A stretch of DNA of 64,000 nucleotides from Candidatus Multivorans sp. (GTDB taxonomy: Bacteria > Acidobacteriota > Thermoanaerobaculia > Multivoradales > Multivoraceae), in the NCBI GenBank assembly GCA_965247095.1, contig OZ251997.1:4160001-4224000 (forward strand). Reading direction: 5' to 3'. Positions 1 through 64,000 of this stretch are shown here, piece after piece. The notes beneath the pieces are model-generated. The model worked only from the letters and a program-made list of their open reading frames with translations, was not told the DNA's origin and made no database searches. Within the stretch, counting starts at the first letter, position 1. Each line of letters starts with the position of its first letter. Made by a program: the position numbers and the translations under genes.

Positions 1-408
1 ACCGGGATCGATCTCGGGATAGATGCGGCGCTTGAAGATGACGAGCAGTTGCTTCTCGTCGGCCTTGAGGATGCCGCGTTCGCAGAGGCGGCCGGCGACC
101 CGGTGCTGGAGCTTGGACAGGGACGAGAAGCGGGTGATCCAGGTCTTTAGCGTCGCGCGCCGCATCGCGTTCCGCACCTTCTTGTGGCACTCGTCGACGA
201 CTGGGTCGCCGATCCGGCGGATGTTGCGGACCTCGACGAGCTTGCGCCACCGCGATTCGTCGATGCGGATCCGTTCCTGCAACAGGAGTTCGGCGGCGAT
301 CGCGCCGCCGAGGCCGAAGCGGCTGTTGCCCGCGATGATCGTGCCCTTCTCGTCGTGCAGGGCGAGGAGCATCAGCTCTTCGTGGAGGAGGAGGGGGTCT
401 GCGCGCAT
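1..408 (-). CDS. GPP34/GOLPH3-family protein (3' part outside window)
   Basis: Manual translation, not in the ORF track: MRADPLLLHEELMLLALHDEKG...GGAIAAELLLQERI...LCERGIL, which matches the GPP34 N-terminal pattern; open to the window edge. Confidence 0.75.
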   Translation of the reverse strand, partial: MRADPLLLHEELMLLALHDEKGTIIAGNSRFGLGGAIAAELLLQERIRIDESRWRKLVEVRNIRRIGDPVVDECHKKVRNAMRRATLKTWITRFSSLSKLQHRVAGRLCERGILKADEKQLLVIFKRRIYPEIDPG

Positions 409-461
409 CGATGAAGTCTCTCACGAAGAGATACGAGGACAGCCTCCGTGAGTTTCGTGCC

Positions 462-2258
462 CTAGAAGGCTTCGCTCCAGGGGCGGCTCAGCCTCAGAGC
501 CGAGTTGATCAGGCCGACCATGGAGTAGGTCTGGGGGAAGTTGCCCCAGAGTTCTCCCGTCTCGGGGTCGAGGTCTTCGGAGAGGAGGCCTACCGGGTTG
601 CGGTGCTCGAGCATCTGTTCGAACAGGTCGCGGGCCTCTTCGTGGCGGCCGAGGGCGTTGATCGCGTCGATGTACCAGAAGCTGCAGACGGCGAAGGAGG
701 TGGTGGGGGCGCCTAACTCGTCCTCTTGGTATCGGAAGAAGTTGCTGCCGGAGCGGAGCGGTTCGAGCGACTCGACGGTGGCGGCGAAGCGGGGGTCGGC
801 TGGGTCGAGGAAGCCGAGGTCGTGGAGCAGCAGCAGGCTGGCGTCGATGCCCTCGCCGTCGAGGGTGGCGGCGAGCCGGCCGCCGCTCTCGGCGTTTTGC
901 AGGATGTGCTTGCGGATCGCTTCGGCCCGGCTCGTCCAGTGCCGTTGACGGTCGGCGAGACCAAGTGCCGCGGCAATTCGCGCCAGACGGTCGCAGGCTG
1001 CCCAGCACATGACGCTCGAGAAGGTGTGGACGGCGCTGCGCTGGCGGAACTCCCAGAGACCGGCATCCGGCTGGTCGAACAGGGTCGCGGCCTGGCTGCC
1101 GAGTTGCTCCAGCCAGCCGAACACACGCGCGTTCCCCGGTTTGACGAGCCGCCGGTCGAAGAAGCTCTGGGTGACGGCGAGGATGGCGCTGCCGTAGTTG
1201 TCGTTCTGGAGTTGCCGCCAGGCGTCGTTGCCCACCCGCACCGGACCCATGCCACGGTAACCAGGCAGGTTGTCGACGGTGCGCTCAGTCAGTTCCCCTT
1301 CGAACTTGATCCCGTAGACGGGTTGCAGCACGCCGCCCTCCGCGGCGGCCGCCAGGTTGGTGATGTAGCCGACGTAGCCCTCCATGGTGCGGGTCGCACC
1401 CAGGCGGTTCAGCGCCTGCACGACGAAGTGGGAGTCTCGGAGCCAGCAGAAGCGATAGTCCCAGTTGCGGCCGGTGCCCGGCGCCTCGGGGATCGAGGTG
1501 GTCATCGCGGCCAGCACCGCGCCGGTTTCCTCGAAGCTGCACAGTTGCAGCGTGATCGCCGCCCGGATCACCGCCTCCTGCCATTCGAACGGCACCGCCA
1601 GGTGACGCACGAACTCGCGCCAGTAGTTCTCCGTTCGGCTCTGGAACTCGCGGGCCACGGAGTCGACGGGCTCGGTCAGGCTCTCGTCGGGCCCGAGCAG
1701 GAGGGTGAGGGGCTGTTCGAGAACGAAGGTGATCTCGTCGGTGATGAAGGAAACCGGGGCGTCCGTCGTCAGCCGCAAGGCGAGTTCCGGGCCGACGTAG
1801 CGGATGTGGTTGCTGCCCCGGGTCAGTTCGGGCCGGCGGGCGCCGTAGTCGAAGCGCGGCCGCAGGCGGATGCGGATGCGCGGTTCGCCGCGTAACCGTT
1901 CGATCGTGCGGACGATCATCGTGGGCCGGAAGGAGCGGCCGAACTGCTCGAACCGGGGCGCGAAGTCGGTGATCCGCACCGCGGCGCCGTTGCCGTCGCG
2001 AAGCGTCGTGACCAGGATCGCAGTGTTCTCCAGGTAGTGCTGCTCGCTGCCCTGAAACCCTTCGAGCATCACGTCGAAGAAGCCGCCGTCCCAGGGGTCG
2101 CGGTCGTCGGCGCCGCCCAGGAGCGAGTGGAACACCGGGTCGCCGTCGAAGTGCGGCAGGCAGGCCCAGCAGATGCGGCCGCGCGGATCGACCAGGGCGC
2201 CGAACCCGCAATTCCCGATCACGCCGCCGTCGAGTGGGCGGACCTCCTCAGGCGTCAT
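462..2258 (-). CDS. Glycoside hydrolase family 15 (trehalase-like)
   Basis: IGNC..ALVD, WACLPHFD, TTSIPEAPG..RNWDYRFCWLRD, GLLSED...WGNFPQTYS motifs; next to otsAB; start placed at MTPEEV. Confidence 0.9.
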   Translation of the reverse strand: MTPEEVRPLDGGVIGNCGFGALVDPRGRICWACLPHFDGDPVFHSLLGGADDRDPWDGGFFDVMLEGFQGSEQHYLENTAILVTTLRDGNGAAVRITDFAPRFEQFGRSFRPTMIVRTIERLRGEPRIRIRLRPRFDYGARRPELTRGSNHIRYVGPELALRLTTDAPVSFITDEITFVLEQPLTLLLGPDESLTEPVDSVAREFQSRTENYWREFVRHLAVPFEWQEAVIRAAITLQLCSFEETGAVLAAMTTSIPEAPGTGRNWDYRFCWLRDSHFVVQALNRLGATRTMEGYVGYITNLAAAAEGGVLQPVYGIKFEGELTERTVDNLPGYRGMGPVRVGNDAWRQLQNDNYGSAILAVTQSFFDRRLVKPGNARVFGWLEQLGSQAATLFDQPDAGLWEFRQRSAVHTFSSVMCWAACDRLARIAAALGLADRQRHWTSRAEAIRKHILQNAESGGRLAATLDGEGIDASLLLLHDLGFLDPADPRFAATVESLEPLRSGSNFFRYQEDELGAPTTSFAVCSFWYIDAINALGRHEEARDLFEQMLEHRNPVGLLSEDLDPETGELWGNFPQTYSMVGLINSALRLSRPWSEAF

Positions 2259-2376
2259 GGGCGGTCGCCCGCCAGCGCCGCCAAACCCGTCGCAGGCTCC
2301 GTGTTTGGTCCCAGCCCCCACCTCACTATGAGTCTGCGCACCAGAACTCACCATGTTGCGTTTCTGCCGCGCAGAC

Positions 2377-3171
2377 TCATAGCGTGTCGCACAGGGCCTC
2401 CAGCCAACGGTGCAATTCCCGCACACCGCTCAGACCGTACTGCGCGGTGCTGGTGCGGCCGGTTTCACGTTCCAGGCCGACCACTATCGCGGCGCCGCCA
2501 CAGCTCTGCGCGGCGGCGAATCCGTCCTCGTCCGTGATGTCGTCGCCCACGAACACGGGGACCCGGTCGCGGAACGGCGCTTCGGCCATGAAGTCCTCGA
2601 CGACGGTGCGCTTGTTCGGGCGATGAGGTTTCAACTCGAGCACCATCTTGCCCTCCTGGACGCCGTAGGCGGAGCCCAGGGAGGTTCGGATCTTCTCCAT
2701 CACTTCGCGCGCCGCGCCCTCGGCGCCGGCTGCGCGCCGGTAGTGGAGCGCCAGGGTCGCCGACTTGTCTTCGAGCAGGGTACCCGGGTGCGCCGCGGCA
2801 AAACGCGTCAGTTCCCGGCGCGCCGGGCCCAGTACTTCGGCGCCGTCCGTCCGGTTGACGGATCCGTCGGCGGACCTGCGCTCCAGGCCGTGGAGCCCCG
2901 CCGCCGGCAGTTCGAGAGGCGCGAAGAAGCGGTCGAGAACGTCGAGCGAGCGTCCGCTGGCGAGCGCCAGCGCGCCGCCGAGGCGGCAGCGGAGTCGTTC
3001 GAGCAGGCCGCCGATCCGCTCGTCGACGTGGACCGCGTCGGGCGCGTCCGCGATCTCGATCAAGGTGCCGTCGACATCCAGGAACAGAGCCCACGAGTGC
3101 GGCGGAGGGATGTCGGAACCCGCTTCCAGCAGGATCCAGGCGGCGTGCGGAGGATGCGCTTTCTGGTTCAC
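2377..3171 (-). CDS. otsB: Trehalose-6-phosphate phosphatase
   Basis: HAD motifs FLDVDGTL, ASGR, EDK..TLALHYR, GKMVLELKP, FVGDDITDEDGF; GTG start approximate. Confidence 0.9.
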   Translation of the reverse strand: MNQKAHPPHAAWILLEAGSDIPPPHSWALFLDVDGTLIEIADAPDAVHVDERIGGLLERLRCRLGGALALASGRSLDVLDRFFAPLELPAAGLHGLERRSADGSVNRTDGAEVLGPARRELTRFAAAHPGTLLEDKSATLALHYRRAAGAEGAAREVMEKIRTSLGSAYGVQEGKMVLELKPHRPNKRTVVEDFMAEAPFRDRVPVFVGDDITDEDGFAAAQSCGGAAIVVGLERETGRTSTAQYGLSGVRELHRWLEALCDTL

Positions 3172-3207
3172 ACGCCCCCTCCGAGATCCCTTACGATACA
3201 GAAACCG

Positions 3208-4605
3208 ATGGCCCCTCAGGATCTGCCGGCTGCTCGGCAGTCGGAACTTGTGATTGTCGCGAACACGCTGCCCGTGCGTCGCGAGGAGGTGGATGGCGAA
3301 CTGCGCTGGGCGCAGAGCCCCGGCGGCCTGGTCAGCGCCCTGTCGCCGATCGTCCGGCAGGCCGGCGGCTGCTGGGTGGGCTGGTCCGGCGGCGCCGACG
3401 ATTCGCCGGCGCCGTTCCGCCACGAGGGCATACTGAACGTGGCCGTGCCGGTGTCGGAGGCCGAGGTCGCGGCCTCGTACCAGGGCATGTGCAACTCGAC
3501 CCTCTGGCCGCTCTACCACGACGCGGTGCGGCCGCCGGAATACCACCGGCACTGGTGGAACCCCTACGTGGCGGTCAACCGGCGCTTCGCCGAGGAGGCG
3601 GCGCGCCGTACCGCGCCCGGCGGCAGGGTGTGGATCCAGGACTACCACCTGCAGCTCGTGCCGCGGATGCTGCGCGAGCTCCGGCCGGACATAAGCTCCG
3701 GCTTCTTCCTGCACATCCCCTTTCCGCCGATCGAGTTGTTTCTGCGTCTGCCGTGGCGGCGGCTGGTGCTGGAGGGGCTGCTCGGCGCGGACGTGATCGG
3801 CTTCCAGACCCCGGCCGGCGCCTACAACTTCACGCGGCTCGCCGACCGGCTAATCGAGGCCGAGCCGCACGGCGAGACGATCCGCTACCAGGGCCGCGAC
3901 ATCCGTGTGGGCGCCTTCCCGATATCCATCGACACGGAGCGCTACGCCAACGCCGCGCTGTCGCCCGAAATCCGCGAGCGGGCCGAACAGCTCCAGCAGC
4001 TTCGCCGGGGGCGGAAGATCATCCTCTCCGTCGATCGCCTCGACTACACGAAGGGCATCGACCTGCGGCTCAAGGCGTTCCTTGAATGGTTGGGACGCAA
4101 GGACCGTTCGATTCGCGACGCGGTGATGGTCCAGGTCGCGGTGCCGAGCCGGGAGCGCATCTCCGAGTACCAGATCCTGCGGCGTGACGTGGAGGAGCTG
4201 GTCGGCCAGATCAACGGCGAGTACGGCGAGCTCGGCGTCGTGCCGGTCCAGTACCTGCGACGCAACCTGCCGTTCGAGGAGCTGATCGCCTTCTACCTCG
4301 TCGCCGACGTGATGCTGGTGACGCCGCTCTGCGACGGCATGAACCTGGTGGCCAAGGAGTACGTCGCGACGCGTCTCAAGGACGACGGCGTCCTGGTGCT
4401 GAGCGAGTTCGCGGGCGCGGCCGCCGAGCTGCCGGACGCCCTGCTGGTGAACCCCCACGACGTGAACGCGATGGCGGCCGTGATCGAACGGGCGATCACT
4501 CTCGATCCGGAGGACGGGACCCGCCGCATGAAGGCGATGCGTGAGGTCGTCCGCCGCCACTCGGTCCACGAGTGGGCGGCGCAGTTCATCGAGGCACTGG
4601 CGTAG
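3208..4605 (+). CDS. otsA: Trehalose-6-phosphate synthase
   Basis: SPGGLVSAL, LWPLYHD, WIQDYHL, FFLHIPFP, VDRLDYTKGI, DGMNLVAKEY, VLSEFAGAA. Confidence 0.95.
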   Translation: MAPQDLPAARQSELVIVANTLPVRREEVDGELRWAQSPGGLVSALSPIVRQAGGCWVGWSGGADDSPAPFRHEGILNVAVPVSEAEVAASYQGMCNSTLWPLYHDAVRPPEYHRHWWNPYVAVNRRFAEEAARRTAPGGRVWIQDYHLQLVPRMLRELRPDISSGFFLHIPFPPIELFLRLPWRRLVLEGLLGADVIGFQTPAGAYNFTRLADRLIEAEPHGETIRYQGRDIRVGAFPISIDTERYANAALSPEIRERAEQLQQLRRGRKIILSVDRLDYTKGIDLRLKAFLEWLGRKDRSIRDAVMVQVAVPSRERISEYQILRRDVEELVGQINGEYGELGVVPVQYLRRNLPFEELIAFYLVADVMLVTPLCDGMNLVAKEYVATRLKDDGVLVLSEFAGAAAELPDALLVNPHDVNAMAAVIERAITLDPEDGTRRMKAMREVVRRHSVHEWAAQFIEALA

Positions 4606-4821
4606 CGCCAAGCGCCGCGCTTGCGCGGGACCGGCCCATCCCGAAAGGTGGGGAATGTCTGAGTGGTACTGAAGGGTTCAGTGTCATAGCAGGGCGCCGG
4701 ACAGGGATATCCGCGACGCCTGCGAAGAAAGTCCCCTAGGCAGAGGGGCGCTCACCTGGCCACCTGAAGTCCCCAGTGGCTGTGATGCCTCTCCGCCGAA
4801 CAGACGGAGACAAATCAGGCC

Positions 4822-7800
4822 ATGAAGAGAGCAACCCGGTTTCGGGTCGCTGAGGCACACGTTCAGCCGGCGACCCCTGTTCCCCTTCGATCCAGTTCGG
4901 AACCCGTGCCCGAAACCGCAGGTGAGAGTGCAGCCTGCAGCCGGTTCGGCCGCTGGCAGTTTGCCGCTCGGGCTATTCGCGTTTTCGTCGCCATCGGCTG
5001 CCTGATCGTCTTCGTCGGTGATGCACGCGCGCTGGACCCGCCGGAGAAGCCGGTGATCACGGTCGAGGCCGAGTCGACGCCCGTCATCGAAGGCGAGGAG
5101 GCCCGCTTCCTTGTGAGCCGCGCTGGCCCGGTAGAGGAGGGATTGGAAGTGTTGGCGGAGGTGTCGGCGACGGGTTCGTTGGCGTTTTCGGGGGGTCCAA
5201 GGACGGTGACGCTGAGGATAGAGCCGGAATCGAGACTGCATAGCTTCGGCCTCCTCACGACAGCGGATGATCGGGACGAAGCGGACCGGAACGTCACCTT
5301 GACCGTGATGGCGCCGGAGGACGGTTCCTACGAGGTGGGCTCACAGTCGTCGGCGACGGTGGTCATTGAGGACGATGACGATCTGGAGGTCCAGGTAACG
5401 ACTGCTGTGGTGGACGCCAACGGCCTTGCGTTGACCGAGGTCCCCGAGGATGTAGGCGCCGCCACCATCCGCCTGACTGCGACCACGAACGGCAGCTTGG
5501 CGCCGACCGGGGCCTTCGGGGTCGCGGTAAGTACGCGCGCGGACAGCGCGGTCTCGCCTGACGACTACGCGGCACTCTCCGTTCATGTTGGCTACGCGGC
5601 GGCGGACTGGGTGTTCGTGGCGGCCGAGGGCAACTACAAGGCGGTCAAGGACGTTTCCCTGACGATCGTTGATGACTCGCTGCAAGAGCCGGAGCTGGAA
5701 ACCCTCGGGCTGATCACCGAGCGGGCCCCGGACACGCCCACCTACGTCAGTTTCCCTCCGAGCCTCGAACTGGCGATCGTCGACAACGACTCGGTTCCCG
5801 TTGAGCCGCCGTCCGATCCGCCTCCGTCCGATCCTCCCGAGCCTGAGCCGCCGGAAGTGACGGTCGCGGCGGGGGCGGCGCGGACGACGTTGGCTGTCCG
5901 GACCGTCGACGACTCAGTTGACGAACGGAACAGTTTGGTCTCGGTGACGTTGACCGCTGGGCAGGTCGCCTTCTACGTCGTCGGTTCGGCATCCTCCGCC
6001 GCAGTGACCGTGAAGGACGACGACGAACCGCCGCCCGCCGTGACCGTTCCTGCCGCTCCGAAGAACCTTACGGCTCGCGCCGACGGCGAGGCCCGGATCG
6101 ACCTGGCCTGGACGGTGCCCACCGAGACGGGCGGCGCCGCGATCGTCGGCTACCGGATCGAATGGTCGGCTGACGGCGATTCAGGATGGTCGGTGCTGGT
6201 GGACGACACCGGCTCGACGGGGACGACGTTCAGTGACCTCGATCTCACGGCAGGGACAACCCGCTACTACCGGGTCTGCGCCCTGAACTCCGCGGGCATC
6301 GGTCCGCCTTCGAACATCACCGGTGCGAGGACGATTCAGCCGCCCCCGGAGGTGACGATTCAGGCTGTGCAGAGTCCCGTCGTCGAGGGCGCCGAGGCGG
6401 CGTTCATCTTGAGGCGTACGGGCGCCACCGCCGAGCCACTCACAGTGTCGCTGGAAGTGACGGCGGCGGCGCCGATGATCGGTGGCGAATCGCCGACCTC
6501 GGCACTCTTCCCTGGCGGCGCCGGTGAGACCACCCTGACCGTACGGACGATCGACGACAGGGTGGACGAGCCGGACAGGGAGATTGTGGCCAAGTTGCTG
6601 AACGGCAACGGCTACACCCTGGGCAGGGCGGCTTCGGCGACGGTGCGGGTCAAGGACAACGACGCGGCGCCGGTGTTCCGGATCGCCGACGCGTCGGCGC
6701 CCGAGTCGACCGGCGAGATCGCGTTCACGGTCTCGCTCAGCGGTGAGAGCGCGATGCCGGCGACGGTGCGTTGGGCGAGTTCGGCCGCAACGGCGCAGCC
6801 GGGTCTGGACTACATCGAGGCGAGCGGCGAACTGACCTTCGCTCCCGGCACGACAAGCCAGCGGATCGCGGTACCCCTGCTCGAGGATCTGCTGGTCGAG
6901 GAGGCCGAGACCTTCCGCGTGTCCCTGAGCGAGGCGTCGAACGCGGCGTTCGAGGCAGGCTCGGTGGCCACGGCTACGGGAACGATCGAGGACGACGACG
7001 ACACGGCGCCGGCGGAGGAATGGCTGGCCCGGTTCGGACGCACGGCAGCGAGCAACGCCGTGGACGCGGTGGAGGATCGGCTGACGGGTCGGCTCGGAAC
7101 CGGCGCCCAGGTCGTGGTTGCGGGACACCGGGTCGATGTTTCGGGTAGCGACCGGGAACACGGCGCTACCGGTAGCGGCCAGGGGAACGGCGCTGGCGGT
7201 TCGGCCCCGGCGCCCGTTGCCGGGCTTGGCGGCATCGGTCAGGCGGCGGGTGGCGCCGTCGGTCTGGCCGGGTCCGGTGGCGGCCTTCTGGACGCGCAGC
7301 CGGGCAGGTACGGGTCGGGGCGGATGGACGCGGGCGATGTGCTGGCACGGAGTTCGTTCCAGTTCTCTTCGGACTCCCACGCCGGTGTCCACCGCTGGTC
7401 CGTCTGGGGCAGCGGCGCCGCGACGCGCTTCGACGGCGGCGAGGACACCCTCAGCCTCGGCGGCGAGGTGGTGACCGGCACCGTCGGAGCGGACGTCGAA
7501 CGCGGCCGCGTGCTGTTCGGGGTCGCGGTATCCCACAGCCGCGGCGACGGCGACTACCGCCGGGCCGGTGTCGGCGGTCTGCGTGCCCGGGAGGGCGACC
7601 TCTCGAGCGATCTGACCACGGGACTGCCCTACCTGCGGGTCGCGGTCAGCGACCGCCTGTCGGTGTGGGGCGCTCTGGGCCGCGGCGCCGGATCGATGAC
7701 CCTGAGCGAGGGCGACCTGGGGTCCATCGAGGCGGACATCGGGATGAGTCTGGGCGCCTTCGGGGCGCGGCAGGAACTGCGGTCGTCCGCGGCGACGGAC

Positions 7801-8512
7801 GGCTTCAGCCTGGCGCTACGCACCGACCTGCTGCTGGTCCACGCGACCTCGGACGAGACGGCAGCGCTGCCCGCGCTGTCGACCGACGTGAACCGTCTGC
7901 GGTTGATGATCGAGGGCGCACGCCGGTGGCAGTTCGAGTCGGGCGCCGTGCTGACTCCGACGGTGGAGCTGGGTCTCCGCTACGACGACGGCGATGCGGA
8001 GCCGGGCGGCGGCCTGGAACTGGGCGCGGGCCTTCGTGTCGAGAACGCGGCGCGCGGCCTGTCCGCCGAGTTGACCGGGCGCTCCTTGCTGGCCCACGAG
8101 GCGAGCGAGCTCTCGGAGTGGGGCGTGGGCGGTTCGGTCCGGTTCGAGCCGGGCGGAGGCGACCGTGGCCTGTCCATCGGGCTGAGGTCGACTCTGGGCG
8201 CCGCGTCAAGCGGGATCATCAGGTTGTGGGAGCAGCAAAACGCGGCGCCCCTGGGCTACCGCGCGACGGCGCCGGGCAGCACCGACGGAGACGGAAGTCG
8301 GATACGGATTGGCCGTGTTGGGCAGCCGGGGGAGTCTGACGCCATATCTGGGCGCGGGGCTGTCGCAGCGTTACGGCGAGACCTACAAGGCGGGTGCGCG
8401 GCTCAGGTTCGGCGAGTTCTTCGCCCTGGACGCTGAAGCCGCTCGCCTGGAGGAGAACGCCGCCGCGCCGTCCCGCTACCGGGCGGCTCTGCTGGCGAAC
8501 TTCCGTTGGTAG
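4822..8512 (+). pseudogene. Large surface protein (Calx-beta repeats, FN3, C-terminal autotransporter-like beta-barrel), frameshifted near 8280
   Basis: ORF 4822-8436 has Calx-beta-like repeats (ATVVIEDDD, VKDND), FN3 (TRYYRVCALNSAG) and WLARFGRT plus barrel strands. The barrel continues in another frame (TETEVGYGL...LTPY...NFRW*, stop 8512). Confidence 0.7.
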
Positions 8513-8618
8513 GCCGGCTGCTACGATCACCAAGCGCTCCGCGCGGCGGTGCGCACGAGAACAGGAGGAACGCCGAACGGCAGTAGCGATCTCGCCCTGA
8601 GCCCGTTCGGCTGACACG

Positions 8619-9716
8619 ATGTGGATCAAGAAGTACGACCCAGCCCGCTACCTTCCTGCTGACGCCGGCGTCACGCTGCCGAGCCGCAAGCCGACGCCGC
8701 GGGAGGTCTACATGGACCGCCGCAAGTTCGTGGCCGCGGCCACGATCGGTATCGCCGGCGCCTCGCCCCTCGCCTCCCAGTTCCGTCTCCGCCAGCAGGT
8801 GCCGGCGCCGCCGCCGGCGCCGCCGCTCGAGGAGAAGCTGAAGCCGGCCCTGTCGAGGCCGGACGTCTATCCGGCCGAGGTGACCGGCAAGCCCCGGCGC
8901 AACACGAAGTTCGCCGGACCGCCCGCGAGCGTCGGCGGCGAGTTGACGCCCCGCGAGTTCGCCGGCAGCCACAACAACTTCTACGAGTTCCTGCCCGGCC
9001 GCGGCGGTCCGGTGTGGAAGTTCGCCGGCAAGTTCACCGTCGAGCCGTGGAAGGTCGAGATCAAGGGCCTTTGCGACAACCCCATGACGCTTGACCTGGA
9101 CGACATCTTCGCCTTCGCGCACGAGGAGCGCCTCTACCACTTCCGCTGCGTCGAGCGCTGGGCGATGAACGTGCCCTGGAGCGGTTTCCCGCTCAGCAAG
9201 CTGATCGAGAAGGCTGCGCCCAAGTCCTCGGCCAAGCATGTCCGCTTCGTGACTGCGCGGGAGGACAAGCAGATGCCGGGCATTCGCGAGACGTCGTGGT
9301 ACCCGTGGCCCTACGCCGAGGCCCTGCGCATCGACGAGGCGATGAACGAACTCGCCTTTGTCGCCACCGGCATTTACGGTGAACCCCTGCTCAAGCAGCA
9401 CGGCGCGCCGCTACGGATCGTCGTGCCGTGGAAGTACGGCTACAAGAACCCCAAGTCGATCGTCGAGATCGAGTTCGTCGCCGACGAACCGGACACCTTC
9501 TGGCAGATCCAGCCCCACGAGTACGGCTACCTGTCGAACATCAACCCGAACATCCCGCATCCGCGCTGGAGTCAGGCGACCTCGCACTGGTTGCACAACA
9601 ACCAGCCGTTCGACACGCCGATCTTCAACGGTTACGGCGAGCAGGTTTCCAAGCTCTATCCCGACGAGCCGACCACGATGCAGCGAGCGCTGCGTCAGGG
9701 TCAGATCGCCCGCTAG
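8619..9716 (+). CDS. msrP: Protein-methionine-sulfoxide reductase, molybdopterin catalytic subunit
   Basis: Twin-arginine-like MDRRKF, NNFYEF, ERLYHFRCVERW, GAPLRIVVPWKYGYK, HPRWSQA, FNGYGEQV. Confidence 0.92.
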   Translation: MWIKKYDPARYLPADAGVTLPSRKPTPREVYMDRRKFVAAATIGIAGASPLASQFRLRQQVPAPPPAPPLEEKLKPALSRPDVYPAEVTGKPRRNTKFAGPPASVGGELTPREFAGSHNNFYEFLPGRGGPVWKFAGKFTVEPWKVEIKGLCDNPMTLDLDDIFAFAHEERLYHFRCVERWAMNVPWSGFPLSKLIEKAAPKSSAKHVRFVTAREDKQMPGIRETSWYPWPYAEALRIDEAMNELAFVATGIYGEPLLKQHGAPLRIVVPWKYGYKNPKSIVEIEFVADEPDTFWQIQPHEYGYLSNINPNIPHPRWSQATSHWLHNNQPFDTPIFNGYGEQVSKLYPDEPTTMQRALRQGQIAR

Positions 9717-9748
9717 ACGGATCGGGTTTGTGGTCCGTATCTGAAGTC

Positions 9749-10009
9749 ATGAGCACCGCGACGGACACGCTCGCCACGGCCGAAGCATTGGAAGGCGCCG
9801 GCCTGGATGCGGACACCGCCAAGGCAACGGCTCGTGCGATCGACACCGGGTGCGCCGCCGCGGTTGAGGGACTGGTCACGCAGGACGGTCTTCGGGCCGA
9901 GTTGAAGGCGCTTGAAACACGGTTGGTCCTGTGGGGCGCTGGCATCGTGCTCGGCGGTTCCGCCCTGGTGCTGAGCGGCGTTGGTGTGCTGTTGAGGCTC
10001 GCCCTGTAG
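9749..10009 (+). CDS. Small coiled-coil protein with C-terminal TM helix (DUF1640/CCDC90-like)
   Basis: DTL..AEALEGAG...LVTQDGLRAELKALETRLVLW followed by a hydrophobic tail. Confidence 0.6.
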   Translation: MSTATDTLATAEALEGAGLDADTAKATARAIDTGCAAAVEGLVTQDGLRAELKALETRLVLWGAGIVLGGSALVLSGVGVLLRLAL

Positions 10010-10100
10010 ACGCTGGCGCTTTCCGGTACGAACGGCCGAGGTGGGACTCCTGGTTCGAGCGGTTCCGCTGCGCTGGCGCTACGGTCCGACTGCCGTCCCC

Positions 10101-11702
10101 CTACGACTCGTCAGCAGCCTTCGTTGCCAGCGACGCCCCCGCGCCTCGCCGCGCCGCCTGCACCGCCGCCGCGAACAGCCCCATCGCGATGCCGAAGGCC
10201 ACCAGACCGCCAAGCTGCACCCAGCCCAGGGCGTTGGTGGGCGTGGCGATCGCCAGGAGTTCGGCGGCGAAACCGAATGATTCGGCCGCTTCGGTGCGGA
10301 TCGCCTTCAGGCCCGCGAGCCCGGTCAGCAGCAGGCCGCCGCCGACTGCGCTGAGAATCCCGAAGGTTGCTCCGCTGGCGGCAAGCTGTCCGGTGGACTT
10401 CGGCGGCAGCGGTTTCTGGCGCCGCACGTCGAAGACCGGTTCCCGCTCGCGCGGCCTGACGAAACGCGAGAGCATGTACAGGCCGGGGAGGCCGAGCGGC
10501 ATCGTCATGAGGAAGAAGGTCGACCATCCCACGGCGTCGACCGTGATTCCGGCCACTGGCCCTGAGAAGATGCGGCCGAAGCCGAAGAGAGTCGAGAACA
10601 GGGCGTACTGCGTTGCCGAGAAGCGCTTCTGGGTCATCCGCAGGAGCAGCACCGAGAACGCCCCCGTGCCCAGTCCCTGACAGAGGCTCTCGAAGCCCAT
10701 CGCGCCATAGAGCAGCAGCGAGTGCTTCGGCACGTTGGCAAGTACCACGTAGCCGAGGTTCGAAAAGATCTGTAGCGAGCCGAAGACCCACAAGGATCTG
10801 CCGAGGCCGAGCGAGTTGGTGGCCAGTCCGCCGAGGATCGCGCCGCCGATGGTCGCGGTCAGACCGATCGCGCCGAGCCACACGCCGCGATCGGTGGCGG
10901 AGTAGCCCATGTCGACCAGAAACGGACGCAGAAGTGCTCCCGCCATGTTGTCGGCGGCCTTGAAGAGGATGACGAAGGCGAGGATCTCGACCGCACGGTG
11001 GCGGGAGAGGAAGCCGAGAAAGGGCAGCCAGACAGCTTCCCGCAGGGTACTGGGAGTAGGTGGCAGGTTGGTTGGCTCGGGCGCCCGGAAGGTCGTGATC
11101 CAGAGCATCGGCAGGTAGAGCGCGGCGAGAATCACGCAGACGACCGGCCAGGAAGCGAAGGCCGCCACCGTGATGCTGAGAGAGCCGGCAACGTACATCC
11201 CGGCACGGTAGAGGGCGATTCGCGACCCGACCGCGGCGCCTTGCTCTTCCCTTTTCAGCACGTCCACGGCGTAGGCGTCGACGGCAATGTCCTGGGAAGC
11301 CGCGGCCATCGCGATCGCGAAAGTGAAGGCCAGCACCAGCCACGGTGTGTCGGGATGGTGGCCGACTCCGGCCAGAGCCAGTGTGGCGAGCAGCAGCCCG
11401 ACCTGGGCTATTGCCGCCCAACCGCGACGGCGCCCGAGGAACGGTGGCGGGTAGCGATCCATCAGCGGCGCCCAGATGACGTTGAACAACCACGGCGCCT
11501 GCGCGAGCGTGAAGAGGCCGACGATGCGGATGTCGACGCCGACGCTGCGCATCCAGTCCGGAATCGCGATCCAGACCAGCCCCAGGGGCATACCGGAGGA
11601 GAACGACATGAGGACGACGGACCTGGTCCGCCAGGCTGAGAAGGCGCGGACCAGGCTCTTCCACATGCCTACCCGCTCGGGCGCCTGCTGCTCCTCGGCC
11701 AT
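10101..11702 (-). CDS. ampG: AmpG-family muropeptide MFS transporter
   Basis: FSSGMP, WAPLMDRY..PFLGRRRGW, ASQDIAVDAY, FSATQYALFS; multiple TM helices. Confidence 0.9.
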   Translation of the reverse strand: MAEEQQAPERVGMWKSLVRAFSAWRTRSVVLMSFSSGMPLGLVWIAIPDWMRSVGVDIRIVGLFTLAQAPWLFNVIWAPLMDRYPPPFLGRRRGWAAIAQVGLLLATLALAGVGHHPDTPWLVLAFTFAIAMAAASQDIAVDAYAVDVLKREEQGAAVGSRIALYRAGMYVAGSLSITVAAFASWPVVCVILAALYLPMLWITTFRAPEPTNLPPTPSTLREAVWLPFLGFLSRHRAVEILAFVILFKAADNMAGALLRPFLVDMGYSATDRGVWLGAIGLTATIGGAILGGLATNSLGLGRSLWVFGSLQIFSNLGYVVLANVPKHSLLLYGAMGFESLCQGLGTGAFSVLLLRMTQKRFSATQYALFSTLFGFGRIFSGPVAGITVDAVGWSTFFLMTMPLGLPGLYMLSRFVRPREREPVFDVRRQKPLPPKSTGQLAASGATFGILSAVGGGLLLTGLAGLKAIRTEAAESFGFAAELLAIATPTNALGWVQLGGLVAFGIAMGLFAAAVQAARRGAGASLATKAADES

Positions 11703-11808
11703 TGAGGTTCATCCTATGCGCGGCCGGCTATAGACTTGGAACATCCACCTGGTCGCAGCCGTATTCGAGTCAGACGCCTAGCTCGCGATTCCGAGGAGGA
11801 ACCCGACA

Positions 11809-12018
11809 GTGACCACCGCCGCCAGCAAGTCCCGCCCCCTTCATCGTTCCGCGTCCGACTGCCTGATCGGCGGCGTCTGCGGCGGTCTCGCAGCCTGGCT
11901 CGGCTGGAACCCCACCGGCGTGCGCCTGCTCTTCGTCCTGGCTTCCATCCTCTCGGTGGCGTTCCCGGGGATCATCGTCTACCTCGTGCTCTGGATCGTG
12001 ATGCCCCTCGGCGACTAG
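11809..12018 (+). CDS. pspC: PspC domain protein
   Basis: LHRS..D..IGGVCGGLA.WLGW.PT.VRLLF...YLVLWIVMP. Confidence 0.9.
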   Translation: MTTAASKSRPLHRSASDCLIGGVCGGLAAWLGWNPTGVRLLFVLASILSVAFPGIIVYLVLWIVMPLGD

Positions 12019-12144
12019 CCGAGCCCGGCGCCCTGGCCCGCATCGCCAAGCGGACGCCGGTCCACGGGCCTTCTGGCCCGCATCGAGCGCGATGCCGCGA
12101 AACAGCGAGCCCGAGCGCCGCCGTTGTAGGCTGATCGTCGATCG

Positions 12145-13602
12145 ATGACGACGATGGGCGCAGCCAGTTTCCTCGACGCCCTCACCCGGCGCCTCGGTCC
12201 GGACCGCGTGCTGACCGGCTCAGCCCCAATGGCGGCCTACGCGTCGGACGCGCTGACCGCGTTCCGCGCCCGGCCCCGTGCCGTGGTTCTGGTCGAGTCC
12301 GCGGATGAAGTCGTCGACGTGGTTCGTCTCTGCGCGGCCGCCGAAGTGCCCTTCCTGGCCCGCGGCAGCGGCACCAGCCTCTCGGGCGGCTCGCTGCCGA
12401 TTCAGGACGGCGTGGTCATCGCGATGAACCGGCTGAACCGGATTCTCGAAGTGGACCCGGTACGACGGATCGCAGTGGTCGAGCCGGGGGTCGTCAACCT
12501 CACCGTCTCCGACGCCGCGGCGCCCTACGGCCTGTACTACTCACCGGATCCTTCGAGCCAGTCGGTGTGCACGATCGGCGGCAACCTGGCCTTCAACTCC
12601 GGCGGCGCGCACTGCCTGAAGTACGGCATGACGAGCAACCACGTGCTCGGTCTTGAGGTCGTACTGCCGGACGGCGAGGTGGTCGAACTCGGCGGCGACA
12701 GCCTGGAGAGCGTCGGCCCCGACCTGGTCGGTCTGTTCGTCGGCTCCGAAGGGTTGTTCGGCATCGCCACGAAGATCACCTTGCGGCTGCTGCCCAAGCC
12801 GGAGACGTTCTTCACCCTGCTGGCGGCGTACGACTCCCTGGCGGCGGCTGGCGAGGCGGTGGCCGCGGTGGTCGCGTCCGGTCTGCTGCCCGGGGCGATG
12901 GAGATCATGGACAACTTGGCGATTGAGGCAGCCGAGGCGGCGGTCGGCGCCGGCTACCCGCTCGACGCCGAGGGGCTCCTGATCGTCGAACTCGAAGGCG
13001 AGAAGCAGCAGGTCGCCGCCGAGAGCGAACTGCTGCTGGAAGTCGTCCGGCGATCGAAGCCCTACTTCGAACACATCGCCAGCGACCCGGACGACCGGAT
13101 GCGGATCTGGAAGGGTCGCAAGAGCGCCTTCTCGGCGGTCGGGAGACTGAGCCCGGACTACATCGTCTGTGACGGCGTCGTGCCGCGCTCACGCCTGGGT
13201 GAGGCCCTGACGGAGATCCAGCGGCTCGGCAAGCAGCACGGTCTGCGGGTGGCGAACGTGTTCCATGCCGGCGACGGCAACCTGCATCCGCTGATCCTCT
13301 TCGAAGGCCGGGTCGAGGGCGATCTGGAGCGGGCCGAGCAACTGGCCGGGGAGATCCTGCGGTTGTGCATCGGTCTCGGCGGCTCGATCACCGGCGAGCA
13401 CGGCGTCGGGATGGAGAAGCGGCAGTACCTGGGCGAGATGTTCGAAAAGAGCGACCTGGACGCGATGCGCCGCATCCGATCCGCCATCGACCCCGGCGAA
13501 CTCGCCAACCGGGGCAAGATGTTCCCGGACGGGGAGGCGCCGGCGCTGCTCAGCCACGGTCCGCACCCGCTGGAAGTGGCGGGAGTCATCTCGCGCGAAT
13601 GA
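12145..13602 (+). CDS. glcD: Glycolate oxidase FAD subunit GlcD
   Basis: [57 protein letters not shown]. Confidence 0.9.
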
Positions 13603-14762
13603 CGGGCGTGCTCAGTCGGCCGGGTTCGCCGGCCGAGGTCGCCGAGGCCGTGCGCGGAGCGGAACGGGTCGTGCCGCGGGGCGGGGGCACGAAGCCGTCT
13701 CTGTGGGCGGTGGACGGCGCCGAGGTTCTCGATCTGTCGTCGCTCAGCGGCATCACCGAATACCTGCCCAGCGAGTACACAGTGACCGCGCTGGCCGGCA
13801 CGCCCCTGGCAGAGGTCATCGAGCGGCTGGCCGCGGAGGGCCAGTACCTGCCGTTCGACCCGCTGCTCGTCGACGCGGGCAGCACCGTCGGCGGCGCCGT
13901 CGCCGCGGGCGCCAACGGTCCCGGCCGGCTGCGCTACGGCGGCCTGCGTGACTTCCTGCTCGCGGTGACCTTCGTCGACGGCCGCGGCGAGATCGTCCAT
14001 GGGGGCGCCAAGGTGGTCAAGAACGCGGCCGGTTTCGATCTTCCGAAGCTCATGGTCGGCAGCCTGGGTCGTCTGGGCGTCCTCACCGAATGCACCTTCA
14101 AGGTCTTCCCGCATCCCGAGAGCTGCGCCACGCTGCGTGTTGTCGGCATGGCCCTCGACGAGGCCCTCGCTGCCGCCGGCCGCGTCGGCGCCGGCGCGGT
14201 CGAGCTCGAGTGCCTCGACCTCGTCCACGGCCTCGCCGGCTGGGACCTGGAGATCCGCATCGGCGGGCGCAGCTTCGCGCTCGACGCGCGCCTGAACCGG
14301 GTCGCCGACCTCCTCGACAGCGCCCTATCGACCCCTGGGAACGCGGGCGTCTCGCCCGCATCCGGCCGGAAGGCCCTCTCAGGCGACGCTGACGCACATC
14401 ACTGGCGAGCCCGGGGCGAACTCCACTGGGCCGCTCCCGACGCCGCCATCCTCAAGTGCCCGTTGACGCCTGCCGCCGTCGCCGCGCTCGAGAAGATCCT
14501 GGCCGACCTCGACGCTGACCGCATCGCCAGGGTCTACAGCGCCGGCGCCCAGCAGGCGCTCCTCGCCTGGCCCGCGGAGCGCAGCGCCGACCTGCCTGAC
14601 CTCGACCGTGCCCTGACCGAGTCGAAACTCGCCGCCCTGGCCCTGCGCGCTCCGGCCGGCGCCCTGGCCGAGCCCATCCTCGGCTACCGCTCCGGCGGAG
14701 AACTCCTACGCCGGGTCGAGCAGGCCCTCGACCCGGACGGCCGGTTTGGCCGGCTGGGGTGA
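13599..14762 (+). CDS. glcE: Glycolate oxidase subunit GlcE (FAD-binding)
   Basis: ATGA overlap with glcD; [38 protein letters not shown]. Confidence 0.88.
14334..14365 (+). repeat. REP-like palindrome copy, inside glcE
   Basis: CCTGGGAACGCGGGCGTCTCGCCCGCATCCGG, identical to 48997-49028; core hairpin GCGGGC-GTCTC-GCCCGC. Confidence 0.8.
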
Positions 14763-14886
14763 TTGGCACCCGGCGTCAAAGGAAGTTGTCGCCCTTGGCG
14801 CCGTGGATGTGCCGGCTGTTAACGTTCCTGTCAAGCGTCGGGTGGCGGGCACCATCTGGCCGGACTTCTCGAAGTGAATACGAAGA

Positions 14887-15174
14887 ATGGACGTGAAGCA
14901 AGCGGTACAGAGCGCCAAGGAGTACCTTGGCGACCTCTTTTCGGGCGAGACCATCACCCATGTGGGGCTTGAAGAAGTCGTCTTCGACGACACGTCGAAC
15001 TGCTGGAAGATCACGGTCGGATTCTTCCGGCCATGGGACCGAAACGGCGAGGAACCTCTGTTGTCGCAGCTCCGGGACCGAAATGTCAGGCGCACCTACA
15101 AGATCGTCCAGATCGACGACGCCAGTGGTCAGGCGCTGTCTCTGACGAATCGACACCCCGTCACTGGCGACTGA
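14887..15174 (+). CDS. Hypothetical protein, probable partner of the downstream PIN protein
   Basis: Compact 95-aa ORF ending 4 bp upstream of the PIN gene. Confidence 0.7.
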   Translation: MDVKQAVQSAKEYLGDLFSGETITHVGLEEVVFDDTSNCWKITVGFFRPWDRNGEEPLLSQLRDRNVRRTYKIVQIDDASGQALSLTNRHPVTGD

Positions 15175-15178
15175 AATC

Positions 15179-15643
15179 GTGGCGGCGACGGCCTTTTTCG
15201 TCGATGCCAACCTTCTCGTGCTGTTTGTCGCGGGAGTCGTGGATCGCGGGCTGATCGGAAGACACCGCCGGCTGCGGAGGTTCTCGGCGGCTGACTACGA
15301 GACCTTGGTCGACTTGATCGCACAGGTCGACCGGGTTCTGGTGACGCCGAACACGCTCACCGAAGCGTCCAATCTGCTCGGACAGCATCGAGAGCCCGAG
15401 CGCTCGCAGCTTCTCGACGGTCTCCGCTACGTCATCGAGGAGTGTCGGGAGATTGTCGTCGCGAGCACTGAAGCAGCGCCCAGCCGTGTTTTCCGTCGCT
15501 TGGGACTCACCGATGCCGCGTTGTTCGAGGTCGCTACCGGCGAGAGACCTCTGGTGACTGTCGACCTCGATCTGTACTTGGCCGCCTCTTCGAGAGACGT
15601 TGGTGCGGCACTGAACTTCACGTATCTGCGGGAGTTCGGGTGA
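15179..15643 (+). CDS. PIN domain ribonuclease
   Basis: FVDANLL, TPNTLTEASN, LGLTDAAL, LVTVDLDL acidic PIN motifs. Confidence 0.85.
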   Translation: MAATAFFVDANLLVLFVAGVVDRGLIGRHRRLRRFSAADYETLVDLIAQVDRVLVTPNTLTEASNLLGQHREPERSQLLDGLRYVIEECREIVVASTEAAPSRVFRRLGLTDAALFEVATGERPLVTVDLDLYLAASSRDVGAALNFTYLREFG

Positions 15644-15987
15644 TTCGGTCTGTTCGCAGACTCTCCTTCATCAGTTCCTCCCAGCCCAGCGGTGGCCCAA
15701 GGGGCCTCTCCGGGCACCTTGCGATCGGAGCCTCTTGGCCATGTTGGCGCCTTGCTCGCCGTGGCCCTCGGCGGGGTCCTTCCCGGCAGAATCTCGACCT
15801 AGGAGGCTTGGCTCAGGGTCATCAGATTGTCCCCGTAGCGATCTGAGAGAGCCGCAGTACGGGGTCTCCGGTGGACTACGAGAGCGGATACACCGTAGCC
15901 GTGCGTGCTTGAACTTGCGCATGCGGTCGTTATCGTGTAGGTTTCTTGGCCTACACGATAAACGTGCGACCTCTATCGGAGGCTGGT

Positions 15988-16647
15988 ATGGCGATACGGG
16001 AGTACATCATGGACGTGCTTGAGCAGGCCGAGGACCGGCTCGCCGTACGGCTGAAGAAGGCAGTGGAGGACCGCCAATACGCCGCCGTGGCTGAGCTCGC
16101 CTCCGTTTCGCAGCGGGTTCGAGACTTGATTCAGTCGGTGGGCATCGCGGAGCGAAGCCACGATCGGCAGGAGGTGGGGCTTTCTGGACATGCGGCGCCG
16201 GATGCCCGCCGGAGAGCGAACGCTCGCGCCTCAACCGGTCCATCGCTGAGTGGTCGCGAGCGAAGGACGAGCAAACAGTACCCGAGGTTCGTTCGCTCCG
16301 AGGATCGTTTGGTGAAGGTTGGATGGTCAAAGAGGGACAGCGCGGAGTACGAACATCGGGCCTCGGAGGTCTCCGTGCGCGCCGTAGTAGCGGCGCTTCG
16401 TGACTTGGGGTCGCGCGAGTTCTCCATGGACCAGTTGATGCCCGTTGACGATGGGAATGGAGCGGAAGTCCCCTCCTATCAGGTCTACTTGATCGTGGCG
16501 TGGCTGCGAGCCCTTGGCGCGGTGCGAAGGGAAGGCCGGGGAGGCTATGTGGCCCTTCCAGACTGCCTGATTGCTACCGCCATGGAGAAACACTGGGGCT
16601 CGCTGGAAGGGGATGCAAGCCGGAAGGGAGAAACCAGCAATGGGTGA
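15988..16647 (+). CDS. Hypothetical protein (possible C-terminal winged-helix-like domain)
   Basis: GGAGG RBS before the ATG; stop overlaps the start of the next gene; C-terminal SYQVYLIVAWLR..G.VRREGRGGY pattern (fold is an inference). Confidence 0.7.
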   Translation: MAIREYIMDVLEQAEDRLAVRLKKAVEDRQYAAVAELASVSQRVRDLIQSVGIAERSHDRQEVGLSGHAAPDARRRANARASTGPSLSGRERRTSKQYPRFVRSEDRLVKVGWSKRDSAEYEHRASEVSVRAVVAALRDLGSREFSMDQLMPVDDGNGAEVPSYQVYLIVAWLRALGAVRREGRGGYVALPDCLIATAMEKHWGSLEGDASRKGETSNG

Positions 16648-19159
16648 CGCGAGGAATCGGGAGTTGGCGCTCAGGCTCCTCCGCGCTGACTCAGAGGCGG
16701 AGGTGGTGAGAATCCTCAGGCAGCAAGGCCTGTGGCACGACGCCAAGTGCTGGCGTCTCTATGGGGACCGTGACGGGAACTTCTCGGTGATCGGGAATCA
16801 GCAGAGCCGCCCTGAGGCAGCTCTCGTCGAGAAGATCGTCAACTCGGTTGACGCCCGGCTAATGAAGGAGTGCCTCGCACGTGGCATCGATCCGACTTCG
16901 GCGGACGCTCCCCAGTCGGTGCGCGAAGCGGTCGCGAGTTTCATCGACGGCGTCGAACCAGGGAGCGAAACGGCCGGCGAGGTTCGATTCTGGCCTCGCC
17001 AGAGGCAATTGGAGCAAGCCCGTCAGATTACTCTCGCCGTGACTGGCTCGAGGCCACGCCAGGCCGGGGGGGCGTCGATAACGGTCGTCGACCTCGGAGA
17101 GGGTCAGTATCCGGAGAAGATGCCGGAGACATTCCTCTCGATCGATCGCGAGAACAAGCTGCGCATCCCGTTCGTGCAGGGCAAGTTCAACATGGGCGGC
17201 ACCGGTGCACTCAAGTTCTGTGGGCGTAGCGGGCTGCAGTTGGTCATCACCCGGCGATGTCCAGAGATCGTCGAGGCGGATGGCGGAGCGGAGTCGCGTT
17301 GGGGATTCACTGTCGTCCAAAGAGAACGGCCGGTTGAGGGCGCAGGAGAAATCCGTAACTCGGTCTATCGCTACCTTGCCCCCGCTGGAGCTGACGAGAA
17401 GCCCGGGCTTGGTGCTGTCCTACAGTTCTCTGCGGCGAGTATCGAAGCCCTTCCAGAGAAGAACAAGGCGTACGTCCGGAACCTCTCTTGGGGATCAGTC
17501 CTGAAGCTCTACGAGTACGACATGAAGGGTTTTAGTAGCCATGCTCTGATGAAGGGCGGGCTCTTGGGCCGCCTCGAGCTGATGCTGCCAGGGATAGCGC
17601 TCCCGGTACGAGTCCACGAGTGCCGCCCGTTCGGGGGTGATCCGAGAAGGAGTTTCGAGACGACATTACTCGGCCTCTCGGCACGTCTGGAAGCCAACCG
17701 TGCCAAGAACCTAGAGGAGGGCTTCCCAACGTCAGCGCTGATACAGCTTGCCGACCAGGACCTCCCTGTCGAGATCTACGCGTTCAAGCCCAAGAAGGCG
17801 GACGCGTACCGCTCGACTGAGGGAATCGTGTTCACAATCAACGGCCAGACTCATGGGGCGATTTCGAAGGCCTTCTTCTCCCGTAGGAGGGTGAAGATGG
17901 GGCGGCTTGCGGACTCTCTATTGTTAATGGTCGACTGCTCAAGGCTGTCCGTGGATGCGCGAGAAGACCTGTTCATGAACAGCCGTGATCGGCTAAGCAA
18001 CGGAGAGCTTCGAAAGGAGATCGAGGGTGAGATGGAGGAACTCGTCGGTCGCCATCACGGTCTCAGGGCGCTACGCGACCGTCGCAGGGCGGCGGAGATC
18101 GCGCAGAGACTCGAAGACTCGAAGCCGCTGGAGGACGTACTCGATACGCTCTTCCGGGCATCTCCTACCCTCAACCGGCTGTTCCTCCAGGGCCAACGAC
18201 TCAGCCGACCGCATCGGGCCGGCACGAACGGAGGAACCAATGACGGGACTGGTCAGCCCGGGAAGTTCGTGGGAAAGCCCCACCCCACGTACTTTCGGTT
18301 CGCGAAGAAGCCCGAAGCCGACTTGCTTCGGCGTTCGGCAGAGAAGGGTCGGAGATGTCGGATCAAGTTTGAAACGGACGTCGTGAACGACTACTTCAAG
18401 AGACCCTCAGTTCCGGGCCGCTACTTCGTTGAGGTCGTTGGAGGGCCAGTGGAAGGCCGCGACGTGGCACACAGTCTCGTCCTGCACGATGGAGTGGCCA
18501 ACTGGAGTATCCGTCTTCCGAAGGACCTGGACGTTGGTGATGAAGTGACGCTGCAGTGCACGGTCGCGGACGACTCTCTGATTGATCCCTTCGTGAACGT
18601 GGTCGAGATCTCCATCGTGCCGCAGGGACAAAGAGAGTCAGGGAAGAGGAGTAGGCGCGAGCGCCGACTGGACTTGGGCGATTCGAGCGATGGAAGCGGC
18701 CAGGGCGGGAAGGGAAGTGACAACGAGGCAGGAATCCGGCTTCCGCACATCGAGGAACTGAGAGAGAAGGACCCGAGATGGAGCGAGAGGGGGTTCGACT
18801 GCTACACCGGATGCGAGGTCGTGGATGACTCAGACGTCGAGAAGGCGGCTAACGGGAGAGACCTGACCTTCTACGTGAACGTGTCGAACAGAGCGTTAGA
18901 GACGGACCTGAAGGACAGTCGCGAGGACGCGAGGGTCGTCGAGGCGAAGTTCGTGTACGCGAATGTGCTCGTAGGTCTCGGACTTCTGAATGACCCTCTA
19001 CAGGCGGGAGAGGAGGCGTCCGATTCCATGGAGACGCCTGAGATGCGCGTTGCCTCTACGACAAGGGCTCTGGCGCCTTTTCTTCTTCCCATGATCGAGT
19101 TCCTCGGATCGCTGGGTCCTGAGGACGTCTCGGCAGGGAGCGTCGGCGACGAGGATTAG
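16640..19159 (+). CDS. Large GHKL (MORC/MutL/HSP90-like) ATPase domain protein
   Basis: GHKL boxes: EKIVNSVDA (N box), VVDLGEGQ (G1), GKFNMGGTG (G2), WGSVL (G3-like); long uncharacterised C-terminal half. Confidence 0.8.
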   Translation: MGDARNRELALRLLRADSEAEVVRILRQQGLWHDAKCWRLYGDRDGNFSVIGNQQSRPEAALVEKIVNSVDARLMKECLARGIDPTSADAPQSVREAVASFIDGVEPGSETAGEVRFWPRQRQLEQARQITLAVTGSRPRQAGGASITVVDLGEGQYPEKMPETFLSIDRENKLRIPFVQGKFNMGGTGALKFCGRSGLQLVITRRCPEIVEADGGAESRWGFTVVQRERPVEGAGEIRNSVYRYLAPAGADEKPGLGAVLQFSAASIEALPEKNKAYVRNLSWGSVLKLYEYDMKGFSSHALMKGGLLGRLELMLPGIALPVRVHECRPFGGDPRRSFETTLLGLSARLEANRAKNLEEGFPTSALIQLADQDLPVEIYAFKPKKADAYRSTEGIVFTINGQTHGAISKAFFSRRRVKMGRLADSLLLMVDCSRLSVDAREDLFMNSRDRLSNGELRKEIEGEMEELVGRHHGLRALRDRRRAAEIAQRLEDSKPLEDVLDTLFRASPTLNRLFLQGQRLSRPHRAGTNGGTNDGTGQPGKFVGKPHPTYFRFAKKPEADLLRRSAEKGRRCRIKFETDVVNDYFKRPSVPGRYFVEVVGGPVEGRDVAHSLVLHDGVANWSIRLPKDLDVGDEVTLQCTVADDSLIDPFVNVVEISIVPQGQRESGKRSRRERRLDLGDSSDGSGQGGKGSDNEAGIRLPHIEELREKDPRWSERGFDCYTGCEVVDDSDVEKAANGRDLTFYVNVSNRALETDLKDSREDARVVEAKFVYANVLVGLGLLNDPLQAGEEASDSMETPEMRVASTTRALAPFLLPMIEFLGSLGPEDVSAGSVGDED

Positions 19160-20311
19160 TTAGCCCGCTCTATGTAACAGAACGACTTCTCGTGCGGCTG
19201 GTGCCGTAGAGCGCTGTGAAGCGTGCCATCGGCGCCTGGGTACGTCGCGCCAGATTCGGCCAGCTTTGGGCAGTGGTGCTTCGACGAAGCCGGCAGTTCG
19301 GAGGGTCTCAAGGTAGAGCCCCAAATGCAAGTCTGGCTTTGAGAAACCGACGACCTGGACGAGTCTGGCGCGGTCGCGCATGACTCGACGTATGGCTGAC
19401 ATTCTCTCGCCGAGCAAGTTGAAGTAGTTCCGGCTTTGCCGGCCTCCTAGCGTGTAGTACGACTCTCCACGCCCATCGTTGGCCGCCGCGATCCAGAAAG
19501 GGACTGAAGTCTCTTTGCCGCCTCCCGTTTGCCAGCGATGATAGAGAACGTGGACTCCGGGGTATGGAGGGCTGGTCACGACGAGATCGGCCCGGATTCC
19601 ATCCTCAAAAGGTTCCACCGCGCCGATGTCGAGTGCGTCCGACGTGACGAGGCGCGGTTTGTTGGCGCCATTGGTTTCCGCTTTCTTCCAGAATGACGCG
19701 AGGTCCTTCAACATCGCGTGGATGACGGTGTGCAGCCGTTCGCGGAAGGCGACCGTTCTCGCAACTTCTCGGCGCCCATCTATTGCCCACTGCGCTGCGT
19801 TCAAGATAGCCCCACGTGCGACTCGCTCCACCGTCGGGTCGTCGTCGTCTGGGATGCTGGTAAGAGCGACGCCGATGAGCTTGCGGATGGCCCGGCAAGC
19901 AGGTCCAGTGAGGTTCCGGGAGGTCTCCGGCGAAGGTTGGTTCGCCTCGTCAATCGCGTGGTGGTAGCGAATCCTCCTGACGGTGTCCTCGGCCCAGGTG
20001 TTCAACACACTTTCCGCGCGCTGCGAGACTCGGGATGTCTTTAGTCTGGCGAGGAAAATCGCAAGCTCACTGATGTCCAGACCAACCGCACTTCGACCCA
20101 TCGCGATCGCTTCGACTGCGGTCGTACCGCCGCCGCAGAACGGATCCAGCACCAACTGCCCCGGTCCGGAGAAGTGGTCAATGGCGGCTTTCGCAAGCTG
20201 AGGAGAGAAACGACCGGGGTAGCGGTAGAACCAGTGAGTCAGACCAGCTATGGGATTTGGATCCAGAGCTGCTCTACGAAGGGCCTTGAACTCAGTGTGA
20301 AGATGAGACAC
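19160..20311 (-). CDS. DNA amino-methyltransferase (probably N4-cytosine)
   Basis: TH..YRYPGRF, LDPFCGGGTT (motif I), DLVVTSPPY (motif IV, SPPY). Confidence 0.88.
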   Translation of the reverse strand: MSHLHTEFKALRRAALDPNPIAGLTHWFYRYPGRFSPQLAKAAIDHFSGPGQLVLDPFCGGGTTAVEAIAMGRSAVGLDISELAIFLARLKTSRVSQRAESVLNTWAEDTVRRIRYHHAIDEANQPSPETSRNLTGPACRAIRKLIGVALTSIPDDDDPTVERVARGAILNAAQWAIDGRREVARTVAFRERLHTVIHAMLKDLASFWKKAETNGANKPRLVTSDALDIGAVEPFEDGIRADLVVTSPPYPGVHVLYHRWQTGGGKETSVPFWIAAANDGRGESYYTLGGRQSRNYFNLLGERMSAIRRVMRDRARLVQVVGFSKPDLHLGLYLETLRTAGFVEAPLPKAGRIWRDVPRRRWHASQRSTAPAAREVVLLHRAG

Positions 20312-20377
20312 GGCAGTTGCCCTCGTGAGTGGTCGAGGCTGGTGAGTAGCTCAGCGGTCCCAAAGCGGCGACTCGCC

Positions 20378-21814
20378 TCAGCTCGCCTTCGGCAGTGCCC
20401 CCATCACGGCCTTGACCTCGAGGAACTCCTCGAAGCCGAAGTCGCCCCATTCGCGGCCGTTGCCGGACTGCTTGTAGCCGCCGAAGGGGGCGCCGAAGTC
20501 GGCGGGGGCGCCGTTGATGTGGACGTTGCCGGCGCGGATCCGGGAGGCCACGCTGCGGGCGTGGTCGAGGTCGCCGGACTGGACGTAGCTGGACAGGCCG
20601 TAGGGAGTGTCGTTGGCGACTCGGACCGCTTCTTCCTCGGTCTCGTAGGGAAGGATCGCCAGCACGGGGCCGAAGATCTCCTCGCGGGCGATCGTCATGT
20701 CGTTGCTGACGCCGCCGAAGACGGTGGGACGAACGTAGTAGCCGCTGCCCATGCCCTCGGGGCGGTCCGTGCCGCCGGTGACGAGCTCGGCGCCCTCTTC
20801 GATGCCCTTGGCGATCAGAGCCTGGATCTTGTCGTACTGGACCTTGCTGACGACGGGACCGATGGCGACGCCTTCCTGTCCCGGCGGGCCGACGACGGTC
20901 GCCTCGGCGGCGGCCTTGGCGACTTCCAGGGCGCGGGCGTGAGCGGCCGCGGGCACGAGCATCCGGGTCGGGGCGTTGCAGGACTGGCCGCTGTTCAGGA
21001 AGCACTGCCGGGTGCCGGCCTTGACCGCCCGGTCGATGTCCGCGTCCTCCAGCACGATGTTCGGCGACTTGCCGCCGAGCTCCTGGGCGACGCGCTTGAT
21101 CGAGTCGGCGGCGGCCTTGGCGACGGCGCGGCCGGCGCGGGTGGAGCCGGTGAAGGACATCATGTCGATCCCGGGGTGGGCCGACATCGCGGCGCCGACC
21201 TCGGGGCCCTCGCCGTTGATCAGGTTGAAGACGCCCGGAGGAACGCCCGCGTCGTGCAGGATCTCGGCGAGCAGGATGGCGTTCAGCGGGGCGACCTCGC
21301 TGGGCTTCAGGACCATCGTGCAGCCGGCGGCGAGCGCCGGGGCGACCTTGCAGGCGATCTGGTTGATCGGCCAGTTCCAGGGCGTGATCAGGCCGCAGAC
21401 GCCGACCGCTTCCTTGACGATGTTGGTCGTGCCGCGTGTCTCGACGAACTCGTAGTTCTTGAGCACGGCGAGCGCGCCCGCGAAGTGACCCATGCCCGAC
21501 GGCGCCTGCGCGGCCTTGGCGAGCCAGGCCGGGGCGCCCATCTCCGCGGAGATCGTCTCGGCCATCTCGCCGATCCGCGCCTTGTAGCCGGCGACGATCC
21601 GGCCCAGGAGCTCGACCCGCTCTTCGCGGCTGGTCTGGGAGAACGACTCGAAGGCGGCCTGCGCCGCGGCCACGGCGCGGTCGACGTCGGCCGCGCTGCC
21701 GAGGCTGATCCGGCCGATCGGCTCTTCCGTCGACGGGTCGATCACGTCCATGGTCTTCGACGTGACCGGGTCGACCCACTCTCCGTTGATGTAGAACTGC
21801 AGCGCTTCCTTCAT
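20378..21814 (-). CDS. Aldehyde dehydrogenase family protein
   Basis: ITPWNWP, LKPSE, FTGSTRAG, ELGGKSP, NSGQSCNA, EEIFGPVL, GGYKQSGNGRE. Confidence 0.95.
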   Translation of the reverse strand: MKEALQFYINGEWVDPVTSKTMDVIDPSTEEPIGRISLGSAADVDRAVAAAQAAFESFSQTSREERVELLGRIVAGYKARIGEMAETISAEMGAPAWLAKAAQAPSGMGHFAGALAVLKNYEFVETRGTTNIVKEAVGVCGLITPWNWPINQIACKVAPALAAGCTMVLKPSEVAPLNAILLAEILHDAGVPPGVFNLINGEGPEVGAAMSAHPGIDMMSFTGSTRAGRAVAKAAADSIKRVAQELGGKSPNIVLEDADIDRAVKAGTRQCFLNSGQSCNAPTRMLVPAAAHARALEVAKAAAEATVVGPPGQEGVAIGPVVSKVQYDKIQALIAKGIEEGAELVTGGTDRPEGMGSGYYVRPTVFGGVSNDMTIAREEIFGPVLAILPYETEEEAVRVANDTPYGLSSYVQSGDLDHARSVASRIRAGNVHINGAPADFGAPFGGYKQSGNGREWGDFGFEEFLEVKAVMGALPKAS

Positions 21815-21873
21815 GGGACCTGTCTCCGCGTGTGTTGTTTTCCGGGACCGGTGAGTGTAGCCCGGATGCGAGG

Positions 21874-23271
21874 CTAGACGCGGCGGAGGACTTCTCTCGC
21901 CGCGCGCTCCCCGCATCCGGCACCGACGGCGATGGCCCGGCTCAAGCCGATGCCGTAGAGCGCATTGCCGGCCAGATAGAAGCCGCCGACCTCATTCAGC
22001 GCAGCCTCGATCCAGGCCACCCGTTGCGGGTGGCCGGGGGCGTACTGCGGGATCGCGTGGGGCCAGCGGGCGATGCTGGTGAAGACCGGCGCGGCGTCGA
22101 TGCCGACCGTGCGGCGTAGTTCTCGGCGGGTGAGGTCGATCAGTTCGTCGTCGTCGAGCTCGGCGGCCTCGGGGTCGACGCTGCCGCCGAACATGGAACG
22201 GGCGAGGAACTGGCCGTCCGGGCTGCGGCCGCGGAAGGTTGCGGTCTCGTACTGGCAGCCGAGCATGCGGATGCCCTCGCCACGGGCGACGAGGAAGCCG
22301 TAAGCGGGCTCCAGGTGGGCTGTGGCCGAGGCGTCGAAGGCGGTGTGGACGACGGCCATCGGCGGCGATTCGATTTGCCGGAGTTCGTCGGCTGCCAGCG
22401 CCGAGACTCCGGCCACGAGATCCGCGACCGCGGGCAGGTCGGCCGCGACCACGACGGCGTCGGCGGCAAGCTCGCCGTCGGAGGAGGTGACGGTGAAGCC
22501 GGCGCCGTCGGCGCGGCGCTTGATCGACGTGACCGCGTGGCCGCAGCGGACCTCGATTCCCGGCATTGCGGCGATGGCATTCGGCAGGGCCTGAATGCCG
22601 TGGCGAAAGGTCTTGTGTCCCGGCGGCGGTACGCCTCGCCTGCGGCCGGCGCGCATGGCCTTGAACAGGGAGCCGTGGGCTTGCTCCATCGCCACGAGCC
22701 GCGGCAAGGCGGCGGCTGCCGAGAGTCTCCGTGCGTCGCCGGCGAAGATGCCGAGGACGACGGGTGAGATCAGGCGTCTGGCGGCCTGCCGGCCCATGCG
22801 GCGGGCGGCGAAGTCGAACAGCGATTCGTCGTCTTCGGCGCTGCCGCTACCTCGTCGACCACGCACCAGGGGCTCCATCGCCAGCCGCGCCAGCCCAAGC
22901 GGTCCGAGCAGGCCGCTCCGGGCGAACGGCAGCGGGCTGCGCGACAGCTCGCGCAGCTTGCCTCCCCGGTAGATGGAGCGGCGGTTCGCCGCCGGCTCGG
23001 GCGAGATGACCTCCTCGCCGAGGCCGCAGGCGTCGATCATCTCCCGCAGCACCGGCTGATCGTCGAGGAAACCCTGCGGGCCGGTCTCGATCAGGAGCCC
23101 GTCGGCCTGCTCCGTCCGCGCCTTGCCGCCGACCTCGGTGTCCGCCTCCAGCACGACGACCTTGAGTGCGATCCCGGCACGCCCTGCCTCGGCGGACGCC
23201 TTCCAGGCGGCGGCCAGTCCGGAAGGCCCGCCGCCGACGATCACCAGGCGGCCGGCCCGCTCGACGCTCAA
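21874..23271 (-). CDS. hemY: Protoporphyrinogen oxidase (HemY type)
   Basis: IVGGGPSGL, E....VGGK, ETGP.GF, GIFAGDARRLS, WPHAIPQY, AGN...GIG; located in the heme cluster. Confidence 0.9.
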   Translation of the reverse strand: MSVERAGRLVIVGGGPSGLAAAWKASAEAGRAGIALKVVVLEADTEVGGKARTEQADGLLIETGPQGFLDDQPVLREMIDACGLGEEVISPEPAANRRSIYRGGKLRELSRSPLPFARSGLLGPLGLARLAMEPLVRGRRGSGSAEDDESLFDFAARRMGRQAARRLISPVVLGIFAGDARRLSAAAALPRLVAMEQAHGSLFKAMRAGRRRGVPPPGHKTFRHGIQALPNAIAAMPGIEVRCGHAVTSIKRRADGAGFTVTSSDGELAADAVVVAADLPAVADLVAGVSALAADELRQIESPPMAVVHTAFDASATAHLEPAYGFLVARGEGIRMLGCQYETATFRGRSPDGQFLARSMFGGSVDPEAAELDDDELIDLTRRELRRTVGIDAAPVFTSIARWPHAIPQYAPGHPQRVAWIEAALNEVGGFYLAGNALYGIGLSRAIAVGAGCGERAAREVLRRV

Positions 23272-24380
23272 ACGTCGCGCTCCGCTTCGGCGTGGACGGC
23301 CTCGGCGTGGACCGTCTCGATCAGGGTCTGCACCGCCTCCAGCGGGGTCTCCGGCAGGACGCCGTGACCCAGGTTCACGATGTGGCCGCGGCCGGGCAGG
23401 CTGTCCAGCAGCCGTCTCGTCTCGCGGCGGATCGCCTCCGCGCCGGCGAGCAGCACGGACGGGTCCAGGTTGCCCTGCAGGCATAGATCCGGCCGGTGCC
23501 GCCGGAGCGCCCCGAGGTCGGTGCGCCAGTCGACGCCGAGCACCTCGCAGGGCAGTTCGGCGTAGTCAGAGGCCAGTTGCGGCGCGGCGTGGAGGAAGAG
23601 GATGCGCGGCGCCCCCGCGTCGCCGACGCGCTGGAGCAGGCGCTCCAGGTGCGGCCGCACGCGCCGGTGCCACTCGGCGCGGGCGAACAGGCCGGCCCAG
23701 GAATCGAACACCTGGACCGCGTCGGCCCCTGCCCGGTGTTGCGCGATCAGGTAGCGGGCGCAGAGGCGGCCGAGCCGGTCGAGCAGGGCGTCGAAGGCCG
23801 CGGGCTCTTCGTAGGCGAACGCCCGCAGCCGGGGGAAGTCGCGCACGCCGCGGCCTTCGACCAGGTAGGCGGCCAGGGTCAGGGGCGCGCCGGCGAACCC
23901 GAGCAGCGCCTTGCCCGGGTCGAGTTCCCGGCGGACGATCCGCTGGGCGGCCGTGACCTCGGGCGCGATCGCGGCTTCGTCGAGATGGTCCGGGTCGGGC
24001 AGGGCGGCTACCGACGCGGCGTCGCGGATCGGTCGGGCGATCACCGGGCCGGGATCGAAGCGGAAGTCGATGCCCAGGGCCGGCAAGGGCGACATGATGT
24101 CGGCGAACGTGATCGCCGCATCGAACGGGAAGCGGCGAAGCGGCATCAGGGTGACCTGGGCCGCCAGTTCGGGGTTGCCCGCGAGTCCGGCGAAACCATG
24201 CCTCTCCTTGAGAGCCCGGTACTCGGGCAGGATGCGTCCGGCCTGCCGCATGATCCACAGCGGCCGTCGCGGCGTGTCCTCGAAGCGCAGCGTCCGCAGG
24301 AGCAGGTTGGTGTCAGGCTGGGCAGAGGTGTTCGGCGACGCGGCCGCCGGACGGGCCGCGGACTCGGCAGAGGCAGTCAC
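23268..24380 (-). CDS. hemE: Uroporphyrinogen decarboxylase
   Basis: PLWIMRQAGRILPEY, DAAITFADI, GFAGAPLTLAAY, QVFDSW, LQGNLDP, NLGHGV. Confidence 0.95.
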   Translation of the reverse strand: MTASAESAARPAAASPNTSAQPDTNLLLRTLRFEDTPRRPLWIMRQAGRILPEYRALKERHGFAGLAGNPELAAQVTLMPLRRFPFDAAITFADIMSPLPALGIDFRFDPGPVIARPIRDAASVAALPDPDHLDEAAIAPEVTAAQRIVRRELDPGKALLGFAGAPLTLAAYLVEGRGVRDFPRLRAFAYEEPAAFDALLDRLGRLCARYLIAQHRAGADAVQVFDSWAGLFARAEWHRRVRPHLERLLQRVGDAGAPRILFLHAAPQLASDYAELPCEVLGVDWRTDLGALRRHRPDLCLQGNLDPSVLLAGAEAIRRETRRLLDSLPGRGHIVNLGHGVLPETPLEAVQTLIETVHAEAVHAEAERDV

Positions 24381-25708
24381 TTGGCGACGTCCGCCGCGCG
24401 GCGGCTCTCCAGCAGCTCCGGTGCTGCGGCGGCGAGGAAGGCGTCGACTCCTTCCTGGCCGATCTCGGTCGCGACGGCGCGCAGACCGACCACCGGCAGG
24501 TGGCTCAGACGCTTTGCCATGGTCGCGGTCCACTGCTTGAGCGCCGCGCGCTCGGTATCGGAGAGATCCTTCAACTCGCCCTGGAGAAGACGGTCGAGGT
24601 TGGCGCCCAGGGAGTCCTGGTACTTCGCGCCGATCGCGCGAATCGCGCCGGCGACCGACCGGGTCGCCATCGCCTCACGGTAGGCGTCGAGTTCCTCGTC
24701 GATCAGGACACGCGCCTCGGCGGTGCGCTCTCGCCGGTTGTGCAGGGTCTGCTGTGCCAGCTCGTTGATGAGGTCCATGCCGATCCGTTCGAGGCCGGCC
24801 GCGTCGGTGTCCCGCGGCGCCGCATCGGCCGGGATCGCCATGTCGACCACCAGCGGCGCCGCGCCCAGCTTCGCCCGTCCGTTGCGGGCCAGGGCGAAGA
24901 GGCAACGTCGATCGACTACGGGCGCCGGCGCGCCGGTCGAGAACAGCACCGCGGTGACCGCCGGGGCTTTGGCGCGGAAGGCGTCGAGGCTCATCGTTTC
25001 GATGGCCGGATCAGGCGCTCCGGACGGGGCCGCTCCCGCAATGCGCGCGGCGAGGTTTTCGGCCTTCCCTGGAGTGCGGTTGACGAGAACCAGGGGCACG
25101 CCCCGGCTGTGCAACCGCTCGGTGCAGGTTTCCGTCATCGCCGCCACGCCGACCAGGGCGACCGGTCCCGCGACGTTGGCCGCTCGCTCGCTCAGCAGGT
25201 CGGCCGCGATCTCGGACAGGGAAGTGCGCCCGTCTCCGATCCCGGTTTCGCGGTGAACGCGCTTGCCCGCCCGGAGCGCGGATTCGACCACCCGCCGGAG
25301 CTCGGAGTCGACCGCACGGCTTGCGGTCGCCTCCTCCAGGGCGTCGCGCAGTTGCCCGCGGATCTCCCGTTCGCCGGGCTGCGCCGAGTCGAGGCCGGAC
25401 GCCACCAGGTAGAGGTGCTCGACGGCGCCCTCTCCCTCCCAACTCCGGAACACCCGCCGCGCGGCGCCGGCGCCCGCGATCAGACGGAGGAGTTCCCGGC
25501 GGCAGGACGCAAGCGTCGCGCCAGGTTCGGCCGAGAAGATGTAGGCCGCCCGGTTGCAGGTGGCGAGGTAGATCAGCCCCTGGGCGCCGATCCTCCCCTT
25601 CAGCCGCCTCAGCGCGGCCGCCCTGCGCTCCGAAGGAAGCGTGTACTGGGCGATTTCCTCGGCTGAGGCATAGCGCCAGGTCGCAGCGACCACGCAGCAG
25701 TTGTCCAT
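24377..25708 (-). CDS. hemA: Glutamyl-tRNA reductase
   Basis: ATCNR, HLY.VASGLDS..PGEREIRGQ, VNRT, VDMAIP.D. Confidence 0.9.
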   Translation of the reverse strand: MDNCCVVAATWRYASAEEIAQYTLPSERRAAALRRLKGRIGAQGLIYLATCNRAAYIFSAEPGATLASCRRELLRLIAGAGAARRVFRSWEGEGAVEHLYLVASGLDSAQPGEREIRGQLRDALEEATASRAVDSELRRVVESALRAGKRVHRETGIGDGRTSLSEIAADLLSERAANVAGPVALVGVAAMTETCTERLHSRGVPLVLVNRTPGKAENLAARIAGAAPSGAPDPAIETMSLDAFRAKAPAVTAVLFSTGAPAPVVDRRCLFALARNGRAKLGAAPLVVDMAIPADAAPRDTDAAGLERIGMDLINELAQQTLHNRRERTAEARVLIDEELDAYREAMATRSVAGAIRAIGAKYQDSLGANLDRLLQGELKDLSDTERAALKQWTATMAKRLSHLPVVGLRAVATEIGQEGVDAFLAAAAPELLESRRAADVAK

Positions 25709-25841
25709 CGGGCGATTCTGACTCAGTTCGACGCGCGGATTGTCACAGGTGTGTCACCGGTTCGCCTCGGGGCCGGGGCTGCCGTTTTCCCGCACGACGA
25801 GTGGCGGCCAGCTAGCCGCTATAGCTATAGCTGGTTCGCGG

Positions 25842-26267
25842 CTACAACGTGATGACGATTCCGCTGCGCTTTCCCGCCTGACGCACGTCCTCGACGAACG
25901 ATCCATCCGTTCTCGCACGGACACTGACAACCTGGATGTCCCCGGCAGCCATGCGATCTCCGAACAGCAGCACCGCGGCGTCTGGATCGCATTGCCGCGA
26001 GGTCCAGATCAGGCCATCCACGTCGTGCTGGTCGTAGATTGCCGCCTCCACGGTTCCGCCCGCGTAGAGCGAAGGAACGCAGCGTCCCTCCTCGTCTTGG
26101 ATCGGCGCGAACCGCGTGTCAGGGCCACGGCACGGATTGAAGTCGTTTCCGGCGAACCGCCGGGGGTGGACACGATGCAGAAGCTCGTGCGGAGCCCTTA
26201 CGACGACGTTGGGTTCGGCGAGAACTTCGGACGGCCGCGGAAGGGCTGCTCCGAAACTCTCATCCAT
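25842..26267 (-). pseudogene. RES-domain toxin, apparently internally deleted
   Basis: HRVH...FNP...TRFAP...LYAG..VEAAIY runs directly into DQHDVDGLIWTSRQCD; the central segment seen in RES proteins appears missing (141 aa). Confidence 0.6.
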
Positions 26268-26772
26268 ACGCCGGTTCCGCGAGCCGGCGGGCTGCCTGGA
26301 CGACCAGCGCGTCGTCGTCCAGCCGGTCCTGGGGTCGGTCGCCGTCGAGCCACCCGTTCGCGGAGGCGAACCACAGCGCCGTTTGCCACGGCGTTATCGT
26401 TGCCGGGAGTTCGGCGAGGACAGCTCCCACCGCGGGCCGTGGCGACCCGTCCTCGAACTGAAACGCGGGGTAATAGTTGCGGCCTTCCATCCGAAGGGCG
26501 AACGTCTTGCCTTCCGCCTTCCAGCGCGACGCCGGCTCGCTCGTGTTCCTGGAGCGCAGCCCCGACGCCAAGTGGATTTCCGCCGCGGTCAGCATCGGCG
26601 TTTCGGTCACGTAGGTGCGGCGCAGTGTCAGGTTGTCGACCGCCAACTCCTCGTCCACGTCGGAATAGTGCGCCCAGAGCCGCACTAGAAGGCTGTCCAA
26701 CAACCGGTCCCAACCTTCGCGCTCCGGCGCGGGCGAGAACTCTTCCCACAGCCGGTTCAAGCGATCGGCCAT
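26260..26772 (-). CDS. Xre/MbcA/ParS-like antitoxin (in frame with hemH, no intervening stop)
   Basis: MLTAAEI...ASRWK.EGK.F...YYPAFQF...PWQTALWF.S.NGWLDG.RP.D.L; overlaps the start of the RES gene. Confidence 0.75.
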   Translation of the reverse strand: MADRLNRLWEEFSPAPEREGWDRLLDSLLVRLWAHYSDVDEELAVDNLTLRRTYVTETPMLTAAEIHLASGLRSRNTSEPASRWKAEGKTFALRMEGRNYYPAFQFEDGSPRPAVGAVLAELPATITPWQTALWFASANGWLDGDRPQDRLDDDALVVQAARRLAEPAYG

Positions 26773-27858
26773 GCCGGCCGCTTTACCGGCAACGTGCTGC
26801 GGACAGCTACTGGCCCGGCGCCACTCTCGCGTGTTCTTCAGGATGAGGTTGGCGAGCGCGTCGAGGTGGTCGGGCCGATCGTTGAGGCAGGGGATGTAGC
26901 GGAGTCGCTCGCCGCCGGACTCTTCGAAGTAGCCGCGGCTCTCGACTTCAATCTCCTCGAGTGTCTCGATGCAGTCGGCGGAGAAGCCGGGGCAGGCGAT
27001 GTCGACGTTCTTGAGCCCGGCTTCGGGTAGTTCGCGCATGGCAACGTCGGTCTTGGGCCGGATCCAGAGTTCGCGGCCGAACTGCGACTGGAAGGTGCTG
27101 AGAACGCGCTCCTCGTCGATGCCGAGTTCCTCGACCAGGAGCCGGGTCGTCTCCAGGCACTGGCACTGGTAGGGGTCGCCGTTGTCGACGTAGCGCTGGG
27201 GCACGCCGTGGTAGGAGAGCACGAGCCGGTCCGGCTCGCCGTGCTCCCAGGTTTCGCGGATGCTCGCGGCGAGAGACCGCAGGAAGCCCGGATCGTCGTA
27301 GTAGCTGTTGATCGTGCGCAGTTCGGGCACCCAGCGCCAGCGGCGGAGCTGCTTGGCGAGCATGTCGATCGTGGAGGCGGTGGTGGCCGCCGAGTACTGT
27401 GGGAAGAGCGGGAAGAACAGCAGGCGGGTGCAGCCCTTGCGGCGCAGTTCGGCGAGCGCGCTCCGGATCGACGGTTCGCCGTACCGCATGCCGAGCGCGA
27501 CATGGAAGGGCGGTTCCCCGTCGCGCCGGCGTTGCCGCAGCCTCGCGGCGATGCCCTCAACCTGGCGGTTGCCGATGGCCAGCAGCGGCGAGCCTTCGTC
27601 GGTCCAGATCTTCTGGTAGAGCTTCGCTACCCGCTGCGGGCGCGTGGTCAGCACGAAGAGGTAGAGGATCGGCAGCCACTTCCAGCGCGGCGCCTCGGCG
27701 ATGCGGGTGTCGCTCAGGAACTGCCGGAGGTAGCGGCGTAAGGCCTTTGCCGTCGGCGCCGCGGGGGTGCCGACGTTGGCCAGCAGGACGCCGATCGCGC
27801 GGCGGTCCGCGTCACCCGGCAGGTGGGGTTCCGGTTCGTAGAGGGATGTGCCGGTCAT
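26773..27858 (-). CDS. hemH: Ferrochelatase (reads through into the antitoxin; ORF stop at 26260)
   Basis: GVLLANVGTP, GMRYGEPS, PLFPQYS, SYHGVP...GDPY..QC, FQSQFG, PGFSADCIETLEEI, YIPCLND. Confidence 0.92.
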
Positions 27859-27872
27859 CTTCGAACTGCGGG

Positions 27873-28832
27873 TCAGATCCAGTCGCGGCGGACCAGGAAC
27901 TCCGAGACGAGGCGCGCTTCGGGGGACCCTGGTTCGGGTTCGTGGTCGTACCGCCAAGCCGCCAGCGGCGGCAGCGACGCGAGGATCGACTCGGTGCGGG
28001 CTCGCGCCTGCAGTCCGTAACGCGTGCCGCGGTCGTACACCAGGTTGAACTCCACGTAGCGCCCGCGGCGGTAGAGCTGGAAGGCGCGCTGCTGCTCGCC
28101 GTATTGCCGGTCCTTGCGGCGTTCGAGGATCGGCAGGTAGGCGGGCAGGAAGTGATCGCCGACGCTGCGGGCGAAAGCGAAGCAGCGCTCGAAGCGGTCG
28201 AGTTCCGGCGGTCGCTCCAGCCGGTTCAGGTCGTCGAAGAAGAGCCCGCCCACGCCGCGCATCTCCTGCCGGTGGGGGAGGAAGAAGTACTCGTCGCAGG
28301 CCGCCTTGTAGCGGTTGTAGAGGTCATCGCCGAACGGTGCGCAGGCTTCGGCCGCCGTGCGATGCCAGTGGATCGCGTCCTCCTCGAATCCGTAGTAGGG
28401 CGTCAGGTCGAAACCGCCGCCGAACCACCAGCCCCCCTCGTCGGCCTCGTTGGCGCCGGCCGGTGGGTGGGCGATGAAGAAGCGGATGTTTGCGTGACTG
28501 GTCGGAGCGTAGGGGTTGCGCGGATGGACGATCAGGGAAATCGATGTTGCCTCGAAGCTGCGCCCCGCGAGTTCCGGGCGCCGCTCGGTGGCGGCGAGGG
28601 GCAGGGAGTCGCCGCGCGAGTGGCTGAAGTTGACCGCCGCCTTCTCGATCACGTCGCCGTCGGTGAGCACCCGCGGTCTGGCCACGCCGCCGCGTTCGTT
28701 CGTGAGTTCCCGGGCGTCGAAGGCGCCGCCGTCGATCTCGACCAGGGCGTCGCAGATCCGGTTCTGGAGTTCCCGAAAGTAGGCGGCAACGAGCCCGGGC
28801 GCCGCGGCGTCCGTACGGGCCGTGGCGGTCAC
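27873..28832 (-). CDS. hemF: Oxygen-dependent coproporphyrinogen III oxidase
   Basis: [60 protein letters not shown]. Confidence 0.95.
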
Positions 28833-30127
28833 GGCGTGGGGATGTCCGCCAGCGCCTCGCCGACGGCGCCGGCGAAGCCGGCCAGCGTTTCCTCGTCGTG
28901 CGCGAGGGACAGGAAGCCGACCTCGTACGCGGAAGGGGCGAGCATGTAGCCGCGATCGAGGAGGCCGCGGTGGAGCAGCGCGAAGATCTCGGCGGTGTTC
29001 GGGTGGAAGCTGTCCGTCCGTCGCGGCAGCTCTCCGTCGCCGTAGGCGAGCCAGAAGATGGAGCCGTAGCGGACCAGGCGGTAGGGGTGGCCGCTCGATG
29101 CAAGGACGGGGCCGAGTTCGCGGTCGAGCAACGACCCCAGTGCGTCCATGCGGTCCCAGCCGTCGTTGGCCTGCAGTTCGCGCAGGGTGGCAAGCCCCGC
29201 GGCGACGGCCAGCGGATTCCCGGACAGGGTGCCGGCCTGGTAGACGGGGCCGAGGGGCGAGAGTCGATCCATCAGATGCGCCGGCCCGCCGTAGGCGCCG
29301 ACCGGCAGCCCGCCGCCGATCACTTTGCCCAGGGTGTAGAGATCGGGTTCGATGCCGAGCCTCGCGCCGACGGTGATGCCAGGGACCCGGAAGCCACTCA
29401 GCACTTCGTCGAGGATCAGCAGCGCGCCGTGTTCGGTGCACCGGCGGCGCAGTCGCTCGAGGTACTCCGGACGCTGCACCAGCAGGCCATTGTTCGCGGG
29501 CAGGGGCTCGATGATGACGGCCGCGAGCCCGTCACCGTGGCGGCGGAACGCTTCGTCCAGCGCGTCGTCGTCGTCGAGCGGCAGGACGATCGTGTCGCGG
29601 GCGGTGGCCGCCGGGATGCCGGCGCTCGACGCGATCCCGAAGGTGGCGAGGCCGCTTCCGGCTTCGACCAGGAGCGCGTCGACGTGACCGTGGTAGCAGC
29701 CCTCGAACTTGAGCACCAGGTCGCGGCCGGTGCAGCCGCGCGCGAGCCGGATCGCGGACTGGGTCGCCTCGGTGCCCGAGTTGACGAAACGGATCTTCTC
29801 GATGCCGGGGACGAGTTCCTTGACCGTTCGCGCCAGCTCGACCTCGCCTTCGTGCGGTGCGGCGAAGGAAGTGCCGCGTGCGGCGGCCTCCCGCACCGCC
29901 TCGACGACCGCCGGATGACTGTGTCCCAGCACCAGGGGCCCGAACGAGCCGATGAAGTCGACGTAGCTCCGGCCGTCGACGGAGCGCATCACCGCGCCCT
30001 CGGCGTCGGCGATGAAGGGCGGCGTGCCGCCGACGGCGCGGTAGGCGCGTACCGGGCTGTTCACGCCGCCGACCAAGTGCCGCTGCGCCTCCGCCCAGAG
30101 TTCCTCGCTGGTTCTTCCGGCGCTCAT
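28829..30127 (-). CDS. hemL: Glutamate-1-semialdehyde 2,1-aminomutase
   Basis: [52 protein letters not shown]. Confidence 0.95.
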
Positions 30128-31974
30128 CCGGATGCCTCCGCGAGCAGGTCGCCGCCTACTTCTTCATGCCACAGCCGTTCGATTCCGGCCGCGGTCGGTT
30201 CCTGTGCGCACTTCACGTTGCCGACACCTGCCTGTTCGAGTGCTTCGGCCGTCGCCGTTCCGATCGCCCAGCAGCTTCCCGGCCAGTCCAGGTCCGAGGC
30301 GGCGAAGGCGTCGACGGCGGATGGAGCGGTGAAGAGTACGCGCGCCCGCTCGGCTTGCCAACCCTCGGGCCAGGCGAGGTCTCGGCTGGGTCGGACGGAG
30401 TAGGCCGGCCAGGCCACTACGTTCCTCCCCTCCTTCTCGAGAGCCGCGATCAGCGGACGGCCGCCGCGGGCGGAGTGGGGCACGAACAGCGGGTTCGCAG
30501 GATCCAGTACGCGGACCACGTAGGAGGCGAAGTCGAGGCCGCCCCGGGAGTCCGCGGCCAGGTTCGGCGGTACGCCGGCCGCGAGCAGGGCGCGGGCGGT
30601 GCCTTCACCGAGCGCGCACCAGGGGAGCCGTCCCCAGATGGGGTCTCGTTCCGCTCGGGCCGCCACCACCCGCGCCGCGGCGGGGGAGGAGACGAGCAGC
30701 CACGGCCACTGCCGGCGCGGGCGCTCCAGGTCGATGCGATCCGCCGGCCAGGCGCCCTCGAAGACCTCGACCTCGGTCGCCGGCAGCGCTGCGACGCGGG
30801 TGGTTTCCGGGAGCAGGCGGGTCAGGCGGCGGATGCCCGCGGCGGCGGTGGTCACGATCAGATCGGGGGTCTGGGCGGATCCCAGGGGGCGAGACGGACT
30901 CGTCCCCTGGTCCCGCAGGTTCCGTTCGATCCGCTCGGCGAGGGCGTCGAGATCAATGTCGTCGCCGGTCCGGTTGGCGGAGGCTTCGGCGTGGATGAGC
31001 TGGGGCGCTTCGCCCGCCGCGGCAGGTTCGCGCCAGTCGTCGGGGGCGATGGCGGCGTGGACCTCCTGGAGAGCCTGCTGTTTGCCTGCGCCGGCGCCGG
31101 TTCGGGCCCAGGCCCCGAAGGGACGCTGGCAGCCACCTCCGAGCCGGCCCAGCAGAGAGCGCTCGGCGAAAGCCGCAGTCCGGGTCGGCGGATCGTCGAG
31201 CCGCGCCAGAGCCGGATGCCCGTCGAGCCTGCCTCCGCGCAGGATCTGTACCGCGAGCGCGCCCTGGCCGGGAGCGCAGGGCCAGGATCGGAGGTCCAGG
31301 CGGAAGCCGGGGATGGGGGTGGCGTCCGGGTGCAGCCCGCCGTTGCGGGCCAACCGAAGGATCCCCGCCTCCGCGGCGAGGAGAGCCGAGATCGCGCCGC
31401 CTTGGAGCCACTCGAGCCGGCGGCCGACCGAGCCGCGCACGGCGCAACAGACGAGGTCGGGGCGCACGGCCAACGCACCGGCCTGACGCCGCGGTGACGA
31501 CGTGCCGAGGCGCGCCGCTGCCGGCAGGGCGGCGAACGCCTCGCCTGCCGGAATGGCTGCCTGGGCGGCAGCCCGATCGTCCTGGTCGAGAAGTTCGAAA
31601 AGGGTTGCGTACCCTGCGCCGATCTCGAGGCCCGGCGCGACGAGCAGCAGATCGAACGGCCGCTCCCGTTCGGGTACGGCGGCGATCACGAGATCCGGCT
31701 CGTCATCCACTGGCAGGTCCTTCAGGGAGTGGACCACCAGGTCGACCGTCCCATCCCGGAGCGCCGCGGTCAGTTCGCCGGTGAAGACGCCCTTGGCCTG
31801 CGCGAAGCTGCCGCCGAGGCTGCGGTCGCCCGCAGACGACATGGCCTGCACGACGGCTTCCGTGCCGAGCCGACCGAGCCGGTCCGCGACCAGTTCGGCC
31901 TGAATCCGCGCCAGAGGCGTCGCTCGAGTACCGATGACGATCGGGACCATCGGCATAGGATACGCCCGCTTCAC
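30124..31974 (-). CDS. hemC: Hydroxymethylbilane synthase fused to a uroporphyrinogen-III synthase (HemD)-like domain
   Basis: GTR..PLA..Q, VHSLKDLP, GTSSPRR, PAPGQGAL, LGGGC; C-terminal half has HemD-like LFTAPSAV and AIG..TA..L. Start may be 31956. Confidence 0.85.
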   Translation of the reverse strand: MKRAYPMPMVPIVIGTRATPLARIQAELVADRLGRLGTEAVVQAMSSAGDRSLGGSFAQAKGVFTGELTAALRDGTVDLVVHSLKDLPVDDEPDLVIAAVPERERPFDLLLVAPGLEIGAGYATLFELLDQDDRAAAQAAIPAGEAFAALPAAARLGTSSPRRQAGALAVRPDLVCCAVRGSVGRRLEWLQGGAISALLAAEAGILRLARNGGLHPDATPIPGFRLDLRSWPCAPGQGALAVQILRGGRLDGHPALARLDDPPTRTAAFAERSLLGRLGGGCQRPFGAWARTGAGAGKQQALQEVHAAIAPDDWREPAAAGEAPQLIHAEASANRTGDDIDLDALAERIERNLRDQGTSPSRPLGSAQTPDLIVTTAAAGIRRLTRLLPETTRVAALPATEVEVFEGAWPADRIDLERPRRQWPWLLVSSPAAARVVAARAERDPIWGRLPWCALGEGTARALLAAGVPPNLAADSRGGLDFASYVVRVLDPANPLFVPHSARGGRPLIAALEKEGRNVVAWPAYSVRPSRDLAWPEGWQAERARVLFTAPSAVDAFAASDLDWPGSCWAIGTATAEALEQAGVGNVKCAQEPTAAGIERLWHEEVGGDLLAEASG

Positions 31975-32041
31975 GAGTCCACTAGAGTTGCCAGCGTCGC
32001 CCTGAACCGCGCGCCGCGCGGAATCCGTGGAGGTCTAAGCC

Positions 32042-33871
32042 ATGCTGTTGTCCTCGCTCCGTTTTCGCACCTCGCATCTCGCGTTACCGGCCGCCGCCGC
32101 TGCGGTCGCCCTTCTCCTGGCCGGCTGCGCCGGTGAGCCCCGCCCCTCGGCGGCCGAGTTCACCGCCGCTGCCGACGAGGCCGTGCTGAGCAACAGCTAC
32201 AACCTGAGCCGGGCCCAGTGGGTGCAGGCGACCTACATCAACGACGACACGAACGCGTTGGCGGCCCGCGCCAGCGCCAGCTTCCTGGGCCGGATGGTCG
32301 AGTTCGCGAAGGAGGCGGCGACCTACGATGCCGAGGGCGAAGCCGAGGACGTGGGACGGAAGCTCGGTCTGCTGCGGAGCGGCCTGACCCTGGCCGCTCC
32401 CGCCGACGAGGCGAAGCTGACCGAGCTGACCGAGATCACGACCCGGATGGAAGCGATCTATGGCTCGGGCAAACACTGCCCGGATGGTCCGAACACCGAC
32501 ACCTGCCGTTCTCTCGGCGACCTGGAGGACGTGATCGACAACAGCCGGGACGCCGATGCGCTGCTCGACGCCTGGGAGGGTTGGCGGACGATCTCGCTGC
32601 CGATGCGCGCCGACTACCAACGCTTCGTCGAGCTCTCGAACGAGGGTGCGCAGAGTCTCGGCTACCCCGACACGGGTGCGATGTGGCGGTCGAAGTACGA
32701 CCTGCCGCCGGACGACTTCGCGGCCGAGGTCGACCGCCTCTGGGATCAGGTCAAGCCGCTCTACGACGACCTGCAGTGCCACGTCCGGGCGGAGCTCTCG
32801 GACCACTACGGAGCGGACGTCGTCGATCCGGCCGGGCCGATTCCGGCCCACGTCCTGGGCAACATGTGGGCGCAGACGTGGTCGAACGTCTACGACCTGG
32901 TGGCGCCGCCGGCCGCGGACCCCGGTTACGACCTGACCGAGATCCTCCAGAGCCGGGGGACTTCGGAGATCGAGATGGTCGAGATGGCCGAGGGCTTCTT
33001 CACCTCGCTGGGGATGGAGTCGCTGCCGGACACGTTCTGGGACCGTTCGCAGTTCGTGAAGCCGCGGGACCGCGAGGTCGTCTGCCACGCCAGTGCCTGG
33101 CAGCTCGACCTGGACGAGGACGTGCGGATCAAGATGTGCATCGACATCAACGCCGAGGACTTCTCGACCATCCACCACGAACTGGGTCACAACTACTACC
33201 AGCTCGGCTACCGGAACCAGGCGCCGCTGTTCCGGGACAGCGCCAACGACGGTTTCCACGAGGCCCTGGGCGACACGATCGCCCTGTCGGTGACGCCGGG
33301 CTACCTGGTCGACATCGTGCTGCTGGACGAGGAGCCGTCGGCGGACGCCGACCTCGGTCTGCTGATGCAGATGGCGCTGGACAAAGTGGCCTTCCTCCCC
33401 TTCGGCCTGCTGATCGATCGCTGGCGCTGGGCCGTGTTCTCGGGTGAGACCCCGCCGGAGGAGTACAACGCCGCCTGGTGGCGTCTGCGCGAGCAGTACC
33501 AGGGCGTCGGGGCGGCGAGCGCGCGCACCGAGGAGCACTTCGACCCGGGCGCCAAGTACCACGTTCCGGGCAACACGCCCTACACTCGCTACTTCCTGGC
33601 CCACATCCTCCAGTTCCAGTTGCATCGCGATCTGTGCGCGGCGATCGGTTACGAGGGGCCGCTGCACCGCTGCTCGATCTACGGCAACGAGGAGGCGGGC
33701 CGGCGCCTGAGCGAGATGATGGCGATGGGCCTGAGCCGTCCGTGGCCGGATGCTCTCGAGGTCGCCACCGGCAGCCGCGACATGGACGCGACGGCGATCC
33801 TCGACTACTTCGCGCCCCTGGCCGAGTGGCTGAAGGAGCAGAACGAGGGCCGGACCTGCGGCTGGAGTTGA
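32042..33871 (+). CDS. M2 family peptidyl-dipeptidase (ACE-like), lipoprotein
   Basis: LAGC lipobox; PAHVLGNMWAQTW, VCHASAW, HHELGH, GFHEALGD, FDPGAKYHVP. Confidence 0.93.
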   Translation: MLLSSLRFRTSHLALPAAAAAVALLLAGCAGEPRPSAAEFTAAADEAVLSNSYNLSRAQWVQATYINDDTNALAARASASFLGRMVEFAKEAATYDAEGEAEDVGRKLGLLRSGLTLAAPADEAKLTELTEITTRMEAIYGSGKHCPDGPNTDTCRSLGDLEDVIDNSRDADALLDAWEGWRTISLPMRADYQRFVELSNEGAQSLGYPDTGAMWRSKYDLPPDDFAAEVDRLWDQVKPLYDDLQCHVRAELSDHYGADVVDPAGPIPAHVLGNMWAQTWSNVYDLVAPPAADPGYDLTEILQSRGTSEIEMVEMAEGFFTSLGMESLPDTFWDRSQFVKPRDREVVCHASAWQLDLDEDVRIKMCIDINAEDFSTIHHELGHNYYQLGYRNQAPLFRDSANDGFHEALGDTIALSVTPGYLVDIVLLDEEPSADADLGLLMQMALDKVAFLPFGLLIDRWRWAVFSGETPPEEYNAAWWRLREQYQGVGAASARTEEHFDPGAKYHVPGNTPYTRYFLAHILQFQLHRDLCAAIGYEGPLHRCSIYGNEEAGRRLSEMMAMGLSRPWPDALEVATGSRDMDATAILDYFAPLAEWLKEQNEGRTCGWS

Positions 33872-33872
33872 C

Positions 33873-33894
33873 CGGGCGTCTCGCCCGCATCCGG
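33873..33894 (+). repeat. Partial REP-like palindrome copy (intergenic)
   Basis: CGGGCGTCTCGCCCGCATCCGG, just after the M2 peptidase stop. Confidence 0.7.
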
Positions 33895-33914
33895 CTTGAC
33901 CGTCTGACGCCCCC

Positions 33915-34697
33915 ATGTTGATCGCCACCTGGAACATCAACGGCCTGGGCGCGCGCTTCGACTTCCTCGTCCACTGGCTCAAGGCGCGGCAGCCGGATGT
34001 CGTCGGCCTCCAGGAACTGAAGGCGACGGCGGATCACTTCCCCCGGCAGGCGCTCGAGGATCTCGGGTATCAGGCGGCGGTGTGCGGCCAGAAGGCGTGG
34101 AACGGCGTGGCCGTGCTCTCTCGTCATCCGATCGAGGAGGTCCAGTCGGGGCTCCCGGGCGAGGAGGAGGCCGGCGCCCGCCTGATGCGGGTGCGGACAG
34201 CGGGCCTCGACTTCACGACCGTGTATTGCCCGAACGGCAAGGACATCGATCACCTGGACTATCCCCGCAAGCTGGCCTGGTTCGACTCGCTCCGGGACTA
34301 CTTCCACGGTTCGCTCGGCGCGGATGAGCCGGCGGTTCTCTGCGGCGACTTCAACATCGCGCCGACCCGCCTCGACACCCACGACGAGGAGCGGCTGGCC
34401 GGCGGCATCCACCACACGGAGGCGGAGCGGGCGAGATACCGGGCATTGCTCGATCTAGGGTTCGTCGACCTGTGCCGGGAACTCCATCCGGACACGGTCA
34501 AGTTCTCGTGGTGGGACTACCGCTTCGGCGCTTTCCACCGGAATCTCGGTCTGCGGATCGACTTCCTCCTGGCGACTGAGCCTGTCCGAGCCCGAGTGGA
34601 GCATGTCGAGACCGATCGGGACTACCGCAAGAAGAAGGACGGCCTGATCGCCTCCGATCACGCGCCGGTGATCGCGCGTCTGCGGAACTGGCGATAA
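33915..34697 (+). CDS. xth: Exodeoxyribonuclease III
   Basis: ATWNING, LQELK, WNGVA.LSR, YCPNG, CGDFNI, SWWDYR, LRIDFLL, SDHAPV. Confidence 0.95.
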   Translation: MLIATWNINGLGARFDFLVHWLKARQPDVVGLQELKATADHFPRQALEDLGYQAAVCGQKAWNGVAVLSRHPIEEVQSGLPGEEEAGARLMRVRTAGLDFTTVYCPNGKDIDHLDYPRKLAWFDSLRDYFHGSLGADEPAVLCGDFNIAPTRLDTHDEERLAGGIHHTEAERARYRALLDLGFVDLCRELHPDTVKFSWWDYRFGAFHRNLGLRIDFLLATEPVRARVEHVETDRDYRKKKDGLIASDHAPVIARLRNWR

Positions 34698-34715
34698 CGG
34701 TCCTGGGCCGGCCGC

Positions 34716-35213
34716 CTACACGACGGCGGCCCGCTTCGGCGTAGCGAACCAGGCCAGTCTGCCGCAATAGGGCTCGACCTCGCTCCACGAGTCGACATCG
34801 AGATGGAGGCATGCCAGGGCCGCGGTGACGAATCGGGGCGGATCGTCGCCGGTCAGTCGGCGGACAAGCTCGGCGGAGGTGGGTTGGTGGCCGACGAGAA
34901 GTAATGAGTTCGCGTCGTCAGGCTGCTCGCGCAGCAGGTCGATGGCCGATCCGGGCGAGGCCAGGTAAAGCGCCGGCGCCAGGATCGTCGTGCGGTTCCA
35001 GTTGCCGGCCGCCACGGCCAGCTCGATCGTCTGCCGCGTACGCAGGGCCGACGAACAGAGGATCCGGTCGGGCAGTTCCCGTCGTTCGGCGACAAGGCGG
35101 CCCATCGTCTTGGCGGCCGCGATGCCGCGCGGATTCAGGGGCCGGTCGCGGTCCACGCCGTAGGTTGCACTCCAGTCCGACTTGGCGTGGCGAAGAACGT
35201 ACAGGATTCGCAC
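34716..35213 (-). CDS. sixA: SixA-like histidine phosphatase
   Basis: LRHAKSDW, DRPLN.RG, SSALRTRQT, LLVGHQP. Confidence 0.85.
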   Translation of the reverse strand: MRILYVLRHAKSDWSATYGVDRDRPLNPRGIAAAKTMGRLVAERRELPDRILCSSALRTRQTIELAVAAGNWNRTTILAPALYLASPGSAIDLLREQPDDANSLLLVGHQPTSAELVRRLTGDDPPRFVTAALACLHLDVDSWSEVEPYCGRLAWFATPKRAAVV

Positions 35214-35317
35214 GGTTGAGCGTGACGGTAGCAAGATCGTCGACCGCCCGCGCGCGTGTGTCATGGACACACCCGCCCGGGACCGGTGCGCCGTCCCGCG
35301 TGTGTCATTCTCTGAGC

Positions 35318-36748
35318 ATGCAGAGAGCGGATTCAATGCGCCGGACGGCGGCAGTCGCGGTGTGCGGTCTGGTTCTTGCGGCTGCCGCCGGGGGGCAAGG
35401 TGCTCCGCCTGCTTCCTCCGAGAGGGCCGCCCTGAACCTGGAGAGCTTCGACTTCGCCTGGAGGAAGATCGCCGACACCTTCTGGGACGAGGAGATGGGC
35501 GGCGTCGACTGGCAGGCCGTGGGCGACGAGCTGAGGCCGCGAGCCCGGGAAGCAGCGGACGCTCGGGAGCTGCGGGAGGTGGTCCAGGAGATGCTCTCAC
35601 GGCTGGGGCAGTCTCACTTCGGCGTCCTGCCGGGAACTCGGTCGGCGGGCGGCGGCAGAGAACCGGCGGCGAGCGACCACGGTGACGGGGCCGGCTGCAC
35701 CCCGGCGTTGATGCGGACCGTCACCGGCGACGGCGGTTCGTCCGCATCGGACGCGGGGCCGGGGTTCGAGGTTCGCTTCCTGGACCAGGTACCGGTCGTC
35801 AGCCGGGTCGAGGTTGGTTCGGCGGCCGACCGTGACGGCCTCACCTCTGGCGCCGAGCTCGTGCGGATCGGTGACCAGGGTCTCGCAGCGCTTTCCCGCT
35901 GCTTCGAGTTGGAGTCCCTCGATTCGCGGGTTGCCGACCTGGTGCGTGCGCGCGCCGTCGACGGCCTGCTCTTCGGAGCACCGGGCGATCCCGTGGAGGT
36001 GGAGTTCGCGGATGGGGCTGGCGGGCGGTTCGTGCTCGCGTTGGAGCGCGCCCACCACCCGGACGCAGTCGCAATTGGTTTCGGCAATCTGCCGCCGATG
36101 CAGTACGTGTTCGAGACCGAGGAGGTGGAGACGACCGGCGGACGAGTCCTTGCGGTGCGCTTCAACGTCTGGATGGTGCCCGTGGTCGAAGCGTTCGAAA
36201 CCGCGGTCTATGGAGACCCTGCGGCCGGCTCGTCGGCCTTCGATGGTCTGCTGATCGATCTGCGCGGCAATCCCGGCGGTGTGGCCGGCACCGCCGTCGG
36301 GATTGCGGGCTATCTGATGGAGGAGCGGGTCTCACTGGGCAGCATGTTGCACCGCGGCTCGAACCTGCGGTTGCCGGTGTACCCGCGGCGGATATCGCTT
36401 GGCAGTGAGAAACTCGAAGTGTTCGGGGGACCGGTTGCCGTACTCACTGACGGCGGCAGCGCCAGCACCAGCGAGATCTTCGCCGCCGGACTCCAGGACC
36501 ACGGCCGCGTCAGAGTGTTCGGCGAGCCCACCGCGGCGGCGGCGCTGCCGGCGGTGATCGAGAGGATGCCGAACGGCGATCTGCTGATGCACGCGATCGC
36601 GGACTTCCTTCGCCCGAACGGCGAACGGGTCGAGGGCCGGGCGGTCGTCCCCGAGTCCCTGGTTCCTCTCACGCGGGAGGGGTTGCTCTCCGGCAGGGAC
36701 GAGCCACGGGAGGCGGCTTTGGCCTGGATCGCTTCGGAGTTGGAATGA
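35318..36748 (+). CDS. S41 family peptidase with PDZ domain, secreted
   Basis: Signal peptide; IDLRGNPGG, SASTSEIFAAGLQD.GR..VFGE.T. Confidence 0.88.
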   Translation: MQRADSMRRTAAVAVCGLVLAAAAGGQGAPPASSERAALNLESFDFAWRKIADTFWDEEMGGVDWQAVGDELRPRAREAADARELREVVQEMLSRLGQSHFGVLPGTRSAGGGREPAASDHGDGAGCTPALMRTVTGDGGSSASDAGPGFEVRFLDQVPVVSRVEVGSAADRDGLTSGAELVRIGDQGLAALSRCFELESLDSRVADLVRARAVDGLLFGAPGDPVEVEFADGAGGRFVLALERAHHPDAVAIGFGNLPPMQYVFETEEVETTGGRVLAVRFNVWMVPVVEAFETAVYGDPAAGSSAFDGLLIDLRGNPGGVAGTAVGIAGYLMEERVSLGSMLHRGSNLRLPVYPRRISLGSEKLEVFGGPVAVLTDGGSASTSEIFAAGLQDHGRVRVFGEPTAAAALPAVIERMPNGDLLMHAIADFLRPNGERVEGRAVVPESLVPLTREGLLSGRDEPREAALAWIASELE

Positions 36749-37338
36749 ACATCGACCTTTGGAGTGAGGGAGTTGGCCTCGGCCGGTTCGGCGCCGAGGG
36801 GGCCCTCGGACCGCCCTGGCTGTGGGTCGTGGCGGGACTGCTGCTGCTGCTGCTGGGCCGGCAGCTCTACACCGCGTTGCTGGGGTTGCTCGGCTTCTTC
36901 GTCAGTTACGGCATGCTCTCCGGTGTCGTGACCCTGCCCAGCGACATGCGCCTGGTGGTGGCGGTTGGCATCGGAATCGTCAGTGCCTTGCTCGCGTTCA
37001 TCGTGCGCAAGGTCGCTGTGGTCGTTGCGGGCGCGATGCTGGGCGCCGGCGCCGCGCTGTGGGCTTCCGGCTTCTACGGTCTCCAGGTGGAGGTGCTGTG
37101 GTGGGTGGTGACCGCGGCCGCGGCGTTGCTGGGAGCGTGGCTCCTGCGCCAGGTCTTCGAGACGGCGCTGATCGTGGTGTCGTCGTTCATCGGTGCACTG
37201 CTCATCATGGCGGCCGTGGGCCTGGAGGGGCTGCCGGCCCACGCCGGCGTCGCCGTGCTGATCGTGGTCGGGGTTGCGTTCCAGATGCGGCGTCGTCGCG
37301 GGCAGGAACGCGGCGCGAAGAAGGCGTCGGCGTCATGA
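36745..37338 (+). CDS. DUF4203-like membrane protein
   Basis: Multiple TM helices; LLLLG..LY...GF..G and I..SSF.GA patterns. Confidence 0.65.
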   Translation: MNIDLWSEGVGLGRFGAEGALGPPWLWVVAGLLLLLLGRQLYTALLGLLGFFVSYGMLSGVVTLPSDMRLVVAVGIGIVSALLAFIVRKVAVVVAGAMLGAGAALWASGFYGLQVEVLWWVVTAAAALLGAWLLRQVFETALIVVSSFIGALLIMAAVGLEGLPAHAGVAVLIVVGVAFQMRRRRGQERGAKKASAS

Positions 37339-37769
37339 CGCGGAGAGCGTTCGGGTGCATCGTGCTGGCCGTCTTGCCGGGTGTCGGTGCCGAAGCGCAG
37401 AGTGAAGCGTCGGCCCAAACCTGCGTGGGCGATGCCACCACGCTGTGCCTGAATGGCGACCGATTTCGCGTCGCCGTCCACTGGGAGACCGAGAAGGAGT
37501 CCGGCGACGGAGAGGCGGTGGAACTCACCGGCGACACCGGCTACTTCTGGTTCTTCAGCGAGAACAACGTCGAGGTCGTGATCAAGGTGCTGAACGGCTG
37601 CGCGATCGGCGATGGCGCCTACTGGGTCTTCATCGGCGGCCTGACGGACGTCCGCGTCGAACTCGAAGTCGAGGATGTCGAAGCCGGCGAGTCGAAGACG
37701 TACGTCAACGAAGCCGGGACGCTGTTCGTGCCGGTGACCGACACGACGGCGTTCTCGACCTGCGACTGA
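37335..37769 (+). CDS. Small secreted protein made of one 'LCL-RF-FF-N-EV-KV-GC' domain
   Basis: Signal peptide, then TLCLNGDRFRV..W...GYFWFF..NNVEVVIKVLNGC...YWVF.GGLTD; homologous to two C-terminal repeats of the 50320-54195 protein. Confidence 0.8.
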   Translation: MTRRAFGCIVLAVLPGVGAEAQSEASAQTCVGDATTLCLNGDRFRVAVHWETEKESGDGEAVELTGDTGYFWFFSENNVEVVIKVLNGCAIGDGAYWVFIGGLTDVRVELEVEDVEAGESKTYVNEAGTLFVPVTDTTAFSTCD

Positions 37770-37876
37770 CCCGGCTGGCGGTCGTCGGGCTTGCGGGAAG
37801 GTCTGCGGGTCGGAGCGACGCAGTTCCATCTGCGGTAGAGAGGCTCACCCCCTGAGCCCGAGAGCCCTTAGTTGGC

Positions 37877-39091
37877 TCAGTCGTTCGATGTCGTGAGCGC
37901 CAGACTTCCCGGGCCCGTTGCGGTGACGGTCTTGGCGGCGGCGGGCAGCAGCGCGGCCTCGCCGGGGTGCAGAAGCTGGGCGCCGAGGGCGTTGCGCACC
38001 TCGATCTCTCCTTCGAGGGCGAGGACGATGCGGGCGCGACCGTCGGAGTGGAGCGGTGCTTCGCCGTGGCCGCCGATCTGGAGGAAGTCCAACCGGAAGT
38101 CGTCGACCGGTGGTTGGAAGCCGGATCGCCTGCCCCAGGGCTGTTCGTCGACTCGGGGCTTCATCAGGGCGCCGTCAGCGGTTTCGTAGACGAGGATGTC
38201 GAGCAGTTCTCCGGCATCGACGCGCTTGGAGGTCAGACCGAGGCGGAGCACGTTGTCGGAGCTCGCCATGACCTCGAGTGCGGAACCCTCCAGGTAACTG
38301 TGGGGTACGCCGGGTCCGGTGAAGAGAGCTTCTCCGGGATCGAGGCGAATCAGGCGCAGGAAGAGCGGCGCGACGACCAGGGGGTCGTCCGGGTGGTGCG
38401 TGGCGATGCGGACGACCCAGTGCATTGCCTCCCGGCAGGAGGGGGCGCCCTCGGTCGAGGGGCGGCGGGCTGCATCGACGGCGGCGGAGGCGAGATCGGT
38501 CCCGGTGTGCCGGTAGAGCGCTTCGAGCAGCGGTCGATAGGCGGCGGCGCCCTCGGATGCGAGCCGTTGGATGTCCGGCCGGAGCTGTTCGACGCCGAGG
38601 GCGGCCAGGAGCTGGGCTGCCTCAGCGGCAGGCCGGAAGCCGGAAAGGGCGGAGAACGGCGTGAGTGCGTAGAGGAGCTCCGGTTTGTGGTTCTGGTCGC
38701 GGTAGTTGCGGTCCGTGACTGCGACCGGATGGGCGCCCGTTGTCTCGGCGGCGAATCCGCGGACGGCCTGCTCGCGGTTGGGGTGGGCCTGGATCGACAG
38801 GGGCCGGGCGGCGGAGAGGATCTTGGTCAGAAAGGGCAGGGTGGCGCCGATCGCGCCGGGGCCGAGAACCTCGTCCTGTCGGTCGGCGATGACGCGGTCG
38901 AGGGGAACCGGATTTGGGCAGGAGAGAACGACGCCGGCCGGCGCCTCGGCGTGGGCGCCGAACCACAGTTCGGCTTCCGGCCGTCCCGTGGGTTCGCGGC
39001 CGCAGAGACGCGGGATGAAGTCGGCCGTGCCCCAGTCGTAGTGACGAACCTGGGGGATGAGCTGCAGGGGGCGGTCGAGCGGCGTGCTCAC
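37877..39091 (-). CDS. manA: Mannose-6-phosphate isomerase, class I
   Basis: YDWG, AELWFGAH, LPFL.KIL....PLSIQAHP, NYRD.NHKPEL, PHSYLEG, MASSDNVLR.GLT.K. Confidence 0.93.
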   Translation of the reverse strand: MSTPLDRPLQLIPQVRHYDWGTADFIPRLCGREPTGRPEAELWFGAHAEAPAGVVLSCPNPVPLDRVIADRQDEVLGPGAIGATLPFLTKILSAARPLSIQAHPNREQAVRGFAAETTGAHPVAVTDRNYRDQNHKPELLYALTPFSALSGFRPAAEAAQLLAALGVEQLRPDIQRLASEGAAAYRPLLEALYRHTGTDLASAAVDAARRPSTEGAPSCREAMHWVVRIATHHPDDPLVVAPLFLRLIRLDPGEALFTGPGVPHSYLEGSALEVMASSDNVLRLGLTSKRVDAGELLDILVYETADGALMKPRVDEQPWGRRSGFQPPVDDFRLDFLQIGGHGEAPLHSDGRARIVLALEGEIEVRNALGAQLLHPGEAALLPAAAKTVTATGPGSLALTTSND

Positions 39092-39741
39092 CGGCGCGCC
39101 GCCTCATGGGTCCACGAACGGGCGTCGGCTTCGGTATCGACATCCTCAAGGGGCGCCGGCGAATCGAGTTCCACCTCCTGAATGTGCTCGGCCAACGGGT
39201 CGAGGAGCGGACGGGCCCCCTGGTCGCCGCGGAGACGCTCAAGGCGCGGGAACCACTGCCGCCCGAAGGTGACGGGCGCGCCGCGGCGGCCGTGGAAGGT
39301 CGGCACGACGATCGAGGCGGGTCCGTCGAACGCGTCGAGCAGCTTGTCGATGACCGCCGCGTCGAGCCCCGGCTGGTCCACGGCGAGGAACATCGCGCCG
39401 TCGGCGTCGGCCGGGACCGCGGCCAGACCGCGACGCACCGACCCGCTCTGGCCGGCGGCATAGTCGGAATTGTGGACCGCCAGCAGGTCGAGGTCGGCAA
39501 CCTCGGCGCCTATCCGCCGCTCCGCGTGGCCGGTGACCAGGATGACATCCGCCAGGTTGGAGGCGAGCGCTTCGCGGCAGACGCGCCGCACCAGAGTTTC
39601 GCCGTCGATGCGGTAGAGCTGCTTCGGCTCTGCCGCACCGGTGACCTTCGTCCTGGGAACGCGGGCATCCTGCCCGCATCCGACCTCGAACCGGGTGGAG
39701 AGCCCGGCGGCGAGAATCACGCCGGAGACCGAGCCGGTCAT
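39088..39741 (-). CDS. mocA: Molybdenum cofactor nucleotidyltransferase (MocA-like) with an in-frame palindrome insertion
   Basis: ILAAGLSTRF...PKQL, G.S.SV..GL, DQP, RG.PV.F, GDQGAR, DVDT; downstream of the xdhC genes. Confidence 0.8.
   Translation of the reverse strand: MTGSVSGVILAAGLSTRFEVGCGQDARVPRTKVTGAAEPKQLYRIDGETLVRRVCREALASNLADVILVTGHAERRIGAEVADLDLLAVHNSDYAAGQSGSVRRGLAAVPADADGAMFLAVDQPGLDAAVIDKLLDAFDGPASIVVPTFHGRRGAPVTFGRQWFPRLERLRGDQGARPLLDPLAEHIQEVELDSPAPLEDVDTEADARSWTHEAARR
39652..39683 (+). repeat. REP-like palindrome copy, inside mocA
   Basis: CCTGGGAACGCGGGCATCCTGCCCGCATCCGA; same flanks as the other copies, with a different loop. Confidence 0.8.
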
Positions 39742-40466
39742 CGGCCTGACGCCGGCCGGCTGCTTCTTACCGCGACGAGTTCGGCGGCGATGGCGAGAGC
39801 GATCTCCTCGGGCTTGCGGCCGCCGATGTCGAGGCCGATCGGCGCGTGGATGCGATCGATCAGGTCCGGCGACAGGCCGGCCCCGGTGAGGGCTCTGACC
39901 CGCTTTGCGTGGGTTCGCTTCGAACCCAGGGCGCCGACGTAGCGGACACCGGCTTCGAGCGCCACCTGGAGCGCCGGGTTGTCGAGCTTTTCGTCGTGGG
40001 TCAGGAAGACGCAGAAGGTGTTGGCGTGCAGCGGCACTTGCGCCAGGTAGTCGGCCGGCCACTCAACGACGAGCTCGTCGGCGTGGGGAAAGCGCTCGGC
40101 GGTGGCGAAGGTCGAGCGGGCGTCGACGACCACAGTGCGGAACCCGAGTTGGCGCGCGAAGTGGACCAGGTGGATCGCTACGTGGACCGCGCCGACGATG
40201 AACAACTGCGGCAGCGGCTCGAAGGTCTCGACGAAGACCTCCGCCCCTTCGATCTCGCGCAGACCCGTGGGCGGAAGGGCTTCGCCGTTGGCCAGGGCGG
40301 TGGCGGCGCGGTCGAGATCGGGGTCGCCCAGGGTTCCTTGGGACCGTCCCTGGTCGGGCCACACGAGCAGGCGGGCGCCCAAGCCGGCGCCGCCGGCCTG
40401 GGTGAAGGACACCACCCGGTCGCCCGCCAGCAGGGACCGGCGCAGGGACTCGAAGCGGGAGCTCAT
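39738..40466 (-). CDS. xdhC: XdhC family protein, C-terminal Rossmann part
   Basis: LFIVGAVHVA, VVDAR..FAT.ERFP, THD.KLD, YVGALGSKRT, IHAPIGLDIG..PEEIALAI. Confidence 0.9.
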   Translation of the reverse strand: MSSRFESLRRSLLAGDRVVSFTQAGGAGLGARLLVWPDQGRSQGTLGDPDLDRAATALANGEALPPTGLREIEGAEVFVETFEPLPQLFIVGAVHVAIHLVHFARQLGFRTVVVDARSTFATAERFPHADELVVEWPADYLAQVPLHANTFCVFLTHDEKLDNPALQVALEAGVRYVGALGSKRTHAKRVRALTGAGLSPDLIDRIHAPIGLDIGGRKPEEIALAIAAELVAVRSSRPASGR

Positions 40467-40492
40467 CGGTGCGTGCTCTTGGCCGCTGGGTC

Positions 40493-40807
40493 TCAGCCGT
40501 CGATGCGTTCGACCAGCACCTCGACCTCGCCGCCGCAGGTGAGGCCCACCGACCACGCCTGCTCGTCCGAGATGCCGTAGCTAAGCCGCTTCGGCCGGCC
40601 GTCATGGAGCACCGACTGCGCCTCTTGGAACACGGCGCCTTCGATGCAGCCGCCGCTGACCGAGCCGGCGATGCTGCCCTGTTCCGACACCGCCATCTTC
40701 GATCCCAGCGGTCTGGGCGAGGAGCCGACGGTGCGAATCACCGTGGCGACGGCAACCTTCTGGCCTTCAGCGCGCCAGCGGTCCAGGTCGGGGAGGATGT
40801 CCAGCAC
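40493..40807 (-). CDS. XdhC/CoxI N-terminal domain protein
   Basis: ATV..T.GSSPRP.GSKM, GSVSGGCIEG, GLTCGG. Confidence 0.9.
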   Translation of the reverse strand: MLDILPDLDRWRAEGQKVAVATVIRTVGSSPRPLGSKMAVSEQGSIAGSVSGGCIEGAVFQEAQSVLHDGRPKRLSYGISDEQAWSVGLTCGGEVEVLVERIDG

Positions 40808-40866
40808 TGAGGGGATTCTACCGCCTGGAGGTCCGGCGCTATAGTGCCGCGAGGAGGTAGAGGACG

Positions 40867-41631
40867 ATGACGATGCGGAGACGCTGGAACTGTGTTTTCG
40901 GAGCAGCCGCTGTGCTGCTGGTGGCGTTCCTTTCCGGCTGTGCGGCGCCCGAGGCGGAACCGGTTGCGGCCGAGGCGGCGCCGGCTAGCGCCCGAAACCA
41001 GCCAGGAACCGAGATGGGGCTCTACGAGCCGGAGCAGCACGAGCTGTACGACGGCCGCTTCGTGATCACCGGCAGCAACGTCCACCAGGTCGGCAGCCTG
41101 GACGACGAATCGCCCTGGGACCACATGGGCGACGATGCCAGCAACGTGGCCCCGGTGGGCGGCGCGATCACGATCGACGTCGACGAGATCGCGAACACCG
41201 GCACGTTCCGCGCCGAGTTGCAACTTCCCGAGGGCGACTATGTGGTGGAACTCGACCGCTTCCACGAGTTCTCCGAGTGCCAGGACGGAGGCATCGCGGC
41301 CTACCTGTTCGAGCACGGCGATGCCGGTTGCGGCGATTCGAACTGGCCCAAGAGCCTGCTCTACGTGGCCGGTTGGGGCTACGGCCGCGGAACGCTGAAC
41401 GGCGAGGAGCTGTACGGCGAGTACCAGATCCACTTCATGGTCACCCAGGGCATGCGCGACCGCGAGTCGCTGCAGGTGCAGCTCGAGCCGACGGATGGCT
41501 CGGCCGGGGCGGTCAACCCGGCCGCGCAGCAGTTGGACTTCTACATCCGCAGCCCTGAGAACAACGACGCGAACCACCCCAACCGCGAGGTCTTCGACCA
41601 CTTCTTCGCGATGGCGGTGACCTGGCAGTAA
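40867..41631 (+). CDS. Hypothetical lipoprotein
   Basis: LSGC lipobox, strong coding bias, RBS-like GAGG upstream. Confidence 0.75.
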   Translation: MTMRRRWNCVFGAAAVLLVAFLSGCAAPEAEPVAAEAAPASARNQPGTEMGLYEPEQHELYDGRFVITGSNVHQVGSLDDESPWDHMGDDASNVAPVGGAITIDVDEIANTGTFRAELQLPEGDYVVELDRFHEFSECQDGGIAAYLFEHGDAGCGDSNWPKSLLYVAGWGYGRGTLNGEELYGEYQIHFMVTQGMRDRESLQVQLEPTDGSAGAVNPAAQQLDFYIRSPENNDANHPNREVFDHFFAMAVTWQ

Positions 41632-41679
41632 CGGCTGCTCGTCGGCTGGAGCGGCGGCGAGTCGGCGGCGATTGCACAC

Positions 41680-41856
41680 GCCCGGCCGGGAAGCGGAGGG
41701 GAGGGTCCCAGCGGCCGTGAGCGCTTGTTCGGATGGCAGGGGGTTGGGCGCTCACTCCACTACGCTCGCTCCGGTTCGGTGTCGGTGGTTGAGGGGGCAC
41801 CGGGCGTCGCTCGCTTCGAGTCCGCTGGGACCCTCCCCTCCGCTCCCCGACCGGGC
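41680..41856 (+). mobile_element. MITE-like element, copy 1 (35-bp terminal inverted repeats)
   Basis: GCCCGGCCGGGAAGCGGAGGGGAGGGTCCCAGCGG ... CCGCTGGGACCCTCCCCTCCGCTCCCCGACCGGGC (2 mismatches); internal GCGCTCACTCCACTACGCTCGCTCCGG. Confidence 0.7.
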
Positions 41857-41905
41857 TGGATGTCGTCGGCTTGGCCACGGGAATGCTGGGCGTCCGGATC
41901 AAGGG

Positions 41906-43168
41906 ATGCGGCATCCTGCTCCGTCTGAGACAATCCGCCGCCACGTGCCCCGTCTCGCCTTCTTCATCGCTTTCGGAATCAGCGTTCTGGCCAGGGTCGC
42001 GGAAGGGGAGGTGAGGCTTCTCGACTCCCCAGCCGCTGAGGGCAGTCGTAGCTACTCCCTGGCTGCCGTGGCGGACACCGTCTTCCTGAGCTGGGTCGAG
42101 CGCGTAGAAAACGGCGGCCACGCGCTGCGGTTTGCCGAGTTGGTTGGGGATGAATGGAGCGACGCGGCGACGATTGCGGCGGGCGAGGACTGGTTCGTGA
42201 ACTGGATCGACCATCCGGCCGTTGTGCCGTTGGGTGGCGACCGGCTGGCGGCCCACTGGCTGGTTCACGACGAGGACCGGCAGGGTGACTACGGCTACGG
42301 CATCCGGTTGGTGTACTCGGACGACCGGGGCGCGAGTTGGCGAGAGGTGTTCGAGGCGAGTGGCGAAGGTGTGGACGGCTACGCGGGCTTTGTGGCGTAC
42401 GCCGGAGTCGGGCACGGCTTCGAAGTGGCCTATCTGGCGTCAGTTGGCGACGACCTGGCGGCGAAGGGGACCACCGACACCCCGGACGGGCACGGCGAAG
42501 TGGAACCGCGCATGACGCTTCGTTCTGCGCGGTTTGACTTGGACGGCGCCTTGAAGAGCGACCGCGAAGTCGACGCCGACGTCTGCAGTTGCTGCACGAC
42601 GGCCATGGCGGCGACTCCGGGCAACGTCTTCCTGGCCTTCCGCGACCGCCGCGAGGGCGAGTTCAGGGACATCTCCTTTGCTCGCTTCGAAGACGGTCGA
42701 TGGACAGGTTCCGACCTGGTGCATCGGGACGGTTGGCACATTCGGGGTTGCCCCACGAACGGTCCGGCGCTCGCTTCCGACGAAAGGGGTTTGGCGGTTG
42801 CGTGGTTCACTGCTGCTGGGGGCGAGTCGAAAGTGCTCGCCTCCTTCTGGAGCCCGAAGCGGGAACGCTTCGACGCCCCGATTCGCATCGATGACGGTTC
42901 GCCGCGCGGCTGGGCCGGCATCGCGATGCTAGGAGACGGTAGTGCCGCGGTCAGTTGGGTCGAGCGGGTCGAAGGCGGCGCTGAACTGCGGGCCCGCAGG
43001 GTCAATCGGGACGGGGGTACGGGTGCCTCGGTCACCGTGGCGCCCGCGCCCGCCGGCCGAAGTGCCGTCGGCGTCCCCAAGATCGTTCGCAACGGCGACC
43101 GCCTGATCCTCGCCTGGCGCGACGGCGGTGTGCGCACTGCTCTGATATCCGCGTCGGATCTGGACTAG
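41906..43168 (+). CDS. Secreted BNR/sialidase-like beta-propeller protein
   Basis: Asp-box SDDRGASW, WFVNW.D.P, DVCSCC.T, GW.I.GCP.NGP. Confidence 0.7.
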   Translation: MRHPAPSETIRRHVPRLAFFIAFGISVLARVAEGEVRLLDSPAAEGSRSYSLAAVADTVFLSWVERVENGGHALRFAELVGDEWSDAATIAAGEDWFVNWIDHPAVVPLGGDRLAAHWLVHDEDRQGDYGYGIRLVYSDDRGASWREVFEASGEGVDGYAGFVAYAGVGHGFEVAYLASVGDDLAAKGTTDTPDGHGEVEPRMTLRSARFDLDGALKSDREVDADVCSCCTTAMAATPGNVFLAFRDRREGEFRDISFARFEDGRWTGSDLVHRDGWHIRGCPTNGPALASDERGLAVAWFTAAGGESKVLASFWSPKRERFDAPIRIDDGSPRGWAGIAMLGDGSAAVSWVERVEGGAELRARRVNRDGGTGASVTVAPAPAGRSAVGVPKIVRNGDRLILAWRDGGVRTALISASDLD

Positions 43169-43182
43169 CCCGACACCGTCCA

Positions 43183-43358
43183 GCCGGTCCGGGGCCGAGG
43201 GGAGAGGGTCCCAGCGGACTCGGAGCGAGCGACGCCCGAGGACCGTTCATGAACCGGGACTTACCGGAGCGAGCGTAGTGGAGTGAGCGCCGAACGCCCC
43301 AGTTTCCTACCAAGCGCGAACGGCCGCTGGGACCCTCTCCCCTCGGCCCCGGACCGGC
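43183..43358 (-). mobile_element. MITE-like element, copy 2 (perfect 35-bp TIR), inverted relative to copy 1
   Basis: GCCGGTCCGGGGCCGAGGGGAGAGGGTCCCAGCGG ... CCGCTGGGACCCTCTCCCCTCGGCCCCGGACCGGC; internal CCGGAGCGAGCGTAGTGGAGTGAGCGC is the reverse complement of the copy 1 core. Confidence 0.7.
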
Positions 43359-43372
43359 GGGTGTTACCAGCG

Positions 43373-44737
43373 CTAGTCGCCGCCGGCGCCCGTCGCCGCC
43401 GCCGCCGTCTGCTCCTGGTACTCCTCTTCCGACAGAAACACGAAGTTCGTCCAGCCGATCGCCATGTCGTCGATGGTCCGGTTGCCCCAGCCGACCCAGG
43501 CCGTCGGGTCGGGGTTGTAGGGGTTGTTCTCCGAGTTGTCGTGGTACGAGGTCACGTGCAGCACCGTGCCGGTGGGAAGCACCGGCGGGTTCTTGTAGGG
43601 ATAGGCGATTTGCCAGTTGAAGTCGTAGGTTTGGATGCGCGTGAGCAGTTCGCGTCGGCCGTCGGTGTGGATCGCTTCGAGTTCCATCGCCTTGCCGCGG
43701 TAGTGCATGTGGGCCTGGAAGCTGATCAACTGGATCGGGCGGTCGAGCACGCGGTAGCCGTCGTGACGGACGTTGTCGGCGCCGGGCGGAATGGACAGTT
43801 CGTTGTTGCGCCAGCCGCGGTTGCTGGGCAGGCCGGCGAACAGGCGGGTGGAGACGATCCGGTGCTTGGGCGCCACGCCGCGCGGATAGAAGCCGAAGCC
43901 GATCCGTGTCCGGTCACGGATCTCTTCGCCGATCGAGTGGTAGTGGCCGCTGAAGCGGATGGTGGCGCCGGCCATCAGCAGCTTGCCGGTGTTCTCGGCG
44001 TAGACGTCGCCGGTGTTGCCGACCGCGTACTCGATCAGCAGCGAGCCGACCGGGTTCCCCTCCGCGTCGCGCCGGTTCGGATCGTCGTCGCGCTCGAAGA
44101 AGTCTTGACCCACGTAGTCCGCGTCGTCCTGCATCGCGTAGACCATCGTGTGATGGACGCTCCGCCGGCCATCCTTGCTCGGTTTGACTTCGATCCAGCG
44201 GATGTAGCGGTCTTCGGTGAGGCCTGAGTCGGCGAGGAAGTTGACGAACAGGTCGGGGCCCTCTGGCGGAACGACCATGTCCTCCTGCATTTCGACCACC
44301 AGGTCGGGCTCGCCGTACTCCCAGGCGTCGCCGTCGGGGAAGTCGATCGGCGGCGGCAGGTCGCCGGGGTTGCCGCGCGGTGCGCCCGCGTCGACCCAGG
44401 AGGCGACGAGGGCGATCTCCTCGTCGCTCAGGCTCGGGTCGGGGTCGTACTCGCCGATCGTGCGGTCGATGTGCCAGGGCGGCATCTCCCGGCTGGCCAC
44501 CCGCCGCTTGATCGAGCGTGCCCAGGGCCGGGTCTGCTCCCAGGTGAGCAGCGACATCGGCGAGGCGGTCCCCGGCCGGTGGCAGCGCTGGCAGGAGCGC
44601 TGGAGGATGGGCGCGATGTCGCGACTGAAGGTGACCGTGCCGTCGTCGGCCGCCGCGGCCGGCGAGGCCGCCGGCGCCGCAAGGAAGGCGAATAGCAGGA
44701 TCGGCGCCGGAGTCATCGCGTGGAGAGTGCGGTTCAT
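43373..44737 (-). CDS. Secreted cytochrome c plus copper-monooxygenase-like domain protein
   Basis: Signal peptide, CQRCH heme motif, MPPW, VHH, HYH, HMHYRGK, YDFNWQ..Y, T.DDM. Confidence 0.75.
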   Translation of the reverse strand: MNRTLHAMTPAPILLFAFLAAPAASPAAAADDGTVTFSRDIAPILQRSCQRCHRPGTASPMSLLTWEQTRPWARSIKRRVASREMPPWHIDRTIGEYDPDPSLSDEEIALVASWVDAGAPRGNPGDLPPPIDFPDGDAWEYGEPDLVVEMQEDMVVPPEGPDLFVNFLADSGLTEDRYIRWIEVKPSKDGRRSVHHTMVYAMQDDADYVGQDFFERDDDPNRRDAEGNPVGSLLIEYAVGNTGDVYAENTGKLLMAGATIRFSGHYHSIGEEIRDRTRIGFGFYPRGVAPKHRIVSTRLFAGLPSNRGWRNNELSIPPGADNVRHDGYRVLDRPIQLISFQAHMHYRGKAMELEAIHTDGRRELLTRIQTYDFNWQIAYPYKNPPVLPTGTVLHVTSYHDNSENNPYNPDPTAWVGWGNRTIDDMAIGWTNFVFLSEEEYQEQTAAAATGAGGD

Positions 44738-44804
44738 GGTTCGCTCCCAGTCGTGGCCGGTTCGGGTGCCATCCGTGCGCCCGATGACGGGCGCACGGAC
44801 TGGT

Positions 44805-45323
44805 TCACGGGTGGCGCGGATCGCGCCTCCCGGGTTCGACGCAGACCCCGCGCGCGGCGGTGGCCGTGTCGATCTGCTTCGCGCGGTGGTAGGCCATGGA
44901 GATGTTCTCGATCAGGTAGAGGGGATCGATGCCGCCGCGTTCGGTGGTGGTCTGCGTGCTCTCCGCCCAGGTCAGCGTCCAGCCCAGGTTGCCCTCGTAG
45001 TCGTCCGGCAGGACGATGAGGCAGACGTTGCGCTGCCGTCCCGGTTCGAAGACGGTCGCCTGTCCGCGGTCGGCGGGACCGGGGTCGAATCCGTTCGCTT
45101 CGCCTGCCGGAATCTCGACCGCGACCGAGTTGTGGTTGTAGTAGCCGAAGACGAGGACCGCCGTGCCGTCGTCGTTCAGGACGTATCCCTCGTAGACCGG
45201 GTAGATCGGCCGGTTGGGCTGGGCCGCGGCCGGCGTCGCCGCCACGAGCAGGGCCCCGGCGACCAGGGCCCCAGCGAGCAGGGCGAAGGCCGGGGCCGCG
45301 CGGATCGGGGATGGCTTCGTCAT
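44805..45323 (-). CDS. Hypothetical secreted protein
   Basis: Signal peptide; P.YEG...N.DG....FGY.N.N, RGQ.T.F.PGRQ. Confidence 0.65.
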   Translation of the reverse strand: MTKPSPIRAAPAFALLAGALVAGALLVAATPAAAQPNRPIYPVYEGYVLNDDGTAVLVFGYYNHNSVAVEIPAGEANGFDPGPADRGQATVFEPGRQRNVCLIVLPDDYEGNLGWTLTWAESTQTTTERGGIDPLYLIENISMAYHRAKQIDTATAARGVCVEPGRRDPRHP

Positions 45324-45342
45324 GGCACGAGCGGAGTCCGGA

Positions 45343-46908
45343 TCAGGGATAGGTGTAGGTCGACTGGAGGCCCAGCGGCAGGCCGACCAGCCAGTAGCCG
45401 ACCAGGAAGATCGTCCAGGTGATGAGCAGGGTGACCGCGTACGGGATCATCAACGACAGCACGGTGCCGATGCCCGCCTTCTTCACGTAGCGCTGGCAGA
45501 ACACGACGACCAGCGGGAAGTAGGGCATCAGCGGCGTCGTGATGTTCGTCACGCTGTCGCCGACGCGATAGGCGGCCTGGGTGAGTTCGGGCGAGATGCC
45601 CAGGCTCATCAGCATCGGCACGAAGATCACCGAGAGCACGGCCCACTTGGCTGAAGCCGAGCCCACGAACAGGTTGACGACAGCGGACAGCAGGATGATG
45701 CCGACCACAGTCGCCTGCGGGGGCAGGCCCAGGTCGCGCAGGAAGCTGGCGCCCTCGAGCGCGATGAGGAGGCCGACGTTCGAGGTGCTGAATGCGGCGA
45801 TGAACTGGGCGGCGAAGAAGGCCATGACCAGGTAGTACGCCATCGTGCCCATCGCGTCGCTCATGCCGGCGACGATGTCCCGGTGGCTCTTCACCGTGCC
45901 GGCGACGTAGCCGTGGACGACGCCGGGAATCAGGAAGAAGACGAAGATCAGCGGCACCATCATCTGCATCAGGGGCGCCGTGAACGCAGTCAGCTCGCCG
46001 CCCGGGCTGCGCAGGGGCGACGTAACGGGCCACGCCCAGACCAGGAGGACGACCAGACCGAGCACCAGGGCGCCCATGGCGGCGAGGAAGCCGAGGCGGT
46101 CCTTCCGGCTCAGCTCCTCCATCTTCGGCATCTGTTCCGGATCGCCGTCGACCTTGGTGCCGCGGAGCCGAGGCTCGATCACGCGGTCCGTCAGGTACCA
46201 GCCGACGGCGATCACGAGGACCGAGGAGAAGCTGGTGAACAGCCAGTTGCAGAGCGGGTTGACCAGCCGATCGGCGTCGAAGATCTGGGCCGCGGACTGG
46301 GTGAAGCCCTGCAGCAGCGGATCGATGCCGGAGGGGATGAAGTTGGCGGAGAACCCGCCCGAGACGCCGGCGAAAGCGGCTGATATGCCGGCCAGGGGAT
46401 GCCTGCCGGCGGCGTAGAAGATCACGCCGCCGAGCGGGATGACGAGGACATAGCCGGCATCCGCCGCGGTGTGGCTGACGATCGCCGCCAGGATCAGCAT
46501 TGGCGTCAGCAGGCTGCGCGGCGTGAAGCCCAGGATCAGCCGCAGACCGGTGCTGATGAAGCCGGTCTTCTCGGCCACGCCGACACCCAGGAGCGCGACC
46601 AGCACGACCCCCAGGGGCGCGAAGCTGGTGAAGGTCGTCACCAATCGCGCCATGAAGGTCGCCAGCGCCTCGCCGGTGAGCTGGTTCTGGATCCGGATCG
46701 CCTCGCCGGTGTTCGGGTCGATCTCCGTGAACTGGATCGGCGCCATGATCGCCGAGGCGATCCAGGTCACGAACAGGAGCAGCAGGAACAGAATCGCCGG
46801 GTCCGGCAACTTGTTGCCGACGACCTCAATGGCCGTGAGAACCCTGTCGAGAACGCTCTTGCGTCCGCCGTTGCCGGCCTTCTTGCCCCCGTCGTCTGCC
46901 TTCGCCAT
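45343..46908 (-). CDS. abgT: AbgT family transporter
   Basis: IE..GNKLPDP, GRHPLAG..AAFAGVSGGFSAN, GSASAKWA, AAYRVGDS.TNI.TPLMPYFP. Confidence 0.92.
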   Translation of the reverse strand: MAKADDGGKKAGNGGRKSVLDRVLTAIEVVGNKLPDPAILFLLLLFVTWIASAIMAPIQFTEIDPNTGEAIRIQNQLTGEALATFMARLVTTFTSFAPLGVVLVALLGVGVAEKTGFISTGLRLILGFTPRSLLTPMLILAAIVSHTAADAGYVLVIPLGGVIFYAAGRHPLAGISAAFAGVSGGFSANFIPSGIDPLLQGFTQSAAQIFDADRLVNPLCNWLFTSFSSVLVIAVGWYLTDRVIEPRLRGTKVDGDPEQMPKMEELSRKDRLGFLAAMGALVLGLVVLLVWAWPVTSPLRSPGGELTAFTAPLMQMMVPLIFVFFLIPGVVHGYVAGTVKSHRDIVAGMSDAMGTMAYYLVMAFFAAQFIAAFSTSNVGLLIALEGASFLRDLGLPPQATVVGIILLSAVVNLFVGSASAKWAVLSVIFVPMLMSLGISPELTQAAYRVGDSVTNITTPLMPYFPLVVVFCQRYVKKAGIGTVLSLMIPYAVTLLITWTIFLVGYWLVGLPLGLQSTYTYP

Positions 46909-46982
46909 CAGCGGGCTCCTCCCTGGTCCTCGATTGTGGGCGGAAGGATCATCTTAGCGCCCGCAGGGTCATGCCTATCGGC

Positions 46983-48005
46983 TCAACCCACGATCCGCGC
47001 CACCCGCTCCACGAACCAGAACGCCGCGATCGTCCCTGTGGCGTAGATCGGCACCCGCTTGATCATCTCCGGCACCACGACGCCGGTCCGGCCCAGCGCG
47101 GCCACAACCGCCAGCACCACGACCACGACCATCAGTTGCCCCACCTCGACGCCCACGTTGAACAGGAACAGGGCCAGGGCGATCGCCCGCTGCGGCAGGC
47201 CGATCTCGGCCAGGGCGCCGGCGAAGCCGAAGCCGTGCAGCAGGCCGAAGGCGAAGGCGATCAGCCAGGGTCGTGTGCTCGTGATCTTCGATCTGCTTTC
47301 CTCGGGCCGCAGCAGCTCGACCGCCAGGAACAGGATCGACAGCGCGATCACCGCCTCGACCGGGGCCGACGACAACCGCACCACGCCCAGAGAGGACAGG
47401 GCCAGGGTGATGCTGTGGGCGACCGTGAACGAGCTGATCACGCCGACCAGCCGCCAGGGACTGCGAACGTAGAAGAGCAGGCCGATGACGAACAGGATGT
47501 GGTCGAAGCCGAACAGCAGATGCTCGACGCCGAGCCGGAAGTAGGGCGCGGCGTTGCCCGCCGCCTCGCGGTCGACGGTGTAGGAGGGCGCGTCCGGGCG
47601 GAGCAGTTGGGTCAGGCTGTCGCCGTCAACGAAGCTGATGCGGAGCAGGACGTCGGTCAGGGTTCGTTCGAGCCCCTGGATGGCGAAGGTGTCGCCGTGG
47701 AACGTGCGCTCCGGGTCGGCGTCCGGGGCCTCGCATTCGACGGTCCAGCGTTCGACCAGGGCGCCGGCGAGGTTCTCGGGCGCCTGCCGTGCCGTTTCGG
47801 TGCAGTGGTCCGGGAGGATCGGGTCGAGCAGCAGCAGGAGCGCTCCGCGGCGCGGCTGCTTCCAGACGACCTCGAAGCGGCCGGTCTCGACCTCGATCAG
47901 CTCCAGGTAGCCGGGACGAACCTCGTGGCCGCCGGCGGGGGCAGCGGCGAAGAGCCCGACCAGGATGGCCGCGGCCAGCAGCCCGTGCAGGCAGCGCCGG
48001 CTCAG
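46983..48005 (-). CDS. HupE/UreJ family membrane protein
   Basis: HEVRP.YL, LGVEHLLFGFDHILFV, FTVAHSITL, FGLLHGFGFA, FNVGVEVGQ; start approximate. Confidence 0.88.
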   Translation of the reverse strand: MSRRCLHGLLAAAILVGLFAAAPAGGHEVRPGYLELIEVETGRFEVVWKQPRRGALLLLLDPILPDHCTETARQAPENLAGALVERWTVECEAPDADPERTFHGDTFAIQGLERTLTDVLLRISFVDGDSLTQLLRPDAPSYTVDREAAGNAAPYFRLGVEHLLFGFDHILFVIGLLFYVRSPWRLVGVISSFTVAHSITLALSSLGVVRLSSAPVEAVIALSILFLAVELLRPEESRSKITSTRPWLIAFAFGLLHGFGFAGALAEIGLPQRAIALALFLFNVGVEVGQLMVVVVVLAVVAALGRTGVVVPEMIKRVPIYATGTIAAFWFVERVARIVG

Positions 48006-48937
48006 GGCGCGTCTCCGCCGGCCTCGCCGCCGGCCGCGCCTTCGTCGCCGCCCTCGAGCTCGGAGGCGAAGTCGATCTCTTCGATCTCGATCCTGTAGCG
48101 GTTGCGAAGGTTCTCGTGGGCTTCGCGGTTCGCCGCGTCGCGGGCGTCGCGCTGGGCGTCCTCGAGCACCCGCCGGCGCACGTCCTCGAACACGGCCGGC
48201 TTCGCCTCGGTACGCAGCGAGAGGCGGACGACGTGGTACCCGTAAGCCGACTCCACCGGCCCGGCCCACTCGCCCACCGGCAGGTCTGCGAGCGCGTCGA
48301 CGAAGGCGCCGCCGAAAAGCTCCGCGAGGTCGGCGGCGGTGCGCCGCCCGTACTCGCGGCGCAGCATGAAGGGATCGCCCAGGCGCCGCCAAAGCGTGTT
48401 CTCGGGTTCGGCGCCCCCACCCTCTTCCCTGAGCTGCGCGAGAATGTCGCCGGCTACCCGTGCCGCCTCCTCGTCGCTGCCGCGGCGGTCGGGGCTGACG
48501 TAGACGTGGCGGAGGGTGAACCGCCGCGCCGCGCCGTAGCGCTCCGCGTTCTCCTCGAAGAAGGCGGCGAGCTCGGCCTCGGATACCTGGTCGACCACGA
48601 CCGTGTCCTCAATCAGGAAGGACATCTTCTGGGCGAGGCGCCGGCGTACAATCGTGTCGTCGCTGTCGAGACCCATCCGCATCGCTTCACGGACCAGGAC
48701 CTCCTCCCGGATGTGGTCTTCGACCAGGGAGTCCAGCTCGGCGGCGGTCGGCAGACGCCCGATCTGGGCGCTCCAGAGGGTCGCCAGCCGGACCACCTGG
48801 TTCCGGGTGACGAGGATGCCGCGGCTCTCCGGGTCGAAGACGCCGCCGGCCATGCGGTCGAGGGCGAACACCCCGGCGCCGATGACCAGGAAGACCAGCA
48901 GGGGGTCGCGAAGGAAACGGCGAACAGAGTCACGCAT
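48002..48937 (-). CDS. PpiC-type peptidyl-prolyl isomerase domain protein
   Basis: RDPL..FL..G, IREEVL.REA..MGLD..D.IVRRRL.QK, W.GPVES.YG.H.V. Confidence 0.85.
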   Translation of the reverse strand: MRDSVRRFLRDPLLVFLVIGAGVFALDRMAGGVFDPESRGILVTRNQVVRLATLWSAQIGRLPTAAELDSLVEDHIREEVLVREAMRMGLDSDDTIVRRRLAQKMSFLIEDTVVVDQVSEAELAAFFEENAERYGAARRFTLRHVYVSPDRRGSDEEAARVAGDILAQLREEGGGAEPENTLWRRLGDPFMLRREYGRRTAADLAELFGGAFVDALADLPVGEWAGPVESAYGYHVVRLSLRTEAKPAVFEDVRRRVLEDAQRDARDAANREAHENLRNRYRIEIEEIDFASELEGGDEGAAGGEAGGDAP

Positions 48938-48996
48938 GACGAGGGATACTACGCTTTCGGGGCGAAGTGCAGTAGTACGGCGTCCGTCGCTCCGGG

Positions 48997-49028
48997 CCTG
49001 GGAACGCGGGCGTCTCGCCCGCATCCGG
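48997..49028 (+). repeat. REP-like palindrome copy (intergenic)
   Basis: CCTGGGAACGCGGGCGTCTCGCCCGCATCCGG, identical to 14334-14365. Confidence 0.8.
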
Positions 49029-49112
49029 CGCAGAGCGCCGGCTCCGGTGGCGATAGCCTCCGCTGAACCCGAGGTCTGCGGGTCAACGTCCATGGAGAAC
49101 GGAGGGGTCGTG

Positions 49113-50168
49113 ATGACGAACGGAGAACGGCGACGCGTGGCGCCGATGGTGCGGACAGGTTGCTTGGCCGGCGCCGTGCTCTGGGCCGTCTCTGTCCCGG
49201 CGGTTGGCCAGCCCGAGGCGGGCCCCGCCGGCGAACGCGAGAAGGTCCTGTTCGACTGCGACATCGGTTCGGACATCGACGACGCCTACGCCATGGCGCT
49301 GCTCCTGGCGAGCCCGGAGATCGAGCTCGTCGGCATCACGGTCGGGCACGCGCGCACGCTGGACCGGGCGCTGCTGGCGCTGCGCATGCTCTACGAGACG
49401 GGGCTTGACCACATCCCGGTCTACGTCGGCCGGGAGACGGCGCTTGTCACCCAGCGAGCCGGCAAGCCCCACGACCAGTTCGAGCACGCGCCGTACAACC
49501 GGCAGTTCCACTGGGGGCGCGGCTTCGAAGAACTCGAGCCCGAGTCGCAGCCGGCGGCCGAGTTCATCGTCGAGACGCTGAGCGCCGCACCGGGCGAGAT
49601 CACGCTGCTCACTGTCGGCCCGGTAACGAACATCGGCGACGCCCTGCTGCTCGACCCGGATGTCCTCAAGCACGCGAAGCGGGTCGTCTCGATGTACGGC
49701 TCGATCCGGTCCGGCTACGACGGCGGCGAAGCGCAGCGGGAGTGGAACGTCCTCGCCGATGCGGCGTCCTCGATGCGGTTCGACCAGGCGGTCCAGCGCG
49801 GCGGCACCGACGTCGTCTACATACCGCTCGACGTCACCGACCACGTCCGCCTCGACGCGGAGCGGCGCCTCCACCTCTCCATGCGCGGGACCCCGCTCAC
49901 CGACGCGGTCACGTCCCTCTACTCCCTGTGGCGAGACGAAGAAAAGGGCCAGACCACTCCGCGCCTGTTCGACGCCGTCGCCGTCGGTTTCCTCCTGTGG
50001 CCCGACCTGTTCGGCCTCGAACGCGGCCGCGTCACCGTCGACGAACGGAGCATGACCCTCTTCGACCCCGGCGCCGAACCGACCTCGACCGTCGCCCTCA
50101 CGATCGACGACGCCGCCTTCATCGAACGCATGGTCGCCCGCTACCTGGAGCAGAACCTCAGTCGCTGA
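49113..50168 (+). CDS. Nucleoside hydrolase (IUNH family), with signal peptide
   Basis: DCDIGSDIDDAYA, VGPVTNI, EWNV..D, PLDVT, LFDAVAV. Confidence 0.88.
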   Translation: MTNGERRRVAPMVRTGCLAGAVLWAVSVPAVGQPEAGPAGEREKVLFDCDIGSDIDDAYAMALLLASPEIELVGITVGHARTLDRALLALRMLYETGLDHIPVYVGRETALVTQRAGKPHDQFEHAPYNRQFHWGRGFEELEPESQPAAEFIVETLSAAPGEITLLTVGPVTNIGDALLLDPDVLKHAKRVVSMYGSIRSGYDGGEAQREWNVLADAASSMRFDQAVQRGGTDVVYIPLDVTDHVRLDAERRLHLSMRGTPLTDAVTSLYSLWRDEEKGQTTPRLFDAVAVGFLLWPDLFGLERGRVTVDERSMTLFDPGAEPTSTVALTIDDAAFIERMVARYLEQNLSR

Positions 50169-50181
50169 GTCCTGCAGCGAT

Positions 50182-50247
50182 GCCAGCAGGTCCCCCAACT
50201 GCTCCAGACTCGCCAAGTTGTGGACGGGCAGGAAGTCGTCGGTGTGG
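50182..50247 (-). repeat. Stranded duplicate of the VWA (coxE) 3' end; direct repeat of 54232-54297
   Basis: 61 of 66 nt identical; both copies encode HTDDFLPVHNLASLEQLGDLLA on the minus strand. Confidence 0.9.
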
Positions 50248-50319
50248 TAGCCTCTCGGTTTGGCTGTGAGCTTCGCGAGAACTTCTGAGACCGGCGCTGA
50301 ATTCCGCCAAAGACGACCG

Positions 50320-53300
50320 ATGGCGCAGTTGGCCATCCCAGGGACCTGGTCTCGGCCCGTGGCCCTGGCCGCTGCCCTCGTCGCGTTGACGCTGCCGGCT
50401 TCGGCGGTTCGGGCGCAGCGGCTTCTGACCTTGGACCCGGGCGTCGCCGCAGCGTCGTCGGCGGGTGTCCCCGGCCCGTCGATGGGGCCGGTGCCTGTGG
50501 CGGTGCAGGTCGATCTCGAGTTGCTGCGCGGGGGCCCGGCCTGGCTTGAGGTGCCAACACCGGACGGTAGCGTGCTGTCGGCGGAACGGAGCGTGTTCGA
50601 GGACCGGGGGCGCGGCGACCTGATGTGGTCCGGGGGGCAGCGCGGCGCCGGGTACGACACGGTGGTGCTGACGGTGGAAGGAGGACGTCTCGTGGGCCGG
50701 TTCGGCGCGGCGGGCGGCGGCGCATACGAGATCCACGCGGAGCGGAACGGCAGGGGCGGAATGACGCCGATCGGGGGTCCCCGGGCGGGCGGGGCCGCCG
50801 AGCCGTTCTGCGCAGTGGAGGCGGTCGCTCAGGGCGCCCGCAAGGCGGCTGCCCATGGCCGGTCAGGAGACATGGCGGCGGATTCTCCCTTGCGGGTGAG
50901 CGATCCGCAGAGCCACGAACGACTGGACATCCTTGTGGCGTACACGGCCACCGCGGCCGAGAACTGGGCCGACCGCGGCGGGGCCGTGGCGGCGGTCCGT
51001 TACGCCGGCGACTACCTGAAGATGGTGTTTCGGAACAACGAGCTCCCGGTCGAGCCGCACATCGTGCATGTCGCGCAGGCGTCGGCTGCTCTGGATCGGG
51101 CAGGGAGAGACCTGCCCTGGCGCGAGGGTCAGCGATACATTAGTCCTCTGTGGGTGCAGATCGACCGGGACGGGGAACTGTCAAGCCTGCGCCATGAGCA
51201 CCGGGCCGACATGGTGCATCTCTTCACGGGCGAGCGCGCGCCCCTGGTCGGCGCCTGCGGCTCGGCTTACTTGCTTGGCGAGGGCCGTACGGCAGAGAAC
51301 TTCTCCGGTTTCGCCTACGGCTGGACCACGAACAACCCGGTCGTGTGCCCCTCCGACTACGCCGTCATTTTCGCGCACGAGATCGGACACGGGCTGGGCG
51401 CCCACCACGATCCCTGGTACATCCCGAGTCGGAGGTCCCTTTATAGGCCGTACGCTGTCGGCTACGCGAACTTCGACGTCATGCCGAGCCTCGGCACGGC
51501 GATGAGCTATGAGGGCCAGGTCGAGCCGTTCTTTTCGACTCCCCGGATCCGGCCGTTCGGCGCGGTGGTCGGCGTGGCCGGCGAGCAGGACAACGAGGGG
51601 ACCTTGCGCGAGACGGTCCACCTCGGCGTGCGGTACAGCGACTACCTGATGTCGGTGGACGGCCTTCCGGCGGCGCCAGGCGATCTTCGGGTTCAGTTCG
51701 ACGACGGCGCCGCGCGCCTCTCCTGGCGGGACAACGCGCCGGACGCGGACGGCTACGAGGCGGCCTGGAGAGTGGAGGAAGATGTCGGCCACTGGAGCTC
51801 GTGGGAGCTTGTGGCGCTTGAAGGCCGCACCGAGGCGACCCTCCCTCTGGAGTTGACGGGCAGGCTGTACGAGTTCTGGGTCAGAGCGACGGAGGGCGAA
51901 GCGTTGTCTCTGCGCAGCGACATCGTTCCGCTGGTCGTCCCCGGCGAACCGCTTGCGGCGCCGTCGAACGTCTCCGTTACGGTCGACCCCGACCTCGGAG
52001 AGGTCAATGTCCGCTGGACCGACAACTCGGACGACGAAGAGGGGTTCGACGTGCAACTGCTCCAGGACGGCGAGCCGCTTCATCGGGTCCGGGCACAGTC
52101 GGACACGGGGACTGCTCGGTTCATCTGGTTCCACATGGAACTTCAGGTCGGCGCCCGATTCGCTGTGCGCGTGTTCGCCTACAACAGCTCGGGCTATTCC
52201 GAGAGTGGCGAGGCGTCCTTCCGGTGGGCGCACTCGCGGGCGGCGGAGCCGGTTGCCGATGTCGTCGCTTCGGCCGTCGGTCCGACGACGGTGCGGGTGG
52301 CCTGGACGGTCGACCCAGAGATCGACAACTACCGTGTTGACGCGTTTCTCCAAGGTTGGACCGATGCGCAGGTGTTCGCTTCGAAAGATTCCCTCGACGG
52401 CGCGGCTTGGCTGGACTTCGAGGGCCTCGCTCGCGGCGGCCGCTACAGGTTCAGGGTGTTGCCGATCTCCAGGCGGGACTCAAGCTCCGCCTACCTGACT
52501 CTGGGCGGGCGGGCCGCGGGCCCCGAGGCCCCTTCGGGCGTTTCCTGGGTGAAATTGGACGATGGGAATGTCCGTGTGAGCTGGAGGGACAACTCGAGCG
52601 ACGAACTGGGGTTCGCGGTCCAGGTCGGCAGAGTGGCGGGTTGGTGGAGGGTGGCCAGGGTCCCTCCAGACGCGGAATCGGCCATCGTGTATTCGCAGTA
52701 TTCGCCACCGGATGGCCGTTTGCTCCGCGTGTTTGCATACAACGAACGCGGATTCTCCCTGAGCAGTCCCCAACTGCACGGGCCCCCGCTCCTGTGTCAC
52801 GTCACGGCCACCGCCGGCGACGGGGAGGTCTGCGTGGGCTGGGCCGTGTGCATCCGCGAGGCGGTGACCGGGATGCAGGTGCGCTGGAAGGCCTCGGCGG
52901 AACTACCCTTCGATGACGCGGTCGACGCCTGGACGGACCTGCCGGCAACCCTAGTGGAGTACACCGCGACGGATCTTGACAACGGCACGGAGTACACCTT
53001 TGAAGTGCGGGCCGTGGCGCCGGGCGGCGCGGGCCGGGCGGAGACCGTCGACGCGACGCCCCGCGCCTCCCGGAAGCCTTCCTTCGAGCTTGACATTCGG
53101 TGCGACGACGAGCTGTGCCGCACGCTGACGGGTGCGCTGGTGTCGTTCGTGGATACGAGCAACGGCAACGTGACGGAGAGGCGCTGGGATTTCGGCGACG
53201 GCGCCGGGTCGGACCTGCGGTCTCCGACCCACGCGTGGTCTTCGCCCGGCTACTATGACGTCACGCTGACAGTAGGAGACGGTTCAAGTTCGGGCTCGAC

Positions 53301-54195
53301 GACGCGTACGGTGCTGGTGGAGGCGGCGGCGCCGGCCGGTTCCTGCCGGGCCGACGCGGAAACGCTCTGCCTGCGGGACTCGCGTTTCGAAGTGAAGATG
53401 GACTGGTGGACCGCCGCCGGCGAGTCGGGCGTCGGACGGGTGGTTCACGCGGCCACCAACGACTCGGGGCTGTTCCGGTTCTTCGAACCCGAGAACTGGG
53501 AGGTGCTGGTCAAGGTGCTGGACGGCTGCGAGATCAACCGAAGGACATGGGTGCTGGGTGCTTCGGCGACCGATCTGGGCTACCGGATCAGGGTCACCGA
53601 CACGGCTACCGGCGCCTCTCGGTCGTACGAGAACGAGCCCGGCCGAGTGGCGCCGGCGATCGTCGATACCGACGCGTTCCCCGGGGCCTGCGACGGCGTC
53701 GTGTCGGCCGGCGCCTCGGTCGTCGAAACCGCTGGAAGCCGAGTCTCCAGAGGCTTGACGAACGGCCCGGACGGCGCCGAGCCCGCGTTGGTGGCGGCGG
53801 AGCAGCTCACGGGATGGTGTTGGGATCGTGAGGACTTTCTGTGTCTGCATGACCGCCAATTCCTGGTGCAGGTCGCTGCGCATCCGGTGGGCGGAGGGCG
53901 TCACATCGGCCGGGTTGCGCGGGCGCGTACGGACGAGTCGGGCGTCTTCTACTTCTTCGACCCGGAGAACTGGGAGGTGCTGGCGAAGGTGGTGGACGGC
54001 TGTGCGATCAACGGGCACTACTGGGTGTTTGCTGCTTCGGCGACCGATATGGGGCTCCACTTCTCGGTGCAGAGTACGGATTGGGAGCAGGGGGACGTCG
54101 TTCTCAGGGGGTGGATCACCAAGCCGGGCGAGCCGGCGCCGGCGATCATCAACACGGAGGCCTTCGCGTGCGTTACTCTCGCGCCGCCGAACTGA
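50320..54195 (+). CDS. Secreted M12/reprolysin-like zinc metalloprotease with FN3 repeats, PKD and two C-terminal repeats
   Basis: Signal peptide; LDILVAYT, HEIGHGLGAHH, Met-turn TAMSY; W.DNS..E.GF FN3 repeats; WDFGDG..P.H PKD; two LCL..RF..NWEVL.KV.DGC domains. Confidence 0.85.
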   Translation: MAQLAIPGTWSRPVALAAALVALTLPASAVRAQRLLTLDPGVAAASSAGVPGPSMGPVPVAVQVDLELLRGGPAWLEVPTPDGSVLSAERSVFEDRGRGDLMWSGGQRGAGYDTVVLTVEGGRLVGRFGAAGGGAYEIHAERNGRGGMTPIGGPRAGGAAEPFCAVEAVAQGARKAAAHGRSGDMAADSPLRVSDPQSHERLDILVAYTATAAENWADRGGAVAAVRYAGDYLKMVFRNNELPVEPHIVHVAQASAALDRAGRDLPWREGQRYISPLWVQIDRDGELSSLRHEHRADMVHLFTGERAPLVGACGSAYLLGEGRTAENFSGFAYGWTTNNPVVCPSDYAVIFAHEIGHGLGAHHDPWYIPSRRSLYRPYAVGYANFDVMPSLGTAMSYEGQVEPFFSTPRIRPFGAVVGVAGEQDNEGTLRETVHLGVRYSDYLMSVDGLPAAPGDLRVQFDDGAARLSWRDNAPDADGYEAAWRVEEDVGHWSSWELVALEGRTEATLPLELTGRLYEFWVRATEGEALSLRSDIVPLVVPGEPLAAPSNVSVTVDPDLGEVNVRWTDNSDDEEGFDVQLLQDGEPLHRVRAQSDTGTARFIWFHMELQVGARFAVRVFAYNSSGYSESGEASFRWAHSRAAEPVADVVASAVGPTTVRVAWTVDPEIDNYRVDAFLQGWTDAQVFASKDSLDGAAWLDFEGLARGGRYRFRVLPISRRDSSSAYLTLGGRAAGPEAPSGVSWVKLDDGNVRVSWRDNSSDELGFAVQVGRVAGWWRVARVPPDAESAIVYSQYSPPDGRLLRVFAYNERGFSLSSPQLHGPPLLCHVTATAGDGEVCVGWAVCIREAVTGMQVRWKASAELPFDDAVDAWTDLPATLVEYTATDLDNGTEYTFEVRAVAPGGAGRAETVDATPRASRKPSFELDIRCDDELCRTLTGALVSFVDTSNGNVTERRWDFGDGAGSDLRSPTHAWSSPGYYDVTLTVGDGSSSGSTTRTVLVEAAAPAGSCRADAETLCLRDSRFEVKMDWWTAAGESGVGRVVHAATNDSGLFRFFEPENWEVLVKVLDGCEINRRTWVLGASATDLGYRIRVTDTATGASRSYENEPGRVAPAIVDTDAFPGACDGVVSAGASVVETAGSRVSRGLTNGPDGAEPALVAAEQLTGWCWDREDFLCLHDRQFLVQVAAHPVGGGRHIGRVARARTDESGVFYFFDPENWEVLAKVVDGCAINGHYWVFAASATDMGLHFSVQSTDWEQGDVVLRGWITKPGEPAPAIINTEAFACVTLAPPN

Positions 54196-54221
54196 CACGG
54201 CCTGGTTGGGACCCTCTCGCG

Positions 54222-55397
54222 CTAGATCGCAGCCAACAGGTCCCCCAACTGCTCCAGGCTCGCCAGGTTGTGCACTGGCAGGAAGTCGTCGGTGTGGGGG
54301 AGAGCGGCCACAATACCGCGGGTGAGGGGCTCGTAGCGGGGGGAGCCCAGCAGCGGATTGAGCCAGATGAGGCGGTGGCAGCTTCGGTGGAGGCGTTCCA
54401 TTTCCTTGCCGAGGAGGGCGATGTCGCCGCGGTCCCAGCCGTCGCTGATGATGAGGACTGCGGCGCCCTGGCCGAGGAGGCGTCGGCCCCAGACGAAGTT
54501 GAACTCGCGCAGGGCCTCGCCCGTGCGGGTGCCGCCGCCCCAGTCTTCGATGCGGTGGGCGGAGGCCTGGAGAGCGCGGTCGACGTCGCGTTCGGCGAGT
54601 TCGCGGGTGAGGCGCGTGAGGCGGGTGCCGAAGGCGAAGGCCTCGACTTTCGATACGCCCGGGTCGGCGGATCTCGGGTGGGAGACGGCGTAGATGAAGT
54701 GGAGCAGCAGCCGCGAGTAGGGCTCCATGGAGCCGGAGATGTCGCAGAGCAGCACCAGGGGCCGCCGCCGGTGCTTGCGGTCGCGGCCGACCAGGTCGAT
54801 CAGCTCGCCGCCGTGGGCGAGGTTGCGACGGAGCGTACGGCGCAGGTCGAGGCGGTGGCCGCCGGAGCTGGGCCGGAGCCGGCGGGTGCGGCGGGTCTCG
54901 AGCTGCCAGTGCATGGACGCCATCAACTGCTTGATCTCGTCGAGTTCGTCGCCTTCGAGCCCCGCGAAGTCCTTGCGCCGGAGCGCTTCGCGGGCGCTGT
55001 AGAGGGCCGTATGGGCGGTGCGGTCGCGGTCTTCCGAGCGGTCGCCGTCGCCGTCGTTCAGCGCCAGCTTCTGGATCGCCGACCGCTTCGTCCGCTCGGT
55101 GTGGCGCTGGATCATCAGACCCAGTTCGAGATGCTCGAGTTCGCGCGGGTCGCGGGCCTGCCAGAAGAGCTCGAATGCCTTCTCGAACCACGGCAGATCA
55201 CGTCGCCGGCTGACCAGGACGGCCCGTGCAGCCGCCTTCACGTCGCGCTTGCGGGCGATGTCGACGAGTTCGAGAGCCGCCACCCAGTCCCGGAGCTGGG
55301 TCGGCGTCACGTCCAGGCTGCCCACCCGCAGCAGGCGGCCGAAGAGGACGATGTTGCGCAGCAGGTGGCCGGTGGCCGGCGCTGCCGTTTCAGTCAT
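54222..55397 (-). CDS. coxE: CoxE-like VWA domain protein
   Basis: F.RLLR, LDLRRTLR, LCDISGSM..YS, F.FGTRLT, W.GGTR.G, IISDGWD, WLNPL. Confidence 0.9.
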   Translation of the reverse strand: MTETAAPATGHLLRNIVLFGRLLRVGSLDVTPTQLRDWVAALELVDIARKRDVKAAARAVLVSRRRDLPWFEKAFELFWQARDPRELEHLELGLMIQRHTERTKRSAIQKLALNDGDGDRSEDRDRTAHTALYSAREALRRKDFAGLEGDELDEIKQLMASMHWQLETRRTRRLRPSSGGHRLDLRRTLRRNLAHGGELIDLVGRDRKHRRRPLVLLCDISGSMEPYSRLLLHFIYAVSHPRSADPGVSKVEAFAFGTRLTRLTRELAERDVDRALQASAHRIEDWGGGTRTGEALREFNFVWGRRLLGQGAAVLIISDGWDRGDIALLGKEMERLHRSCHRLIWLNPLLGSPRYEPLTRGIVAALPHTDDFLPVHNLASLEQLGDLLAAI

Positions 55398-55601
55398 CGA
55401 TCCAGCGGGGCGGGACTCATGGAGCGCTTCGTCTTCAGCCATTTCCGGGATTCCCGCAAGATCGTTTCCCCGCGGCATTCCCTGCTGGCAGTGAACTCGC
55501 GGACCGGGACCGGCCAGAGGATAGCGAGGCCGTAGACTCCTGCCATCTCCGTGGATGGCTGTTGGCGACGAATGGTCGTGCCGTGAACGAGGAAGAGCCC
55601 C

Positions 55602-56966
55602 ATGAGAATGTTCATCGCGTTCGTTGCGCTGGTGCTGGCTGCCGTGCCCGCAGCAGCCGAGGATCTCTACAACAAGGACGGCGTGCAGCTCTGGACCTCG
55701 GCGCGTCTTGTGACCCGCGATGCGGCGACCTGCCATGTGCTGGAGGACCGATACCCGGACGAGGAGTACCAGCGCTTGAAGGCGAACGAGGGGCAGTCGC
55801 TGCACGTGTGGCGGATGGACCTGACCGCGGCGAACTACTCGGGCAAGGTGATCGAGTACCTGCGCGGCAGCGTGGACGTTGAATCGGAGTGGCCGCCATG
55901 CACCAACTGGGACTGGGACGTGTTGCAGGACTACCCGGGAGGTGTGGACTGGGCGGGTGGCATCCTGAGCTTTCAGCAGGTGACCGACATGCAGCCCGGT
56001 GAGGAGGCGGGCGAGACCATGTTCCTCCTGGCGTTCCATGACCAGGAGCCGGGGTTCGGCCGCTGGAGCATCGACTACAACTTCTCCGAGGCCGCGCCGG
56101 CTTCAGCCGACCGCGGCGTTCCGAGCGGGCGCGCGCCCGGAGCCGGCACACCCAGCGACCGGCAGTCGGCGGCGCCCGGCCGCGCCGCCGACCCGCCTCT
56201 CGCGGCCCGCCCGTCTAGGCAGGCGGGCGATGTGTTCCGGGACACGCTTCGTTCGGGCGGCACGGGCCCGGAGATGGTGGTGATACCGGCGGGGAGTTTT
56301 CGTATGGGCTGCGTGTCGGGTGTGGGCTGCTTTGACGACGAGCATCCGGTCCACCAGGTGACGATTCCTCAGGCGTTGGCGGTCGTGAAGTACGAGGTGA
56401 CGTTCGCGGAGTGGGACGCCTGCGTGTCGGGTGGCGGTTGCAGTCATCGTCCCGATGACGCGTGGGGCCGCGGGCGGCACCCAGTGATGCGCGTGTCGTG
56501 GGATGACGCCCAGGAGTATGTGCGTTGGCTGTCGTCGCAGACGGGTGCTGAGTATCGTTTGCTGAGCGAGTCGGAGTGGGAGTACGCGGCTCGTGCCGGG
56601 TCGAGCACGGCGTACAGTTGGGGGAACGAGATCGGTTCGGGTCGCGCGAACTGCAATGGTTGCGGCAGCCAGTGGGACGGTTCGCAGACGGTGCCGGTGG
56701 GTTCGTTTTCGCCGAACGGGTGGGGCCTCCACGACATGCATGGCAACGTGTGGGAGTGGGTGCAGGACTGCTGGAACGGAAGCTACAGCGTCGCGCCGTC
56801 GAACGGCGGCGCTTGGCAGCAGGGTCATTGCTCCCGTCGCGTTTTGCGCGGTGGTTCCTGGGGCGACGATCCGTGGGACCTCCGCTCCGCGTACCGCTTC
56901 AGGAACGCCTCCGGCTACCGCTACGACTTCCTCGGTTTTCGTGTAGCCCGGACGCTCACCCCTTGA
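55602..56966 (+). CDS. DGR target: secreted protein with unknown N-terminal domain, Pro/Ala linker and FGE-sulfatase/CLec domain
   Basis: Signal peptide; PEMVVIPAGSF.MG, YEVTF..W, PV..VSW.DA, RL.SE.EWEYAARAG, GL.DMHGNVWEW, RVLRGGSW...GFRVARTL; 3' end matches the TR. Confidence 0.93.
   Translation: MRMFIAFVALVLAAVPAAAEDLYNKDGVQLWTSARLVTRDAATCHVLEDRYPDEEYQRLKANEGQSLHVWRMDLTAANYSGKVIEYLRGSVDVESEWPPCTNWDWDVLQDYPGGVDWAGGILSFQQVTDMQPGEEAGETMFLLAFHDQEPGFGRWSIDYNFSEAAPASADRGVPSGRAPGAGTPSDRQSAAPGRAADPPLAARPSRQAGDVFRDTLRSGGTGPEMVVIPAGSFRMGCVSGVGCFDDEHPVHQVTIPQALAVVKYEVTFAEWDACVSGGGCSHRPDDAWGRGRHPVMRVSWDDAQEYVRWLSSQTGAEYRLLSESEWEYAARAGSSTAYSWGNEIGSGRANCNGCGSQWDGSQTVPVGSFSPNGWGLHDMHGNVWEWVQDCWNGSYSVAPSNGGAWQQGHCSRRVLRGGSWGDDPWDLRSAYRFRNASGYRYDFLGFRVARTLTP
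56833..56958 (+). repeat. DGR variable repeat (VR) with IMH end
   Basis: 126-nt ungapped match to 58262-58387; 21 of 22 mismatches lie opposite TR adenines. Confidence 0.96.
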
Positions 56967-56998
56967 GTCTTTACCTCTTTACCTCTTTGTGGGGGGTT

Positions 56999-57022
56999 CC
57001 AAGGGGGGCTTGCCCCCCTTGG
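56999..57022 (+). promoter_or_regulatory. GC-rich hairpin/cruciform downstream of the VR (DGR target-recognition element)
   Basis: CCAAGGGGGG-CTTG-CCCCCCTTGG, a perfect 10-bp stem about 30 nt after the target stop, preceded by TCTTTACC repeats. Confidence 0.8.
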
Positions 57023-57062
57023 TCCGTCGCGTAGGCTGCGTTGCCAACCTGAGAGCCCCTTC

Positions 57063-57473
57063 TTGACGCCGCACGAGGAACAACCCGAAGGTGGTATTGC
57101 GCCCGCCCACCGCGCCCGCACGACGGGCGCTGCGCTGGAGTCCCACTACCGGTTCATCCTCTGGCTGGTTCCGGCGGTGGAGCGTTTCCCCCGCAGCCGC
57201 AAGTTCCTGCTCGGCGACCGCATCCAGAACACCGCCCTCGATGTACTGGAGCGCCTCATCGAGGCGACCTACACCCGCCGCCGGTCCGGTCACTTGGCCG
57301 TCGCCAACCTGGGCCTGGAGAAGCTTCGCTTCCTGTTCCGCTTGGCCTGGGACCTGCGCGTCCTGGATCGCCGGCGCTACGAGTACGCCGCCCGGTGTAT
57401 CGACGAGACGGGGCGCAAGGTCGGCGCCTGGCGCAAGGTGCATAGTGCCCGCGAGAGCGCGCAATCTGTTTGA
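57063..57473 (+). CDS. avd: DGR accessory variability determinant (bAvd-like four-helix bundle)
   Basis: WL.P.VE.FPRS.KF.LGDRIQ..ALD.LE..IEA.Y...LEKLRFL.RLA.DL...Y.....IDE.GR.VG.W.K; lies between VR and RT. Confidence 0.92.
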   Translation: MTPHEEQPEGGIAPAHRARTTGAALESHYRFILWLVPAVERFPRSRKFLLGDRIQNTALDVLERLIEATYTRRRSGHLAVANLGLEKLRFLFRLAWDLRVLDRRRYEYAARCIDETGRKVGAWRKVHSARESAQSV

Positions 57474-58375
57474 CCGCATCGCCTCCTTCGAGGCGCTGCA
57501 CGCGGCCGCGCTGCGCGCCGCGCGGGCGAAGCGTGGGAAGCCCGGTGTGGCGGCCTTCCTCGCCAACCTGGAAACCGAGGTGCTGCGTCTCGAACGGGAG
57601 CTCAAGAGCGGCCTCTACTGCCCGGGGCGCTACACGAAGATCGAGATTCACGACCCGAAGCACCGCATCGTGTCCGCGGCCCCCTTCCGCGACCGGGTGG
57701 TCCACCACGCCTTCTGCGCCGTGTGCGAGCCGATCTTCGAGCGCGGCTTCATTCACGACAGCTACGCGAACCGCGTCGGCAAGGGCACCCACCGGGCGGT
57801 CGCCCGCTACGAGAAGTTCCGCGACCGGTCCCGGTACGTCCTGCGCTGCGACATCTTCCGCTACTTCCACACGATCGACCACGAGATCCTGAAGCGCGAC
57901 CTGCGCCGCCGGCTGGCCTGCGAGCGCACCCTGGACCTGGCGGACCGGATCATCGACGGGTCGAACCCGCAGGAGCCGGTCTACCAGCATTTCCCAGGCG
58001 ACGTCGGAACCAACGAAGTTCCTGGGCTTCGTGCTGCTGCCCGGCGGCCGTCGGCGCTTGCCCGAGGACAACGTCCGACGATTCCGCAACCGGCTCCGCG
58101 GCCTGCGCGACCGCTGGCGGCACGGGACGGTGGCCGAAGACGAAGTGCGCCGACGAGTCCAGTCCTGGATTGCCCACGCCGAGCACGCGGACACCTGGCG
58201 TCTGCGTCAAACGATCTTCCGCGACGGGTGGTTCGACCCGGCGCGGGGGCCTGGCTCTCCCCCCGACGCGTTTTGCGCGGTGGTTCCTGGAACAACAAAC
58301 CGAGGAACCTCCGCTCCGCGAACCGCAACAGGAACACCACCGACAACCGCAACAACAACAACGGTTTTCGTGTAG
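57445..58375 (+). pseudogene. DGR reverse transcriptase with internal deletion and frameshift (no GNxxSQ or YxDD motif)
   Basis: N-part: DPKHR.VSAAPFRDRVVHHA, FIHDSYA.R.GKGTH.A, LRCDI.RYF.TIDH..L, ending FPGD at about 58003. C-part in another frame: SEPTKFLGF...RRFRNRL...SWIAHA.HADT. The middle motifs are absent. Confidence 0.88.
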
Positions 58376-58387
58376 CCCGCACGCTCA
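58262..58387 (+). repeat. DGR template repeat (TR)
   Basis: AAC-rich copy of the VR (11 AAC codons in the VR frame). Confidence 0.96.
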
Positions 58388-58533
58388 ATAGCCGGAGTCG
58401 GCGCCGTCACGGCAGCGCCGGGAGCGCAGTGAGCGTCCAGGGAGGGTCATGATGAGACCCGGTTGCCGCCCCTCTTGCCCCGGTTGCGGGGGAGGGGCGG
58501 CTGCCAAGTGGCCCGGGAGGCCGCTTCACTTGC

Positions 58534-58562
58534 TTGCATCGCCTGCCGGGCGAAGGTAGATT
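58534..58562 (+). promoter_or_regulatory. Sigma70-like promoter upstream of the NYN leader
   Basis: TTGCAT-17 nt-TAGATT. Confidence 0.55.
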
Positions 58563-58597
58563 GCGCGTAGATACCCGCCGGCAGCGTGCTGTCGGCT

Positions 58598-58631
58598 CAA
58601 GGGCTGCTCTTCGGGGCAGCCCTTGCTTTTT
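58598..58631 (+). terminator. Intrinsic terminator-like hairpin just upstream of the NYN gene
   Basis: CAAGGGCTGCTC-TTCG-GGGCAGCCCTTG followed by CTTTTT. Confidence 0.7.
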
Positions 58632-58640
58632 GGGGACAGT

Positions 58641-59411
58641 ATGAGGACGAGGGTCTACATTGACGGCTTGAACCTGTACTACGGAGCCCTCAAGGGAACG
58701 CCGTTCAAGTGGCTCGACCCCATCAAGCTGAGCATGGCCCTGCTTCCCCCGACGTGTGTCGTGGACAAGGTGCTCTACTTCACCGCCCATGTGTCCGGCG
58801 TCCAAGACCCCGGCGCTCCGGCTCGTCAGCGGGTCTATCTGAACGCGCTTCGCACGCTGCCGCAGGTCGAGGTGCACTTCGGCAGCTTTCTCGCCAAGAC
58901 GCTCTGGCGGCCGCTCGTGAACCTGCCGGTGGCCGGCAGGCGAATCGCTGCACCCAAACCGGTCATGTTGCCAGCGGGCGACCACGCCGTCTCCGGTCCG
59001 AGCCCGCAGACACTGCCCGTGGGTGGCTACCCGGCACGCGGGGCTGGAAAGAAGAAGCGGCCGAAGGCTTCGGCGCCGTTGCCGGATGCGTTGGTTGCCG
59101 AGTTCCACTCCATGGAGGAGAAGGGATCAGACGTCAACCTCGCCTCCCATCTTCTCAACGACGCTTGGAAGGGGCTATTCGACGCAGCAGCCGTGATCTC
59201 CAACGACACCGATCTCGTGACACCGATCCGGATCGTCACCGCTGAACGAGGCAAACCGGTGTTCATCGTGTGTCCGGGCCGGTGGCAGGTCGCGCCGAAG
59301 CTCGGCCAGGCGGCGAGCCACGTACGACATGTTCGTAGGGCGATGCTCAAGGCGGCGCAGTTTCCCAGCACGCTTCCGGGCACCGCAATCACCAAGCCGG
59401 CAGGTTGGTGA
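58641..59411 (+). CDS. NYN domain (PIN-like) nuclease
   Basis: VYIDGLNLYYG, YFTA.V, RQ..YL.AL, EEKGSDVNLA.HL..D, VISND.DL. Confidence 0.9.
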   Translation: MRTRVYIDGLNLYYGALKGTPFKWLDPIKLSMALLPPTCVVDKVLYFTAHVSGVQDPGAPARQRVYLNALRTLPQVEVHFGSFLAKTLWRPLVNLPVAGRRIAAPKPVMLPAGDHAVSGPSPQTLPVGGYPARGAGKKKRPKASAPLPDALVAEFHSMEEKGSDVNLASHLLNDAWKGLFDAAAVISNDTDLVTPIRIVTAERGKPVFIVCPGRWQVAPKLGQAASHVRHVRRAMLKAAQFPSTLPGTAITKPAGW

Positions 59412-59484
59412 ACAGCGGGGTCGGTCGCTTGGTAGTGCCTTCACCACTCGGCCAGATGCACGCGTGAGTGCGAGCGGACGGAAC

Positions 59485-59715
59485 TCAGGACGTTCCCTCC
59501 CATAGCGCCAGTTCGGCCTCCTCCGTCGTTTCATCGAAGTCAGGCAGCGAGTTGACCAGATGGGCCAGCCTGCCGAAGCGGAACTTCTCCGGCCTGACGG
59601 GAACCAGCCTGACCGCGGGCTTGCCCCTGCGGGCGATGATCACGTCGTCGCCGGCTTCGGCGGCGACGATGAGCTTCGACAGTTGCGACTTGGCGTCGTG
59701 GATGTTGACGAGCAT
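59485..59715 (-). CDS. Phd/YefM family antitoxin (no co-directional toxin)
   Basis: VNIHDAKSQLSKLI..AEAG..V.IARRGKP.VRLVP. Confidence 0.9.
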   Translation of the reverse strand: MLVNIHDAKSQLSKLIVAAEAGDDVIIARRGKPAVRLVPVRPEKFRFGRLAHLVNSLPDFDETTEEAELALWEGTS

Positions 59716-59725
59716 CTTGGGCTCC

Positions 59726-61963
59726 TCAGCCTATCTGGCTCGTCTGGCTCTGGTCGGAGGATCCATCGGGCGTCTCCTGCGCGGGAACAGGACGTGCGTA
59801 CTTTGAGTATGTGATGGCCTGAGGGCTTTGTCGCAGGACGTGCTTGACTAGGAAGAACCGGTACGAGCGGTAGGCATACACGGTCGTCGCAACGGCGGCG
59901 AACAAGGCTAGCTGGTTCACCCAGATGGCAGGCAGGGCCAGCGTGGGGAACAGGTGCTGAGGGGCGTGAAGTGCCAGCATGACTCCGATCAGAAGCCAAC
60001 CCGCGACGAGCAGCATCGCCTCGGCCTTGAGGCGGCCGTCGTCAACGGCCGCCGTCCGGTATGCGGCCGGAAGACGGCGACGCACCAACAGGGCCACCGC
60101 TACGAATACCGCTCCGATCAGAGCCAAGCGGCCAGGCCAACCCGCCGCGACGACTGAGGATAGGGAGGACCAATCTGGCATGTGGTCTGCTAGTTCGCTG
60201 CTGAGTCCTTTGAACGTGGCGGTACTTTGAGCCGCCCAGATGGCGGGAACAGCAACAACTAGGGCGCCGAACGCCGCTGCTGCCCGGTTTCGGATCGTGC
60301 GGTCGTCGTCACCGCGTGGGCCAGCGTCCGAGAAGGACTCGCACTTCTGCCGCTGTACCTGCCTCCACCAGATGCTGAGGTCGATGAGACGCCGCCCGAA
60401 GTAGCCTAGGAAGGAGAAGACCACCGCGGCCGTGGCCGCGGTCCGCCATCCTTCAGCTTGGAGCGCCAGCGAGAGCGAGCTGTAGGTTCCGAGCAGCACC
60501 AGCAGGGGCACGAAACTATAGAGCCAGAACAGCAGCTTCCAGTACACACGGCGACGGAACCATTGCGGTCGCTCCGAGACGGATTCCTTCTTGCCGTCCA
60601 CGGCCCGATCGAGAATTCGTCGGAACAGACACTGATCCGCCCAGTACTTGCTGTGTGCAACTCCGGGGACGGAGTAGCGGTTGAAGACGACATCCTCCCT
60701 GCACCGGAATACAGCGTTGTAGCCGCACGTCCGTTGCACCACATCGAGCCTGTGCCCGACCGGGTCCAGCTCGTCGCAGTAGTTGAAGTGATCTATCTTC
60801 CGTGGCTTGTGCGACTTGAAGCGACCACTCAGGCTGCCGAAGGCGCTGATGAGGTTGCTAGTCAGCAGGTACCGGTAGTTCGTCCACCAGATCGTCAGGT
60901 ATTTGTCGATGGGGGAGCCCAACGTTACAAAGCTCTGCACACGGTTGATCCAGCGTGTGTCGGGCAAGGTGAAGTTGCAGCCGCCACGGGCGTACCCTGG
61001 GAACTTCCAACTGCGCTTGTGGCCGAGCCGGACGCTCCAGCTTGCGCTGGCGTAGAGCAGCGCATCGAGGCTCATGATGCTGCCCAGGCTGTGAGCGATG
61101 AAGACGTAGCGCGGGTCACGGATCTTGCCCTTCCGCTTGCGCTCCTCTGTGTAGTGCGCGGCTTCGACCCTCGCCATCAGCTCGTGGAAACGGCGAACTG
61201 CCCGACGGCGGCAGCGGCTGTACTCACCGTACAGTTGGACATCTCCGAGGAACTTCACGAAGACGAGTTCCTTCATCTCCTTGAAGCGGAAGTTCATGGC
61301 GAAGCGCACCATGAGCAGAGTGTCGGCGAGGAGGTACAGGATGCGGCGGATCCAGAGCGGTACTTTGGCGTCCTCGGCGGCTTGGATTTCCTTCTGGAAC
61401 TTGGCCCTCTCGGCGGCGTTCTCGGTAGCTTGGCTTTCCTTCTGGGTCCTGGCCCTCTCGGCGGCGGTCTCGGCAGCTTCGTGCTTGCGCAGCAGGCGCC
61501 CCAGCAGACCCTTGGCCCACAGGTCGACGTCTTGTCCGACGTGCTCTACTGAGTCCTGCGTCACGTCGGACCAGCAGAGGTCCACGAACCGCAGGTTCTG
61601 CCCGCAGGTCGCCGGCTCTCCCAGGAACGGCTGATCGGGAGGAGAATCTGGCGAGGCAGGAATGCCGTCGAACTCCATCCAGGGCTGTTCAGTGACCGGG
61701 ACCTTCGACGGCCCCGTCTGCCCACTGGCTCGCCCGAGGGTGAGAACATCCCGCTTGTCGTCCTTCTTGGCGCCACGTCGTGCTTCGGCAAAGCGGTTGA
61801 CGACGTTGATCGCACACTCGTTCTTGCGCTGCTCCCCTATGCCGTGAACCACGACAACGTAGGTCACGGAGTCGGCCGGCGATTCAGCGCGCTTCTCGCC
61901 CATGGACTTACTCATGATGCCGGGTCCGCTGGAAGGGATGTCCGCCGCCGCCGCTTCAGTCAC
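59726..61963 (-). CDS. Hypothetical membrane protein with an alpha/beta-hydrolase-like N-terminal domain
   Basis: VVVVHGIGEQ, IAHSLGS, FVTLGSP, D..DPV, H..YW motifs; several C-terminal TM helices; GTG start overlaps the stop of the AAA+ gene. Confidence 0.7.
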   Translation of the reverse strand: MTEAAAADIPSSGPGIMSKSMGEKRAESPADSVTYVVVVHGIGEQRKNECAINVVNRFAEARRGAKKDDKRDVLTLGRASGQTGPSKVPVTEQPWMEFDGIPASPDSPPDQPFLGEPATCGQNLRFVDLCWSDVTQDSVEHVGQDVDLWAKGLLGRLLRKHEAAETAAERARTQKESQATENAAERAKFQKEIQAAEDAKVPLWIRRILYLLADTLLMVRFAMNFRFKEMKELVFVKFLGDVQLYGEYSRCRRRAVRRFHELMARVEAAHYTEERKRKGKIRDPRYVFIAHSLGSIMSLDALLYASASWSVRLGHKRSWKFPGYARGGCNFTLPDTRWINRVQSFVTLGSPIDKYLTIWWTNYRYLLTSNLISAFGSLSGRFKSHKPRKIDHFNYCDELDPVGHRLDVVQRTCGYNAVFRCREDVVFNRYSVPGVAHSKYWADQCLFRRILDRAVDGKKESVSERPQWFRRRVYWKLLFWLYSFVPLLVLLGTYSSLSLALQAEGWRTAATAAVVFSFLGYFGRRLIDLSIWWRQVQRQKCESFSDAGPRGDDDRTIRNRAAAAFGALVVAVPAIWAAQSTATFKGLSSELADHMPDWSSLSSVVAAGWPGRLALIGAVFVAVALLVRRRLPAAYRTAAVDDGRLKAEAMLLVAGWLLIGVMLALHAPQHLFPTLALPAIWVNQLALFAAVATTVYAYRSYRFFLVKHVLRQSPQAITYSKYARPVPAQETPDGSSDQSQTSQIG
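61381..61476 (-). repeat. Two imperfect 48-bp tandem repeats in coding sequence
   Basis: Encode AAETAAERARTQKESQ and ATENAAERAKFQKEIQ. Confidence 0.8.
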
Positions 61964-62906
61964 CTGTGGACTGGCTCTTCCGGAGCAGCCGGCGGACCGC
62001 CTCGTCGTCGATCTTGTCGAGGTCGTCCTGGTACTTGAGGAGCACGCCCAGGGTGTCGCGGAGGATGCCGTCGGAGAGCGTTTCCTGGTCGAGGGCGATC
62101 AGGGCGTTCGTCCAGTCCAGGGTCTCGGCGACGCCGGGTTGCTTGAACAGGTCCTCCTCGCGCAGCGCCTGCACCAGGCGGACGATCTCGGCGGCGAAGT
62201 GCTTGGGCGCTTCGGGCACGCGCCGGAGCACGATCTGCACTTCCTTCTCGTAGTCGGGAAAGTCGATCCAGTGGTAGAGGCAGCGGCGCTTGAGCGCGTC
62301 GTGGACCTCGCGGGTGCGGTTCGAGGTCACCACCGCAACCGGCGGCGTTTCGGCGGCGATGGTGCCGATCTCGGGAATCGTGATCTGGAAGTCGGCCAGG
62401 ATCTCGAGCAGGTAGGCCTCGAACTCCTCGTCGGCCCGGTCGAGTTCGTCGATCAGAAGGACCGGCGGGGCCTCGCCTCTGCGGCCGGAACGGACCGCGC
62501 GCAGCAGGGGCCGCTCGAGCAGGAATTCGGAGGAGAACACGTCGTCGACGGCGGCCCGGCCGTCGCCTCCTCCGGCTGCCTCCACGCCGCGCAGGTGGAG
62601 CAACTGCCGGCGGTAGTTCCACTCGTAGACGGCGGTCGAAACGTCGAGCCCCTCGTAGCACTGGAGCCGGATCAGCTCGGAGCCCAGGCAGCGCGAGAGG
62701 GCCTTGGCGACCTCCGTCTTGCCGACGCCGGGTTCGCCCTCCAGGAAGATCGGCTTGCCCATGCGCAGCGACAGGTAGATCGCGGTGGCGAGGCTGCGGT
62801 CGGCGATGTAGTCCTCGGCGCGCAGGGCAGAGACGACGGCGTCGACGTCCGGGAAGCCGCGGTGGGTGGGGGGGTCGGGGCGCTGGAAACCAGGCGAAAC
62901 CGTCAT
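61956..62906 (-). CDS. coxD: MoxR-family (CoxD-like) AAA+ ATPase
   Basis: LEGEPGVGKT, RLQCYEGLD, LLIDELDRADEEFEA, TSNRTRE.HDALKRRC, PGVAETLDW. Confidence 0.9.
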   Translation of the reverse strand: MTVSPGFQRPDPPTHRGFPDVDAVVSALRAEDYIADRSLATAIYLSLRMGKPIFLEGEPGVGKTEVAKALSRCLGSELIRLQCYEGLDVSTAVYEWNYRRQLLHLRGVEAAGGGDGRAAVDDVFSSEFLLERPLLRAVRSGRRGEAPPVLLIDELDRADEEFEAYLLEILADFQITIPEIGTIAAETPPVAVVTSNRTREVHDALKRRCLYHWIDFPDYEKEVQIVLRRVPEAPKHFAAEIVRLVQALREEDLFKQPGVAETLDWTNALIALDQETLSDGILRDTLGVLLKYQDDLDKIDDEAVRRLLRKSQSTGD

Positions 62907-62919
62907 TCGCGGATTGCCG

Positions 62920-64000
62920 TCAGAGATCGAGGATCGCGTCGATGTCGCGTGGAAGCGGACGCGGTTTCGACAGCAGTGAGATGCCGAAGAACAGGGTCAG
63001 CGACAGCAGCAGCGAGATGGCGCCGCCGTGGATGCCGTGGGGCACCTGGATCTTGAAGATCTCGATGGAGAAGTTCACGGCGAGGCTGGAGATGATCGCA
63101 ACGTTCGCCGCCAGCGCCGTCGCGCGTTTCCAGTTGAAGCCGATCGCCACGGTCGGCACCAGCGCGGCGGCGAATGTCCCCCAGCCGAAGGTGCCCAGCA
63201 GCGCGACCAGGTCCTCCTTCGAGAAGCGCACGAAGAGCGCCGCGCCGACCGCTATGCCGAGAGTCGCCGTGCGAGCCCAGAACAGCTCCTTTTTCAACGG
63301 CTTGCCGAAGAGCGCCTTGGGAATGTCGTGGATGATCGCGGCGGCGCCGATGTTCAGGAACCCGTCGGCGGTCGACATGATGGCCGCGAACAGTCCCGCG
63401 AACACGACGCCCGCGAGGACCGGGTGGGCATACGCCTGCAGGAAGGCGTATGCCGCGTCGTCGGGCTGGCCGAGTTCGGTGTGGTCGCCGGCCACGACCA
63501 GGGCCCGCATCGCGAAGCCGATGGCGATCCACAAGAGCGCCGCGAAGAAGCCGGCGATAGCGCTGACCATGAAGATCTGCTTGAAGTCGCGAATCCGCTT
63601 GTTCATCATCAGCTTGGTGATGACGTGCGGCTGACCGCAGGCGCCCGCCACGAAGAGGAAGTAGTAGGACAGCGCTCCCATGATGCCCAGGGTGCCCCAC
63701 GGTCCGATCGCCTCCGGATCGTCGTTCACGAGCGTCATGGCGCCGCCGGCGATGCCGCCGTCGACCGCCTGGATCGCCGCGATGACCACCAGCACCCCCG
63801 CGACCGCCATCACACCGCCCTGGACGACGTCGGTGTACACGCCCGCGATGATGCCGCCGGTCACGCAGTAGAAGACGAGGACGGCGACGGAGATCGCCAT
63901 CGACATGCCCAGTGTGACCTCGGGAATGCCGTCGACGCTGTTCAGGATCTCCTGCAGCACCACCGCCATCGCCATGATCTGCGCCGCCAGGTAACCCACG
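62920..64000 (-). CDS. Sodium:solute symporter (5' part outside window)
   Basis: Y...GG..A.V.TD.VQG, GQPH, AAIMSTAD, WKRAT; multiple TM helices. Confidence 0.88.
   Translation of the reverse strand, partial: VGYLAAQIMAMAVVLQEILNSVDGIPEVTLGMSMAISVAVLVFYCVTGGIIAGVYTDVVQGGVMAVAGVLVVIAAIQAVDGGIAGGAMTLVNDDPEAIGPWGTLGIMGALSYYFLFVAGACGQPHVITKLMMNKRIRDFKQIFMVSAIAGFFAALLWIAIGFAMRALVVAGDHTELGQPDDAAYAFLQAYAHPVLAGVVFAGLFAAIMSTADGFLNIGAAAIIHDIPKALFGKPLKKELFWARTATLGIAVGAALFVRFSKEDLVALLGTFGWGTFAAALVPTVAIGFNWKRATALAANVAIISSLAVNFSIEIFKIQVPHGIHGGAISLLLSLTLFFGISLLSKPRPLPRDIDAILDL

What the first reader, a model, noticed from the sequence alone, without database searches (positions are those of the whole stretch)
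55602..58500. Complete DGR cassette (target/VR - hairpin - avd - RT - TR) diversifying a secreted CLec-fold protein
Seen: VR 56833-56958 and TR 58262-58387 align without gaps over 126 nt with 22 mismatches. 21 are at TR adenines (for example AAC to GGC/GAC/TAC/TTC/CTC, AGG to TGG, ACC to GCC/TCC). The single non-A difference (CGC/CGG) lies at the 3' end, where IMH and IMH* normally differ. A GC hairpin follows the VR, and avd and RT are adjacent. Established: this is the signature of adenine-specific mutagenic retrohoming. Inference: the element is chromosomal, not phage-borne, and diversifies an exported ligand-binding surface.
Basis: partly seen in the sequence, partly recalled or inferred. 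Interest (0 to 1): 0.85.

Follow-up and report, generated by a model that had tools for sequence, protein, structure and literature searches.

The report
Recently broken chromosomal diversity-generating retroelement
This is a real diversity-generating retroelement, a system that rewrites the binding tip of a secreted protein, but a deletion has destroyed its reverse transcriptase, so it is an ordinary, recently silenced member of a well-known family.

Summary
VR 56833-56958 and TR 58262-58387 align without gaps over 126 nt with 22 mismatches, 21 of them at TR adenines (binomial P = 1.8e-11).

The anatomy is that of a DGR:
- a secreted FGE/C-type-lectin target
- a GC hairpin after the VR
- bAvd
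- a DGR-clade RT
- a TR followed by a structured spacer RNA, supported by covariation in 30 of 38 pairs

"Complete" is wrong. Against three intact same-genus relatives the RT lacks 263 nt. This removes LPIGNLTSQ and the catalytic YVDD and shifts the frame. Contigs from two public runs bridge the junction. The 4.6-Mb single-contig genome has no other RT and no second current VR. The VR is therefore most likely frozen. The break looks recent, because target, avd, TR and RNA helices are intact and VR and TR show no non-adenine drift.

The element is chromosomal, sitting between a MoxR ATPase gene and a VWA gene. The same site in other genus members ranges from intact DGR to empty.

Verdict: new member of a known kind, modest interest. 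This scan already reported broken-RT DGRs in two other genomes.

The parts
55602..56966 (+). Target gene, 454 aa. It has an N-terminal signal-like sequence (residues 1-19), an N-terminal domain of unknown fold (about residues 20-170), a Pro/Ala/Gly-rich linker, and an FGE-sulfatase (C-type-lectin-fold) domain at residues 222-450 (56265-56951).
   Evidence: Pfam PF03781, E 3.7e-60. PDB sequence matches to PvdO 5hha (E 1.7e-50), FGE structures, and Treponema TvpA 2y3c (E 5.7e-11). Full length against relatives L060 and L068. The signal peptide was judged by eye from the translation, with no predictor. The N-terminal domain has no Pfam hit and no atlas lead (best score 0.84).
56833..56958 (+). 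Variable repeat (VR), the last 126 nt of the target's coding region before codons 453-454 and the stop.
56951..56951 (+). The single non-adenine VR/TR difference. The VR has a purine (G); the TR (58380) has a pyrimidine (C).
   Evidence: Conserved in every VR/TR pair of the genus. Across the lineage, 57 of 58 VR-type ends carry a purine and 56 of 56 TR-type ends carry a pyrimidine.
56999..57022 (+). GC hairpin after the VR: 10-bp stem and CTTG loop. It is the likely target-recognition hairpin.
   Evidence: Fold. 31 of 51 VR-type ends in the window and 66 related loci have a perfect hairpin of 7 bp or more within 90 nt, with stem variants that keep pairing (CCAAGGGGGG, CCAGGGGGC, CCGGGGGG). The role is inferred from Guo et al. 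2011 (PMC3240598), seen only as a search listing and abstract start.
57063..57473 (+). avd accessory gene, 136 aa, apparently intact.
   Evidence: bAvd PF22296, E 5.7e-17. Aligns over residues 1-136 to relatives at 80-86% identity.
57445..58003 (+). RT 5' fragment (fingers, and palm up to the first catalytic region). The probable GTG start at 57445 overlaps the end of avd.
   Evidence: RVT_1 profile positions 7-106 of 205 only, 24.6 bits, under the 29.6 cut-off. Matches 8ub7 residues 8-168. 91-96% identical to same-genus RTs. The start codon was read.
57992..58004 (+). Deletion junction. 263 nt present in intact relatives are missing here, and the frame shifts.
   Evidence: Alignments (the gap is 263 nt against L011, L012 and L013). 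The junction is bridged without differences by contigs of runs X1 (57199-58341) and X2 (57841-58204).
58004..58375 (+). RT 3' fragment (end of palm and thumb) in another frame. As in intact relatives, this frame runs on through the TR to a TAG inside it.
   Evidence: relative's residues 256-390, 87% identity. Collinear but non-significant match to 8ub7 residues 259-315 (E 0.83).
58253..58261 (+). Upstream strand of a long-range helix (P0) that abuts the first TR base. It pairs with 58440-58448 and corresponds to the BPP-1 'cPRT Stop' duplex.
   Evidence: In 8 of the 9 P0 pairs some sequences changed both bases and kept pairing; 96.3% of cells paired across 46 sequences. The functional analogy comes from Handa et al. 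preprint section 7.
58262..58387 (+). Template repeat (TR), 34 adenines, lying inside the 3' end of the RT reading frame.
   Evidence: TRs are nearly identical across species while VRs differ at A sites.
58381..58436 (+). P1 is the TR 3' end ACGCTC (58381-58386) paired with spacer GAGCGT (58431-58436), the template:primer-type duplex. It encloses P2, a stem-loop (58391-58427, core 58398-58421) that corresponds to the Avd-binding stem-loop.
   Evidence: P1: 98.2% of cells paired, 1 pair with compensatory change. P2 core: 9 of 10 pairs with compensatory change. Analogy from the preprint, sections 6 and 8.
58437..58455 (+). Junction and conserved single strand. C58437 lies opposite TR Y58380 as a pyrimidine-pyrimidine mismatch. 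C58438 and A58439 are invariant. 58440-58448 is the P0 strand. CATGATGA (58448-58455) is invariant or nearly so.
   Evidence: CC 33, UC 10, CU 3 of 46; G58379:C58438 in 46 of 46; A58439 in 46 of 46. Invariant columns listed.
58466..58500 (+). P3, the terminal stem-loop with an internal loop. It corresponds to the RT-binding stem-loop, and conservation of the cassette ends here.
   Evidence: 11 of 11 pairs with compensatory change. Similarity to related loci stops at about 58455-58511.

Best explanation
This is a chromosomal diversity-generating retroelement of the common FGE/C-type-lectin, Avd-dependent kind. It has lost its reverse transcriptase function through a 263-nt internal deletion.

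How it worked while the RT was whole (inferred by homology with the Bordetella phage element):
1. An RNA spanning the RT 3' end, the TR and the spacer folded into four helices.
2. The Avd pentamer and the RT bound the two stem-loops.
3. The TR:spacer duplex set the start of cDNA synthesis at or just 5' of G58379.
4. The RT copied the TR with random misincorporation opposite adenines, and stopped at the helix that abuts the first TR base.
5. The cDNA replaced the VR, guided by the VR-side end sequence and the downstream GC hairpin.
6. This rewrote up to about 20 codons at the C-terminal binding face of a secreted protein.

In this genome the RT gene lacks motif 4 (LPIGNLTSQ), the catalytic YVDD and motif 6, and is frameshifted. 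No other RT is encoded. No new cDNA can be made, and the VR is a frozen record of the last homing events. Target, avd, TR and all RNA helices are intact, and the VR differs from the TR only at adenines plus the one fixed end position. The break is therefore evolutionarily recent.

Shown here: the anatomy, the adenine bias, the deletion, the absence of another RT, the RNA covariation and the synteny. Inferred: the mechanism, export of the target, and loss of activity.
For: - VR/TR: 21 of 22 mismatches at TR adenines, P = 1.8e-11.
- Families: FGE-sulfatase E 3.7e-60 and bAvd E 5.7e-17.
- The remaining RT half matches the solved DGR RT 8ub7 best, E 9.7e-24.
- Intact relatives at 91-94% identity carry LPIGNLTSQ at residue 191 and YVDD at residue 225 of a 390-aa RT. 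The window lacks exactly 263 nt spanning both.
- RVT_1 matches only profile positions 7-106 of 205, below the cut-off.
- Junction confirmed by contigs of runs X1 and X2 with 0 differences.
- Own genome (one 4,617,209-bp contig, 98.96% complete): 1 RVT_1 match at E<=1, this one. An intact relative's RT finds only residues 1-179 and 256-390 at this locus. Two weak hits elsewhere are DDE transposase genes.
- RNA: 94.6% of 1730 cells paired; in 30 of 38 pairs some sequences changed both bases and kept pairing; 0 of 500 shuffles reached this; slid controls gave 36.7-49.2%. The layout matches, element for element, the BPP-1 RNA described in preprint 10.1101/2023.10.23.563531 (abstract and sections 6, 7, 8, 10 read).
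- Target and avd are full length.
- Non-adenine VR/TR mismatches: only the fixed position here, against 14 of 34 mismatches in species G032, whose RT carries a different deletion.
Against: - The laid runs are stored as contigs, not reads. Only 32 of about 1580 pieces were listed, so a minority allele with an intact RT in the same population cannot be excluded.
- Runs X1 and X2 are one sample and may be the assembly's own source, so they do not test the junction independently of the sample.
- Loss of activity is inferred from the missing motifs, not measured.
- The 'recent' estimate rests on zero drift over only 92 non-adenine positions, which is weak dating.
- The signal peptide was judged by eye.
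- The absence of another RT rests on Pfam RVT_1 and one DGR RT query in six frames. A very divergent RT could be missed.
Confidence: 0.85

Rival explanations
1. The cassette is intact and active in the living population. The deletion would be an assembly artefact or a variant carried by the assembled consensus only, with intact-RT cells of the same strain still diversifying the VR.
For: Only contigs could be laid, and contigs drop rare variants. Run X8 (another study) holds a close relative (7 and 16 differences on the two flanks) with 256 extra letters at the junction, so near relatives with the segment exist in nature. Run X2 also holds a roughly 86%-identical form that runs on past 58003.
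Against: Two runs give contigs that cross the junction with 0 differences, at depths (12.2 and 31.2) like the rest of the locus. The forms with the segment differ from the window at many other positions, so they are other strains or species. Different RT deletions occur at the same locus in species G032 and G036, so decay is the norm in this genus.
Confidence: 0.08
2. The DGR is served in trans by another reverse transcriptase, so the VR is still being rewritten despite the broken cis RT.
For: In other genomes one DGR RT can serve several targets, including remote ones (Wu et al. 2018, passages read). The TR, spacer RNA and avd are all intact here.
Against: No other RVT_1 match at E<=1 in six frames of the complete genome. 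No other match to an intact DGR RT except two DDE transposase genes. DGR RTs bind their own spacer RNA specifically (preprint section 8).
Confidence: 0.03
3. The two 126-nt repeats are an ordinary duplicated domain fragment, unrelated to retrohoming, and the adenine bias is chance or compositional.
For: The genome holds another FGE-type paralogue with a similar C-terminal end at 3,338,231.
Against: P = 1.8e-11 for the adenine bias. The second copy lies in the RT frame, not in a lectin gene. avd, a DGR-clade RT and a covarying spacer RNA are adjacent. The paralogue shows what ordinary divergence looks like: 44 mismatches, only 22 at A.
Confidence: 0.01

Closest known systems
Bordetella phage BPP-1 DGR (mtd-avd-TR-brt), including its RT-Avd-RNA particle (PDB 8ub7 series; Handa et al. 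preprint 10.1101/2023.10.23.563531)
   Same: - Adenine-specific VR/TR differences.
- Avd accessory protein.
- The RT N-terminal half is the best PDB match (E 9.7e-24).
- GC hairpin after the VR.
- The spacer RNA has the same order of elements: stem-loop, primer strand pairing with the TR 3' end, a 3-nt linker (2 nt in BPP-1), a strand pairing with sequence just upstream of the TR, a conserved single strand, then a long terminal stem-loop.
   Different: - Chromosomal, not phage-borne.
- Gene order is target-avd-RT-TR-spacer, so the helix partner upstream of the TR lies in the RT 3' coding region instead of avd.
- The TR lies inside the RT reading frame.
- The target is FGE-type rather than Mtd.
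- Donor and recipient ends differ at one position only. From recall, five positions differ in BPP-1.
- The RT here is broken.
Treponema denticola TvpA-type DGRs: Wu et al. 2018 category 'b', a CLec1 VR within an FGE-sulfatase domain (PMC5758913, passages read)
   Same: The VR is at the C-terminus of an FGE-sulfatase-fold protein. This is the largest target class (71 of 372 DGRs in that survey), and some members carry N-terminal extensions of unknown function. TvpA (2y3c) matches residues 317-449 at E 5.7e-11.
   Different: The closest solved relative of the domain is PvdO (E 1.7e-50), not TvpA. The N-terminal domain is specific to this genus. There is one target only, and the RT is inactivated.
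DGRs with truncated RT genes, and DGRs whose TR overlaps the RT 3' end (DiGReF survey group 3; Schillinger et al. 2012, PMC3521204, passages read)
   Same: That survey reports RT genes cut by transposon insertion, nonsense or frameshift mutation while the VR still shows adenine exchanges ('very recent inactivations'). It also defines a class in which the TR overlaps the end of the RT ORF. Both apply here.
   Different: Here the lesion is an internal 263-nt deletion, confirmed against intact relatives at the same chromosomal site and set within a series of further decay stages in the genus.

Membership tests
Diversity-generating retroelement (DGR) | A TR/VR repeat pair whose differences fall almost only at TR adenines | tested here: met
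   21 of 22 mismatches at A over 126 nt, P = 1.8e-11.
Diversity-generating retroelement (DGR) | An RT of the DGR clade with motif 4 (the SQ dipeptide context) and catalytic YxDD | tested here: not met
   Membership by descent is clear: the best PDB match is the DGR RT 8ub7, and the fragment is 91-96% identical to relatives that carry LPIGNLTSQ and YVDD. In the window itself both motifs are deleted and the frame is shifted. It is therefore a DGR by descent and anatomy, but not a functional one.
Diversity-generating retroelement (DGR) | The VR lies at the C-terminus of a target ORF with a C-type-lectin-type fold | tested here: met
   FGE-sulfatase domain at residues 222-450, VR at codons 411-453. 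The fold is inferred from sequence matches to solved structures; no model was built.
Diversity-generating retroelement (DGR) | End sequences that distinguish recipient (IMH) from donor (IMH*), and a GC hairpin after the VR | tested here: met
   One fixed purine/pyrimidine difference at 56951/58380. Hairpin at 56999-57022. Function not tested.
Diversity-generating retroelement (DGR) | Accessory protein Avd | tested here: met
   PF22296, E 5.7e-17, full length.
Diversity-generating retroelement (DGR) | Structured RNA flanking the TR (template:primer duplex, stop duplex, Avd-binding and RT-binding stem-loops) | tested here: met
   38 pairs, 94.6% of cells paired, in 30 pairs some sequences changed both bases and kept pairing, 0 of 500 shuffles as high.
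Diversity-generating retroelement (DGR) | Ongoing diversification (VR polymorphism at A sites within a population) | not testable with these tools
   The runs that hold the locus are kept as contigs only.
Prophage-borne DGR | Phage structural or replication genes around the cassette, or close similarity to phage DGRs | tested here: not met
   The neighbours scanned against Pfam are metabolic, transport and protease genes. The locus is syntenic between MoxR and VWA genes in several species. 128 phage records match the RT, all below 60% identity, best 40.3%.

The most novel reading that the evidence does not exclude
In this DGR lineage (46 aligned elements from metagenome-assembled genomes (MAGs) labelled as more than ten phyla), donor and recipient are told apart by a single position. 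It is a pyrimidine in every TR and a purine in nearly every VR. In the folded RNA it is a conserved pyrimidine-pyrimidine mismatch at the foot of the template:primer duplex, next to an invariant G:C pair and an invariant A. This position may both fix where cDNA synthesis starts and keep the TR from becoming a recipient.

The genus around the window would also offer a natural erosion series of one ancestral chromosomal DGR: intact, RT-deleted, target plus avd, target only with a VR frozen and conserved across species, TR stump, and empty. Such a series would show what happens to a hypervariable protein after its diversifier dies.
Probability: 0.3. Interest if true: 0.5.

Novelty: new member of a known kind. 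Interest (0 to 1): 0.3.

Why it matters
For annotation, a clean adenine-mismatch signature does not show that a DGR is active. Here the signature is perfect and the enzyme is dead.

For DGR biology, the locus and its relatives give three things:
- A covariation-supported RNA model for the target-avd-RT-TR gene order. It matches the cryo-EM architecture of the phage prototype, which supports the claim that the priming and stop mechanism is general.
- A simple, testable candidate for the donor/recipient determinant: one purine/pyrimidine position.
- Related species in which the same target gene is still diversified, recently frozen, or long frozen and conserved. These allow selection on a once-hypervariable binding site to be compared.

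None of this changes what is known about how DGRs work.

Tried and rejected
The one run search found 23 runs, all stored as contigs. Laying X1, X2, X5 and X8 shows presence and junctions, but cannot show within-strain variation at A sites. Many 'joints' in that output have short sides and come from other organisms' FGE genes or from VR/TR similarity, so I did not use them.
- **Remote VRs.** The TR finds only the cis VR and one 41-nt match at genome position 3,338,231. That match is an FGE-type paralogue with 44 mismatches over 126 nt, 22 of them not at A, and an apparent frame change. It is not a current target.
- **Rfam.** Nothing but a sub-threshold chance hit (BjrC68, 17.1 bits against 39) in 55000-60000.
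- **RT 3' fragment against the PDB.** Not significant alone (E 0.83).
- **N-terminal domain of the target.** No Pfam family and no usable atlas lead (best 0.84, in the range that shuffled proteins reach). No structure was predicted.
- **An RNAalifold proposal.** Two pairs (58376-58377 with 58441-58442) were dropped in favour of the long-range helix P0, which uses the same 3' bases and has far stronger covariation.
- **Two weak RT-like hits in the genome (E 0.004).** Both are DDE transposase genes.
- **Literature.**
  - 'Candidatus Multivorans': 0 papers.
  - DGR + sponge + symbiont: 7 papers, none on this lineage by title or abstract.
  - DGR + reverse transcriptase + pseudogene + inactive: 8 papers, of which only the DiGReF survey was opened.
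  - Supplementary tables of the Handa preprint (its list of 278 DGRs with predicted RNA elements) are closed. Those of Wu et al. were not opened. They may already list this lineage.
Full report
**Observation.** The region was read directly. Positions 56833-56958 and 58262-58387 align without gaps over 126 nt with 22 mismatches. 21 lie where the downstream copy has A, and one is C (58380) against G (56951). The downstream copy has 34 A among 126 bases, so 21 or more of 22 falling on A has probability 1.8e-11. Similarity ends at both borders. In the upstream ORF's frame the changed adenines are first and second bases of AAC, AAA, AGG, ACC and GAC codons. They alter 15 residues between 421 and 444; a sixteenth changed codon, 412, is silent.

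**Parts.**
- The upstream ORF (55602-56966, 454 aa) has an FGE-sulfatase domain at residues 222-450 (E 3.7e-60). It matches solved FGE-fold proteins: PvdO 5hha (E 1.7e-50), formylglycine-generating enzymes, and Treponema TvpA 2y3c (E 5.7e-11).
- Its first 19 residues look like a Sec signal peptide. This was judged by eye.
- Residues 20-170 match nothing.
- A 10-bp GC hairpin with a CTTG loop lies at 56999-57022. Among VR-type ends in the window and 66 related loci, 31 of 51 have a perfect hairpin of 7 bp or more within 90 nt, with stem variants that preserve pairing.
- avd (57063-57473) is a bAvd family member (E 5.7e-17) and is full length against relatives.

**The reverse transcriptase is broken.**
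- The frame that starts at about 57445 matches Pfam RVT_1 only over profile positions 7-106 of 205, at 24.6 bits against a cut-off of 29.6.
- It matches the solved Bordetella phage DGR RT (8ub7) over residues 8-168 (E 9.7e-24). That is ahead of a group II intron RT (9.1e-11) and retron-type RTs (4.6e-6).
- The rest of the RT continues from about 58004 in another frame.
- A search of 61 related genomes found RTs 91-96% identical in seven same-genus genomes.
- In three of these loci (L011, L012, L013) the RT is an uninterrupted 390 aa, with LPIGNLTSQ at residue 191 and YVDD at residue 225.
- Against each of the three, the window lacks exactly 263 nt. The junction can be placed anywhere in 57992-58004 because of short shared bases.
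- The deletion removes motif 4, the catalytic aspartates of motif 5, and motif 6, and it shifts the frame.

**Is the deletion real, and is there a substitute RT?**
- Contigs from public runs X1 (57199-58341) and X2 (57841-58204) cross the junction with no difference. The two runs are one sample and may be the assembly's source. They test the assembly step, not the sample.
- A run from another study (X8) holds a close relative with 256 extra letters at the junction.
- The genome is a single contig of 4,617,209 bp, 98.96% complete.
- RVT_1 has one match in six frames at E<=1, and it is this locus.
- An intact relative's RT finds only residues 1-179 and 256-390 here. Two weak hits elsewhere are DDE transposase genes.
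- The TR finds no second current VR. The only other match is an FGE-type paralogue at 3,338,231 with 44 mismatches, half of them not at A.

**The RNA.** Downstream of the TR, related loci stay similar up to about 58455-58511 and then diverge.
- An alignment of 47 sequences gave an RNAalifold structure in which 22 of 31 pairs show compensatory changes.
- I extended the alignment upstream of the TR (46 sequences) and added a long-range helix seen by eye.
- The final 38-pair structure has 94.6% of 1730 cells paired. In 30 pairs some sequences changed both bases and kept pairing. None of 500 column shuffles reached any of the five measures, and slid controls gave 36.7-49.2% pairing.

The elements are:
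- P0: 58253-58261 with 58440-58448. In 8 of 9 pairs some sequences changed both bases and kept pairing. It abuts the first TR base.
- P1: the TR 3' end 58381-58386 with 58431-58436.
- P2: a stem-loop at 58391-58427.
- A near-invariant CATGATGA at 58448-58455.
- P3: a stem-loop at 58466-58500.

This order matches, element for element, the Bordetella phage DGR RNA in its cryo-EM particle: an Avd-binding stem-loop, a TR:spacer template:primer duplex, a stop duplex with sequence upstream of the TR, a single-stranded 'thumb ring', and an RT-binding stem-loop. I read the abstract and sections 6, 7, 8 and 10 of preprint 10.1101/2023.10.23.563531. That preprint also states that 207 of 278 Avd-type DGRs have such predicted elements. 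The RNA is therefore expected biology, confirmed here for a gene order in which the RT, not avd, lies upstream of the TR. Rfam 15 has no matching family.

**The one non-adenine difference.** TR position 58380 is C or T in 56 of 56 TR-type ends. The VR counterpart is G or A in 57 of 58 VR-type ends. In the fold, 58380 faces 58437 as a pyrimidine-pyrimidine mismatch in 46 of 46 sequences, next to an invariant G58379:C58438 pair and an invariant A58439. By spacing analogy with the phage RNA, where two nucleotides separate the primer strand from the stop-duplex strand, cDNA synthesis would start at or just 5' of G58379. That would explain why this difference is never erased by homing. This is inference, not shown.

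**Genomic setting.** The cassette lies in a 6.5-kb segment between a VWA/CoxE gene (54222 to about 55400, minus strand) and a MoxR-type AAA ATPase gene (61956-62906, minus strand). Metabolic, transport and protease genes surround it, and the neighbours scanned against Pfam gave no phage-type family. Cassette G+C is 67.5% against 68.1% for the window. The best phage RT is 40.3% identical.

Record titles of same-genus relatives name the genus Candidatus Multivorans (Thermoanaerobaculia). The MoxR gene is present in 42 of 42 genus genomes. I examined the site in 29 of the 41 relatives, which was the tool's locus limit:

| State of the MoxR/VWA site | Relatives |
|---|---|
| VWA abuts MoxR (empty) | 12 |
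| Only the FGE-type target gene | 7 |
| Only the TR 3' part plus spacer | 1 (G024) |
| Target and avd, no RT found | 1 (G016) |
| DGR with RT sequence | 6 |
| Other content, not resolved | 2 |

Among RT-bearing loci, G032 and G036 carry deletions at other breakpoints. The RT of G025 stops at residue 222.

A maximum-likelihood tree of the 1.7-kb MoxR-symporter flank places the window in a supported clade of 8 (100/99), all with a DGR or a remnant. This is a single locus with a midpoint root, not a species tree. The window's nearest neighbours are G026 (intact) and G016 (RT lost).

The window shows no non-adenine drift between VR and TR. G032 shows 14 non-adenine mismatches of 34. Four target-only species (G006, G020, G021, G028) share almost the same VR, whereas species with a DGR differ at many A sites. 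This is the pattern expected when a VR freezes and is then inherited.

**Wider relatives.** The module from the start of the FGE domain to the end of P3 occurs at 65-84% nucleotide identity in other lineages (up to 91% in same-genus relatives), with RT identity of 63-83% over most of its length. These MAGs, many of them single-chromosome assemblies, are labelled Dehalococcoidia, Binatia, Latescibacterota, Spirochaetia, Nitrospirales, Bryobacterales, Longimicrobiales, Thermodesulfobacteriota, and several Alpha-, Beta- and Gammaproteobacteria. This suggests horizontal spread. Wu et al. 2018 already document horizontal transfer for DGRs in general (passages read). I did not analyse it further.

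**Comparison with what is known.**
- FGE-type CLec targets are the largest DGR target class (71 of 372), and most DGRs are chromosomal (Wu et al. 2018).
- The DiGReF survey describes TRs overlapping the RT 3' end as its group 3. It also describes RT genes truncated by mutation while the VR still shows adenine exchanges (Schillinger et al. 2012, passages read).
- This scan reported broken-RT DGRs in two other genomes before (e1-4003995, e1-1204598). I did not test those.

The window's element is therefore a new, degenerate member of a known kind.

**Verdict.** Confidence in the 'recently inactivated DGR with a frozen VR' reading is 0.85. The main open point is whether cells of the same strain with an intact RT exist, which only raw reads or PCR can settle.

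Noticed in passing
window 50260-54195 (+): This is a 1311-aa ORF with reprolysin-like M12 metallopeptidase, fibronectin type III and PKD domains. Four syntenic relatives lack it: window 50172-50247 there abuts 54218 (L023, L024, L028, L029). It looks like a gene insertion of about 3.9 kb specific to this genome.
   Followed up: partly
window 58623-61963: The rest of the segment between the DGR and MoxR holds three ORFs: a weak NYN-domain ORF (58623-59411, 22.7 bits, under the cut-off); a Phd/YefM-type antitoxin ORF (59485-59715, minus strand, E 1.9e-9) with no room for a partner toxin gene downstream; and a 745-aa ORF (59726-61963, minus strand) with no Pfam family. Their presence varies among relatives.
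   Followed up: no
own genome G000:C1 about 3,337,300-3,338,400 (locus L003): A second FGE-sulfatase-type gene has a C-terminal end that resembles the VR, including a VR-type purine at the end position. It has 44 mismatches to the TR, 22 of them not at A, and its reading frame appears to change within the domain. It may be an old, decayed target or a plain paralogue.
   Followed up: partly
loci L060-L125 (search for related loci): The same DGR module (FGE domain, avd, RT, TR, spacer RNA) occurs at 65-84% nucleotide identity in MAGs labelled as more than ten phyla, many of them single-chromosome assemblies. Several carry 2-5 FGE-type targets (for example L072 and L064). This points to cross-phylum horizontal spread of one DGR lineage.
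   Followed up: partly
loci L041, L042, L044, L050 (species G021, G028, G006, G020): These orphan target genes at the MoxR/VWA site have no avd, RT or TR. Their VRs are almost identical to one another (a few differences over 126 nt). Against the genus TR they still differ at 16 adenine positions and 9-10 others (no RT found in these genomes with the query). They look like frozen VRs inherited through speciation.
   Followed up: partly
locus L039 (species G024): A stump made of the last 95 nt of the TR, 100% identical to the window's TR, plus the spacer RNA lies directly beside the VWA gene. Target, avd and RT are all gone.
   Followed up: no
species G026 (loci L022, L023): This nearest relative (flank 99% identical) has two DGR copies in its genome. 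The copy at the MoxR/VWA site has two target genes. Its cassette is only 80-88% identical to the window's, although the MoxR flank is 98.7% identical. The cassette may therefore have been exchanged or may evolve much faster than its flanks.
   Followed up: no
own genome G000:C1:3179734-3180117 and 3386389-3386772: Two identical-scoring copies of a 473-aa ORF carry a weak DDE transposase domain (E 0.0023). This is probably an insertion sequence present at least twice.
   Followed up: partly
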